Shown here: in pieces, positions 1-64,000 of the stretch
Numbering within the stretch: the first letter of the stretch is position 1
Layout of the letters: the number at the start of each line of letters is the position of its first letter
Origin: Emiliania huxleyi CCMP1516
Taxonomy: Eukaryota
DNA: 64,000 nucleotides
Assembly: GCF_000372725.1 (NCBI RefSeq)
Contig: NW_005202427.1
Coordinates: 925,581-989,580 of the forward strand
Direction of reading: 5' to 3'
The notes under the pieces: model-generated
The model's database searches: none
The model's input: the letters and a program-made list of their open reading frames with translations, nothing else
What the model was told of the DNA's origin: nothing
Made by a program: the position numbers and the translations under genes

Positions 1-2
1 CT

Positions 3-151
3 CCCTCACTGGTGTGTGTTCATCGGGGGGGGTCATAACAAACACGGTACAGGATCGAGGTGCACGCTGCCAAGGCAGTGTCGTCCCCCCTCTCCCCGAC
101 GGCGATGGCGGTGTGACCGATCGAGCTACAAGAGGAGCTTGTTCGGCATGA
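3..151 (+). repeat. Dispersed repeat; inverted copy at ~10805-10955
   Basis: Near-identical to the reverse complement of 10805-10955 (GGTCATAACAAACACGGTACAGGATCGAGG...CGAGCTACAAGAGG); may extend beyond the window start. Confidence 0.85.
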
Positions 152-357
152 TCGGGGTGAGCCGAGCAGTTCTTTCCTTTCGTGATCAGCCCATGTTCTG
201 ACCGTGTTCGGCAGCGTTCGAACACGGTCAGAACAGGGTTGGATCAGGGTCGGAACACATGTGACAGAGCTGCCCCACACGTACGGCCCTTTTTGCCGAC
301 CTTGATCCGTACTGTGTTCGACCGTGATCCGACCGGGTGTTGAGGGACGATTTCATT

Positions 358-1850
358 CAGAATGACCAGGCGCGCGATACAAACACAGACCAACTAGGTA
401 CTCGAGTTGGAGAACCCCCCCCCCCTCGAGACCCCCTGGGGTCGACCCGGCCGATCGGGGTGAGATTCTTGGTGGTCTTCTTGCAGCGGTCGACCAGGTT
501 GGGCTCGCCCTTGCGCTCGATCTTGCGGAGCGGGGAGGGGGTCTTCCACTCGTCGATGCCCTGCGCGTGTGCGAGAGGTCATAGGGTCAACATGAGTACC
601 GCACGTGGGACTCCCGTGTCCCCGCAATAGCAATACCCATGTATGCACGTGCTGGGAGAATCTCACCGCCGGGGCGAGCTTCTCCGCTGGCGGAGACTCC
701 TTGGCCGAGATGGTCCAGTCGGCGTCGCCCTACGCAATGAAAGCGGGGTGGGGTCAAGGGGTGCCGGCGGACTTCTCGGCGGCGGGCTCGTCGGTGGCTG
801 CCTCCTCGGACTCCTCCTCGGTGGCGGACTTGGCGGCGGCCTCCTCGGTGGTCGCCTTCTCGGTGGCGGCCTCCTCGGCGGTCGCCTCCTCGGTGGCCGA
901 CTCGGCGTCCTCCTCGTCGGCGGCGGACTTGGCGGCGGACTCCTCGGCGGCGGCGGACTTGATGCCGCATGCCTGGGTGAGGGGAGAACACGCAAGTGTG
1001 CGGAGACAGGGAGACCGTAGGGATGATGACAATCCTGGCGTGCGCACACTCACCTCGGCTCCGAGGTGCGAAGGCAGCGACGACAAGTAGATCTCGTCCA
1101 CATCGCCGTCGGGCTTGGCCGTGTCCACTGCGGGCTTGGGCGCGGCCTTGACGTCGTCCTTGACGCCGCACGCCTGTGGGCGAGAGCGAATACGCAGGTG
1201 TTCGGAGACGGGGAGATTGCACGGAATGTGCTCTTGGCGTGCGCACACTCACCTCGGCTCCGAGGAGCGAAGGCGACAGCGACGTGATGCCGACAGGAGC
1301 CGTCGGCGCCGACTCGGACGGGACGTCATTGCCGTTGCCGATGACGTCATTGAGTGATGCGGGCTCGCTCTCGGACGAGATGCCGTCGTGCTTGCCTCCG
1401 GCAGAGTCGACGACGGACGAGGGCGGCGACGGAAGTGGCAGGCACGAGGTTTTGTCGACGGTGAACGTGAGGCGCCGCGAGGTCTCGGCGCCGGCGAACG
1501 ATGCGCCTACCGACGCCGCAAACACGACGCCGACGTACTCGAGCGAAGCGGGCTTGCCCTCGGACGGGATGACGTCCTCGAGCGAAGCGGGCTGGCCCTC
1601 GGACGGGATGCCGGCGGCCTCGCCTCCGGCAGGGTTGACGGTCGTGTTGCCCGCCAGCGACGCCTGTGTCAGCCAGAAGGCCAGAGGATAACATAAGTCT
1701 TGCAGACGGGAGCGCATTGTCACGTGCGCGCAAGCACACGCCTGCTTGTCAGCAAGCGGCGGCGGCGGAGGAGAGAGCTTGAGCACGAGCTTGTCACCGG
1801 CGGCCGGCACGAGCTCGAGTTTGAGCTTGTCGAGCATGTTGATCGAGTTC
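358..1850 (-). CDS. Multi-exon low-complexity (Ala/Glu/Ser-rich) hypothetical protein; 5' end uncertain
   Basis: Frames join via GT-AG introns 973-1053 and 1174-1252 and a GC-AG intron ~1664-1741; repeats PSE(G/S)xPASL and EEATAE; last exon GIDEWKTPSPLRKIERK. Confidence 0.55.
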
Positions 1851-2671
1851 CTGCAGCGCGCGTGGGTATGCACGCCAAAGAGGGTCGATAGATGCAGCTC
1901 ATGGAGAAGGCTGTGTGACGGGTTCATGTGATAGAACTGCTGCTGCTGGTTAGTTACTGGATGTACCAGCAGACTGTGCAGAGCACTACTATTATGACTG
2001 GGGACTGGAGACTTGCAAAGCCTCCTGTTATTGCTGGTTACTGGAGACTGTGCAGAGCAGTACTATTATTACTAAACTGTGCAGAGTCAATCTCGGCGAA
2101 TGGAGAGGTCAGCACCTACAGGTTCACGACGATGTGAAAGTCAGTCTCACAATGCTACAGAGATGTCGGGGGAATATGGGGGTATATGGGGTACATGGAT
2201 AATAGTCTTGAGCTTGAGTGAAAGAGGGCCAGGCACCATCCAGAAAGAGGTGCGGAAGTCCCAACGGGGCCACCCGGGGCATCAAGCCGAGACTCGGCGG
2301 TCATGTGTCAATCTCGGCTTGATCTCGGGGTCAATCTCGGCGAACGGAGAGGTCAGCACCCCACCTACGGGATCATGACCATGTGAAAGAGGGTCAAAAA
2401 CTGCTATGGAGATGTCCAGTGGGTATGTGGGGGGGTATGTGGGGGTATGTGGGGGTATATGGGGGTATATGGGGAGGAGAATATCTCGAGGAATCTCCAA
2501 ATGCTCCGAGGAGAAATGGATCAATCGTCGCAATCTCCACCCCGCCGGCCACCCACCCAGCCAACCACGCAGCCCCCCCGCCATGCCCTCCCCTCCCCCT
2601 CGAGCCTCGCCTACACAGACAAAAAGAAATCGATCGGCCCGCGTGGTTTGCTAATAAAGGGCAGGGCCATG

Positions 2672-2780
<109 letters not shown>

Positions 2781-4745
2781 GGTCGAGCCAGGTCACTGCC
2801 ACACCTACGGGCAGCACGCCGCGGCGTTAGCGTCGCGACGACCGGCACACTCTCTCGTGTCCTCGGCGCTCGGACTGGAGCCGGGCAGCGATTGGCAAGC
2901 GAGCGGGCTGCGTCGCTCTCTCGCCGGAAAAGAGTGGGAGCAATCGGGCGGGTTCGCTCGGTGTAAGGGTGGGAAACGAGCGGCAGCGGCCGCGTCTCGT
3001 GGCTCCTCGATGGCAGCAGCCTCACCTGCGAACGGGAGGTGGCAGGCATTGTGAGGCCGAGAGGGGGCGAAGCCGCTCGGGCGCCAAAGCGAAGCGCATC
3101 GCATGGTGGGAGCGGAGAGGGAGCGGCGGGTTGCGTGAGCAAGAGGCGTCGCGCCGCTCGGGCGTGCAGCTCCCCGCGGCCATATGTGCGTCGATGAAGC
3201 GGGGCCAGCGCGAGCGGAACGGGAAAGGCGAGGGTTGGCCTTGTGGTGTCAGCAAAGTCGGTCAGAATGGGCGTGGGAAAAGGGGGAACTCTGGGTTGCT
3301 TACTTATGAAAGTGGGATCCAGACTCGTTGGTGGTCCTCGTTGGTGTAAAAAAAGAATCTTATAATTCGACTCCCTCGCACGACACTAGGCACGGGTCTG
3401 GCGCGCACTGGCACTAACAAAGAACATACAATAAACAAGAGGAGTTTTAAAAACAACAACAGAAAAGAACTGCTCGGAGGGAGATTTTTGAAAACCATTG
3501 ACATTGAGCTATCTTCTTTCTTTCGCGGTTTCGAAGTTGATGAGACCTCGTCCCCCCCTCGCTCTGCCTCAGTCCGCACAACACTAGGCACGGGACTGGC
3601 GCGCACTGGCACTAACACAGGTACACCACAAGGAAAAGAAACGAGACGGGGTGCAAAACAAAACAAACAAAATCTCTCCTAGACGGGGTGCGCGAGGAAA
3701 GAAACATGTATACAGCCGAAGCTGGGTGAGTACTGGGGGTTGGCCTTTACACGCTTTTCTCTGCAAAGGCTATCTATATTCTTTGCATCATATTCTCTCT
3801 GGGCCCTCTATATTCTCGAGAATATTCTCGAATATTGAGAATATTTTGACCTCGCGTATATCGACGGAGACCAAAAGTCGCTCCCAAACCCGCTCAGAAC
3901 CTCCAAAACTTAAAGATTTCAGTCGGCATCGACCCGAAACCTACTGTTGAGGGGGGAATAGCTGTTTCGAGCTCTCTCGTCAAGACCGTTTTAGACGCCG
4001 CACAGCGGCAACGTCAAGAATATTCAAGAATATCTTTGGACTCGAGGTCCACCAAGGTCAAGGGCTGCGGAAAGCTCGTATATTCTTGAGGGAAAAGCCG
4101 TAGTATGCCATCGACCCGTCCCCTGCCCCCTCGCCCTTGCTCTTCCTCTCTCCCTCCATGCCCTCGCCCCCATACCCCTCACACTCCCCTCCCTATCCCC
4201 CCTTCCCCCTCCCCCTCGCCTCCCTCCCCCTCCTCGCGGTAGGGCCCATGCCCCTCGACCATGTTCCGGTAGAACGCCTCGGTGTTGCCGAAGGCGACAA
4301 AAGCGCCCTTCCGACCATGCTCCCCGCCGCTGGAGGCTGGTGAGGGGGCAGACAAACTTGACATCGCCTGAAAAGCGCTTGCCGCCCCTGCCAATGTTGC
4401 GCGTCCACGTCGGGTTGTTTGTTGTAACTCTGACCGAGGTGGCCTTTCGGCTCCATTCGCACAGCGGTGCCCAGGGAAGGGGAGAACGCAGAGAGAAATG
4501 AAAGCCGTCCGGCTCACAAGTCAAAATAATTCCAACGGGAGCCAGTAGTGAGTGCGTCTGCTTCTCCTTTTCTCTTTTACGCCTGGGAAAATTATTTTTT
4601 GTCTTCTTCGGGGTAAATTCATTTTTTGGACCAACGACTCTGAACGCCGAACCAATCCGTGTTTGACCAATTCGGCGGCGTGCCGAGCACGAGCACGCCT
4701 GCCAACCTGCGTGGTTCGTAGGGTCAAAAGAGGCCCGTCAAGGTT

Positions 4746-6617
4746 ATGCTCGACTCTGGCACCACGCCGGCAGGCAAGCGCAAGCGCCAGCCGATCGATG
4801 TCGAGGTTTGCTGGGGCAGCATCCTCTCGGGCGGCGCGTCAGTGTGCGAGGTGGTGCCTCTCAAAGACGGAGCGTTCCGCAACAACTTTTGTGCACGGTG
4901 CAGGCAGCGAGGCGTGCTTGTCCCCGTGGCGAGAGTGCGAGTGACGGTCGGGACGGCTGAGCTCTCCAACCAACGGACCGCCGGCGTGTGGAACAGCCCG
5001 TCCCGCGATGCGCCCTGGCCGGACTACCGACTCATCAATCAGACGGCAGACTGCACCGGCCCGCGTCTGGTGATCCTGAGGAACGAGTGCTCGGCAGACC
5101 TCCCAAACCTCGCACCTCTGCCACCGCTGCCGGCCGTCACCTCCCTCCCGTGGCCCCCGCCCGGCTTCATCGCCTTTCGCGTCGGACGGACTCTCGTGCC
5201 GATGATGCCTCTCCCGCGGAGCTTTGCCGTGGAGGCGGAGCGGGTGGCCGCCGCTGCGACAGGCGCCGGGACGCAGGCGTGGCAGCAGTACGGCAGCGGC
5301 CCCGGATCGCCTGCGTCTCCTCCTTTTGAAGACGCGATCGCCCACCGGCCGTCGACCTTTACTTCGCAAGCGCCCTCCCTGCTGCCGATAGCGCCCTTCC
5401 CCTCGATAGCGGTTGCGATAACTACCTCCCTGTTGCCCGCCTCTGCAGCCGCCACAGCGCCCGCCGCAGCGCCCGCCGCAGCGCCCGCCGCAGCGCCCGC
5501 CGCAGCGCAGCCGTCCCCGCTCGCTGCGGGTCTGGCGGCGCACGCGGTGGACGACCTGGTCGAGCGCCTGGACGACTTCCTCGACCGAGAGCCTGCCGAG
5601 AAGATCGCAGCCTTACTCGGCCTAGCCCCCCCGGCGGGTGCATCGGCGCTTGCGCCGCTAGACGCTTCGCCAGTGCCAGCACCGCCCGAAACTCCTGGCG
5701 AAGGCGAGTGGGACCGAATGTTCGCGGGCATCTTTTCCCCCAGCGAGATCGAGTCCATAAGGCGCGACTGCTCAGGCGATACCTCCGCGCCGCCCTCGCC
5801 ACCGGCGCCCGACCCAGCGCTCCTCTCGCGGCCCAAACTCAACGGGGGAGCGGGCGCTGCGGTGGCTCGCGCACTGGCGGTCGGAAAGGCGGAGGTGCAG
5901 ACCGGCGCTTACACCAAGCGGCGCGTTTTGCTGTGCTCACGCTGGCCCCTGCTCCACGACGCGTCCAAGACGTGTGCCATAGGCTTGCTGCTCAAGCTCG
6001 CCTCCCTGCTGATACTGCTGGCGAAGCAGGCCACCGCCGCCATCCTCGCCGGCCACAAGTTCCACATCGCCGTTGCTGCTCTTGCCGCAGCCTCGCCTCT
6101 GGTTGCAGGCTGGTCATATTTGGGATACCCAGGAAGCATCATGACGCACCTTGTCGGCGGCCTGCTGATAGTCGGCCACGTTGCCTGCGGCCCGCGTTTG
6201 ACTGCTCGCTTGGGCACGACTCTTCTTGTGGTGGGGTACGCACTCTTCGTCGCAGCACGACTCGTCGGCTGGTCAACACTCGATACGGCGCAGCAGATCG
6301 AGCGGTTTGATAGGCTCCAACGCGAGCCACTCGCCGGCATTGCCTTCTTCGCAAGCTTCGGCGCGTGGCTCGGCTCCCAGCCATCCGAGTACTCCTCGCC
6401 AAAGCATAAGTTGCGCGTCGCCGCCATCATCACCGCCCTGATGGTCGTCAACAGGACCATCATTTGGGTGCGCACCGGTCAGCTGCGGTCGCTGTCTCAA
6501 GGTGTGCTATACGCCTGGGGGCCGTTCAACTTTGGAGTGCTGGCAACCATGTACGTACTGTACCTCCGGCAGGATGGTGCGAGTGCACGTTCAGGACGAC
6601 GTGCAGCACGCGTGTGA
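4746..6617 (+). CDS. Intronless 623-aa protein: KRKR, Cys-containing N-terminal domain, Pro/Ala linker, multi-pass TM C-terminus
   Basis: Long ORF with GC3-biased codons; CWG...C...NNFCARCR...YRLIN...CTGPRLVIL; about 6-7 hydrophobic segments. Confidence 0.8.
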   Translation: MLDSGTTPAGKRKRQPIDVEVCWGSILSGGASVCEVVPLKDGAFRNNFCARCRQRGVLVPVARVRVTVGTAELSNQRTAGVWNSPSRDAPWPDYRLINQTADCTGPRLVILRNECSADLPNLAPLPPLPAVTSLPWPPPGFIAFRVGRTLVPMMPLPRSFAVEAERVAAAATGAGTQAWQQYGSGPGSPASPPFEDAIAHRPSTFTSQAPSLLPIAPFPSIAVAITTSLLPASAAATAPAAAPAAAPAAAPAAAQPSPLAAGLAAHAVDDLVERLDDFLDREPAEKIAALLGLAPPAGASALAPLDASPVPAPPETPGEGEWDRMFAGIFSPSEIESIRRDCSGDTSAPPSPPAPDPALLSRPKLNGGAGAAVARALAVGKAEVQTGAYTKRRVLLCSRWPLLHDASKTCAIGLLLKLASLLILLAKQATAAILAGHKFHIAVAALAAASPLVAGWSYLGYPGSIMTHLVGGLLIVGHVACGPRLTARLGTTLLVVGYALFVAARLVGWSTLDTAQQIERFDRLQREPLAGIAFFASFGAWLGSQPSEYSSPKHKLRVAAIITALMVVNRTIIWVRTGQLRSLSQGVLYAWGPFNFGVLATMYVLYLRQDGASARSGRRAARV

Positions 6618-7346
6618 TAGGGAGCAAGGGGAGATGTGGGTTGTGGCGCTACGAGGATGCGAGGACATGCGAGAATGCCGGCCACTAGCCGTAGCAGCTT
6701 GTCTGTCTGGGTGGAGAGGGCTGTAGGCGCGCGACGTTGGGGACGACTGTACACTACCTTCGATGCGAGTCCACACCATAGGCGCGCCCATTGCCAACGC
6801 CGCATGTAGGGTCATGATAGACGCTTTGCCTCTCCACTAGTCGTAGCAGCCTGTCTGAAGTCGCGGCGCCGGTGCCCTCGCATGTGCTCTGCTGTACTAG
6901 CCATGTTCGTTGCGCCCGCGGACAGTAGAAGCGCGCGCAGCTATATACATTTTTACCGTAGTAACCGGCACAAACAAAATATCGCTCCGAGCGGCGAGCG
7001 TGATTCCTTTGACAATACTTTGTGTGTGAAATCGCAAGAGGTGTGATTTCAAGAGCGTGATGCGTGAAAATGACGTGCCGAGCTTTGAGATATCATGACT
7101 CCATAATGGCGATGCAAGCGGGGAAATCCTGATGCTGAGGCTCAGGATGTGTGGCAGCCCCGTTGACTGAGTGTTTCGCAGTGAAACCACCCCCCTGGGG
7201 GCGAACCGTCTTCGGTTTCGTCGGTTGCAAGTGCACTATCAACCCACGAAACCCGAAAAGAAAACGTGCAGGGGGAAAATACATCGTCACCAGATCGTAT
7301 ACAGTATAACTAGGGGCTGTGTATACGCTTTGCGGTGTCTTCTATA

Positions 7347-8750
7347 TTACGCAGGCTCCGCGGGCGACGACGCGACGACCGCTGCGTCCCCTAGCGCTGG
7401 ACGCAAAGCGTATACACGTGTGCCGCCGCGGTGCCGCCGGCGGCCGTCGCCTCTCAGGCGCTGGAGAGCTCTCGTCACGCCGCGCCGAAACTCCGCCTCG
7501 ATCGCGTGCGGGAGTAGGGCCGGCAGGGCAAACGGCAAGCCGAGCGGGTGGATGACGGTCCGCACCCACCGCCCGTCGCCCGTGCGGAGGTAGGCGACGG
7601 CGAGGATCGACGAGCCCAGCGCGACCAACGCCGCCGCGAGGAGGAGCTTGAACGAGGTGCTGCGCGGCTGTGCACTGTGGACCAACCCGAGCGAGAAGGT
7701 CACGGCGAACTTGAGCGGCGAACTGCTCGTGTGGTGGTCGAGCTCCGACTCGATGGCCGCGGCCGGCCGCAAAAACATGGTCGCGACAGCCGTGGCGGGG
7801 ATGAGGATGCAAGCGGCGCACCAGACGTGTCCCGCCAGCCGTCCGTTGCCCGAAGCGAGCTGGGTCAGGTAGGCGGCCGCGAAGAAGGGCAGCGTGAAGG
7901 CGCCGGGCCGCGCAATCCAGAGCGGGACCGAGGGGCGTGGCTCTTGGGCGTAGTACGAGGCGGAGTGGGAGCGGACCCAAAAGACCACGGGCAAGAATGC
8001 CAGCGCCTGCTGGAGCACGGCGCCGCAAGGTGAGCGCGAGAGCACGCGCCGCGTGCGTGGCGTCAGCAGGAGGGCGAGCGTGACGTAGCTCGCGCCCGCC
8101 GAAGCGCCCGCGCCAAAGGAGGCCAGCCCGGTGGTGAGGAGGACGGGGATGGCGGCCGAGCCGACGAGGACGATCGGTAGACGCGCCAGCGGCAGCCACG
8201 AGCGCGGCGCGAAGAGCATTGGCGCCGGCATGTGCGGCTGGCGTCCTGCAGGCGGCGCGGGCGGCGCGGGCGGCGGCGCGGGCGGCGTGGTAGAGGTACT
8301 CAGCTCGCCGCTCACCTCCGGAGGCGACGGTGGCGGTGTGCTGCCCAGCCCGCCATTGCCGCTGGCCCCCAGTCTGGCGGCGGTCTGGACGTCTGCCGGC
8401 GGGATGTACCCTGGGGAGGGCAGCGAGGCGCCTGCCCCCACGGAGCATGAGTACGGCATCGGCGGCATCGGCATCGACATCACCGTCGCCACTGGCATCA
8501 TCGACGGCGGCGCGCGAGAGAGCTGTTTGTTGCGAGTGGAAAGGGGCGAAGCCCCGGGCGCTGCCGCGTGCCGGAGGCTTTGCCGTAGCCGGTGCGGTCG
8601 ACGGCGCTCGGGCTGCCGACCTCTTTGGCGAAGTTGAAGATGATTCTTGGTGCGATGCCGCCCTGGCTTTCGACGAGACAAATTCACAGCCTTGTTATTG
8701 AGAAGAAAATACACAGCCTTGTTAAATTCCTCGTATGGCGCTGTGCGCTG
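7347..8750 (-). CDS. Diverged paralog of the 4746-6617 protein (multi-TM C-terminus); 5' part possibly frameshifted
   Basis: Shared C-terminal pattern G..xxQP....K......L.....RTG.....PF and PPSPP; upstream remnant QRTA..YFLLNN..(frameshift ~8681)..C..PRIIF with a GC-AG intron ~8523-8572. Confidence 0.65.
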   Translation of the reverse strand, partial: QRTAPYEEFNKAVYFLLNNKAVNLSRRKPGRHRTKNHLQLRQRGRQPERRRPHRLRQSLRHAAAPGASPLSTRNKQLSRAPPSMMPVATVMSMPMPPMPYSCSVGAGASLPSPGYIPPADVQTAARLGASGNGGLGSTPPPSPPEVSGELSTSTTPPAPPPAPPAPPAGRQPHMPAPMLFAPRSWLPLARLPIVLVGSAAIPVLLTTGLASFGAGASAGASYVTLALLLTPRTRRVLSRSPCGAVLQQALAFLPVVFWVRSHSASYYAQEPRPSVPLWIARPGAFTLPFFAAAYLTQLASGNGRLAGHVWCAACILIPATAVATMFLRPAAAIESELDHHTSSSPLKFAVTFSLGLVHSAQPRSTSFKLLLAAALVALGSSILAVAYLRTGDGRWVRTVIHPLGLPFALPALLPHAIEAEFRRGVTRALQRLRGDGRRRHRGGTRVYALRPALGDAAVVASSPAEPA

Positions 8751-9290
8751 GTCTATGAGAGGTTGAGGTGCGAGCCCTGGAGGCCCTGGGGATGGGGGGA
8801 GACTACCCGCGGGCCTAGAAGGCCCGCGCGCGCAGGATTCACATCAACGCACAACCCCGGGTCCCGAAATCGCACAGTGACAGTCAGACATGCAACACGG
8901 GGCCCCAGGGAAGGCAAGCAAAAACCTTATGACGCGCGCTAGTCGCCGACTCGGAGGCCGCACCGGTCATGCGCGCACACCGGACGTTCACAGGTCGGGT
9001 GAACCCGGCGGCAGTCTCACTTTGTCTTTGATCTTTGTTTGTTGCAGTCGGAGGCGCGGAAGCGATGGTGGCGGAGAGGCAGGCAGAGCGGTGGCGGGTG
9101 GGCGACGGACGGTGGGGTGAGTGGGGAAGGCGGCAGCCGCGAACCAGCGACGGGTCCGGCGACTGAGCTGCAATCGAGCCAGTCAGCCAGATCCCCTGCG
9201 GCTCCCTCCGTCCGACTCGGGCTCGGGAGGGGAGCACGGTGGTGCCGGGTCGATGTCTGGAGTCGAGCTTGGAGGGCGAAAATAAAAAAA

Positions 9291-10103
9291 ATGGCGCGGC
9301 GCCTCACCAGCGAATTCCTGGAACAGCGAAGTGCTCCGCCGAAGAGCGCCGCGGCCCTCAACAAACCCCTGCCCTCAACCCATCGATGCCGGAGAGCACG
9401 GCGAAAGTTGCGCGCGAGGACCCTGCCGATGGGCAGTTTGCGGTCGTCGCCGAGCGCGGAAGCGTGCTGGTCGACGCCGACACGCTTTCCTTCCTCTCCG
9501 GTGCAGCCGATCGGCAGGCTCCCGGCGGTGCGGCCCTGTTCCACGCGCCGCTTTCGAGTGTGCGGCTCGGTGTCACAAGCCTCGGGGCGCGACGCATCGC
9601 GGCCGCGCGCGCCTGACGGCGCCCGCCCCTGTGTCCCAGGCCTCAACCTCTCCGACCCCGCCGCCGTCAAGCTGATGGTCGTGCCGCGTGCGCGCGGGCC
9701 ATGCTGGCTTTGCGAGTTGCCCCGCGACGCGGCGACCGAGCTTCTCGTCCGGACGCTCCGCGCGCGCATCGCCGATGTCCACGTGAGGGCATGTATCTGG
9801 GAACTGCCCGCGCCGCGAGTGTGGGTTGCACTGTGGGAGGGGTGGATGGCGCACCCAGACAAGCCGAGGGCGAGAGACCGGAGAGGGAGCGCGCGTGCGG
9901 AGCGTTGTTCTATCGCACGCAGGCTATCGACCGCCGCCACTGGGCGCGCGCAGGTGCTTGAGGCCGTCAGCACTGCCGACCAGATCTTGGATGCCAACCT
10001 GGAGCGGCTGGCACGCAGCCCAGCCGATCTGGCCAGTCTGGTGCGCTCCGTCGAGGCTGCCCTCGCCCGACGCGAAGCGCAGGGGCGGCCGCTGCTGCTC
10101 TGA
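9291..10103 (+). CDS. Hypothetical protein (~270 aa)
   Basis: ATG after an A-rich leader; open frame with a helical C-terminus; no recognised domain. Confidence 0.5.
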   Translation: MARRLTSEFLEQRSAPPKSAAALNKPLPSTHRCRRARRKLRARTLPMGSLRSSPSAEACWSTPTRFPSSPVQPIGRLPAVRPCSTRRFRVCGSVSQASGRDASRPRAPDGARPCVPGLNLSDPAAVKLMVVPRARGPCWLCELPRDAATELLVRTLRARIADVHVRACIWELPAPRVWVALWEGWMAHPDKPRARDRRGSARAERCSIARRLSTAATGRAQVLEAVSTADQILDANLERLARSPADLASLVRSVEAALARREAQGRPLLL

Positions 10104-10439
10104 TCCGTCCTTGGCTTGTCACGCCTCGCCTTTGGTGTCGAGGTCAGTGCTTTGGAAGGTGCGCACATGGCAATGTTTTGGACCACATGCGCGGACAAAG
10201 GCGAGCGGATGGGGAACAAATCCTCCCACTGTTTGTGCGACAGGGGCGCACCCACGGCTCACGCGTGATTGAACCGAGCCCAACTTGGCGTTTGTTCTTT
10301 TTTTGTGCGAGTGCGGAGTGGTTGTGATACCGCCCCCGCCGTGGGAGCGGCGGGGGGGGGGGGGGGGGTTTCTTTTACGCGTACGACAAGCTCTGCCAGC
10401 AGCAGTGAGCAGAGCGCACTGGACCCAGCTCGAGTGCTC

Positions 10440-11488
10440 GACTAGGTCCAGCCCTGGGTGGCGCAAGATCTGACGTTTGACAATCGTCAGACCCGTGTTT
10501 TTCTCGTTGTTTTGTCGCTCGCTCCGCTCGCCACCTCACGCTTCCGTAGTCCGGCCATGGCCAGTACCCCGCGTCTCAGTGAGACGCGTGGTACCATCCA
10601 ACTCCGGTCGACGGGCTCGAATGCGCTCAGCCTCAGGAGGGACAAAACCACGCAAATTCTGCACGCCTCGCTGCGCCGCTGGCTTGACTGAATCAGCAGC
10701 AGGCTGCTGCTGCTCCCACACAGCAGCAGGCTGCTGCGGCCCTAATACGCAAGTTAATGACGGTGATCTCAGGCCCAGTGAGGTAGTGCATCTGACTATC
10801 CTGGATCCTGCTGAACAAGTTCCTCTTGTAGCTCGATCGGTCACACCGCCATCGCCGTCGGGGAGAGGGGGGACGACACTGCCTCAGCAGCGTGCACCTC
10901 GATCCTGTACCGTGTTTGTTATGACCCCCCCCCCCCATGAACACACCAATGAGGGTGGGCGAGACGATCGAGGGGTCCCGTACCATGTGGAATCGACCCT
11001 ATCAAGTGCTCAAGTGCTCAAGTTAATGACTAGCAGCACTGCCGGGGGCATACGAGCCGCCACAGCCGGTGTGCGGCCGTGTGCACTGCCACCTGCCCGC
11101 GGCTACGCACAATGTGCGCTCGCATTGGATGAGCCCTGCTGATGGACCTGCGTCGCCTAGCTACACGAGAGCAATGCCGCAGGCGGTGGCCGTGGCATAC
11201 ACTGCGAGCACACTCGGTGCAGCTGCGAGGTGCAGCAAGAGCACGTCGTTCCTGCCTCTGATGCCACTCTCGCGGCTTGCAGCGCGTCACTCACTCGCGC
11301 ATGCTCTCCAGGAGCTATGGCGGGCGCGTGTGTGGGGCTGTAGCCTGTGTTTGGCCGGTTCTGACCCGTTTACTATCAGTATCATGCCCGGGCCACAAAA
11401 AATCGCACACGGGTAGCGGCTCAGGGGCCCAGTAAGTCGCGGAATCGCCAAATGTCACAACCTGCGCCACCCAGGGCTGGACCTAGTC
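10440..11488. mobile_element. Non-autonomous TIR DNA element with 4-bp TSD GCTC
   Basis: 26-bp perfect TIR GACTAGGTCCAGCCCTGGGTGGCGCA (imperfect to ~45 bp); GCTC at 10436-10439 and 11489-11492. Confidence 0.8.
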
Positions 11489-11608
11489 GCTCCCGCCTCT
11501 TCGCCGCCGCCCCCCCCCCCCCCCCCCCTCGGCTCGTGCTTGAGCGGTACGAGGCGGTTGTGTTCACCGCGCCGCGTGGCTGGCAAGTAGGGTACGCCGG
11601 TGAGACCA

Positions 11609-11924
11609 CTGTTTTGGTGCCGACCTTAAATTCTGCACCGATCCGCGCTTCCCGTACCCGGAGCAGAGGCTCGGGGTTGGCATCTACATGGCAAGACCCT
11701 CCTGGGCGCTATTTCAATCGCAGCCCAACCAGTACCTTTGCTATTCCACAATAAACGCCGCCGAGGGGTTGGAGCCCTGCCACGGCGACAACGGCGGCAT
11801 CTGCCCGTATTCGAGTTTTTGTTGCCTAGCGGAAGTGGGGGACTGTCCCCAGCAATGGGACGGGTACGGGATGGTGCCCGTGCCAGGCGTCAACATTTGC
11901 GAGCTCCCTTCGCCGTCGGCCTGA
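11609..11924 (+). pseudogene. Cys-rich (extracellular-like) coding fragment
   Basis: Frame CFGADLKFCTDPRFPY...YLCYS...CHGDNGGICPYSSFCC...C; in-frame stop just upstream and no clear start. Confidence 0.35.
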
Positions 11925-12100
11925 GCTGCCCAGCGACGTCGGCAAGTGTCGAGCGCAAGCGACAGCGCGCGGAAGCGCGCCGAGGCGAGCGCGAGGCTGC
12001 TGCGAGCGAGGCGCGAACGGTCCAGCCGAACGTGAGTGCAGCGCCCTCCGTCGGGCCCGACGGACCAGAGTCGTACACACCGGGAGCGGCCAGGACTCAT

Positions 12101-12248
12101 AGACTCGGTCGAAAGACCCTAGATTGGCATCCATGCCTCTCTGGACCGCCACACACAAGGACCCCAGGAATTGCGACTCGCCGCTTTACTCCCGCTGTGA
12201 TTCTGTGTGAGCTCTGTGTCTTGATTTGCCAACAATAGACCTAAACCT
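12101..12248 (+). repeat. Dispersed repeat; uninterrupted (empty-site) version of the repeat split by the mini-LTR element at 49587-50459
   Basis: Matches 49527-49572 followed by 50465-50557. Confidence 0.8.
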
Positions 12249-12388
12249 CACACCCAGGGCCAGGGAGCCTAGTGCAACCAACGCGACCAAAGGATATCAA
12301 CCTCGAGAACCTCGAGAGTGCAAGCTCCAAAAAAGAAATTGGCCAGCGCGGTTTTGGCCATTTTTGCTTGCTGGTCAAATCGCAGTCA

Positions 12389-13451
12389 ATGTCGACGCCC
12401 AAGCTCGGGACCGACGATGCGTGGTGGGGAGCGGGGAGCCGCTACGACGCCACGAAACGCGCGATCGAGAGCATAGGCCTCGAGGAGCGTTGGTGCGAAG
12501 TTCTCAAAGCGGCAGGCTACGATGATCTGGACCTGGCGAAGCTTGGCTCGATGGACAGCGTGCAGCTCGGGACGCTGGGTCAGCGGCTGGGCATGGACGA
12601 CGCGTCGAGCGTCGCCTTTGCCAGCCGCTTTGGCGATGCGGCCCGCGTCGAGGCGCTCAAGATGGTTGAGGCGATCGGCGGCGACAAGGCGTCCCTCGAC
12701 GAGAAGGTGGAGAGGCTGAAGCAGCAGGCGGAGGAGGAGGAGGCGCTGATCCGGAAGGCGGCGGCGATGCTCAACAACCCCCGTGTCGTCGACACCACCG
12801 TCGAGCAGCGCATCGACTTCCTACGCTCCAAGGGCCTCACAGCCTCGCAGGAGCGCTCTTCCCACGCTCATGAGCACCCCGCCACGCAGCAGAGGATCCC
12901 CCGCGCTGACGCACCGCCAGAGACTGCCTCGCCCCTCGCCCTGGCGCAGATCTCGCGCGCCCTCGAGCGGGCCGGCCTCGACCTCGCGGAGATGGAGCCC
13001 CTCGCCGCGGCGATGGGCATGGCGGCTCGCGGCCCCTAGAAGCGGAAGACGGATTCTTGTGCTCCACCCAGCGATCGAGAGGACACGGACTAAACTGTCC
13101 TCGATCGTACTCGGCTGGGTTTTCACTGTAGTCGCACCCCTCGGTATTCACGCGGTGCTCTGAAGACACTGCACGATCCCGTACTCCCGCCCTGAGGTTG
13201 GCGTATTCAGCACGCAGGCTCTCGGCAAAGCACGCGGCGGAGGCACCGGCCGGGGCGCACCAGCGACAAAGGCGGCGGGGGCGAGCGATGAGGGGGAAGC
13301 GGCGGCGGCCGGCGAGGCGGCTGCGGCCGGCATGGCCATCACAAAGCCGGTGGCCTTCCCCGAGGAGAGGTTCGCAGCCGCGGTGCGCAGGGCCGCGACC
13401 GTCGACCCCGACGCGCCGTTTCCCGGACTCAGCCGGTGCCCCCCCCCCTCA

Positions 13452-13504
<53 letters not shown>

Positions 13505-13512
13505 CACACACA

Positions 13513-13544
<32 letters not shown>

Positions 13545-14320
13545 CACACACGCACGCACACACCGCCCCGCCCGCCCGCCTCCCTCCCTCCCCTGGCACC
13601 TCCTGCCGGGCAGAGGGGGAGGGGAGCTTGACGCGAGCTTGACGCGAGCTTGACGCGAGCTTGACGCGAGGCGCAGGTGCCTCCTCTTCTCCGTACCGCT
13701 GCTGCTGCTCTGTGGCGGCGCAGCCTATGCCTTCTACGACCCTCTCGTCTGCCGCCGGTAGATGCCCGCACAGGCGGCGCGTTGTGGCGCACGAGGACGT
13801 GTGCTTGTGGCCCCTCGTGGCCTGCGCAGTGCTCTCCCCTCCTCTTCTCCCCTCTTCTCCCCTCTTCTCCCCTCCTCTTCTCCCCTCCCCTCCCCTCCTC
13901 TCCCCTCCTCTCCCCTCCTCTTCTCCCCTCTTCTCCCCTCCTCTCCCCTCTTCTCTTCTCCCCTCCCTTCCTCTCCCCTCCTCTCCCCTCTCCTCCCCTC
14001 TTCTCTTCTCCCCTCCTCTCCCCTCTTCTTCTCCCCTCCCCTCCTCCCCTCCTCCCCTCCTCCCCTCCCCTCCCCTCCCCTCCCCTCCCCTCCCCTCCCC
14101 TCCCCTTCATAGCCCCTCCTACCCTCTACAGCCCCACCTCGCAAAGGTGCTCGCCACCGCGCCGCTCGTCGCCCCCTACTACCCCCGCGCTGCGAGGGAG
14201 CTGACGCGGCTGCGCGCGAAGGCGCAGACACAGCCGAGATCACGGCGAGATCGGACGAGATCGCGCTCTCCCTCAGCCGACTGACCACGCATCCTGCAGG
14301 AGGGCCCATTCCGTACGTTC

Positions 14321-14381
<61 letters not shown>

Positions 14382-14838
14382 AGGGGGGGGGGGGGGCTAG
14401 CGCCCGCAGCGGCCCCAGTGGACTCCCCCTCGCGCCTTCCGAACCCCACGACTCGGCTGTCTTTCGGCTGTGTCTCTCGGCTACATCTCGGCTGCACTCT
14501 CTCCCCCTCAGCCTCGACCACGCGTCCTTCTTCTGAGATTGCCCGAGATCGCCCGAGATCGCCCGAGATCACCCGAGATCACCCGAGATTGCCCCGCAGG
14601 CGGCGCACGCCGCGCGGGTGGAGGCGGCGCGGCCCGCTGCAAGGTGAGCCGCGCGGAAGGAGGAAGGGGCTGCGTGGGCCCCGTCCGCGACATGTCCGCG
14701 ACACGTCCGCCTGCTCTCGCCCGTAGGCAGGCTGTGGCGGAGGCGGTCAGCCGGGCGCGGGCGTCGGTCGAGGGCGGAGGGGCGGGCCGCTGGAGCAGCC
14801 TCTGGGGCGGCGAGGAGGAGGAGAAGGACGAGGTCTGA
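12389..14838 (+). CDS. SAM-like + Pex14_N-like domain protein, multi-exon
   Basis: IGLEERW..LKAAGYDDLD (SAM-like); AAAMLNNPRVVDTTVEQRIDFLRSKGLTASQ|ISRAL (Pex14_N-like) after removing intron 12851-12949; intron 13025-13217 removes the TAG at 13037-13039 and joins downstream exons ending EEEEKDEV*. Confidence 0.65.
13025..13217 (+). mobile_element. Introner-like repeated intron, copy 1 (GC-AG, 193 nt)
   Basis: Colinear similarity to intron 35150-35341; intron start GCTC equals next exon start GCTC. Confidence 0.7.
13451..14107. repeat. Intronic (CA)n/(CACG)n and (CCCCT/CTT)n low-complexity tracts
   Basis: Direct reading. Confidence 0.9.
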
Positions 14839-15108
14839 GGGAGAGAAGGGGGGGAGGGAGGTGGTGGGGGGAGGGGGAGGGGGGGGGGGGGGAGGGCACC
14901 CCCTGAGCGGGAGCAGCAGCCTGCACGTACGGCTCTATGTACGTACGCCCGTGTGTTGAGGGGTTTGCAACCCGGGGAGGGATTCGGGGTGCGGCGTCGG
15001 GGGAGACGGAAGTCGTGCTGAGCTGAGAGCGTCTCTCTCACGCTCGCGCCGGCCGTGCGTGGGATGAGATACTCCCCGGCGTAAGGCGCGCGCGGCATGT
15101 GTGCAGGC

Positions 15109-15180
15109 TAAATAAATAAAACGGACACCTCTACTAGGAGATGGGTAAAAAGGAACAGGTCCCCGCCCTGCGGTTACAGC
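15109..15180 (-). mobile_element. 3' end of non-LTR retroelement with (ATTT)n tail
   Basis: Essentially identical to 23000-23068; imperfect TSD TGTG(C/T)AGGC at 15100-15108 and 15181-15189. Confidence 0.75.
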
Positions 15181-15405
15181 TGTGTAGGCCCCTATGTATT
15201 TTACTCGGAACTCAAGGATCAAGCTCCGGGGAGCTTCACACCGTTCACGCTGGTGTGTAATCTGTGTACCTTAAGGTACTCTAATAATGGATGTCTGCGG
15301 AGATTCTGTCTTAGCACACACAGTGAGTCATTCGGAGTCATTCGATGGCCAGAGTGCGATTGTGTGTGTGCGGGAGTTGGTTTGTCGGGAGGGAGGGGCA
15401 GGCTG

Positions 15406-15544
15406 CTCACCCACGTTCACCGGGCCAGTGCTTGCACTTTGAATGCCTCGGGCTCCTGCCCGTGTCCGGGCGTGGAGATGCGAGGGTCGCCCCCCCTTGC
15501 CCCACCACTTTGTGTGTGTGGAGAAATCTACCTTACCTTACCTT
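15406..15544 (+). mobile_element. 3' UTR and (TTACC)n tail of the same family as the SET-domain retroelement
   Basis: Similar to 34258-34391 (CTTGCACTTTGAATGCC...CCCCTTGCCCCACCAC...GTGTGTGGAGAA..TACCTTACCTTACC). Confidence 0.8.
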
Positions 15545-15787
15545 GTGTACTCTATGGTGAGTCCTTCCCGCATCCCGGAAGCTCAAGTTGATCAAACTAA
15601 CAGACAACACACGCGACACGCACGCACACCATCGAACACCAGGCACCACGCTCGTTTTGGACCCAGCGGAGCTCCACACGACCGAAATCCGAACGACCCG
15701 CGCCCACGGCCCACCGCCCAGACCCGGCAGACGAAAAACACAGGTACTTTAACAGCAAACACAAAATTACACCGTCAGGGGCGGCGA

Positions 15788-17087
15788 CCCCCCCATCTAC
15801 AGATGATATGCGCATTCTAGATGCCAAACGCCATCTAGGATGCGTTTTCCATCTAAGGACACCGGGTGTCTCCACTATGATTGGGTTCTCCAAGAAGAAG
15901 ATTTAATCATCTTTAGACATGGTGCCCCGCGTCTTTTGATAGCCCGTGACATCTCAGATACTGCAGTCGTCTCCAGACGCACAAGTGTGCCGAGATGATA
16001 CCCTCATCTTGGGGTTAGTCCATGCATCCCAGGATGCAATGTGGCATCTGAGAGGATGCGCAATGCATCTCAGGAACATGAGCGCATTGTCGGATTTGTC
16101 TCGTTCTGGCAGCGTCGGCGCCGGCCTGCTCCCACGCTGGGGCCACGCATCATGCTGCGCCGCGAGCAATCGCGTAACGGGAGGCTCTTGGAGCACTTGG
16201 AGTGCAGTCATTAGCCTCACATCCAGGGCCGGGGAGCTAAGGAGCGCACCCAGCGGGCCGGATGATCGGGATCGGGTTGCGGGCAAGAGAGCCCTAGCCC
16301 CGGGGGTGCGCGTTCGCAGGGCAAGGGCCTTAAAGTAAACACGGGTCTCCGAGGGTTAGTCCGCGCTCCAGGTTTCCCCTAGCAGCGGAGCGCCCCCAGG
16401 CTTGCTGGCTTTTTGTGGCTTTTTGGACGGCTTTTTTTGCTTCTCCCGCCCTCCCACCCCCCCTCTCTAGATTTTTTTCCCAAATTTTCGATCGACACAA
16501 GTGTCCGAGTTTTTTTGCCGAACCCGAACCCGAAATAAACACCAGTCTTACACATACAACCGACCGTCCATAGTGTATACAGTCAGCACATTAGCACAAG
16601 GGCTAAGTGCCCCCCACCATCATTCACTGGCTCCCAGTTCAATCGCCATCAGTAGTATTCCACAGAGTAAACAGTCACATCACACTACATGGCATAGCAG
16701 CTGAGATTAGCATAGATTCAGAGTCTCCACTCCAACTTTGATCCAAGGGCTCACACGCCGCTCAAGTCTTTATAATTTAACTTGCATTTTAATCATCAAA
16801 TGCCAAGCAAGTTGGTTCTCGTGGGATGCGAAGCCGCATCTTCACGGTGACAACTTCAGATGATTCGAGCATCCCAGGATGCGGCTCCCCGGCATCTTTT
16901 AAAGATCATCTTAGCGGTTGAAAAAAGTAAAAACCATCGAGAGATGCTCGAGCATAGGCAAGACAGTGTGCAGTCCAAGTAGGGCGCATCTTAGATCTTA
17001 GATGCATATTATCTCAAGATGCGCAAGGCCAAGGGCAAGCATGCGGCCACATATATCATCTGGCTGTTGTGCTGTAGATGTGGGGGG
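15788..17087. mobile_element. Putative non-autonomous TIR element with subterminal CATC-N4-GATG palindromes
   Basis: Termini CCCCCC(A)CATCTACAG inverted; CATCxxxxGATG-type motifs clustered near both ends. Confidence 0.5.
16188..16398 (+). repeat. ~200-bp dispersed repeat family, copy 1
   Basis: TTGGAGCACTTGGAGTGCAGTC...TTTCCCCTAGC; other copies at 44395-44605 (-) and 56896-57330 (+, tandem). Confidence 0.9.
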
Positions 17088-17274
17088 CGGCTCTTGCTTT
17101 TTTTTCCGGCCTCTTCCCCTCTGTAGTATTCTCTTTCCTAAGACCTAACGCAAATTATACCTCAGGACCGGCTCCGCTGTGCGCTGAGGCGCTGTTCGCC
17201 CCACAGACGCACGAGCGCTGCCAAGAAAAGCAAAGGCGAAAGGGCCGCCGCAATCGCGAGCGGGCGCCTCAGGC

Positions 17275-18565
17275 TCAGCCGACCATGGGTCCCGCATGGT
17301 GGAGGGACATGCGCCAGCTGCCGTCCTCGTGCCGCTCGTAGATGTTTGTGGCGACGAGCTTGCTCTCCCCGGGCTTGACCTGAGGGAGCGACGCGTGCGT
17401 GAGCAGCGAGTGGGGGTGTGGGGGCGGCGGCGGGGCATGTTGGAGCCCCGCCCGGACCTCCTCGATGCAGGTGACCCGAGCGACGTTGGCCGCCGGAGTA
17501 CTGCACCGCACGCTGCTCGCGGCAACCTGTACGGCAGGCTCCGAGAAGGTTCCGAGACAGAAGGTTCCGAGAAGGTTCCGAGAAGGTTCCGAGAAAATGC
17601 CGCCCCGTAGCACGGCCGTGCTACTCCACTGCACCTCGGCTGCTCCTCGGCTGCTCCTCGGCTGCATCTCGGCTGCATCTCGGCTGCATCTCGGCTGCAT
17701 CTTGGCTGCAGCTTGGCTGCACCTCGAGGCCGCCCGCCGGCGCGGAGCGGAAGATGTCGCGCCTGGTAAGGAAGTGGGTCTCGCAAGGGTCTCGGAAGGG
17801 TCTCTGAGTCTACGCGGGGGGGAGAGAGGAGAAAAGGGAGAAGAGGACGAGAGACAAGACGAGAGAGAGAGAGAGAGGGGGGGGGGGGTGGAGAGGAAGG
17901 GAGAGAGAGAGGGAGGGAGAGAGGGGAGAAAGAGGGGCGGCTGTCGCGCCACGAGCTGATCACAGCGTCGAAGCCGACGATGGGCTCGTGGCCCGGGTGG
18001 GCGCAGACAATACTCTCGCTCGGCAGCCACAGTCGCCGCATCGCTGCAGTACACCACAAGCAGACGTGATCAGGGTGGGAAGAGAAGCGCATGCGGCGGC
18101 TGGACAGGTGTGGGGAAGGAGAGGTGGTATGCTGCGAGTGCGGTTCATCCTCTGTTGCATTGCTGCTGCAGCAAGAGAGCTCTCCATCCCGGGCGTGTCG
18201 CGTGCCCTCCACGTCCCGCTCGGAGAAGGCGCGGTAGAACTCAGAGTTCGCGCTCAGCGCGCCGTACTCGCTGTCCATCTGCAGCGCGGCAAGCCGATCT
18301 CGCAGCGCCGCCGCCTGCAGCAGAGCCGACAGTTGTGGTACGGGCAGCCGCAGTTGTACGGCACGGTGCAAACCTGGGAGTAGTCTTCCGCCGCAACCGC
18401 GGCCGACAGCTCTTGCTCCAGCTTTCCGACGGCCTTCTCTTCCGCCTCTGACATGCGGGACGAACGCGAGCGAGAAGGAACAGGAGCAGGCCTCCCAGCG
18501 CGAATAAGCCCGCCACCGCGGTTCGTGGTCCACACCAACGCGAAAATAAGGAGGGGTGAAGTCAT
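17275..18565 (-). CDS. Plastid-targeted UVR (UvrB/C motif) + SnoaL/NTF2-like protein, multi-exon
   Basis: LEQELSAAVAAEDYSQ|AAALRDRL; ANSEFYRAFSERDVE|AMRRLW...CAHPGH; LVATNIYE...WRMSLHHAGP; hydrophobic N-terminus followed by transit-like stretch. Confidence 0.85.
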
Positions 18566-18954
18566 GTGTCTGCTGCTCTCTGCTCCTCAAACAGACCGGG
18601 GTCGGCCTCGGGCGATCGCGCCAGCCGGGTTTCTTTCTGTTTTTCAGTGTATGTAGCTCTTACGAACATACCCGTAGGTGAACTGCTGACGGGGTTTGCG
18701 ATGAGGAGCGATCCGAACGTGGTATTCGGGTGATTAGATCACTACCGCCGAAGCGCAAGCGCTTGGAGCAAGGGAACTGCCACGTATGGGTCCCAGACTA
18801 GCACCCCACCTCGCGAGCCGACGTTCTGGCTCAGCGAGGCTGCTGCGGAGCACTCGGGGCCGACGTTCTGGCCCAGCGAGGCCGCTGCGGGGCACCCGGC
18901 GGCTCGGTTCGCTCATCAGCGCAAACTCGGTCGAGCAGAAAGTAAGGTGTGTGT

Positions 18955-20390
18955 GTAAAGGCGGCGCGGCTCGGTAAGGGTCGGCGGTAAGGCGGCGCGG
19001 CGGCAGCAGACGGCAGGCAGGACATCGGACGGCGGGACATACGGTACGGCGGGCGCGGCACTGTAGGAGCGGCGGTATGGCGGCACGGCGGTTACGGACG
19101 GCAGGGGGTACGGCAGGCTAAACGGCAAGGGCGGCGCGGCACGGAGGAAGGAGCGGCACGGTAAGGAACGGGGGTACGGCAGGCTAAACGGCAAGGGCGG
19201 CGCGGCACGGAGGAAGGAGCGACACGGTAAGGAACGGTGGCGCGACGGCAGACCACAGCGGCGAAGGGACGGCGGAGCATTGGACGGCGGGGAAAGGGTC
19301 GGCGGTAAGGCGGCGCGGCGGCAGCAGACGGCAGGCAGGACGTCTCGGACGGCGAGACAAACGGCACGGCGTCACGAGGAGGTAGAAAGTCGGGCGCGAG
19401 CGGGCGAGGCAGCGGCGAGGCGGCGGGTTGATCACGAGGAAGTAGAAGGTCGAGCGCGAACGTGCGAGCGAGCGGCAGGCGAGCGGCCAGGCGGCGGGAG
19501 GGCGAGGCGAGGGTGGCGGCGGTGGATCACGAGGAAGTAGAAGGTCGAGCGCGAACGTGCGAGCGAGCGGCGAGCGAGCGGCTAGGCGGCGGGAGGGCGA
19601 GGCGAGGGTGGCGGCGGTGGATCACGAGGAAGTAGGAGGTCGAGCGCGAGCGAGCGAGCGGGCGGCGAGATGGATCACGAGGAAGTAGAAAGTCGGGAGC
19701 GGGCGAGCGAACGGCGAGCGAGAGCGGCGAGGCGGCGGGAGGGTGAGGCGAGGGTGGTGGCGGTTCGGATCACGAGGAAGTAGAAAGTCGGGCGGGCGAG
19801 CAAGCGGCGAGCTAGCAGCAAGGCGTCGGGAGTGTGAGGCGAGGGTGGATCACGAGGAAGGAGAGATTCGGGCGATCACGAGGAAGTAGAAAGCCAGGCG
19901 CGAGCGGGCGAGCGAGCGAGCGAGCGAGCGGCGAGGCGGCGGGAGGGTGAGGCGAGGGTGGTGGCGGGAGGAGGGGGCGAGGGCGAGGGCGGGCGGGCGA
20001 TAGGCGGGACGACAGGGCGGCGGCCAAGCTGGCGTGGTGGTCGGCGAGAGGCGGCGAGGGCGGGCAGGCGACAAGCGAGACGACAGGGCGGCAGGCAAGC
20101 TGGCGTGGCGGTCGGCGGGAGGCGGCGGGAGGTGAAAGGCAAGGGCGATGGCGGGCGGGCGAGAGGCGACAGAGACGACGGGTTGGCGGACGAGCTGGCG
20201 GCGGGTCGGCGGGCGGAGGCGGGAGGCGGGAGGCGAGGGCGAGGGCGGGCAGTAGAGCGCGAAGTTGAGACCGCTTGACCTTCGACGGGAAGGTTGCCCA
20301 CCTGTGGCCAGACCAGTGTGAAGGTGAAGACCCCTTACGAGCGGGCGGGCAGGGCGGGCGGGCAGGGCGGGCGGGCGGGAGGGTAGCAGG
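18955..20390. repeat. G/A-skewed degenerate minisatellite (core GATCACGAGGAAGTAGAARGTCG)
   Basis: About 8 core copies at 19371-19895 with GGCGAG/GAGC spacers; strongly T-poor on the + strand. Confidence 0.85.
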
Positions 20391-21233
20391 AGCAGCATCA
20401 GCTGCAACAGCAGCAGCAGCAGCAGCACAGGTTAGGTCAGCCGCGTAGAGGGCAGCGAGGCTGAGGTCAAAGAGCAGCAGGATGTTGAGCCACCACCTCG
20501 TTGGGAGTCAGCGCTGCAGCAGCGCCCGCCTCGTTGAGCATGTTGAAAGCAGAGTTATTGGCGTCAATATGGCGCAGCGCAGAGATGCCAGCACCGCGAG
20601 GAAGTGCAGGACCCGCGTTTGCGGTGCGAGCCGTCGAGGCAGGATCAAGCTGAAGGACTCGAGTGGTTTCCACACTGACATCCTCGCCCAGAGCATTGCC
20701 AGACAGGTTTGCGCCCAGTTTGCAGTCGCTTGGCGTGGTTTGTGCCGGCGCACCAGCCGCAGAGGCAGCGCTGCCGACTCTCATTGGTTGAGCAGCCGTC
20801 GCAGTGCTCGACGGATCGGCAGTGTCGGCGCCACCAGCACCGCGCTCGGTCTCGCTCAGCGAGGCGGCCGAGAGCACAGGCAAGCCGCAAACGCGCATTT
20901 GGGACGCACGTTTTTTGAGAGAGAGAGATTTTTAGGAATACCAAACAACTCTAACACTCACACGTCATTTGGGGCCTGGAGGCCTGTTCACGCGCGCGCG
21001 AGACGTGCAGACAGGGTTGCCAGGTGAGAGCGAATGGCGCGGTTCACGCCTCGCACAACAGAGAGAGAGATGCGCTCTGCATGGTGGGACATAAAAGAAA
21101 GCGAGTACTTGGGCGAGTAGGCCGTGCGGTCGACGCTGCCGCGCGCGACTTTGCGCGCGAGGCGGCGCAGCTTGAGAACGGCGGTGGGCGAGAAGCCGCC
21201 TTTTGTTTTGTTTTTTGTGAGGGGGCGAGAATC

Positions 21234-21299
21234 TCCGCGCCAGTCCGCGCCCTTGTCGTGCCAGTGTGCTGTGAGAGAGGCTTGTATTTGAAGAATTCT
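21234..21299 (+). promoter_or_regulatory. Conserved upstream motif, copy A
   Basis: CCAGTCCGCGCCCTTGTCGTGCCAGTGTGCTGTGAGAGAGGCTT-N7-AAGAATTCT; copies at 52676-52741 (+) and 44114-44190 (-). Confidence 0.55.
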
Positions 21300-21440
21300 G
21301 CTTTGATCTCCAGCGCTGAAAGACTAACAGGGTAAACACCGGCGTAAGTTTATTATTAAACATAATAAATAACAGCATCTCTAGGAGTCAAAAAAAGAAA
21401 AAGGACTGGGTCGGCCCTTGCCGCCGCGCCTTGCGGGTTG

Positions 21441-22841
21441 ATGAGGAAGGATCGGCAGCCGGACTGGCAGGACACAAACGTGGCTCTCATCGGCTCCGAC
21501 ATCGACCGCAAGTGCAAGGAGGCCGCCGCGCACGGCGAGCCGCAGTGGCGGGGCGCCGGCACGAGCGTCGGGCTGCAGCTGTGGCGGATTGAGCAGTTCC
21601 GCGTTGTCCCGTGGCCGCAGAAGAAGTGGGGCAAGTTCCACCGCGGCGACTCATACATCGTGCTCCGCACGTATAAGAAGCCGAACAACAACAAGAAGCT
21701 GGAGTGGGACGTCCACTTTTGGATCGGCAGCGAGTCGTCGCAGGACGAGTACGGCACCGCCGCGTACAAGACGGTCGAGCTGGACGACTTCCTTGGAGGC
21801 GGAGCGACGCAGCACCGACAGGTGGAGGGGGCCGAGGCGCAAGACTTCCTCGACCTGTTCGGCGGCCGGGTCCAGTACCTCGAGGGCGGCGTCGCGACCG
21901 GCTTCAAGAAGACAGAGCTCAAGGAGCGGCAGGCGCGCCTCTTCGAGGTCAAGGGCGGGCGCGGCAACCTGCGGCTGCGGCAGGTCAAGCTCAGCCGGTC
22001 GTCGATGAACTCTGGCGACGTGTACATCCTCGACACCGAGTTCAAGGTGTTTGTGTGGGTGGGCAGCGAGTCGAACGCGGCCGAGCGGGGAAAGGCGGAC
22101 GAGTTGGCCAAGGGGATGGCTGCGGAGCGGGGCGGGGGGACGCAGGTGGTGCACGTGCCGGACGGAGAACCAGACGAGGAGGACCCCTTCTGGAAGGAGC
22201 TGCCCGGAGAGCGACGGTTTCTCGGCATCAAGGTCGGACGCGTCTCGGTGAAGGGTCAAGAGGCGGGCGGCGAGGACGCGGCTGTAAAGGCGCACCAGCC
22301 GCTGCTGCTGCGGCTCAAGGCGGGAGAGCGGGGCGCCTTCTCGTACTCGCGCGCCGGCACGGGGGCGAAGCTGCCTGTCTCGCGGCTGAAGTCCTGCGAC
22401 GTCTTCCTGTACGACAACGGCTTCGAGATCTTCTTGTGGGTGGGAAAGGGCGCCGACCAGCAGGAGCCAGATCTCCCCACATCTCCCCATATCTCCCCAC
22501 ATCTCCCCATATCTCCCCACATCTCCCCATATCTCGGCTTGTTCCACGACCGTCTCAAGCTGCTCGCCATCACTGACCCTACCCCTACCCCTCACCGGCG
22601 GGAGCGGTCAGCGCCTTCCCCATATCTCCCCATATCTCCCCATACCTCCCCGCAGGAGCGGGTCAGCGCCTTCCCCTTCGCGCAGCGATACCTCAAGGAC
22701 TACCGCCGGCCGTCCGTGCTGCCGATCACGCGCTACGCGGAGGGGAAGGAGGCGCCGCGCTTCATCGAGCAGTTTGGGCCGCCCGCGAAGGGGTGCTTCG
22801 CCGACCCCGGGCAGTATGTCGCCCATTGCGTCTGCATGTAG
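21441..22841 (+). CDS. Gelsolin/severin-type actin-binding protein (3 gelsolin domains)
   Basis: GLQLWRIEQF, GKFHRGDSYIVL, VHFWIGSESSQDEYGTAAYKTVELDDFLGG, MNSGDVYILD; intron 22464-22655 (GA-AG). Confidence 0.95.
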   Translation: MRKDRQPDWQDTNVALIGSDIDRKCKEAAAHGEPQWRGAGTSVGLQLWRIEQFRVVPWPQKKWGKFHRGDSYIVLRTYKKPNNNKKLEWDVHFWIGSESSQDEYGTAAYKTVELDDFLGGGATQHRQVEGAEAQDFLDLFGGRVQYLEGGVATGFKKTELKERQARLFEVKGGRGNLRLRQVKLSRSSMNSGDVYILDTEFKVFVWVGSESNAAERGKADELAKGMAAERGGGTQVVHVPDGEPDEEDPFWKELPGERRFLGIKVGRVSVKGQEAGGEDAAVKAHQPLLLRLKAGERGAFSYSRAGTGAKLPVSRLKSCDVFLYDNGFEIFLWVGKGADQQEPDLPTSPHISPHLPISPHISPYLGLFHDRLKLLAITDPTPTPHRRERSAPSPYLPISPHTSPQERVSAFPFAQRYLKDYRRPSVLPITRYAEGKEAPRFIEQFGPPAKGCFADPGQYVAHCVCM

Positions 22842-23256
22842 AGTAGTGCGGAGCGCGCCCACTCTTTGAGCACATCCGTGAGTCTCGAGAAACCACCCGC
22901 GGCTCCCGGCGAGTTCTACGTGATTCGTGTCAAGTGCCACTAGAGTAGAGAGGAAGAGTGCCGCCTCCCCCCGCGATTTCGACAATTCGTGTCAGTGACA
23001 AATAAATAAATAAAACGGACACCTCTACTAGGAGATGGGTAAAAAGGAACAGGTCCCCGCCCTGCGGTCTTTGTGCAGGGTTCTTTGTGGGTGTGGTCGG
23101 CGACTAGCCGCTAGCCGGGGTCGTCCTCCCGATGCCGGGGGCGACCGGCACTAGCCGTCTTCCGCATGGTCCCTCGGGTCCCTGCTGCTCCTAATCTCGT
23201 CGTACATCCTCCTGCTAATCTCCGCAACATCCTGCTCCCTCCCTCGTCTCGCCCTG

Positions 23257-23673
23257 TGCGACGGTGTATCANNNNNNNNNNNNNNNNNNNNNNNNNNNNN
23301 NNNNNNNNNNNNNNNNNNNNNNNNNNNNNNNNNNNNNNNNNNNNNNNNNNNNNNNNNNNNNNNNNNNNNNNCACGCGACACGCCCGGGATGGAGAGCTCT
23401 CTTTCTGCAGCAGCAATTCAACAGAGGAGGAATTGCACTTGCAGCAAACCACATATCCTTCCACACACCTGTCCAGCCGCAGAAAGCGATTTTCTTCCCA
23501 CCCTGAACACGTCTGCATGTGGAGTACAGAAGCGAAGCGGCGACTGTGGCTCCCGAGCGAGAGTATTGTATGCGCCCACACGGGCCACGAGCCAATGTTT
23601 ATCATTGACGATAGGAAAAGGTAGAGGAGCGGGATATGCAACGGTGGCATAAAGTGAATGATACACCGTCGCA
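23257..23673. mobile_element. TG...CA palindromic MITE with 5-bp TSD CCCTG, spanning the N gap
   Basis: TIR TGCGACGGTGTATCA; TSD 23252-23256 and 23674-23678; related copy at 58555-58643. Confidence 0.75.
23272..23371. other. Assembly gap (100 N)
   Basis: Direct reading. Confidence 1.
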
Positions 23674-24162
23674 CCCTGCGCGTCTGCTCCGCCTCCCCGT
23701 CGTCCGCCCTGCGTCGTCTGGTGACGGGTCCTCCATAGTCGGTTGAGCTTGAGGTCGCCCCGCTCCTCGTGCCTCTTCCCAACGTTTCCTCGGCAGCCGA
23801 TGCCGTCTGCTCCGACTCCGCCGTCCCCGGGTCTGCCCTGCCCTCGTCTGCGCTAGCTTCTGTTTCGTCATCACTGATGTCCGTCCTCTTCTTTCTCCTC
23901 TTGTTGTATGCTTCGTGTCTCAGTGATCGATGTCCGATGTGTCGGTCGCGTGTCGTTTTATAGAGCCTCGACGCGTAAGCGCTAGCCCCGCTAGACGTAA
24001 GAGCCCGTTCTGCCGCGTGCAGAGAACGAGAGGAAACGAACCGCACACACACCGCCAGTGCGGCAGTGGCCATGCCGCGCTCGCACCAAACGCCAAACCG
24101 AGAGAGAGATATAAAAGCAACCAAGGCCGCCGGACCGTGCCTCAGCGGGGCAGCTCTTGCCG

Positions 24163-25097
24163 TCATCTCACATTCGCGGCCGCCCTCCACCAAGCACAGA
24201 GCACCACCGACAGGATGCGGCGGCGGCGGTACGCGTCGCCCACCGCGGCGTTGCCCCCCTGAGCAGGGAGTCCGGTGTGGGAGAGGGGTGGAGAGAGAGA
24301 GGCAGAGCGAGGGGAGGCGGCGGGCGGGTGAGCTCGGCGACTACTCTCGGCTCCTCTCTCGCCTCGAGGAAGACGGCGCGCAGCTCGAGCGTGCGCATGC
24401 ACGGCAAGTGGACGCAGCGCTCCCCGCCGCACCGGTCTGCCCTGCACCTCCACCGGCGTTGCCAGCCTGCCTGCCAACGGGCGCGCCGCCGCCACTGGCC
24501 GAGCGCGCGGCGCAGCGCCGCCGAGCGCGCGCGCCGCGCCGCTGACCGCCGCGCACGCGCCGCCGCGAAGCACCTCTCCCGCCACACGCGGACGGCGCGG
24601 CGCAGCGTCGAGCGAGGCTGCCGCGCCGCAGCAGCGCGAGCGAGGCAGGAGAGCGCGAGTGGATGCGACTGAGATGGGAGGGCGGGGCACGCGTCGGCGC
24701 AGAGGGAAGGCAGGTGCTGCCGCAATTCCGGGGCGGGCGCCGGCGACGGTGGCGACTCGCGCCAACGGCGGAACGCATCGGCGAGGACGACGTCTCGTGG
24801 TGACGTCTCCCCACGACGTGATCGGCTGCGCGGCGGAGGCGTCGACACGGCGGAGGCCGCCGCCTCACGCCGCCGCCGCGCCGCCACGGCGTGATCGATC
24901 GCCGGGAAGGAGGAACGCCGCGGCGATGCGGTGTCCGGGGACGCGCTCGGGCTCTGGACGTCCTCGTCCAGAACCCATGCCGCCGCGTCGGCGCCGGCGG
25001 CCGCCCGATCAGCGGCAGACAGGAGCGCAGAGTAGATTTCGCTGCTCGCGTGGCGGAAGGCGAGGGACTGCTCGAAGCCGTGAGGCGAGAGGTTCAT
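24163..25097 (-). CDS. Arg/Ala-rich protein with Sfi1-like L..A(F/L)..WR repeats (possible centrin binder)
   Basis: LADAFRRWR, LRRAVRVWR, LRRALGQWR, ILSVVLCAWW; at least one intron needed. Confidence 0.5.
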
Positions 25098-25923
25098 GGT
25101 CTCGACTGCCACCCAACGGGAGCGAGTCGTCGCGAGCACCGCTCGCGTCCTGGATTCGGCCCGGGGAAGCGGGCGCGGTACTCGACTAGGGGAGTCGCAT
25201 GTGTGAAGCGGTAGCGGTAATCCGCCCCGCGGGCGGCGCAATCGGCGCGGTGGTGAGCTGGGAGGCTGGAGAGTCTGCGTGTGACCTTGTCGCGATGAAG
25301 TGCCACGAAGCGCTATTTCCTGCTCCCAGCTCACCACCTCGCCTTCCCTGCCGCTCTCCTGGCCCAGGCCCATCAGCACCAAGCCCGAGCTGTCCCAAAC
25401 TGCACTTATATCGGGTCCCCAAGCTCACACCGGCTCGTGATGCCACGAAGAGGCCTCGAGACTGTCCCGGTGGACCCCTTGCCGAGCGATTGTGAGGGCT
25501 TTCCGGAGGTCGTTATCGGCGCCATCGACCGTGATATGTCTGCACGTCTCGCGCGCGCGTGAACAGGGCTCCAGGCCCCAAATGAGCACGGACACGGCGT
25601 GGCGACGGTGCTGGTGGGGGCTCTAGATGCGGGCTCTCTCACACGCACGCGCGGAGCACACACGGGGGCGTTGCGCACGAGGATTGATTGATAGAAAGGC
25701 GAAGAACAGACAGGCTCGGACTGGACACCAGCGCGGTATTGGTGGACGCGGGTCAGAAGACGACGACACGCGCGAGCGGCACACAGACACACAGACACAC
25801 AAACTCACAACACACTCAGCCTGGGCTGCCACATCCCAGGCGGGGTGTGCGATCTCGGCAGAGGGCTGGCGGTCACGTCCTAAGCAGTCACGTCCTAAGC
25901 AGTGGTCGCACTCTATCACGTAG

Positions 25924-26361
25924 GTGGGCGCGCTGCTCGACCGCATCACCGGAGGGCGCTACCGCGCCGCCCGCCACCGTGTGGTCGCCGAGCCCAGCGC
26001 GCACGCCTCTGCCGCGCGGGTGGCTGCGACCTTCTTCTTCCGCCCCGCGCCGGCGGCGCTGCGGCGGCGGCCGCCGTCGCCGCTGCTCGAGGGCGTCGTC
26101 GTGCGGGAGGCGAGATCCCGCGAGATCGGCCGCGAGATCGGCCGCGAGATCGACGCGGGGTGCGTGCCCGCGCGAGGGCCGGCTGGTTGTGTGGGGTAGG
26201 CGACATTTGCGAGCTGGGTGCAGCGCGTCAACGGCAAGTACGAGCGCCACAAGGCTGCGGCGCGCTTCCCCGCGCCCCCTCGCGACGAGCCTACCACCCA
26301 CGGACAAGGTGCAACGGTGCAACCGGAATCATGTGGGATCTTTGGTAATATATTGAGCTAA
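25924..26361 (+). pseudogene. C-terminal fragment of an IPNS-like 2OG-Fe(II) oxygenase
   Basis: VGALLDRITGGRYRAARHRVV...RVAATFFFRP; begins at a splice acceptor with no upstream HxD exon found. Confidence 0.65.
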
Positions 26362-26595
26362 CTTTAAAGAGAGTAGACGGAGGCACCGCATTTTTTCAGA
26401 AAAGTCAGAAAAGAATTTCCTCCCTCCTGTAAAGATATACCCCTGCTCTGTACCCCGGCTCTGTACCCTGGCTCTGCCCTCGTCACGAGCGTCGCCTCAA
26501 GATCCTCAGAGCCCGCCGCCTCGCTCTCGTCGCAAGACACGGCGGCAGAGGAGCCAACCACTGACGCCTCGCTCCTCCTGTAGCAGCAGCGGCAA

Positions 26596-28128
26596 ATGGC
26601 TGAGCGACTCAAGCAAATGGCGGCAATAGTCGAGGGGCAGCGCCGGGCACTCGAGAAGATCCATGCAGCCGAGGCGGACACGTTCAAGGAAGGTGGCGCG
26701 GTGCTTAGCCCCCGCCCGAGCAAGAAGTTCCTGCGAAGCTGCATTCACGCTATGTGGCGAACCAAGGCCACGGCGTGCTGCTACGATAGCAAGCAGCGCA
26801 CGGCGACGAAGATCCAGGCCGCTGCTCGCAGGCTGCTTGCGAGGCGGCAGCTGATGGCGGTGCGGAGAGCGGCCAGCAAAGTCGCCGCCTATACGCGCCG
26901 CCACGCTGCCATCGTCGAGCGGGCGCGGCTGTTGCACGAGAGGTCGGCGACGCGGGTTCAGGCGGCCTTCCGCTGGTACAAGTCCCGGGTGCTCGACGCA
27001 CCAGCGGTGACCAAGTCGCGGCTCATCGCACGACTCCACAAGGCGCTGCGCATGCTGAAGGCAGCAGAGGCGGACAAGGCGGCGGCAGTAGCAGCGGCTG
27101 TGGCGTCATCAGAGGCCGACAAAGCAACGGCGGTTCGGACGGCAGTGGAAGCAGCAGTGGCAGCAGCGGAAGCGGCAGTGGCAGCAGCGGCTGTGGCGTC
27201 ATCAGAGGCCGACAAAGCAACGGCGATTCGGACGGCAGTGCAAGCGGCAGTGGCGGCGGCAGATGAAGCGGACAAGGACAAGGGCGGTTATGCGGGGCAC
27301 GGCGCCATGCGGTACCGCCACGGCGACTATGAGGGCGGGCTGAAGGCGGGTCTGCCCGAGGGACGCGGCGTCTGGCGGTCCGCCGGTGGCGACATCTACG
27401 ATGGCGAGTGGAAGGCCGGTGCGAGGGAGGGACGCGGCGTCTTCCGGTACGCCAACGGAAACGTCTATGATGGCGAGTACAAAGCGGGCGAGAAGGAGGG
27501 GCGTGGCGTCTACCGGTTCGCCAGCGGCGAGGTGTACGAGGGTGGGTGGACAGCGGGTGAAAGGGATGGCGTCGGCATCGCCCGGTGGGCTAGCGGCGCC
27601 GTCTACGAGGGCGAGTTCAAGGCGGGTGAGAGGGAGGGGCGCGGCGTCTACAGGTGGGCAAATGGCGACGTCTACGACGGCGAGTTCGTGGCGGGCATGA
27701 TGGAGGGGAAGGGCGTCATGCGGGGCGCCGATGGTGACGCATACGATGGCGAGTGGAAGGCGGGCCTGCCGGAGGGGCGCGGCATTTGCCGGCTCGCCAA
27801 CGGCAACGTCTACGAGGGCGAGTTCAAGGCGGATACAATTGAGGGGCGCGGCGCGTTTAGGTTCGCCAACGGCAACGTCTACGAGGGCGACTTCAGGGCG
27901 GGCCAGAGGGAGGGGGGCGGCGTTTACCGGTACGCCAACGGCGACGTGGATACTGGCTTCTACAAGGAGGATGCCCACGTCGGCGAGGGCGTCGCGTGGG
28001 CTGCGGACGGGCAGCGGGCGGCGCGACTGCGTGACGGGAAGGGAGTGCAGCTCATCTCGCTGGAGGAGGCGCGGAAGACCGCCGAGCGGCTCGGACTTCC
28101 CATCCCGACCCCGCTGCCCGGCGCGTGA
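26596..28128 (+). CDS. IQ-motif + MORN-repeat protein
   Basis: IQAAARRLLAR and VQAAFRWYKSR; about ten 23-aa Y(D/E)GE(W/F)KAG..EGRG repeats; intronless; internal Ala-rich duplication. Confidence 0.93.
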   Translation: MAERLKQMAAIVEGQRRALEKIHAAEADTFKEGGAVLSPRPSKKFLRSCIHAMWRTKATACCYDSKQRTATKIQAAARRLLARRQLMAVRRAASKVAAYTRRHAAIVERARLLHERSATRVQAAFRWYKSRVLDAPAVTKSRLIARLHKALRMLKAAEADKAAAVAAAVASSEADKATAVRTAVEAAVAAAEAAVAAAAVASSEADKATAIRTAVQAAVAAADEADKDKGGYAGHGAMRYRHGDYEGGLKAGLPEGRGVWRSAGGDIYDGEWKAGAREGRGVFRYANGNVYDGEYKAGEKEGRGVYRFASGEVYEGGWTAGERDGVGIARWASGAVYEGEFKAGEREGRGVYRWANGDVYDGEFVAGMMEGKGVMRGADGDAYDGEWKAGLPEGRGICRLANGNVYEGEFKADTIEGRGAFRFANGNVYEGDFRAGQREGGGVYRYANGDVDTGFYKEDAHVGEGVAWAADGQRAARLRDGKGVQLISLEEARKTAERLGLPIPTPLPGA

Positions 28129-28190
28129 CCGTGTGAGTAGTGGAGACCGCTGTTGGTTAGTTGGCTGGGCGGGAGATGAGCGATTGAGGT

Positions 28191-28368
28191 AAAAGAAAGA
28201 AAGAAAACAGACACGCCAGACGAGGGATGGGACGAGGACAGGGTCCCCACCTGCACGAGCAGGATTTTGGAAGAACGATCAGGGGGACAGGTGGGGCTCT
28301 CCTGCTCCTGACAAGGGACACGACAGGCTCGCAGCGCGGTGCGCGGTGGACTCCCACATCCACTGGCG
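28191..28368 (-). mobile_element. SINE-like or truncated non-LTR element with (CTTT)n tail
   Basis: Nearly identical to 52354-52526; direct repeat (GCG)ATTGAGGT at 28180-28190 and 28366-28376. Confidence 0.85.
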
Positions 28369-28541
28369 ATTGAGGTGAAAAAAATCTTTTTGTTCCTAAA
28401 ATTGTGTCGAGCCTGTCTGCTGTGAGACAGAGTTGTTTTGTTTAAATTCTTTTTCGCTCGGTACCAAGGTACCTCATGGGCACCTCTCACCCTAGCCCGG
28501 CGCCGGACGTACACTAGGTGGCGGAGGTGAGGGCGACACGA

Positions 28542-29323
28542 ATGCTCGGCCGACTCTCCCGTCTCCGCCCTGCCGCCGCGGCACGCTCCGCGGCCCGCGT
28601 GTCGGCTCTCCGCTCCGCACCGAGGCGCGGCCTCGCGTCAGAAACGTACACCGAGCAGCAGGACAAGACGGGCAGGCGCTGAAGTCTCTCTTCCGAAGAC
28701 AGGAGGTCTCTCTGCCGTGACGCTGCTGACGAGTCGGCGCTTCGCTCGTAGGCCGCTCTCTCCGCACCTGACGATCTACCGGCTTCCCATGATAGCCTAC
28801 TCTTCTATCACCGTCCGCATCACCGGAGGGATCGCCTACGCCTACATCGTCGGCGTGACGGCTCTGGTGTGTGTGTCCACTCGATCGGCCGCTCAAGGCC
28901 CGCGTGCAATCGCCACCAGCGCGCCACTCCCCCATCAGGCGCTGTTTGGTGGGGCGGGGGCGCTGGAGCAGGCGGTACAGAGCCTGCCGGAGGGCGGCGT
29001 GACGCTCCCTGCCGCCAAATTTGCTGTGTCGTGGCCGTTCGTGTACCACTGGGTCGGTTGCGCCCGCCACATGGTGAGTTGGTGACCCCGCTCGCGTCCT
29101 CTACCAATTCCCTCGCTCGACCGGCGCATCCTCTCCGGCCAGAACTCCCTCCCCCATGCACCGCCCACCCCGGCTGCAGGTGTGGGACGTCTTTGATGTC
29201 TCTTCAAAGAGCTTCACAAACTCGTTGATGCGCACGAGCTCCTACGGCATCTTTGCCGCTACCACCGCAATCAGCCTCGGCCTCGCGACCCTCTCCCTCC
29301 CCAAACCCGCCCAGAAGGAGTAG
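28542..29323 (+). CDS. SDH3: Succinate dehydrogenase cytochrome b560 subunit, mitochondrial precursor, multi-exon
   Basis: RPLSPHLTIYR, SSITVRITG, KFAVSWPFVYHWVGCARHM|VWD; Arg/Ala/Ser presequence. Confidence 0.92.
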
Positions 29324-30098
29324 CGACGGGGGGGGAGGGGGGGGAGGGGCAGAGGAGCCCCAATCTAGAGGGCGGGGGAGTGGAGGGACAGTCACCGCCC
29401 CCAAACGGGGGCGGACCGCCGACTAGAACTCGTGCGTGGGTGCGTCGTGGTGCGGTGGCGCCACTCGAGGCTGCCACACCGCGTGTTGATTGGTGTGCCC
29501 CTCGTCTCTCGCCCACCGGTGGCGCGGGCCGCGCCTCTCCCCGCACTGCTGCGGGGTTGGGCCTGGGGGCCGTCCCCTGGCCTGGCCTGGGCTGGGGCCT
29601 GCGCGAATCGGTGACAATATCTTATACAAAGACACGACGAGAGAGATGTCGCGCGGCGCGAGCCGGTGTTCGAGCTTCTCGACTCCGGTCTTTTGCCGCG
29701 TTTTTCCCGTTTGCGTGGATTTTGCGATTCGTTGCACGTCGGAGGGCGGGGAATATGGCACTGGGAGACTTCTCGAAATGCGGCCCGGGGCGGATGCGTA
29801 CTCTACCTCTTGTGGGACGACCATTTGGGACGACGCTGACTGACACCTGACACCCCTGTCGCCCGGCCCCCCCCTTGGCAGCGATCGATGCCGGCGCCGG
29901 ACGCTGCGGCGGCAGGCCCACCACGAGCGGAAGTGTGAAGAGGGAGGAGGGGGAAGAGAATTGAATCTCTATATTATGTGAAAGAAGTGGAACAAGTCGA
30001 GGAGAAGAACGTACCCTTGTGTGGACGTGTCGTTGACGCGGACAGGCGTGGCCCAACGGCAGGACCACAGCGCACAGGGCGAGGACGACGCAGACACC

Positions 30099-31598
30099 AT
30101 GAGTGGCAAGCGCGGACCCAGCAAGCGCAGCCAGCGAGCGGCCGCGGTGCGAGCTCACGCGTTGCGAGCTGACGATACCAGTGCATACACGCTGTCGGCG
30201 GAGTACGATGACGAAGGCGTCTGGTTTTATCAGGCGTACAACGAAGGCATCGCGGACTGGGCGGTGGAACACGGCACCCTCGGCGGCCCGCTCTTCAATA
30301 CGACGAGGATGACTTGGATCAAGCCTTCGTTTGCGTGGATGCTCTATAGATGTGGCTACTCCGCAAAGCACGGCCAGGAGCGCGTGCTGAAGCTCAAGCT
30401 GCCACACAGCGAGGTGGCGTCGCTGCTCGAAGCGTGCGCCTGCACGCACGGTGGCGGCGGGAGCAAGGGCCGTGTTCAGTGGGACCCGGCGCGCGACATC
30501 TACTCAAGCGAGGGAAAGGGCAAGTCCACGGAGCCTCGCAAGATGCTTCGAGAGCGTGCCATCCAGATCGGCCTCTCGCGCGAGCTCTCCGAACGCTTCG
30601 CGCGCTCGATCCTCGCGGTTGTCGACGTGAGTGCCCTCGCGCGTCGCGTCGGCGATGCCCACCAATCGAAGGACGTGCGCGCTGCAATGGAGGTGTTGCG
30701 CGCACAACTACCGACGGAGCGACAGTACATGCCGCGGTGCATTGCGAAGGACCTTGTCCGGCTGCGCTTGATGCAACCAGAGGAGCAGAAGCTCGCTCCT
30801 GGACCGATCCAGGGCCGTGGCGAGGGCGGCGGAGGAGAGTTTGGCGGCGAGGACAGCGGAGGAGATGGCGACGGAGGCGAGGGCGTCGGTGAGGGCGGCG
30901 GCGGTGAGGGTGGCGGCGAGGGCAGCGACGGCGAGGGAACGGCCGAAACGAGCCCGGCACTCAGGTCGTCGGCCGACGGCAGCAGTGGTTCAAAGCTGAG
31001 CAGCCCGAGTTGGCCTCCGCCAGCATGGGAAGCGAAGCGGCTTCTCGCGGCCAAGCAGTTCGTAGCGAAGATGCGGAAGCACCCGCAGTTCAGTGCTGTG
31101 ACAGAGACAGAGGCACACGTCTTCTTCTGGAAGCCTCTCAGTGCGTTTGATCAGTGGTCACCGTGCCGCTTCGAAGTCGATGGGCAGTGGTACAACTGCG
31201 CCGAGCAGTACATGATGTCAGAGAAGGCGCAGCTGTTTGGGGACATGCATACGCGCGCCAAGATCCTCACTGAGCTCGACCCGGCAGTGCAGAAGAGGCT
31301 GGCGAGCGCCAAGGGTACACTACGAAACTTCGACGAGTCCACGTGGGAGAGAGAGTCCTTGCGCATCGTGACGGCAGGCAACCGGGCCAAATTCGAACAG
31401 AATGCCGAGCTCAAGGCCGTGTTGCTCGCCACAGCAGGCAAGCTCCTCGTGGAGGCGAGCCCGATGGATGCCATCTGGGGGATCGGGCTTGGGGTTCAGG
31501 AGGCACTGGAACGAGATCCCGCCACGTGGCCGGGAAAGAACCTACTTGGACAGGCGTTGATGCTCGTGCGGGAGCAGCTCCTCCGCGGAGCCCCATAG
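30099..31598 (+). CDS. DUF4291 - Gly/Glu linker - NADAR (YbiA-like) fusion, intronless
   Basis: YQAYN...RMTWIKPSFAWMLYRCGY..K..QERVL...RVQWDPARD...RAIQIGL; AEQYMMSEKAQLFGD...AKFEQN...LVEASPMDAIWGIG...GKNLLGQALMLVR. Confidence 0.92.
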   Translation: MSGKRGPSKRSQRAAAVRAHALRADDTSAYTLSAEYDDEGVWFYQAYNEGIADWAVEHGTLGGPLFNTTRMTWIKPSFAWMLYRCGYSAKHGQERVLKLKLPHSEVASLLEACACTHGGGGSKGRVQWDPARDIYSSEGKGKSTEPRKMLRERAIQIGLSRELSERFARSILAVVDVSALARRVGDAHQSKDVRAAMEVLRAQLPTERQYMPRCIAKDLVRLRLMQPEEQKLAPGPIQGRGEGGGGEFGGEDSGGDGDGGEGVGEGGGGEGGGEGSDGEGTAETSPALRSSADGSSGSKLSSPSWPPPAWEAKRLLAAKQFVAKMRKHPQFSAVTETEAHVFFWKPLSAFDQWSPCRFEVDGQWYNCAEQYMMSEKAQLFGDMHTRAKILTELDPAVQKRLASAKGTLRNFDESTWERESLRIVTAGNRAKFEQNAELKAVLLATAGKLLVEASPMDAIWGIGLGVQEALERDPATWPGKNLLGQALMLVREQLLRGAP

Positions 31599-31809
31599 CA
31601 GGCTGTTTACAGGCACAGGGCAGCGGTCGCGGTTGCAGCTCAGTGTTCGGCTTGGTCCGCTAGCACGTACCGTAGCACTATAGCAGCAGTGTTCGGGGAG
31701 GGGGTGCGTCTCGGGCCCCAGGTCGAGCCAGGACGGCCTTGAGCTACCCAACGCGGCCAAAGGATATCCACCTCGAGAACCTCGAGAACCAGAAACATGA
31801 ACTAAAAAC

Positions 31810-34391
<2,582 letters not shown>

Positions 34392-34450
34392 TGAACTAAA
34401 AACAAGAAAAAATATGTCCATTCGGGATCCGCAAGGCGCCTGCATTGGCT

Positions 34451-37400
34451 ATGCCGGCGCGTCCTCTCTTCCTCCGGCTCAAGGGCCCCTCCACATCGGA
34501 GGCGGGCACTGCTGCAGTCCTCGGTGCGGGCGCCGGCTTGCCGGACCTCTTCCTCCTCGCTCGGCACGCCCTCGGCTGCCCGGCCGCGAGCGGCGATGCG
34601 CTGAATCTCTTCCTCAGCGACGGGACACGCGTCACGTCGATCGACGACCTGGAGGACGGCGATGCGCTTCTGGTCACCTTTGGCGACGCGCTGCCAGACC
34701 TCGGCTCGCGCGACGCCGCGCCGGCGAGCAGGCTAGGCGACTCGCCGGACCAGGAGAGTGTTGCGGCGGCTCAGAAGCCGCTGCTGGCAGCCTCCCGGGT
34801 TCTCGCTGCCGCCGAGGTCGGCGCCAGCGGCGAGCTCCCTCCCCTCTCTCGCGGCGGCGTCGGCTCCCGCGCACTCGGCGTCCCTGGCGGCGGCGGCTCG
34901 AGCGGCGGCGGCTCCAGCCCTCTCCAGGCGCTGCGAAAAGTCCCTCCAGAGGCACGCAACAAGGCCCTGATCGCCCTCGCCCTCTGCGTCGCGGCGGGCG
35001 GCGGCCTGCAGCTCGCCGCCCTCGCGCAGTGCGGCGCCAGCCTCCCGGCCGCCAACAGCACCTCTACCACCTCCTCCACCACCTCGGACGGCAGCGGCAG
35101 CTTCACCACCGTCACGACCACAACCACCACGCTACCCGACGCCGCGGCGGTGCAGAACCCTAGAAGCGGGATCCGCACTCTTGTATCCCAACCAGCGCTC
35201 GAGAGGAGGCATACTCCGCTGTGCTCAGCCGCATCTCGCTGTACTCCCTGGAGTCGTACCCCCTCGTATCCACGCGGTGCTCTGAGTACTCTGCACCACA
35301 ACGCCGTCTCCCCGCCCAACACTGGTGTCTTCAGCGCGCAGGTGCACAATGTCACCGGCGCGTGGCCTCTGCCTTTCGGGCCTCCCGACGGGTGCGCCTC
35401 TTCCGCCGCCGAGGCGGGGGGGTGGGGCGCGCTCTCCGCGGCAGCAGCCGGCAGGGAGGAGGCAGTTCGGTGCACCCTCCGTCTTCTTCACACCGTGCCG
35501 CTGTGAACAGGCGCCGCTCGGGCTGCTGGCTGCCGCTCTCATCCTTGCCCGCGAGGGTGCGCTCCCGCAGCCGCTGCCTGCCGGCGCGGCGTCGGGGGGG
35601 CGGGTGTACGGCTTGTCTGCCAAGCAGTGGGGCTGCGTCGCCGCGCTGCTCCCTCTCGGCTACCTGCTCGGTTCGTTCTTTGGCCAGCTCGTCGCGCTGT
35701 CGCCTCCGGACGAGGCGGCGCTGGACGCACCCTACGCGCCGCGAGGCGAGTGGGAGGCGGACGCCGCCGCCTCGGACCCCGAGCCGCTGCCGTCGGACCC
35801 GGTCCTCCGAGGCTACTTTGGCTGGGCGGGCGACGCACGAGAGGCTGGCGCGCAGTGGGGAGGGTCGGCAGGCCTCCTCCTCGGCGCCTTTGGCTCCTTC
35901 TCCCTCCTCCTCGCCCTCCTCGAGCCGGGCGTGCACGACACAGGCACGCCTGGCGTGCTGGAGCGGAGGAAGCTACGCCGCAAGCTGCGAGCCGGCCTCT
36001 TGGTCTTCGCGGGACAGCCCGGCGTCGCGCTGGTCAACTCCCTCTCCGCCGCCAGCCTCGCCGCCGCCGCCGTCTACTTCCTCTCCTCGGCTCTCGCTTG
36101 GAGCCTGGCCCAGCCTCCCTCCGCCGCCGCGCCGCCCTGCAGCTTTGGCGGCGGCGTGGCGGGCGCCGTCGAGAGGGCCGCGAACGGCTCCGCGAGCCGC
36201 GGTGAGTGCGCCCCCCTCCCCCTCTCGTGCGAGGCGCCGCCGCTATGGATGCGGCGTACGCTCGACCAGTCCGTCGCCGACGCCATCGCCGAGTTGCCGC
36301 TGCCGTCGGCGCCGGCGCGCGGGGCGCACGCGTCGGCGCTCAGTGGGACCGGTGCGGCCGCGTCAGTCGTCCTCGCCGGCGAGCGGCTGCTGAGCCACCG
36401 CGGCGGCTCCATCCAGACACGGATTTGCTGGCGCGACGGCGCTCGCAGCTGATGAAGCTCTCCTGGACCTGTGTCCTGGACCTGTGCTGGACCTGTCCTA
36501 GAACCTTTCCTAGGCGCGCCTCGCTCGCAGCTGATGCCGGACGTGCTCTACGCCACGGTCGAGGCGTGGCACTTCGCGTCCGAGGCGACGCTCTCCCTCT
36601 CCTCCTCCGGCGCCGCGCCTTGGTGGGCCGCACAGGCGGGCATCCTGTGGAGCTATCCCGCTCCTGGGGAGGGCCGCCGGTTGGACGCGTCGCTGGACGC
36701 GTCCTTGGACGCGTCCTCCCGAGAGGAGGGCAGGCGCTTGGACGAGGCGCCCACGTCGGCGCCCCTCCGCCTCTCCGCCTTTGGCCACGTCTCGCTCCTC
36801 GTCAACCTCGACGTGCCTCCCGACGGGAGAGGTGGGGAGGGGGAGGGGGGCGGGCCGCCGCCGCCGCCGGGGGCGGCCGCCGGGGGGGTGAGCACCGAGG
36901 TGCGTGCGCCGCGACGCCGGGTGTGGAAAGCAGCAGTCCCGACGCAGCGGTCTGACGAGCCACGCATCGCTGATCAGGCCTGCAGCGGAACGTTCGCGTT
37001 GACTCGCGCGACGCCGACTGATGCGCTGCGCCGGGCGGAGCTCGCGTCGGTGGAGCTCGCCGCCGCCGTCGACGCCGCCGCCGAGGCCGCCGCGGCACGC
37101 ATCGCACGGCGGCTCTGCTTTGGCGACAGCTCTCCTCCCGCGAACCGGTCGGCAGGCGGCGGCGGCGCCGAGGGCGGAGCTGCGGCCTCGGAACGGCGGC
37201 GGCTGGGCGGCGGCGGCGGCCGGCGCGAGCTGCTCTCGCCGCCGGCCGGTGAGGCGGGTGAGGCGTGGGGGTTGGCGTACAGTCTCCCGCGCATGCTCGC
37301 GGTGGTGTTGCCGGAGATGAGTGCGGCGGCGGCGGCGCAGCGCGAGCTGCTCTGCGCGGCGGCGGCGGCAGGGCTCCTCCTCTTTGGCGTGTCGATCTCG

Positions 37401-38429
37401 GTGCTGCTCTGCATGGTGTGAACGGCGCCTCTTCACACCTCTAGCTGTGAACAGGCGTGGCGATCTCGGTGCTGCTCTGCATGGTGTGAACGGCGCCTTT
37501 TCACACCTCTAGCTGTGAACAGGCGTGGCGATCTCGGTGCTGCTCTGCATGGTGTGAACGGCGCCTCTTCACACCTCTAGCTGTGAACAGGCGTGGCGAT
37601 CTCGGTGCTGCTCTGCATGGTGTGAACGGCGCCTCTTCACACCTCTAGCTGTGAACAGGCGTGGCGATCTCGGTGCTGCTCTGTATGCGCTGCTGCGCGC
37701 AGGCGCGGGGAGGGGCGCCCACGCCCTGACGCGGCACTATCTCCCCATATCTCCCCATATCTCCCCATGTCTCCGCATGCCTCCAACGCCTCGTTTTGAG
37801 TTTAGCCAGCCACCATGCGTCAGGTGGAGGAGGGGGCATACGCGTTTGGCTGCTGCTGCGTCAAGGTGGAGGGCCACTTCGACGGCAAGGCGCTCGGCTG
37901 CTGCTGCGTCTCCTTCTTGCCTCCGCGCGTGCGCGGGTACGACTCGCGCAACGCTCGGCCGTACGACAAGTTCTTCCCGCAGGGCGAGGGCGGCGGCGGC
38001 GAGCCCGGCGAGGGGGGGGCAGAGCGGCACGCTCGATCCGCGCCCAAAGTCAGGCCGCTGTCAACAGGCGAGCTCGGCGAGGAGGAGGGAGGCAAGCTCG
38101 ACGGCGTCGGACTGCTCGGCCGCGGGGTCGGAGGCGGCGGGCTCGGAGGCGGCTCAGCGCGCGGTTTGCCGCCGGGGAACGGGCTGGCCGTTGACTTGGC
38201 GTCGCGCGCTTTCGACTCCGTGGCGGCGTGGGTGAAGGGGTCGGTGGATGCGATCCGAGGATCCGCCCGCCCAGCTGCAGGAGTGGACGAGGAGGTTGTT
38301 GCGCCGACCCGCACTACACATCCTCCCTCCCTCGAGTACGTCGAGACGGTGCGCCGAAAGGTAAACGGCGACGGCGTCTCCCCGTGGCTGGCGCGCGCAA
38401 ACGGTGTGCCGCAAAAGACGCTGGTGTGA
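34451..38429 (+). CDS. Multi-exon membrane protein with N-terminal KHA/doublecortin-like beta-grasp domain and CCC motifs
   Basis: LPDLFLLARHALG...LFLSDGTRVTSIDDLEDGDALLV; several TM segments; exon chain through 37824-38429. Confidence 0.6.
35150..35341 (+). mobile_element. Introner-like repeated intron, copy 2 (GT-AG, 192 nt)
   Basis: Colinear with 13025-13217; intron start GTGCA equals next exon start GTGCA. Confidence 0.7.
37386..37684 (+). repeat. 68-bp tandem repeat (~4.4 copies) containing exon sequence and splice sites
   Basis: Units start at 37386, 37454, 37522, 37590 and 37658. Confidence 0.95.
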
Positions 38430-38952
38430 CGTGCGGGGGGAGAGGAGGCGGAGGGGGAAGAAGGGGCGGATTGGGCGAAGGGGAAGCTCTCCGTCTCCCC
38501 GCGCTGCGCTCCGTGTGCAATCATCTGCCCATGGGACTCGATGCGCTTGGACGTGCAAACAGGTGCGCGTCCGAGAGGTGAGATATTTGCGTGTGACAAG
38601 CAGTGGGCCGGCGACCTGAGGCGCCGGCGCGAGGGAGAGTAAAAAAAGGCGAGACACTGTATAACGTTACAGCCAAAGCATTTTGGACCATGCTATTTTT
38701 GGAGTCCAAGTTGGCCGCAAGAGGCAAGTTGGGCCCGTAAGTGTAATTTTTTTGAGACGACTACGACACCCACCCGTTGTCATTTTCCAAAATGGAAGTG
38801 TAAAACCCTCATGGCACATGGCTCATGTGGGCCGGACCCCCATGATTTTATGCGCCACCGAGAAATCTGTGATGCTAAAGCCGTAGCCTCTACCGGGCTC
38901 TAGGCGAATCGTCCTTGTTTAACACAGACACACACAACACACCGCACCGAAA

Positions 38953-39125
38953 TCTCTCTGACTCTCTCTCTCGCTCTATCTCGGTCGAGATCAACTCTCT
39001 CCGCTCTCTGCCTCTCTCAGGCTCAGCTCTCGTCTCTCTCCAGTCTCTCTCTCTACTCTCTCTCTCAAGCTCTCTCGCCGCTCCGGGCTCTCTCACGTCT
39101 CAGCTCTCGGACGTCGGAGTGACGG

Positions 39126-39173
<48 letters not shown>

Positions 39174-39265
39174 ACTCTCTCTCTCTCTCCTCTCTCTCAG
39201 TCTGTGAGTTACTGAGACTCTCTCTCTCCCTCTCTCTCTCTCTCCCTCCCTCCTCTCTCTTCCTT
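38953..39265. repeat. Degenerate (CT)n tract
   Basis: Direct reading. Confidence 0.9.
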
Positions 39266-39622
39266 TCGGTAGCTAAATAACCCTGGAACAATATCGAACA
39301 GGCACGGACACAACCTCACAGAGCATGTGCACGTCTCATGGGAGGCCATCGAGCAATGAGTCAGCCGCAACTCCAACTCCTGGAACACCACCAAAACCGA
39401 GTCGGCGAGACCTCATCCAGAGAGGTCTACGACTACGACTGCTTACTACTCATGGCGTGGTGCGGGAGTCGCTGCTGCTGCGGAGAGTACACGTACACGT
39501 ATGGACGCGACGCGGACCCCAGCCTTCCCGGGAGCGTAGAGGGGCTGCCGCGCTGGCAGGCGGCCGAGGCCCTCGCGTGGAGATTCGCACTGGACGACTA
39601 TGCACTAGTATGCCGCTGCCTG

Positions 39623-40288
39623 TCAGGCGCCCAGGGAAAGGCGCTTCAGCGTCACTCCCGCGGAGATCTCCTCCTCCGACTTCCGCTTTGTCAGCACAGG
39701 CACGCTCTTGGCGGGAACAAAGAGCTCAGGTTGTTCAATCTGGTCCGTGCCCTCCTTCTCGATCTCCCGACGCGACGCGGAGGCGACCACAACAAGCGCT
39801 CCAAATTGCAGACGGCTGGAGCCCTGCCGCTCGAAGTTGGGCTTTGCCTTTGGTGCAGCGGCCGCTTCCGCCGCCGCTGCCGTCTCGGCCTGCTTTTTGG
39901 CGTTGCGGATTGCACGGTACCGCCGCACAGCATTCGACCACGCCACGCGATAGCCCTCGTTCCCATCCGCAGAGAGAGCGAGGCCCACCTGGTTCGATGG
40001 CGGCGCAGGCATGCCAGTGACCTGCTTCTTGGGTCGGTGCCCAGAAGAGACGCCTCGCGGGCTCGCTTTACAGCTGCTCGAGTTTCGCCTTCGGGTTTGG
40101 GGGGAGGCATGAGCTCCCCCCGCCGCCGGCGTTAGGTCGGGCGGGTGGTAGCGGCTGCCCAGCCCCCGTCCGCGTCGCGATGTGCTCCCCGCGCCTTCAA
40201 AATCTCCCCATATCTCCCCACACACATCTATCTCCCCACTAGCCTCTTCAAGGCCACCCTCTCTCTTTCCACGACCAATGTCGAACAC
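39623..40288 (-). CDS. Hypothetical protein or gene fragment
   Basis: 221-aa frame with protein-like composition (YRVAWSNAVRRYRAIRNAKKQ); no domain recognised. Confidence 0.3.
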   Translation of the reverse strand: MFDIGRGKREGGLEEASGEIDVCGEIWGDFEGAGSTSRRGRGLGSRYHPPDLTPAAGGAHASPQTRRRNSSSCKASPRGVSSGHRPKKQVTGMPAPPSNQVGLALSADGNEGYRVAWSNAVRRYRAIRNAKKQAETAAAAEAAAAPKAKPNFERQGSSRLQFGALVVVASASRREIEKEGTDQIEQPELFVPAKSVPVLTKRKSEEEISAGVTLKRLSLGA

Positions 40289-40868
40289 AATGTCGAGATC
40301 GCCGGAGACTACCTTGAGATTTTATGTGCGTACGCTCTCGCGCCCCCGCGAGCCATTCGAGGTCACACTCACACGAGGTGTCGAGGTCACTCGAGATCAG
40401 CCGAGGTCAGAGAGCGGAGATTCGTTTAGCAATACAAATCACTGATTCACCTCTTTTAATCACTCCGGGAGCGGGACCCCGGGTATTACCTGTGAGGACA
40501 CCGCTCACCGGCTCACCGGTCCGCACTCCTGCCGCAACGACCCTCCCGCGGCGTGAGTGTGCGCCGCGAGACCTTCTGCTTCTCGAGCGCGCGACGGAGA
40601 GACACACCGAGAGACTGGCGCTCTAGCCGACTCCGGTCCACGTGGAGAGAGGAGCGCTGGAAGGCTTTCATTCTCTCTGCGTTTTTTCTCGCACATGGAG
40701 TGCGAGGTACTCGTCTGTTGCCGTCCCTCAAGCTGTCCCTCCGCCCTCTCTCTCCGGCCGCGGCGCGCGGGGCGGGCGCGCGGGATGGTTGTGGGCCCAG
40801 GTGTGATGTGTGCTATCCACACGGTTCCTCGCTACGTGTGCGCAAAATTGGACTACCTCGCCTCGCCC

Positions 40869-42357
40869 TCAGACGTCGTCCTGTACGAGGGGCTCGCCAG
40901 AGGCCGGGTCGAGGAGTGCTGGCGGCCGAGCCGCGGCGTCGCCGCCGCCCGCCGCGCCAGGTGCGCCCACGCGCGCGCCGTCGCCGCCTAGCCGGCTCGC
41001 CTCGACGCGAAGCTTCTGGCACGCTGCCGACCGCTTCTCGTACCCGTCGAGCCACTCGCGCCAGTCGGCGCGAAGGTCCTCAAGGCTCTCCGTCTCGACA
41101 AGCCTCCGCGCCCGCCGCGAAGATAGGTGCTCCCTCTCGCCGCGCAGCCGCGCCGCCACCGCCTCTGCCGACGGCATCGCCGCCTCCTCGAGCGCGCCCC
41201 GGCCGGCTCGCAGCGACCCTCCCAACTGCTCGACAAATTTGGCCTCGGCGCGGCGGGCGATGTCGGCGGCGCGGCGCACCTCCGCGTGCGACGGCGCTCG
41301 CATCGCGTTGACGAGCGGCGCCGACTGCAGCAGCGACTCCACCAGCTGCTCCTTCGCCGCCCCGTCGTCGACAGGGTGCTCGACGGTCCCCGCCAAGCCG
41401 CGGAGCTGCGCCTGAGAAAGCCGGCCCAGCACAGCGCGGACCTGGCCGACGGTGCGGCTCGAGCCGTCGGTTGGCGGAGGGGGCGGGCCACAGCTCGCCG
41501 CTCGGTCGCGGAGCCGGCGCAGCAGTGCCGCAGTCGTCTCACCCTCGCCGCGCCGCACCTCCTCGAGCGACGCGGCGGCGGCGGCGGAGAAGGCGTGCAG
41601 TCGGTCCGGCGCCACTGCTGGCCAGTCGAGCGACGTCCTCCACCGACCGTCGAGGGAGCGAGCGAACGCCGCTGCGGCTGCCGCCACCTCGTCCACCTTG
41701 TCCGGCTGCCACAGAAGCGCGTGAGTCCCTCCGTCAATCGTCTTCAGCTCCGCGCGAGGCTTGAGCAGCCTGAGGAGGTCGAGCTGCTCCGAGAGAGGGC
41801 TGCTCTCGTCGTCGCTACCCCACAGCAGCAGCGTCCGCCCCACAAAGCCAGCGGCAGCGCCCGGCCCGAGCGGAGGCGCCTAAAGGTTCCGGAGAAGGTT
41901 TAGGAAGGTTCGTGGACGTGCCAGTGGTGCCAAGCGTGGGCTCCTCCGGCATCGCCTCTGGCCGGCAGGCGCCCGAGCAGAGCACAAGCCCGAGAACGCG
42001 GGTCGGGTCGCACACCGCAGTCCGCATCGCTACGTTTGCACCGTGGCCGTCGCTTAACAGCACGCACCGCTCGAGCGAGAGCGCTCGCAGCGCGGCGCAG
42101 AGGTCGTAGGCTGCCTCGGTGACGCTCCGAAGCCATGGCTTTGTGCGGCGCGACAGGAAGATGACGCGTCGGTCGAGCTTTGCGGCTAGCACCGGCAGAA
42201 AAAGCTCGCAGAGGCCCGGCGCAGGCTCGAGGAGGCCGGCGATGCAGACGACGGGCGGGCGGTAGGAAGTGGCTACGGGAGAGCAGTCCTGCACGTCTGC
42301 GACCCAGGCCGCGCCGGACGAGGAGACGGAGACGGTGCTGCAGGCCCCCTCCGCCAT
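40869..42357 (-). CDS. Alpha/beta-hydrolase-fold protein with degenerate nucleophile elbow plus helical C-terminus
   Basis: PPVVCIAG, AYDLCAALRALSLERCVLLSDGHGANVA, PTRVLGLVL, TLLLWGSDD, IDGGTHAL; one short intron ending at 41880. Confidence 0.75.
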
Positions 42358-42530
42358 AAAAACGAGTTTTGATCGCTGGAAAGAAAAAATTCCGTCGTTC
42401 TTTTTTTTGCTTCCCCGCGCCCCATCCTTGGCCCCCGTTGATAGTGTGTGGTGTGGTCTGTTACTGTTTTCTGCGCGAGCTTGTTTTCTTTTTCTGTTTT
42501 TCAAAACGCCGCTCGCCTCTTCCCCTCCAC

Positions 42531-42592
42531 AGGACCTGTTCCTTTTTACCCATCTCACAGTAGATAGGTGTCCGTTTTATTTATTTTATTTA
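42531..42592 (+). mobile_element. 3' end of non-LTR retroelement with (ATTT)n tail
   Basis: GGACCTGTTCCTTTTTACCCATCTC...GGTGTCCGTTTTATTT; TSD TTCCCCTCC at 42520-42528 and 42593-42601. Confidence 0.8.
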
Positions 42593-43343
42593 TTCCCCTC
42601 CCACCGATTGTGCAGCCGTACGTGGTACGAGAGAGAGATTTTTGAAAACCAAACCAGAAATCACGACTCTCACAGTGATTTGGGCTCGGCAGCTTGTTAG
42701 CCCTCAGCCGAAGCTGGGCCGGTCCCGTAGCCGAGAGAGCCCGCGCCGATGAGTTCGACGCGGTCGGGGGGCCCTGCGGAGAGGCCAGCGAGATGGCGAT
42801 CGCTACACTTCATGGTGCCCTCGGTGGGGGGCGGCTGACAAGCCAGAGGTCGATACTCTGGACGACCCATAGGATGCCACGAATGCCTGAAGGAGAGGGA
42901 GGCGAGGCCAGAGGCAGGCTCAGCTGGAGCTGCTCTCGGGTGATCTCGCTTTGGTGGCTGAAGGACCCGATGGTCCTGCCGTACGTTCCAATAACCACGA
43001 ATTGTGTGGGCCGTTAAGCCCCTATCGTCTCGAGCGTGTGCCTATCGTGAACGTGGGAATGGCGGGATTCGTGTGAACACCCGTGTGTGCACGTCCACGG
43101 TGCTCGACCGTGCTCGTGCTCTGCTGCGGGTAAAGGGGTATCGTGCAGAACCGTAACTCGACTCGACTCGATATCGTCGCCCCTCCAAGAGTCCCAAAAA
43201 ACCAAAACGGGTCCTCATATAAATAAATAAATAAAAACGGACACCTCGGTCTACCCGGCCCTGCAAACCTTTTTTCTCCTTTGGTATTGATGTGTCATGT
43301 AGTGCACCCTCCGCCCGCTCACAACGTTGAACAACACCAGCTC

Positions 43344-44037
43344 CTAGCTGCTAGAGACGCGGGTGTCCGATTCCAGTTCCGCCAAAGTGTTGCCGTCGAT
43401 CGAGAAGAAGCCGATGGCCGAGGCGCCGCCCAACCCATCCTAGAGCCGCGAGGCGGAACGTGGTGAGCAGGCGGGAGCCACGGCCGCCGGAGAGTGCGAG
43501 GGCAGGAGAGCGCGCCACCTCCTCGAAGAGCCCTCCCGTCCGGCCCGCCGGCAGCTCGTCCTCCATCGCGTCGGGGTGGAACCCCATCTGCCCTTGGACC
43601 AGGTTGATGCCAGAGCTGTCGGGGTTCACGGCCCCGCGGTAGACGCGCGTGATTCGGTAGTTGCCGAAGCGCTGCGTCGCGAAGGTGCGCTGGATCACCA
43701 TCTGGAACTCGTCGCTGCCGCACTGCCACACGCCGCACGTGGAGACTGGCGGAGGCCCGTCCGTCTGGCCCACGCTCACCCTGCCGTCCGAGCAGAGGTG
43801 GAGCTGCGAGCGCGACTCGCACGAGTCCTCCATCTCGGCCAGCTCGACCTCGGCATCGCCGGCAAGGAGCGCGGGCGCGTCGCCAGGGAACTCGGCGCTC
43901 GGAAGGAGCAAGCAGAGCTCGCTGAGCGCCTCACTGATCGCCTCCGCCATGCGGGGAGGGGGGCGCGCGGCCGCCGCGCGCCGTAGCGTCGCTGTCACCG
44001 CCACCAGGGCGGGCGAGCCGGCGGCCAGCAGGAACAT
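43344..44037 (-). CDS. Putative plastid-targeted hypothetical protein (beta-rich), 2 exons
   Basis: Signal/transit-like N-terminus MFLLAAGSPALVAVTATLRRAAAARPPPRM; GQTDGPPP..GVW...FQMVIQRTF...RVYRG; last exon AIGFFSID. Confidence 0.75.
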
Positions 44038-44113
44038 CGAGGACGACACGGACCTTCGCAGGGTGCGGTGGGGCTCGTAGATCGCGGAGCGTCGGTCAGC
44101 GGCTCTGGAACAG

Positions 44114-44190
44114 AGAAATCTTAAGATGCAAGCCTCTCTCACAGCACACTGGCACGACAAGGGCGCAGACTGGCGCGGACTGGCACACAC
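44114..44190 (-). promoter_or_regulatory. Conserved upstream motif, copy B
   Basis: Reverse-complement copy of 21234-21299, ~76 bp upstream of the ATG at 44037. Confidence 0.55.
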
Positions 44191-44394
44191 ACAGGCTCAC
44201 CACCGGAGCCGCCTAAGCGACTCCGTTAAGAACGGCAATGCACTCCGCACCATGCACAATGCCGCTCTCCCCGCACGCTAGCTCGTTCACCGTCTGCCAC
44301 GCCACGGCGGTGTGGAGGACGACAGACAAGCGCTGCATCTGCAGCCCGTGCCAGTTCTTGGTGGTCCATGTGAACAGAGAAATCGCAGCGGCTT

Positions 44395-44605
44395 CTTTAA
44401 GGCCCTTGCCCTGCGAACGCGCACCCCCGGGGCTAGGGCTCTCTTGCCCGCAACCCGATGCCAATCATCCGGCCCGCTGGGTGCGCTTCTGAGCTCCCCG
44501 GCCCTGGATGTGCGGTTGATGACTGCACTCCAAGTGCTCCAAGTGCTTCTTAGCTCCCCGGCCCTGGATGTGAGGTTGCCGACTGCACTCCAAGTGCTCC
44601 AAGTG
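44395..44605 (-). repeat. ~200-bp dispersed repeat family copy with internal 60-bp duplication
   Basis: Reverse complement of the 16188-16335 sequence. Confidence 0.9.
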
Positions 44606-44963
44606 CCAGATGCGGCGCTCGCAGGATGAGCCGCGCAGATGAGAACGATGAGACAGAGTATGGCGCGGCGCAGGAGAGAGAGACGTGAAACGTATGATCG
44701 CGCACGTCCGACATTTTTGGCGACGATTTGGTCGACACGAGCGAGCCGCAGCAGGGCCTCGCAAGCAAGCAAGAGCAGCAACAGCCTTCAATACACTCGA
44801 TGCAGTCGAACCGGCCCGCCCCGCCGCGCTCCCAGGGGGGCGGCCGGCGCGCCGGGGCCCCAGGCCGCGGATGATGCAGATGGGTGAGCAGCCATGGTGC
44901 GGAGGGGGAAGCCGTACGTACCCTCTCACCCCACAACACACACGCCGCAGCACCCGCGCCTCT

Positions 44964-47900
44964 TCACGCCAGCTTCTTGGTCTCGCCGGCGCCGGCCGCC
45001 TCGCCAGCCGCCGCCTCGCCCAGCCGCGCCTCGCGCCGGGAGAGCATTAGCGCGCACGCCGCCCCCGGCCCGACCAGCGGGCTCGCGAGGAGCGCAGCGA
45101 GCGCCTCGGCCGGCGACGTCGACGCGAGGTGGAGCAGCAGCCTACACCCCGGGCCGTCTCGCCTCACTCCCGCCGCATCTCGGAGCGCATGCCGGCCGAA
45201 GGAGAGGGGCGGAGCGGCTCGCCCGAGGAAGAGCACGCCGGCGTCGATCGACATGAAGGCGACGGCGGGCGGCGCCTCGGCCCACAGCGCCCCCACCGCG
45301 GCGCGGGGAGAGCCAAACGCGAGGCCGGCGAGGCAGAGGTTGGCGGCGTAGCCCACAAAGGCCAGCGCCGCCGCCGCCGCGTAGGCCCGCGAGAGCGCCC
45401 TCGCACCGGCGGCCGCCTGCTCCCAGGGCGAGGAGAGGCGAGGCGAGGCGACGTGAGAAGAGGCGCGACAAGAGGTGAAGTGAGGAGAGGCGAGGCGAGG
45501 CGAGGCGAGGTGGAGGGCGAGGCGGGTGAGGCGGGGTGAGGCCGGCTTCACGCCGTCCATCTTCGTGTGCATGGCACGGGCATGGCGGCCTGCTCCGCCG
45601 CCGGCGCGGGGATGAGGCTGAGGAGGAGGGGCAGGAGGGCGACGCCCGGCCCGCCGAGCAAGCCTGCTCACAGCTTAGGTGTGAAGAGACGCTGCTGAAA
45701 GGAGGGCGGCGCCCGGCCCGCCGAGCAGGCCGGCACAGACGGTCCACGCGCGGCTCGCTGGCTCGAGCGCGAAGAGCGCCACCTGTTCATACAGGCGTTG
45801 GCTCACGCGGGCCGTCTCGTGGGCGAGTTTGGCCGAAGAGCGCCGGCCACCGAGAGGGAGAGGAAAGGCGCGGCGAGCGCGATTGACGCGTACGCGCGCG
45901 CGGGCCGGACGGCGCCGCTCCCCTTGCCATAGGCCGCGGCTGGCAGCCACAGCGCGGGGAAGACGACGGAGATGCCCAGCAGCTGCCCGAGCAGGCCGAG
46001 GGCCGTCGGGTAGCGGACGAGGCCCTTTGCGCCGCCGCGGCCGGACTCCGCGTTCCAGAGCACCGTGGCGGGGAGCGCGAGGCCGATGGTGAGGCCCCAA
46101 GCGAGGACGCCTGGGGGGGGGGGGGGGGGGCGGACACGTCATGGACGCGTCCCTCTTCGCCGCGGCTGGAGAGGCGGCAGACGAGGGGCCACCGGCGGGC
46201 TCGGCGGCGAGGGCGTGCAGGAACTGGGTGATGATGCAGACGAAGCCGCCGCCAAGCGCCTGGTGGAGGCGCCATCCGGCGTCATCATCCCGGCGTCATC
46301 TCTTGGCGCTGTCTCGACGCTATCTCTCGGCGCTATCTCGCGCCGGCTCGTACGGGTGGAGCTTGCTCGCGGCGAACTTGGCCGGGTCGCTGCACGCCTC
46401 GACGGCCGGGTCCATCAGCGGCTTGGAGACGATCTGCAGGGAAGGTGGCAGGAACAGTCTCGGAAAGGTCAGATGTGGCTTGCGGGTCCATCAGCTGCTT
46501 GGAGGCGGCCTGTGTCGCCGCAGAGGCTAGTCTCGGCTCACCTCGGCTCACCTCGGCTCACCTCGGCTCACCTCGGCTCATCCCGGCTCACCTCGGCTCA
46601 CCCCGGCTCACCTCGGCTCACCTCGGCTCACCCCGGCTCACCTCGGCTCACCTCGGCTCACCTCGGCTCACCTCGGCTCACCTCGGCTCATATTGGCCAG
46701 TCTCGGCTCACCTCGGCTCATATTGGCCAGTCTCGGCTCATCTCGGCTCGTTTCGGGGCCGGCCTGCGTCGCTGCAAAGGCCACGACGCCAGCGAGCAAG
46801 CCGGCGAACGCGCAGCCCGCCCTCCGCAGCGCCGGGAGGGCCGACGGGCGCGGCTTGACCATCCCGGTGCGCAGCTCAAAGTGGCGGCGGCGAGCCGCCT
46901 CGTTGACGGCGCGGACCGCCGGCAGCCGGCCGATGCGGGTCAGCTCATCGTACGCGTGCGAGAGCTTCGCACCTGTGCGAGGCGGCGGCGCTTTGTGGAG
47001 AGACGCTGTGCTCACAGCTCGACCGTGCGCGCGTTGAGAGCTCGGCACCCTTGCCGACCTCTGTGAGGGGGTCGGGTGCAACCAGGCCGAAGGGGACGCG
47101 CTTGGAGAGCGCGCCGCGCAGCAGCTGCGAGAGCGTGACGAGGAGCTGCTGGTGCGGCGACATCGAATACGCGTGGAAGGCGACCTCGGTCAGCGCGTTG
47201 CCCTCCTTGACGCGCTCCTCCGAGAAGGCGGGCAGCACCGCCTGCGACGCGAGAGGAGCCGGGGGTGTCCACCACGCGCCGGGTGTCGCGCTTGGGATGT
47301 GGGGGAGAGAGACCCCCCCCCCACACGCGCGCGTCTCCACGTCCTTGGAGCAGGCGGGCGGAAGCCGCCTGCAGGTCGTCGGCGGCCGCGTCCATCAGCG
47401 CGTCGAGCGCCGCCGCGTCGGCGAGGGCGGTGTTCATGCCCTGGCCTGCGGGCGCGTCGTGCGCGTGTCGCGGACGTGGGAGCGGCGGGGGAGGGCGATG
47501 CTCCTTGGCGGACCGATGGAGGGGGAGGTGGCGTGCGCCGCGTCGCCGAGGATGAGAAGCTGCAGCTTGAGGGAGTGGTAGAAGGAGCAGTGGACTTGGC
47601 CCGTCTGGGACCAGGGCTGGCCGACCCACACCCTCGCCACCTCGGCCCAGTCGAGCTCGAAGGGCTTGAAGTGGGCCTTGAAGTAGGCCGCGACGACCTC
47701 GGCGTCCTATGGCAACAACGACGAGGCCGATGCTGGTGGTGGTGGTGGTGGGGAGGCGGCGGCGGCGGCGGAGGCGTCCTGCGAGTGCAGCGCCTCGTCG
47801 CACGGCGTGTCGAGCATGTAGCCAAAGGCGAGGTTGATCTTGCCGCCCGTCTCGGGCAGCCCGATGCCTAAAGGAGGGCTCACAGAGCCGTCAGCAGTCC

Positions 47901-48971
47901 GCCTGTCGCAACCGCCGCCTCGCGCTGCGGCAAGCGCCGTTGATGCCCTTGAGGCACTGCGGCAGCACGACCACCTTCTTCTCCGCCACCGCGGCCGGCA
48001 GGTGCAGGTGCAGCGACTTGAAGTTGGTGAAGATGTCGGCGACGGAGCACTCGAAGGCGCGCTCGTTTGCGACGAGCGCCGCGCGGACAGCGGAGCGGAC
48101 GCCGTCCGCACCGATGAGCAGGTCATACGGCAGGTACTCCTCCTACGGGAGAGGGTTCTGAGAAGGTTCGGGGAAGGGTCGGCGATGAGCAGGTCGTACG
48201 GCGGGTCTCCTCGGCGCGGCGGGCGACGCCGCGCACAAAGATCCGCTTCTCGTCCGGGTCAACGAAGAGGACCTTGCTCTGGTAGCGAAGCGTGAGGCGG
48301 CCTGAGCGGCGGAAGTTGTCGTTCAAGTAGCGCGCGAGGGCGGCGACGATGAAGTTGCGGTCGACGACCTACGGGTCACGGCTCCGAGAGGGTCTGAGGC
48401 GAGGGGCCAGTTGGCACAACTAGTGCAGCGCAAAGCGGTCGCCTACGGGGACGGCTCCACGACGGCTCCACGGTGCCGGACGAATCCGAGAGGGCTGCGA
48501 GTCGGACGACGGACGTAGTTCTCGCCGACGTCCTCGGCGCCTGCCTCGATCATCGTCTTGCCGAGGTAGATTGCGGTGGACTCGATGGGCACGCCAACCT
48601 TTGGCAGGAGCAAACAGTGGTGAGGGAGGCGGCGGTGAGTGAGCGGCAGCAGGCGAGGCCTCAACCTGGGAGACGTAGTCCTCATACAGGCCCGGTACCG
48701 CCCGGAGGGCGGTGAGGCCGTGCGTGCTGAGGCCAATCATCCACGAGCGCTTCTTCTCGAGCCCGGCCGCGTCGAGCACGCCGTAATCCTCACCCGTCTC
48801 GACGAGAGTGACGTGGTACTCGACCTCGTCACTGCTGCGCCGGAGCAGGTTGATTGCAGCGAGGAGGCCGGCCGGCCCGGCGCCGACGACGACGGCGCGG
48901 CAAATGCGCTTCGGCTGCTGCATGGCATCGGCCGTGCTGGGCGTCTGCTTGAGAGCGTCGAGGAGGCCCAT
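44964..48971 (-). CDS. Kynurenine-3-monooxygenase-like FAD monooxygenase fused to a multi-TM C-terminal domain, multi-exon
   Basis: VVVGAGPAG, DLLIGADGVRSAVR, LILGDAAHATSPSIG|QGMNTAL; frames continue into YPTALGLLGQLLGISVVFP...LVGPGAACALMLSRRE. Confidence 0.85.
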
Positions 48972-49077
48972 CGTGTGAGCCGTATGAACGCACCCCGTCG
49001 ATCACGGGCGGCGCCTTCGAGTCGATTCGACGCCCTCCGCGACAAGGAAGTACCAGGAATGTTCCCCTTTTTTGTTT

Positions 49078-51325
49078 AAAAATTGCAGTTTACTACGTTT
49101 TGCTTTTCTCTTGCAGATTACTACACACCACACAATGCAAGAGCTTTTCTCTTGCAGATTACTACACACCACACAATCCACCTTGCAGATTACTACACAC
49201 ACAATCCACCTTGCAGATCACTACACAGACACAATCCACCTTGCAGATTACTCCCGCCCTCCGCCCTCGCCCCCGCCCCTGCCCTGGCTGGCCTGGGTGG
49301 CATCTCCCCATTATCACGCGCCAAGTGGACGGGGCCCTGAGCCGACCTAGCCCCAGACGGAACGGGGCGCCCAACACGTGCCCGGATTACTGTGCCTTCC
49401 CCGGGTGCAGCCTTTCGGTTCGTGAAGGGTCGGTGCGAGTCGTGCTTTCCTCGATCCCCCGCCCTCCCCCGCCATCTCCGCCGCTTTGGCTCTACAGCCA
49501 CCACCGGGAGGCGGCGAGGCGAAATCAGACTCGGTCGAGAGACCCCAGATTGGCATCCATGCCTCTCTGGACAGGGTGGCCCGCCACGTCTGAACCACAG
49601 CGTGTCCCGACTCGACCGCCGGCGTCCCGGTCCGGGGGTGTTTCTCTTCTTATCCGTTACCATGTAGAGCAAGGCCGAGGGCGGGCCCTTTCGGGCTCGG
49701 GCCGCCCTCTCGCCCGCACCTCTGCGGGGCTTGCACGTGGCAGCGGCGGCTCAAGATCCCAGCGATCTCGAGTTCTTCACGCTATCCACTGCGCCGCGGC
49801 TTCGCCGCGCCCATCCAAGCCCAGGGCTTGGTTTGCTGATAACCGCATCTCGCTCTGCGCATCTCTGAGGCTACCCGCGCGCCGACTGCTACGCGCGCGG
49901 CGAGAGGCGCACCCCATCGGGGACAGGATTGAGGCCCCTGTACAAGCTCGGCAACGCTGCCGTCGTTGCCCTCCCGAGCCCTCAACACGATGCCGCACAT
50001 TGCGCAACCCGTTCTGCGCACATGCCGCAGGGAGGAGTTTTCACTCTCCCGTCCGAGTTTCTCCTTCCTGCAGGGCGAGAGACATCAGCCTCTCTACTTC
50101 CAGGAGAACATCTACGCCACACGCTATCCCGACGGTCCACAACCCACACTCTCGCTGCAGTCGATCCAGCCCTCGCACTCCCCACTGGAGATCTAGCTGA
50201 GGCCCCGGCGGACAGGATTGGAGCCCCTGTGCTGCGTCTGTGGTGATATGTGGGGGACACTTTCTCCCCCTATTCATGTCAGTCACTCGACTGCGTCGAG
50301 GGGGGGGACGTCTGAACCACAGCGTGTCCCGACTCGACCGCCGGCGTCCCGGTCCGGGGGTGTTTCTCTTCTTATCCGTTACCATGTAGAGCAAGGCCGA
50401 GGGCGGGCCCTTTCGGGCTCGGGCCGCCCTCTCGCCCGCACCTCTGCGGGGCTTGCACGCGCCACAACGACCCCTGGAATTGCGACTCGCCGCTTTCCTC
50501 CCGCTGTGATTCTGTGTGAGCTCTGAGTCTTGTCTGCCAACAATATACCTAAACCTGCAAATCCGAGGTTGCAGTTACTGGTTGAACGCTGAAACTTGAT
50601 TCGGGCGTCATCCTACTCGCTGGCCAATTCGGATTGTCATTGTCTGCTGTGCTCTTCTGTCTGGCCGGATTGCCTGCACGCGATGGCTGACGATCGCGCG
50701 GTGGCCTTCTGCGAGGGGGACCTCCTCGTCGTGGACGACGACAATCATCCGACCCACCATCGATCGTTGTGGCCACAGGACATAGGGCGCGTTTGCCGAC
50801 GCTCAGGCAAAAGCCAAGGTAAAGATTGCAGCTCCTCCGGACTCGGCGCTGGAGTCGGTTGCGACGGCAAAGGAGTGCAAGCTCGACGCCGGCGCTGCGA
50901 CTACGACCGCTGTCGTCATCACCATGCCTTCAGTAACAACTGGCTCTGACCGTTCCGACGGGACCACGAGGGCATGGTAGACGAGTCTACCGCAGTCTAT
51001 CTACAGACGGGCTGACGCATGAGCGACTTGGTGAGGTTAGCAGCTTGGTGCGCGTGGGGAGGTCCCTGAAGGCTCAGGAGTGTGTGGTGTGTAGTAATCT
51101 GCAAGGTGGATTGTGTGGTGTGTAGTAATCTGCAAGGTGGATTGTGTGATGTGTAGTAATCTGCAAGGTGGATTGTGTGGTGTGTAGTAATCTGCAAGGT
51201 GGATTGTGTGGTGTGTAGTAATCTGCAAAGAGAATTGTGTGGTGTGTAGTAATCTGCAAGACAATTTGACCCGCGCGTAGTAATCTGCAAGAGAAAAGCT
51301 CAAAACGTAGTAAACTGCAATTTTT
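49078..51325. mobile_element. Foldback/Mutator-like non-autonomous element with TIRs made of 31-bp tandem repeats
   Basis: Inverted ends AAAAATTGCAGTTTACTACGTTTTG; unit TTGCAGATTACTACACACCACACAATCCACC; direct repeat CCTTTTTTGTTT at 49066-49077 and 51326-51337. Confidence 0.85.
49587..50459 (+). mobile_element. TRIM-like miniature LTR retrotransposon with CG...CG termini
   Basis: Identical 151-bp LTRs 49587-49737 and 50309-50459; TSD CGCCA at 49582-49586 and 50460-50464; PBS-like TGGCAGCGG; PPT GAG(G)nA. Confidence 0.9.
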
Positions 51326-51663
51326 CCTTTTTTGTTTACCATGAATGAAGTTGAAGAAGACATCCCTCTACTGAGGCGCCCGCCTCCCCCCACATGTGAA
51401 CCCTTGTGCATGATCGCCGCGCCGGGCCGCCGCAACCACAGGCCTAGGGCCCTGCTCCGGTGGGCACCGGGACCGGGACCGGGCGCCGCCTCGATGCACC
51501 CACCCAGGAAGGACAGCTGGAGGCTCGCTTTGCGCGAGTGCGCGAGGTCCGAGGTCCGTGTCGAAGGTCCGTGGCAGCAAGAGAGCGCCCGCACGAAGCC
51601 CAGCACCACCCCTCAGCAGAGCTGGCGAGAATCCTGGCGGATTCGCGCTACAGTTTCAGAGAG

Positions 51664-51961
51664 TATGGAAAGTTCACGTCATGACGGTTAGCCGCTGTCA
51701 CGACCGTTAGCCGCTGTCACGACAGCTGGGAGCTGTCATGACAGCAAACGACAGCGACAGTGACACCTACCTGTCACCAGCTGTCACCAGCTGTCACCAG
51801 CTGTCACCAGCTGTCACCAGCTGTCACCAGCTGTCACCAGCTGTCCGTTGCTGCTGTTCGTTGCTGCTGTCGTTTCGCAGCCGCTGTGCGCTGTCACGAC
51901 ATATTGACCATGTCGCGACCATTAACAGCCCGTTTAACCGTCATGACGTGAACTTTCCATA
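51664..51961. mobile_element. MITE (~298 bp) with internal (CTGTCACCAG)n
   Basis: 27-bp perfect TIR TATGGAAAGTTCACGTCATGACGGTTA; TSD either TA or AGT. Confidence 0.88.
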
Positions 51962-52353
51962 GTCTCTCAATCGAAAATTCCGCGCCACGGCGGGCGAATG
52001 AAGAGACCTGGTCCGACAGCCGTCTGCGCGCTGAAATTCTAAACGGAATCGATACGTGGTACGTCTTCTGAATCGCTCGTGGAGAGGAGTACGGCCATTC
52101 TCCACTTGTGTTCGACGACGTCGTACATTGTTCGACGACTTCGAACACGATCGAGTAAACGCAGTCGGGCTCCGCTCGAGTGAGAGCCGCGGTCGCGCGG
52201 TCGCGGCCAGGCGCGGGGCTCGAGCGCGGGGCCTGGCTAGGGCTGCCGGGCGTGATCTCAACCCACGCGCCGGAGCGCGTGTAGTGCTTCAGCAGCCGGG
52301 CGGTCGCCGCAGCCACCTCGAAAAGAAAGAAAGAAAACGGACAATTCTAGGGA

Positions 52354-52616
52354 AAGAAAGAAAGAAAGAAAACAGACACGCCAAACGAGGGATGGGACGA
52401 GGACAGGGTCCCCACCTGCACGAGCAGGATTTTGGAAGAACGATCAGGGGGACAGGTGGGGCTCTCCTGCTCCTGACAAGGGACACGACAGGCTCGCAGC
52501 GCGGTGGACTCCCACATCCACTGGCGGTCTCATCTCAGTCTAGCGACCTGCCTCCAGCTTGTCGCTGGCAGTCTCTCCTACCACAGGCACACTGACACAG
52601 GGGTGGCAGGGGCGGC
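52354..52616 (-). mobile_element. SINE-like or truncated non-LTR element with (CTTT)n tail, inserted into a related tail remnant
   Basis: TSD TCTAGGGA at 52346-52353 and 52617-52624; homologous to 28191-28368. Confidence 0.85.
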
Positions 52617-52675
52617 TCTAGGGAGGGATGGGAGACGCACGGATTCGTTTTCTCCTCGCACCGTGTGTGTGCCAG

Positions 52676-52741
52676 TCCGCGCCAGTCCGCGCCCTTGTCG
52701 TGCCAGTGTGCTGTGAGAGAGGCTTCGCTCCTAAGAATTCT
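52676..52741 (+). promoter_or_regulatory. Conserved upstream motif, copy C
   Basis: Same motif as 21234-21299, ~68 bp upstream of the ATG at 52810. Confidence 0.55.
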
Positions 52742-52809
52742 CCTCGCACCTTGACGGCACCGCTCTCTCTCTGGCCGACTCATCATACACACTGTGTGTA
52801 TATATGTGT

Positions 52810-53970
52810 ATGTGGTTCATCGTCGCCACCACTAGCCTCGTCCACCCTGCGGCGCGGGCTTCGCCGCGCGTGCTGCTAGCGCGCTCAGTCGTGCCCACCA
52901 TGGCGGTCGAGACGGACACTGCGTCGCCGAGCGCGACGCCGACAGTCGCCGCGGAGCGGTACGTGGCGACCAACCGTTTTCGCGTCAAACAGGGCCGCGG
53001 GGCGGCCTTTGAGAAGCGGTGGGCCGAGCGCAAATCCCGCCTTGGCATGCTCGACGGCTTCCGCTTCTTCTGCATGCTGCGGCTCACGGGCGAGTGGGAC
53101 GGCGAGGCGCCGAATTACATCTCGTGCACCGTCTGGGAGGAGGAGGCGCAGTTTGACGCGTGGAAGAAGGGCGACGCCTTCAAGGAGGCGCACGGCGGCG
53201 GCACCATCGGAGGCGTCGCCTCGATGGTGCTCGCGACGATGCAAAACACAAAGGGCAAGCCAAAGGTCGCGCTGTGGGATGGGCTGCTGCCCGTCTCGGT
53301 GGTGCCGCCGGCGCCAACGCCCGGCACCCGGCGGCGCGAGGCGGACAGAGCGGTGAGAGGACGCATCCTTCACGTCCGCCGCTGTGGACAGGCGGGTGGC
53401 GCGAGGTTGAGGCCGACGGCAAGGCGATGCTGGACGGCGAGGTGTACGTCGCCATGAACCGCTTCTCGGCACCACGGCCCTCGCAGAGGAATTGGCGAAG
53501 CGTCTGCCTTTTCACGGCCCTGCGGGTGAGCAGGTGCTGCCCGGCATGGAGTCCGGCTTTGAGCAGCGCTTCGCCTCGCGCGAGAGCACGCTGGCCAGCC
53601 GCGACGGCTTCCAGGGCTTCCTGCTGCTGCGGCGTGACGGCGCGCCCGACGACGGCTTCACGCACTCCACTCTCTCGGTGTGGCGCGACAAGGCGCGCCG
53701 TTGGGGGCGGGCGGAGCGGGAGGGGTGTGGGGGGGGGGTGGAAGAGCGTCGCAGGTGGTTCACGCCGTCTGCTGCAAACAGGCGGCCTTCGAAGCGTGGA
53801 GGGGATCCGAGGACCGCGCGGGGAAGCCAAAGCCGGGCGGAGGAGGAGGGGCGGGAGGAGCGGACGGCGAGGGAGGGCCGCCCAAGGGGCCGCCGCAGAT
53901 GTTCGCGAAGCCGCCCGAGCCGTCGTTTTACGAGGGCATTCTCGTGCTTGAGTCGGCGCGCGGCATTTGA
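52810..53970 (+). CDS. Tandem ABM/IsdG-family heme-degrading monooxygenase-like protein, probably plastid-targeted, 4 exons
   Basis: YVATNRFRV..G..FEKRWAERKS...W....F.AWKKGDAFKEAH; second domain YVAMNRFS|V.PG...FEQRFASRES. Confidence 0.88.
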
Positions 53971-55289
53971 GAGGGGGCAGCGAGCTCTCCTGTCACGCTG
54001 TGTGTATGGCTCGATCGATGTACCGCGACCTCTGAGCTCGGTCTCGGGTGCACGCAGGAGATAGATAAGAGTTGGGTGACGCTGACGGGGTATCACTATC
54101 AGTCGCCTCAAAAATGCTCAGAGGCTGACGAGTGATGACTGATGTGTGTGTGGCGCGCGGCTCTTGCGGGCGCGCCGCGCGGGCTCTCCATGCATGGTCC
54201 GCGCGGACCGCGCAACGCATGCGGGGACAGACGGCCTGACGGGTCATGCAAAATAAATCTCTGAGAAATATTCGAGGGTGTATCGTCGATGTCCCAAAGT
54301 CAGCGTGGCGGAGTTGCGAGAAGCGATGGGCGCCCCTCTAAACGCCCATAGCGCCCCACCGCCTCGCTCGCCCGAGCCGCTCCGACTGGAGGGCGCTCCG
54401 CTCGCCCGGCATCGAGCCGGTGCACCACCTGCCCCCAAACGCGGTCCCGGACCCCCCTCGTCGCCAGCGGCAGCCGCTGGCTCGACGAGCAGCACCCTCT
54501 CGGCCGCCGCCTTGGCCCGGCCGCCGCTGTCGCGGCTGTCGGGCTCCGCGACAGCCGTCGACCACCGACCAGAGGTAGCTGGGCCGCTATGGATGCGGAA
54601 GGTGGGGCGACGTAGTTGTCAACTTGTAACCCCGCAGCACCGTTCTCAAGTCGGCGAACTCACCATTTTATTTTCGAGTTTAGGTCTCGCGACGGCTATC
54701 TCGACCCGGCGCTCGGGATCTGAAGCTACGAGGCCTGGGTTGGGGCTATCAGTGGGCTACATGCCGCTTGCCGCGGCTCCTAGGTCGACGAAACGCTCGC
54801 GCTTCACCCTCCCCCCCTCTGACGATAGGTGTCTGCGCCGCGCGCTCACCGGCAAAGAAGCACACAGCGGGCGATGGCGGCGCGCGGCGACGCTTCTGAC
54901 TCAATGGAAGGTCGCCCACATACCCTCCAATACGACAACGCCGTAGGTGGGTCGAGACTGCCCTCCACCCGCTCGCGTTTGCCTCCCCTACCCGACCGGG
55001 TCGGCTCCCTGTAGATGGCGGTCGAGACACCTTCACTGCGACCCTTCTGCCCGCGACAGAGGCGCCTGAGCGCATGGGCTACACGGCCCCTCGAGGCGGC
55101 CCGCGGGGCGGCGGGAGAGAGCTCTCCCGCCGTCGTGGCGCACCATATCACCCGTAGAGGCCTCTTTGTAGTCGCCTTTTGGCACCTCCTCTCTTCACGC
55201 CGCCGATTAGACCCCGCCGCACCGCATCACCGCCCCCCTCCCTGCCCCGTCGCCCTCCTGAGCTCTCCCCCCTTCGCTCCAGTCACGCA

Positions 55290-56733
55290 CAGGACGGCTG
55301 GGCCATCGGTCCGCGTGCCAGGCGCCCGGGACGTCCGGGGAGCGGCTCCGTATTTTGAGCCCTCTCGGGCCACTCTCGGGCGCGTCCGCCGGCCGGCAGA
55401 GCACCGCTCGGGCGACTCAGACGGCTCGCCCGACCAGCGCGCTCGACCGTGCCGCCCCCACACCGTCAGTGGCGGGCTCGGGGGGGGCGGGCGGCGTCCG
55501 CGCACCCCTCGTGAGGGTGACCACCGCTCTCCTCTCACCTCTCCCCCCCCGCCCGTGGCACCCCACACTCGTCCCTCCTCAGGGGCGCAAGGCGGCACGT
55601 TCAACGCTTGCCTCGGCCCACCTCGCCATCTCGCCCGCCGCCGCGGCCAAGGTGGTGGCCTCGGCGGCCCAGACGAAGCCCGTGCGGCTCGTTTGGGAGC
55701 CGCGCGCCGTCCCTCTCTCGCCCGCGCTGCTCACCACGCCCAAGCCCACGTGTCCCTCCGGCCGCAGGCGCCGCCGGGGCGCAACCAGCGCCCCTCCCGA
55801 GCACCTTCCCGGCAGGCAGCGCCTCCGTAGCGGCGCTGGCGGCCCCTGCGAGCCGGCCGGCACCGCGAGTGCGTACTCGAAGGCGCGCGCGTCCCCTCTC
55901 TCCCCGGCCCGCCGCGTCTCTCAAACTCTGACCACCCCTCCCCCTCCCGGGTCAGGCGTGCATCGGGCGTACAAAATGGCCGCGGGGCGCAGCTCCAGCG
56001 ACGCTGTCTCTTTGGCCCGAGCGGTGGGTAACTCCCTGGCCGGGCTCGGGCCCTCTCGGGCTGCTGCGAGCTGCGCGATGCGAGTCCCCTCCGCCGCACG
56101 GCCGTGCCCTTGCCCCTCTCACCCTCCGACTCCGCCGCAGGACCGGTCTGGCGACCCGGGACGACCGCCTAGAGCAGCATCATCGACCATCCCGACCCCG
56201 TGGGGGTCGGGGCGGGCCAGCCAGACATGAGAGCGCCCCTCCCCCCCTCTCGCGGCGCGTCCCCTCCTTCCTCCCCGCACCCCGCCACCCGGCTCGCCGC
56301 CCCGTCGCCGTCGCGAGTCAGCCCTCGATCAGGTACTGCCAAAGGCGGCCGCAAGCAGCACCATCGCTACCAGCGCCACCGCGCCGGTGCTGGTAAGCTC
56401 TGCGGCCCGTGTAGCGGCCCCTTAGCCCGTCGCCCGGGCACATGGCGCCCTCACACCGCTCCTCGCCCCCGTCTCGCAGGCCAAAATCGTCGACATCGCG
56501 TCGGCACTCTCGACGGCGCGCCTGGGCTCGCAGAGGGCGGCCTGGGCGGTGCAGGGTGACTGGACTGCCCCCCTCCCGCGGTGCGCCAAGCCTCGGGGGT
56601 CGGGGAGACCATCTCGGGTCGCCGAGGGGGCGGGTCGGACGCCCGATCCGGCTGCTGGCCGGAGGACGTCGCCGGCTCCGCGATTTTGGGCGCCCCAGGC
56701 GCCTCCAGCCGGGCCGAGCGGCGCCAGCTGGTA
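55290..56733 (+). pseudogene. Possible multi-exon hypothetical or degenerate gene
   Basis: Several pyrimidine-rich CAG| acceptors followed by Ala-rich frames (GRKAARSTLASAHLAIS; AKIVDIASALSTARL); no domain. Confidence 0.25.
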
Positions 56734-56895
56734 GCTGGGGCCGCAGGGCGGTCGGAATCTCGAGGACCCTCCCTAAACCGCTAGCGCTAGGCCGCTAGCT
56801 AGGTGTAGGCTAGCCCAATCGACTATCAGTGCTCAGCTTATGCGTGAAAAGGTTGGTCTGTGTGTTTTTCACTTGGACACTTCGAGTGCAGTCGG

Positions 56896-57330
56896 TATAA
56901 ACCTTGGAGCACTTGGAGTGCAGTCATCAGCCTCACATCCAGGGCCGGGGAGCTAAGAAGCGCACCCAGCGGGCCGGATGATCGGGATCGGGTTGCGGGC
57001 AAGAGAGCCCTAGCCCCGGGGGTGCGCGTTCGCAGGGAAAGGGCCTTAAAGTAAACACGGGTCTCCGAGGGTTAGTCCGCGCTCCAGGTTTCCCCTAGCT
57101 ATAAACCTTGGAGCACTTGGAGTGCAGTTATTAATTAACCTCACATCCAGGGCCGAGGAGCTGAGAAGCGCACCCAGCGGGCCGGATGATCGGTGTCGGG
57201 TTGCGGGCAAGAGAGCCCTAGGCCTAGCCCTGGGGGGTGCGCGTTCGCAGGGAAAGGGCCGTAAAGTAAACACGGGTCCCCGAGGGTTAGCTCTGCGCTC
57301 CGGGTTTCCCCTAGCAGCGGAACGCCCCCT
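56896..57330 (+). repeat. Head-to-tail dimer of the ~204-bp dispersed repeat
   Basis: Units start with TATAAACC at 56896 and 57100. Confidence 0.9.
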
Positions 57331-57440
57331 CTACTCGGGGGCTAGTAGACACCAGGCACTAGCACGACAACACACCCATTCCTCAGGGGGGGTCATAAAC
57401 CGAGCATTTTTTAACCACGGCCGGAGCCTCCGCCAATCCA

Positions 57441-58397
57441 ATGAAGATGCTGCGGCCCGGCCTCAAGATCCTCGACGGCGGCCTCTCCACCCAGCTCGAG
57501 AATCACCACGGCGTCGACCTCACCAAGTACCCCAAGCTCTGGACGGCTGGCCTGCTCGCCGACGCCGCCGGCCGCGCCAAGCTGCGGGCCGCACACGACG
57601 CCTATTACGCCGCCGGCGCGTCCGTCATCCTCTCCTCCTCGTACCAGACGAGTCCGGGCACGGACACCGCGGCGCTCGCCGCCTCGATCGAGCTCGCGCT
57701 CGATGCGCGCGACGCGGCGGCGCCCGGCGCAGAGGCGTGGGTGTCCTGCGGGCCGTACGGCGCCACGCTCGCCGACGGCTCAGAGTACCGCGGCGACTAC
57801 GCACTTGGCGAGGCGGCGCTTCGTGAGTGGCACGGCGCGCGGCTCGCGGGACTGCTGCCGCCGGACGCCCCGCGCCGCCCCGACGGCCTCGCCTTTGAGA
57901 CGCTGCCCAGCATGCCGGAGGTGCGGGCGATCCTCTCGCTGCTGGCGGAGCCGCGGTGGCGCGAGATGCCGGCGTGGCTGTCCTTCCAGTGCCGCGACGG
58001 CAGCCACCTCGCCGACGGCACCCCGGTCGCCGATGCGGTCTCCGCGTGCCGCGCCGCCTTTGCGGCACGGGGGCCCGCGCGCAGCCTGCTCGGCGCCAAC
58101 TGCGTGTCTCCGGCGATTGTGCACGAGCTGCTTGATGCGCTGCTCGCGCCGGCGGCCGAGGGCGCGCTCTCCGGCGTGGTGCTGTACCCCAACGACGGGG
58201 GTACCTGGAACGCGACCGAGCGCTGCTGGGAGTGCGTCGGCGGCGAGCGCAGCTTTGCCGACGCGCTGGCGGGGGAGTGGGCGGGCCGCATCCGCGCGTC
58301 GGGGCTCGAGGCGATCATCGGCGGCTGCTGCTCCACCGACCAGTGCACGGTCCGCGCGCTGAGCCGGGCGCTCAGGGCGGGATGCGCGGGGGAGTGA
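57441..58397 (+). CDS. HMT: Homocysteine S-methyltransferase (MmuM/HMT family), intronless
   Basis: ILDGGLSTQLE, LWTA, AGA.VI.SSSYQ, GPYGATLADGSEYRGDY, LAFETLP, GANC, LYPNDG, IIGGCC. Confidence 0.95.
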   Translation: MKMLRPGLKILDGGLSTQLENHHGVDLTKYPKLWTAGLLADAAGRAKLRAAHDAYYAAGASVILSSSYQTSPGTDTAALAASIELALDARDAAAPGAEAWVSCGPYGATLADGSEYRGDYALGEAALREWHGARLAGLLPPDAPRRPDGLAFETLPSMPEVRAILSLLAEPRWREMPAWLSFQCRDGSHLADGTPVADAVSACRAAFAARGPARSLLGANCVSPAIVHELLDALLAPAAEGALSGVVLYPNDGGTWNATERCWECVGGERSFADALAGEWAGRIRASGLEAIIGGCCSTDQCTVRALSRALRAGCAGE

Positions 58398-58554
58398 CCC
58401 GGAGCGTGGTTGGATCGCGGCCGGGACGCCGGATGGCCGCATGTGAGCAACGGCACGCGTGACACGTGAGGCCCTGCGGAACACACCCACACGCTGCCTG
58501 CAGTTCACGCTGCGAGAGAGGAGGAGGAGAGAGGTGCGGGAGAGCGTGTCATGA

Positions 58555-58643
58555 TGCGACGGTGCATCAGTCACCTTATGCCACAGTCGCATAATCCGGA
58601 TATGCGACGGCGTGGCACAAGGTGACTGAGGTACACCGTCGCA
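58555..58643. mobile_element. ~89-bp near-perfect palindrome (MITE related to 23257-23673)
   Basis: TGCGACGGTGCATCAGTCACCTTATGCCAC...GTGGCACAAGGTGACTGAGGTACACCGTCGCA. Confidence 0.8.
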
Positions 58644-58987
58644 ACCTCGCACACATGATGCACGACAGACAGCATGAATCAGCTAGAATGTAGAAAACGA
58701 GACTACAGAGTCCCGGACCGGCGACCGGGCCCGCCCGTGGCTCGCGCGTCGCCGGCCCCGCGCCGCTCGACCGCTCGTCCGCGCTCGTGTGAATATCCGT
58801 CATTCAGTAGTGAATGCCCGAAAAACATAAAAAGGCGGACCCTTTATACAGCTCACTCGTCTCCTCACAGCTCACACACAGCGGGTCCCTCCTAAAGTTT
58901 TTACCGGTCCGTAAAGTTCTCTCTCTGAGCTCTACATGCATACAGGGACTTTCACTCAAAGTCACACACTTTCCGGGGAGCTGTGCG

Positions 58988-59826
58988 TCACCGCTCGTCG
59001 AGGTCGCCCGCGCTCACGAGCTGAAAGTTGGCCTCGGCCTTGAGGATGAACAGTCTCGCGGTAGGCCAACCGACAACGAGCTCTGCAACGTAGATGCAGA
59101 GCAGTAGCGCCTGGTGAGGGCATGGTCATGGGCGCTGTCTGCGGCCGCAGTCCGGGCCCAATGCGAGCTGGCTGGTGCGAGCGGGCGCACCGACATCGGA
59201 TACTCCACCTGCAGCGTGATCCACCCGAGGTAGTGCTGAGCGGTGAGAAAGTAGACGTGGATGACCGCCTAGCGTGGCCGGCCCCTTGGTGAGAGGGCAC
59301 GGAGGCTGGCGGCGCAGAGGTGGGAGGAGAGCACCACGGCCAGCGTTGAAAACATAAACGGACCAAGCAGCTCGATCCGCTCGTGGAGGTTGCCGAGGCA
59401 GCCCAGTGTCAGACGGATCGGCTCAAACACGGCCCACGCAATGTAGAGCGTCGGCGACAGGATCACCACGTGCAGCGGCGGCTCCCACACCGACGCCTTC
59501 CACAGGAAGAGACAGATCCAGCCGGCGGCCCACAGGGCAGAGAGCACCGAGTTGGCGCAGACAAGCTGTTGCAGCAGTGTCGAGCTGGCAATCTCGTGCC
59601 TCGCCTTGGGTGGCTGAGGCCGCACTGCACCATTCACCGCCGCAAAGAGCCGCTCAAAGGCGGTCGGCGGCCGGCGCTCGGGGAACAAGTGCTCCGCCGC
59701 GGCGGGAGAGAGCCGCTGCGCGTCGCTCGTCTCGGGCGGGGCAGCGGCCGGCAGGGTATCGTCCGCCTCTGGCGCGAGCGGGGTGGCCTCCGCTTCCTCG
59801 GCGCGCTGGCGCCGCCTCGCGGACAT
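58988..59826 (-). CDS. TMEM17: TMEM17/TMEM216-family ciliary transition-zone membrane protein, 3 exons
   Basis: EIASSTLLQ..N...SALW, FEPIRLTLGCLGNLHERIELLGPF; four TM segments. Confidence 0.8.
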
Positions 59827-60979
59827 CCCGGGAACTGGCCGTGCACGGCGTTGCAAACTTGTCGCATCCATGTAACCGATGTCAGTGCTCGCCGTTTATT
59901 ACTTTTTTGTCCAGTTAGCTCGCCTCCCCCGTCGCCGGCCCCGGTGTGCCAGGCGGATGTAACGCACCGTGGCCGTACTCGAGTAAGTAGGCAGCAGTCG
60001 GCGCTCTTGCGTTGGCCTGGTACGAGAGTTTCCGGCAACCCAGAGGGAACCAAAGAGTGAGAGGGTCCCCAGCAGCAGCACTTTGCGTTTCCGGACGGAG
60101 GTTTGCTGCGGACTTTGAGCAAGCCCGCGATTTTAAAATTTTTTTTGAGAGCGCCTTCGTTGTTAATAGTACAAACCCAATGGTCCCTTGCGAGCGGTCC
60201 GTCGTTGCAGTCGCACACACTCACACGCCACGCCGCACCGCGCGCCCACCCGCTGCCCCGCCCAGGCGGGAAAGAGATGAGGAGATGGGACAGCGAAGGA
60301 GGAGCACAAGCACGTATGGGAGGGTTCAGTAATGCGCCACGCTGCCCGGCGTCTCTCACTTTCCGGGACAGCCCCGCCCTTGTGAGGCAGGAGAGTGACG
60401 GCTACCCCGTACGCCCTGTTGCTTCTACCCCGACGCCGACCGCCCATCCGCCCCTCCTCGCTCCCGCCTCGAATGCTCCGGACCCCGACAAGCCGCCCGA
60501 CGTTGGGCCTCTGCCCCGCACGCTCCCGCCCCTCTGCCCCTCACACACACCCAGGCCCGACATGCACATACAAGACAAACCCGGCGTCCTGCTCTCAAAA
60601 GAAAAGAAAAAATGGGAAGGAGGAGACCAGCGGGGGAGACTTCCCGCCTATGCAACACCCCAGAGAGGGGCTGCCATCGCCGAAGCTGTGCCTAAGCATA
60701 ACTCCCAAACCCGCAGCGGCCCGGGGGGCCTTGGGGGCAGCCTGCCGGACCGCTGTTGCACGGGGCTGAGCACCAGGAGATGAGTGGAATTGATGGATCG
60801 GGCTGCTGTCCGTGCCTCCCCTCTATACGTCAGAGTGGGACCTACGCCGCGCCGGGTGAGGAGCGCGCCCGGTCCTCGACGGAGCCGCGCGCCCCAAACG
60901 ACCCAGGCGGCGAGTAGTCGTCCTCGAACCTTCGACTCGTAGTCGCCCGTGATTAGCGCCCCTCCTCCCTCGCCCGTCC

Positions 60980-62450
60980 CTATTCATACTGCTCCCGAGG
61001 CGCCCGCGGCATCTCGCCGCCCATCTTCGGCCACGCGTTGTAGTCGAAGATGGCGGCGTTGCGCCTCGCGACGATGGCCGAGTGCACTTGCAGGAAGCGC
61101 TTGCGCTCGCTACTGACCCGCCATCGTTCGCTGTCGGAGGACGCCTTAGCGGCCTTGATGTCGAAGTTGGTGTTGAACCACGTCGCCGCCTCGTGCCCGA
61201 TGCCGCCACGCGTGCTCGCCGCCCATGTCATAAAGTCGCAGTTTTTGGCGTCGCACGCCCTGAGGGAGGGTGTAGAGGATGTAGAGTGTAGAGCACTGTA
61301 GAGCTGTAGAGATGTAGAGCGCTGTAGAGCTGTAGAGCTCTACATCCGCCGCGTGACGAGGCGCCTGCGTTGTAGAGCGATGTAGAGGCGCTCTACAACG
61401 TGAAATCTCTACAACAAACTCTACATCATAAGCGGCGAACGAGGCACGGTCGCTCTCCGACATGAGGCGCGTTGCACTTGCCAGTGCTGCCCTGGCCTTC
61501 TGTCTGCCCGCCCAATGGGTGGCAGATGCCTCTGCTGCTGTGGCATGCCTCACGGCTGCGACTGGCCGGCGCCTCGGCGCGTCAGCTCGGCTCGGCGTAG
61601 CGATCGTGGCCAGCGCAACTCGCCTGGACTCAACGCTCAGCCAGGAGCTCCCGCACGCGCTGGCGCGAGTCATGGCGCAGATAAGGCGTCTGAATGCTCG
61701 CCTCGCCTCGCGCAAATGCGACCGTCCTCGCAGCCGACAGTCCACCGCCTGCTAAAGAAGCACAGCGACGAATGCGGCACCGGCGACACATGGCAGGCTC
61801 ATGACGCAGTTATAGGGTGTTGTGTGCCGTCAGAGGGACTCTCTGTGTGTCAGGGATAGTCAGGGCTGTCCATCAGAGCTTCACTAAGCTCGGTAAAACC
61901 CCATTAGCGCGGCTCGACCTCTTTGAGTCACTGCCTTCCCGGCGGTTTGGCTGTAGAGCCTCTACAACAAACTCTACAACAAAATCGCGCTCTACATCGC
62001 TCTACAACGCAGGCGCCTCGTCACGCGGCGGATGTAGAGCTCTACAGCTCTACAGCGCTCCAGAGCGCTCTACATCTCTACAGCTCTACAGCGCTCTACA
62101 CTCTACATCCTCTACACCCTCCCTCAGCGCACGCCGCTGCCTTGGCCTTCCGCTTCGTCGCCTCAGCGTAGTCGGTGGCTAGGCGCTTGCCGCTCGCCAG
62201 CGGGCGCAGCCTGTCATGGTGCACCGCGGTGACGCACGTGCCGTCGTACACCACGGCGCGCGCCGACTCTGCATAGTTGCCGAAGACGCCGTCGCCCCTC
62301 TGGTACGGGTTGGTGTCCGGATCGTGCGCCTGCGTCGGGTCCCTGCAGCCGAGCCTCACCTCCATGACCTTTGCCGAGGCGCCGAAGGCGCGGGCGACGT
62401 TCGTGACGTGGGTGTTGAGGGATGTGTGCCCCGTGGCCAGCCAGCCGCCG
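60980..62450 (-). mobile_element. 5'-truncated CRE/R2-type non-LTR retrotransposon (restriction-like endonuclease domain), interrupted
   Basis: After excising 61260-62135: H...RAFG...E...RGD...VYDGTCV...KRKAKAAAC|DAKNCDFMTWAASTRGGIG...LQVHSAIVARRNA. Confidence 0.75.
61260..62127. mobile_element. Non-autonomous TIR element with long TGTAGAG-rich TIRs and 8-bp TSD
   Basis: Ends CTGAGGGAGGGTGTAGAGG; TSD CGCACGCC at 61252-61259 and 62128-62135. Confidence 0.92.
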
Positions 62451-62501
62451 TAATTTTTTTTGTTCTGGGCGATTTGAGGGAGGCTGCCTCTGCAGGAAGA
62501 G

Positions 62502-63908
62502 ATGGCCGCCGACCGTACCCGCCTGGCTGCCTTTTACCACGCGGCGCCCTTCAGCCCAGCTACCCCGAGCTCGCTCATCCCCGCGCCAGATCTGACTCCT
62601 CACGCCGAGGCGTTCATTGGGGCGCAGCCGCCGCACAACGCCTTTACTCCTCTCGAGCCCATCCCTTACCACGGCACGCACGCAATCGCCGGTACGGCGC
62701 GCAGCGACAGCGCGGCGAGCGAGGCCAAGCTCAGCGCGGCGGCACCTGAGTTCAAGCCGAAGCCGCCGCCCAAGCTCAACGCGGATGCGCCCGCCTTCAA
62801 CCCGAGTGAGGCCGCGGCCGAGCAGAAGCAGCTGCGGAGCCTCGTCGCCGCTTCCGAGGCGCAGCTCGCGTCTCAGCGGAAAGAGATCAGCGCGTGCAAG
62901 GTGCGCTGACCGTGCGCAGCCGTGCCCGACCCATCCTGCCTCGGCCACCGCCCACCGCCCACCCCTGCTGCGACACAGGCGAGGGAGACGGCGCTGGCCA
63001 CGGAGGCGAGGGAGGCGCGCGCACTGGCGCAGTCGCTGGCGGAGCGAGCCGACCTGGCGGGACGCCAGCTCAGCGCGGCGAACGCCGAACGCGGGCGCGT
63101 CGAGATGAAGCTGCACGACGCGCAGCGCGAGGCGGGCGAGGCTTGCCGTGCCCGCGCCGAGGCGGTCGAGCAGGCGAGGCGCGGGCTGGAGGAGGAGCGG
63201 CGCCAGCACGCGGCCGCGATCGGAGAGGCTCGACACGCCCACGAGGCAGAGCGAGAGCGGCAGAGGCGCGAGCACGAAACGGAGCTTGCGCGGGCGCGCC
63301 GGCTGCACGCCGAGGAGACGACGAGCCTGCGCGACCAGCAGAACGAGCTCGTGCAGCAGAAGGAGGCGCTCGTCCACCAGCTCCACCTGCTACGCCGCAG
63401 CTTGCAGCAGAACCGCCCGCCGCCGCCGAACCACCCGCCGCCGCCGAACCACCCGCCGCCGCCGAACCACCCGCCGCCGCCGAACCACCCGCCGCCGAAC
63501 CACCCGCCGCCGAACTTGCCCCTCTACCGCGCCACCACACCGCCGCCGCCTCTGCCGATGCCGCCGCCGCAGCTACCGATGCACGCGCCGCCGCAGCTCG
63601 GGATGAGGCAGCCCCCCCCGCCGCCGATGCCGCCGCCGCCGGCAGCGGCAGCGGACCCGGTCCTCGCCCTGCTCTCGCAGCACCCGCTCGCCGAGCCCGG
63701 CGCCCCGCGACCCAACCCGGTGCCGCTGACTCGCCGGGCAAACACAAACAGCCTCTGTGCCATGGGCGGGCGCCGGTCGCCGCGCAAGGCAGCGGCCAGG
63801 CCACCTGCGCACGCCCGGCGGCCCGCCTCGCATGGCGCTGCGCACAAGCCTTGCGAGGGGCTCTCTTTCGGGCAGCCTCCGGTGCCCATCTACCGCAGCC
63901 GCGGCTGA
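62502..63908 (+). CDS. PAM2-motif, coiled-coil and Pro-rich protein, 2 exons
   Basis: KLSAAAPEFKP and KLNADAPAFNP; intron 62901-62978; heptad-rich region; (PPPPNH)n repeats. Confidence 0.75.
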
Positions 63909-64000
63909 GTTGGACTGAGGTGAGGGTGATCTCACCACAATCCTTCATCATCCATCATCATGCATCAGCCTCCGGTGCATGAGATCAAGGTGTGCCGCCA

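Follow-up and report, generated by a model that had tools for sequence, protein, structure and literature searches.

A DUF4291-NADAR fusion protein of Emiliania huxleyi and the association of DUF4291 with nucleic-acid ADP-ribose metabolism

Studies of nucleic-acid ADP-ribosylation have described pairs in which a domain of the ADP-ribosyltransferase (ART) fold is found together with a NADAR domain, as in DarT1-NADAR (DarTG1) and YarT-YbiA (PMC11543638, PMC11125620). As these and related reports present them, published NADARs take ADP-ribose marks off guanine in both DNA and RNA, and some also remove cytosine marks (PMC11125620, PMC12945103); marks of the RhsP2 type and marks at phosphate ends are described as not removed by them (PMC11833690). 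RhsP2 (7rt7), an RNA 2'-OH ADP-ribosyltransferase at the tip of a secreted Rhs protein, carries the triad R-Y-E and is bound by an immunity protein, and PARG, but not NADAR, reverses its mark (PMC12340436). Tpt1/KptA, an ART-fold enzyme lacking the Glu, is known from NAD and ADP-ribose operons (PMC8120803, PMC9503650), including NrtR operons with sirtuin, Macro, ARH and NADAR genes (PMC8120803, PMC2330246, PMC9503650); NrtR is an ADP-ribose sensor (PMC2330246).

DUF4291 (PF14124), reported from approximately 4,500 species, has been predicted to be an atypical ART family (Krysinska et al., 2025; PMC12522546). That study maps the ART motifs to QAY, WIK and AIQ, presents NAD+ binding as docking only, and favors proteins as the substrate and a role as an effector. 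The fusion considered here is not discussed in its main text or in two supplements, where the terms NADAR, YbiA, PF08719 and DUF1768 are absent, each term being covered in one or other of these documents and not in both; Fig. 8, which lies outside this statement, may show NADAR genes. A link between DUF4291 and NADAR was not found in print, within a search that reached neither subscription papers nor bioRxiv supplements.

The window analyzed is a stretch of 64,000 nucleotides from Emiliania huxleyi CCMP1516, on the forward strand of which an uninterrupted ORF at 30099-31598 encodes 499 aa. Pfam places within it, in order, a complete DUF4291 domain (residues 33-210), a linker (232-310) and a complete NADAR domain (342-494). 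An earlier note, made from the sequence, had claimed such a single-frame arrangement with a Gly/Glu linker, and the 499-codon frame, domain matches and motifs bear it out: AEQYMM is present at residue 368, EASPMDAIWG at 452 and GKNLLG near the end, and 28 Gly and 14 Asp/Glu are found among the 79 linker residues. Intact two-domain proteins occur in four other records (P0002, P0119, P0120 and P0121), so that the fusion is not restricted to this assembly. Public gene models divide the ORF into P0110 (residues 1-213) and P0109 (325-499), which may be why the fusion has been overlooked so far; the cluster of the nearest protein includes E. huxleyi EMIHUDRAFT_246642. A full-length structure model computed without an alignment (pLDDT 38) was not relied on.

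Single contigs from two sequencing runs span the ORF. Record 9 of run X6, a transcriptome, is the longest transcript-type contig and covers 30022-31772, including both flanks; it crosses the linker with no intron-like gap and has a 5-base deletion at 31011. One contig of run X2 covers 30037-31754 and crosses the linker in frame, likewise with no intron-like gap. Spanning of the linker by transcripts, on which the earlier note had made its claim depend, is what these two contigs show, with the RNA nature of X2 a guess and with strand and expression level beyond what assembled contigs can prove. Run X8 was rejected as a bridge, as its two contigs share only 17 bases within the linker. The interval 29500-29954 had zero cover in four RNA runs, which is no proof of the gene's transcription.

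The DUF4291 half (30195-30728, forward strand) matches positions 3-180 of the 180-position Pfam profile (E 1.8e-42). Its predicted model (pLDDT 95) has the split beta-sheet of the ART fold, and among fold-search matches the closest is the active RNA toxin RhsP2; the ART-like fold put forward in the earlier note is what the model, the fold searches and the published prediction (PMC12522546) all give. No solved structure was found by sequence with the A1 profile at E up to 10, and a search of the viral fold library was negative at E 0.001. Residues Q45, R70, T72, W73, K75, W80, R84, Q127, D129, R153 and Q156 are near-invariant, and according to the published mapping the motif positions are Q45, W73/K75 and Q156, that is, Q, W/K and Q versus H/R, Y/S and E in the canonical triads H-Y-E, R-S-E and R-Y-E (PMC12522546); the fold searches did not align the structures residue by residue. 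In one set of bacterial loci, the conserved RMTWIKPS and QWDP are circular evidence because that set was found by these patterns, and weak tRNA-binding matches in P0081 (E 0.19) and P0086 (E 0.043) serve as leads only. Like Tpt1/KptA, DUF4291 joins NAD+/ADP-ribose operons, and it also fuses to Tpt1; unlike Tpt1/KptA, this half has no PTS_2-RNA domain, N-terminal winged helix or RH-R-R residues. Nor is it a DarT-family toxin, in which it differs from the ART-fold partner in DarTG1. An SWGExSL motif is located outside the domain, on either side, in 12 of 142 DUF4291 proteins (P0004-P0007, P0009, P0013-P0015, P0018 and kin). This motif is missing from the window's protein, as though NADAR had taken the place of the SWGExSL tail.

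The NADAR half (31122-31580, forward strand) is of the YbiA-subfamily type, matching positions 1-162 of the 163-position Pfam profile (E 1.4e-47; 162 bits versus a cut-off of 35.1) and TIGR02464 (E 7.3e-43). It resembles the P. nicotianae NADAR (8bau; E 2.3e-17) and E. coli YbiA (2b3w; E 7e-12), with the catalytic Glu, Lys and Glu and the pocket Asp and Trp (D457 and W460) retained. In the alignment to 8bau the catalytic residues E369, K376 and E452 correspond to E43, K50 and E125, an assignment counted by hand that allows for a two-residue numbering offset. It differs from other YbiA-subfamily NADARs in its fusion to an ART-fold domain and in the contacts G78, R79 and R93, which are conserved but not strictly defining for the subfamily: ASAKG (A-S plus a 3-residue insertion) stands where the Gly-Arg pocket motif would be, and Ser occupies the position of the second pocket Arg. 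This altered pocket is common to a small protist subclade that includes four unfused relatives (P0195, P0196, P0198 and P0200). Compared with DarTG1, the last strand carries Glu452 versus the catalytic Asp of a BC4488-type NADAR. Judged by the published family, the NADAR half is likely to strip ADP-ribose from RNA or DNA bases. At E413 (31335-31337), which aligns with the ribose-binding Asp of a solved NADAR, other isolates show three changes, to G, V and D. A role on riboflavin intermediates, which the name of TIGR02464 would fit, was considered, but the window showed no RibA/RibD fusion or neighbor.

The acidic linker (30792-31028, forward strand) is rich in Gly, Glu and Ser and contains, at 30856-30937, a GC-rich tandem repeat with a unit of 12-27 bases that hundreds of short contigs from elsewhere also match; likeness to the unfused NADAR relative P0195 begins near residue 286. 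Contigs and short proteins from other isolates revealed five frame-shifting indels between 30720 and 31109 (forward strand): deletions of 8 bases at 30720, 7 bases near 30727 and 5 bases at 31011, and insertions of 4 bases at 30951 and 8 bases at 31109. All five fall within residues 208-337, a stretch that makes up 27% of the ORF, and leave the DUF4291 core untouched. The matching short proteins are P0112, P0116, P0117, P0118 and P0378; four of the alleles are matched by stored proteins, some of them from the same contigs, and in this small sample, made up of assembled contigs, a second allele may have gone unseen. Two further frame changes, in a low-depth X10 contig at 31554 and in P0197, were excluded as possible assembly errors; they sit inside NADAR, also outside DUF4291. 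Loss of the fused NADAR with retention of DUF4291 appears to be tolerated, which weighs against DUF4291 being a lethal toxin. Single-base variants alter the residue in 22 of the 26 cases listed, a small mixed sample.

Neighboring genes found in the window are ordinary eukaryotic genes, and no further NAD or defense genes were detected among the 69 additional ORFs scanned. An intron-containing gene at 28780-29321 yielded two short pieces without a Pfam match, which we take to resemble a succinate dehydrogenase membrane subunit. Just beyond the transcript end, at 31743-31790, there is a short ACCTCGAGA repeat common to very many contigs from elsewhere, with a summed depth of up to 184,000 in run X3; it is perhaps a dispersed repeat or an insertion target. 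Positions 31808-34388 form an insertion of 2.6 kb that metagenome contig L086 lacks; it has a short flanking duplication, ends in (AC)51 and (TTACC)4, reaches a depth of thousands in X2 and X3, and carries a 743-aa ORF (31923-34154) with a weak SET-domain match (E 0.07). This insertion is likely a high-copy mobile element.

Surveying DUF4291-NADAR fusions, as the earlier note had advised, revealed that the pairing recurs, with at least three independent origins. Both domains are present in three clusters among 107 homologues (3 of 54 long DUF4291 clusters), two of which have the reverse domain order, one being from the diatom Thalassiosira minuscula. The three fusions occupy three separate places in both domain trees, and a single origin of the DUF4291 halves is rejected (p-AU 7e-6; 40 rows, quick tree). 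Intact fusions of the window's type were seen only in one 90%-identity cluster, and the nearest relatives of both its DUF4291 (75-82% identity) and its NADAR (61-87%) are unfused. The DUF4291 half belongs to a 115-row clade that lies apart from all bacterial loci and whose named rows are eukaryotes, the NADAR half to a clade of 9 rows, of which the only one with a stated source is eukaryotic, and GC3 is 0.79 and 0.78 versus 0.80-0.87 in three neighboring ORFs. The unfused close relatives, clade placement and codon GC argue for a recent, local fusion and not a transferred module; horizontal gain of the module, proposed in the earlier note, is accordingly disfavored, although each half may have an older bacterial origin. 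No new fusion appeared among 124 new proteins in a representative search, which has little power because the three known fusions are themselves absent from its listing. An atlas search returned DUF4291 clusters only; five DUF4291 loci in a scan of viral contigs had no NADAR, and 50,697 phage records gave no match, both being weak absences.

Bacterial gene neighborhoods provide the broader context. An even draw of 1,050 genomes from four phyla (centre genomes left out) yielded DUF4291 in 20. Within approximately 6 kb on each side, ADP-ribose or RNA-repair genes were present at 9 of 21 loci and absent from 12; in this set, contig ends truncate four loci, and one locus is a second copy from a centre genome. 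The partners were Tpt1 (8 loci), NrtR (6), NADAR, Macro and Prs-like (5 each), ARH (4), PARG (3) and Sir2 (2). In a set of 80 loci ordered by their similarity to the algal domain, the corresponding count was 8, including a putative Tpt1 match at L027 that is a 54-residue fragment, and NADAR was found at one. A NADAR gene directly follows DUF4291 in L056, L207 and the L159/L131 lineage; at 74 metagenome loci with NADAR, DUF4291 lies directly upstream in two near-identical operons. Two of five DUF4291 genomes searched, which may be incomplete, gave no NADAR match. Elsewhere DUF4291 is fused to Tpt1, cytidylyltransferase-like, 2H, Sir2, HIT and phosphatase domains, and to unrelated ones, and a few loci lie amid Rhs and immunity-type genes. 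What bacteria show is an assortment of protective enzymes that changes from locus to locus, and not two genes in a constant pairing. A tie of DUF4291 to nucleic-acid ADP-ribose metabolism, suggested in the earlier note, is well supported by this operon context, which extends the published prediction.

Individual loci illustrate the range of these contexts. At L209 (3848-11222) the order is NrtR, Prs-like, a 538-aa gene, NADAR, Tpt1, DUF4291 and two further genes; the 538-aa gene is presumably NAMPT-like and the last two presumably RtcB-like and release-factor-like. With these presumed labels, the cluster reads as NAD rebuilding and RNA repair together. A Scabin-like ART ORF at L038 (3415-3897), in a Xenorhabdus genome, is approximately 1 kb upstream of DUF4291, and in an E. 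coli record (L178, 3989-4588) DUF4291 sits between apaH and folA with no eraser gene named alongside. P0365 joins DUF4291 to a 2H cyclic phosphodiesterase and a small kinase (AAA_18 match) that we assume to be PhnN-like. Residues 30-130 of P0073 have no Pfam match at E 0.5; in our judgment they resemble a diphtheria-toxin-like ART motif.

The relatives suggest a two-part repair tool, not a toxin bound to its antidote. The explanation we favor, at somewhat less than an even chance, is that the protein is a pair of tools for cleaning ADP-ribose from nucleic acids, in which DUF4291 is an NAD-using RNA repair enzyme and no toxin-antidote relationship exists; that the protein arose recently by joining two resident protist genes is part of the same tentative judgment. 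DUF4291 would bind RNA through its near-invariant basic residues and would use NAD+ on damaged RNA, either at a phosphate or at a ribose 2' position, in a manner modeled on Tpt1, the repair enzyme that is its most frequent bacterial neighbor. NADAR would cut ADP-ribose from guanine, and perhaps cytosine, bases, a mark that would differ from the one handled by DUF4291, and the long flexible linker would merely hold both tools together, the link being dispensable.

An alternative, which we consider improbable, is that DUF4291 writes ADP-ribose onto guanine or cytosine bases of RNA or DNA and that its fused NADAR takes the mark off again, the two forming a self-controlled toxic or antiviral switch. 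The three independent NADAR fusions, the NADAR genes placed right after DUF4291 in bacteria, the fold closest to that of an active RNA toxin, and the precedent of YarT-YbiA, an ART with a YbiA-type NADAR (PMC11125620), all agree with such a pair. However, NADAR is nearby at just 5 of the 21 bacterial loci and 1 of the 80, is a less common neighbor than Tpt1, and is unmatched in the two genomes mentioned; the motif positions depart from the canonical H/R, Y/S and E; the phage records are empty; and the five frameshift forms keep DUF4291 and lose NADAR, although the loss may be made good by a second allele or another NADAR gene. Furthermore, since published NADARs spare marks of the RhsP2 type, the mark of an RhsP2-like DUF4291 could not be erased by its fused partner. 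The fused toxin-antitoxin put forward in the earlier note is not supported, as no eraser partner is constant, none is present at 12 of 21 bacterial loci, and the five alleles uncouple the halves; the constant genetic coupling to a cognate eraser that would be expected of an ART-NADAR toxin-antitoxin pair is thus lacking.

To the same low degree, the joint may be incidental, a repeat-driven shuffle in the Emiliania lineage that is weakly or not selected, is decaying and gives the halves no shared job. The single 90%-identity cluster with unfused relatives at 75-87% identity, the genome-wide repeat beneath the linker, the five frameshifts, the residue-altering variants and the absence of both domains together from all 124 new representatives are in line with this, but the pairing arose independently in two further lineages, and co-placement in bacterial operons is far above the approximately 0.3% expected by chance (our own estimate, from one NADAR per approximately 4 Mb and 12.5 kb read).

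Less probable still is that DUF4291 is an ART-fold eraser or decoy that removes, repairs or binds ribose- or phosphate-linked ADP-ribose on RNA (an RhsP2-type mark), the fusion then being a two-headed de-ADP-ribosylase with NADAR acting on bases and DUF4291 on the backbone: its setting among erasers and NAD-salvage genes and near immunity-type genes, its lack of the catalytic Glu that RhsP2 needs, and near-invariant D129 and E207, which could serve hydrolysis, are set against the failure of a limited literature search to find any ART-fold eraser, the presence in DUF4291 operons (3 of 21 loci) of PARG, which already does this job, and the activity of Glu-less ARTs such as Tpt1 as transferases (PMC8120803).

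Being rare and polymorphic, the fusion has limited weight of its own, and its natural fused and unfused alleles within one species offer a ready comparison. Together, the recurrent fusion to NADAR and the ADP-ribose-sensing operons point to nucleic-acid or nucleotide substrates, rather than proteins, for DUF4291. Were the eraser reading true, DUF4291 would join macrodomain, ARH and NADAR as a fourth type of eraser, one present in thousands of species. If borne out, these observations would add a new RNA-repair or eraser enzyme, or reversible nucleic-acid ADP-ribosylation, to the biology of major marine algae.
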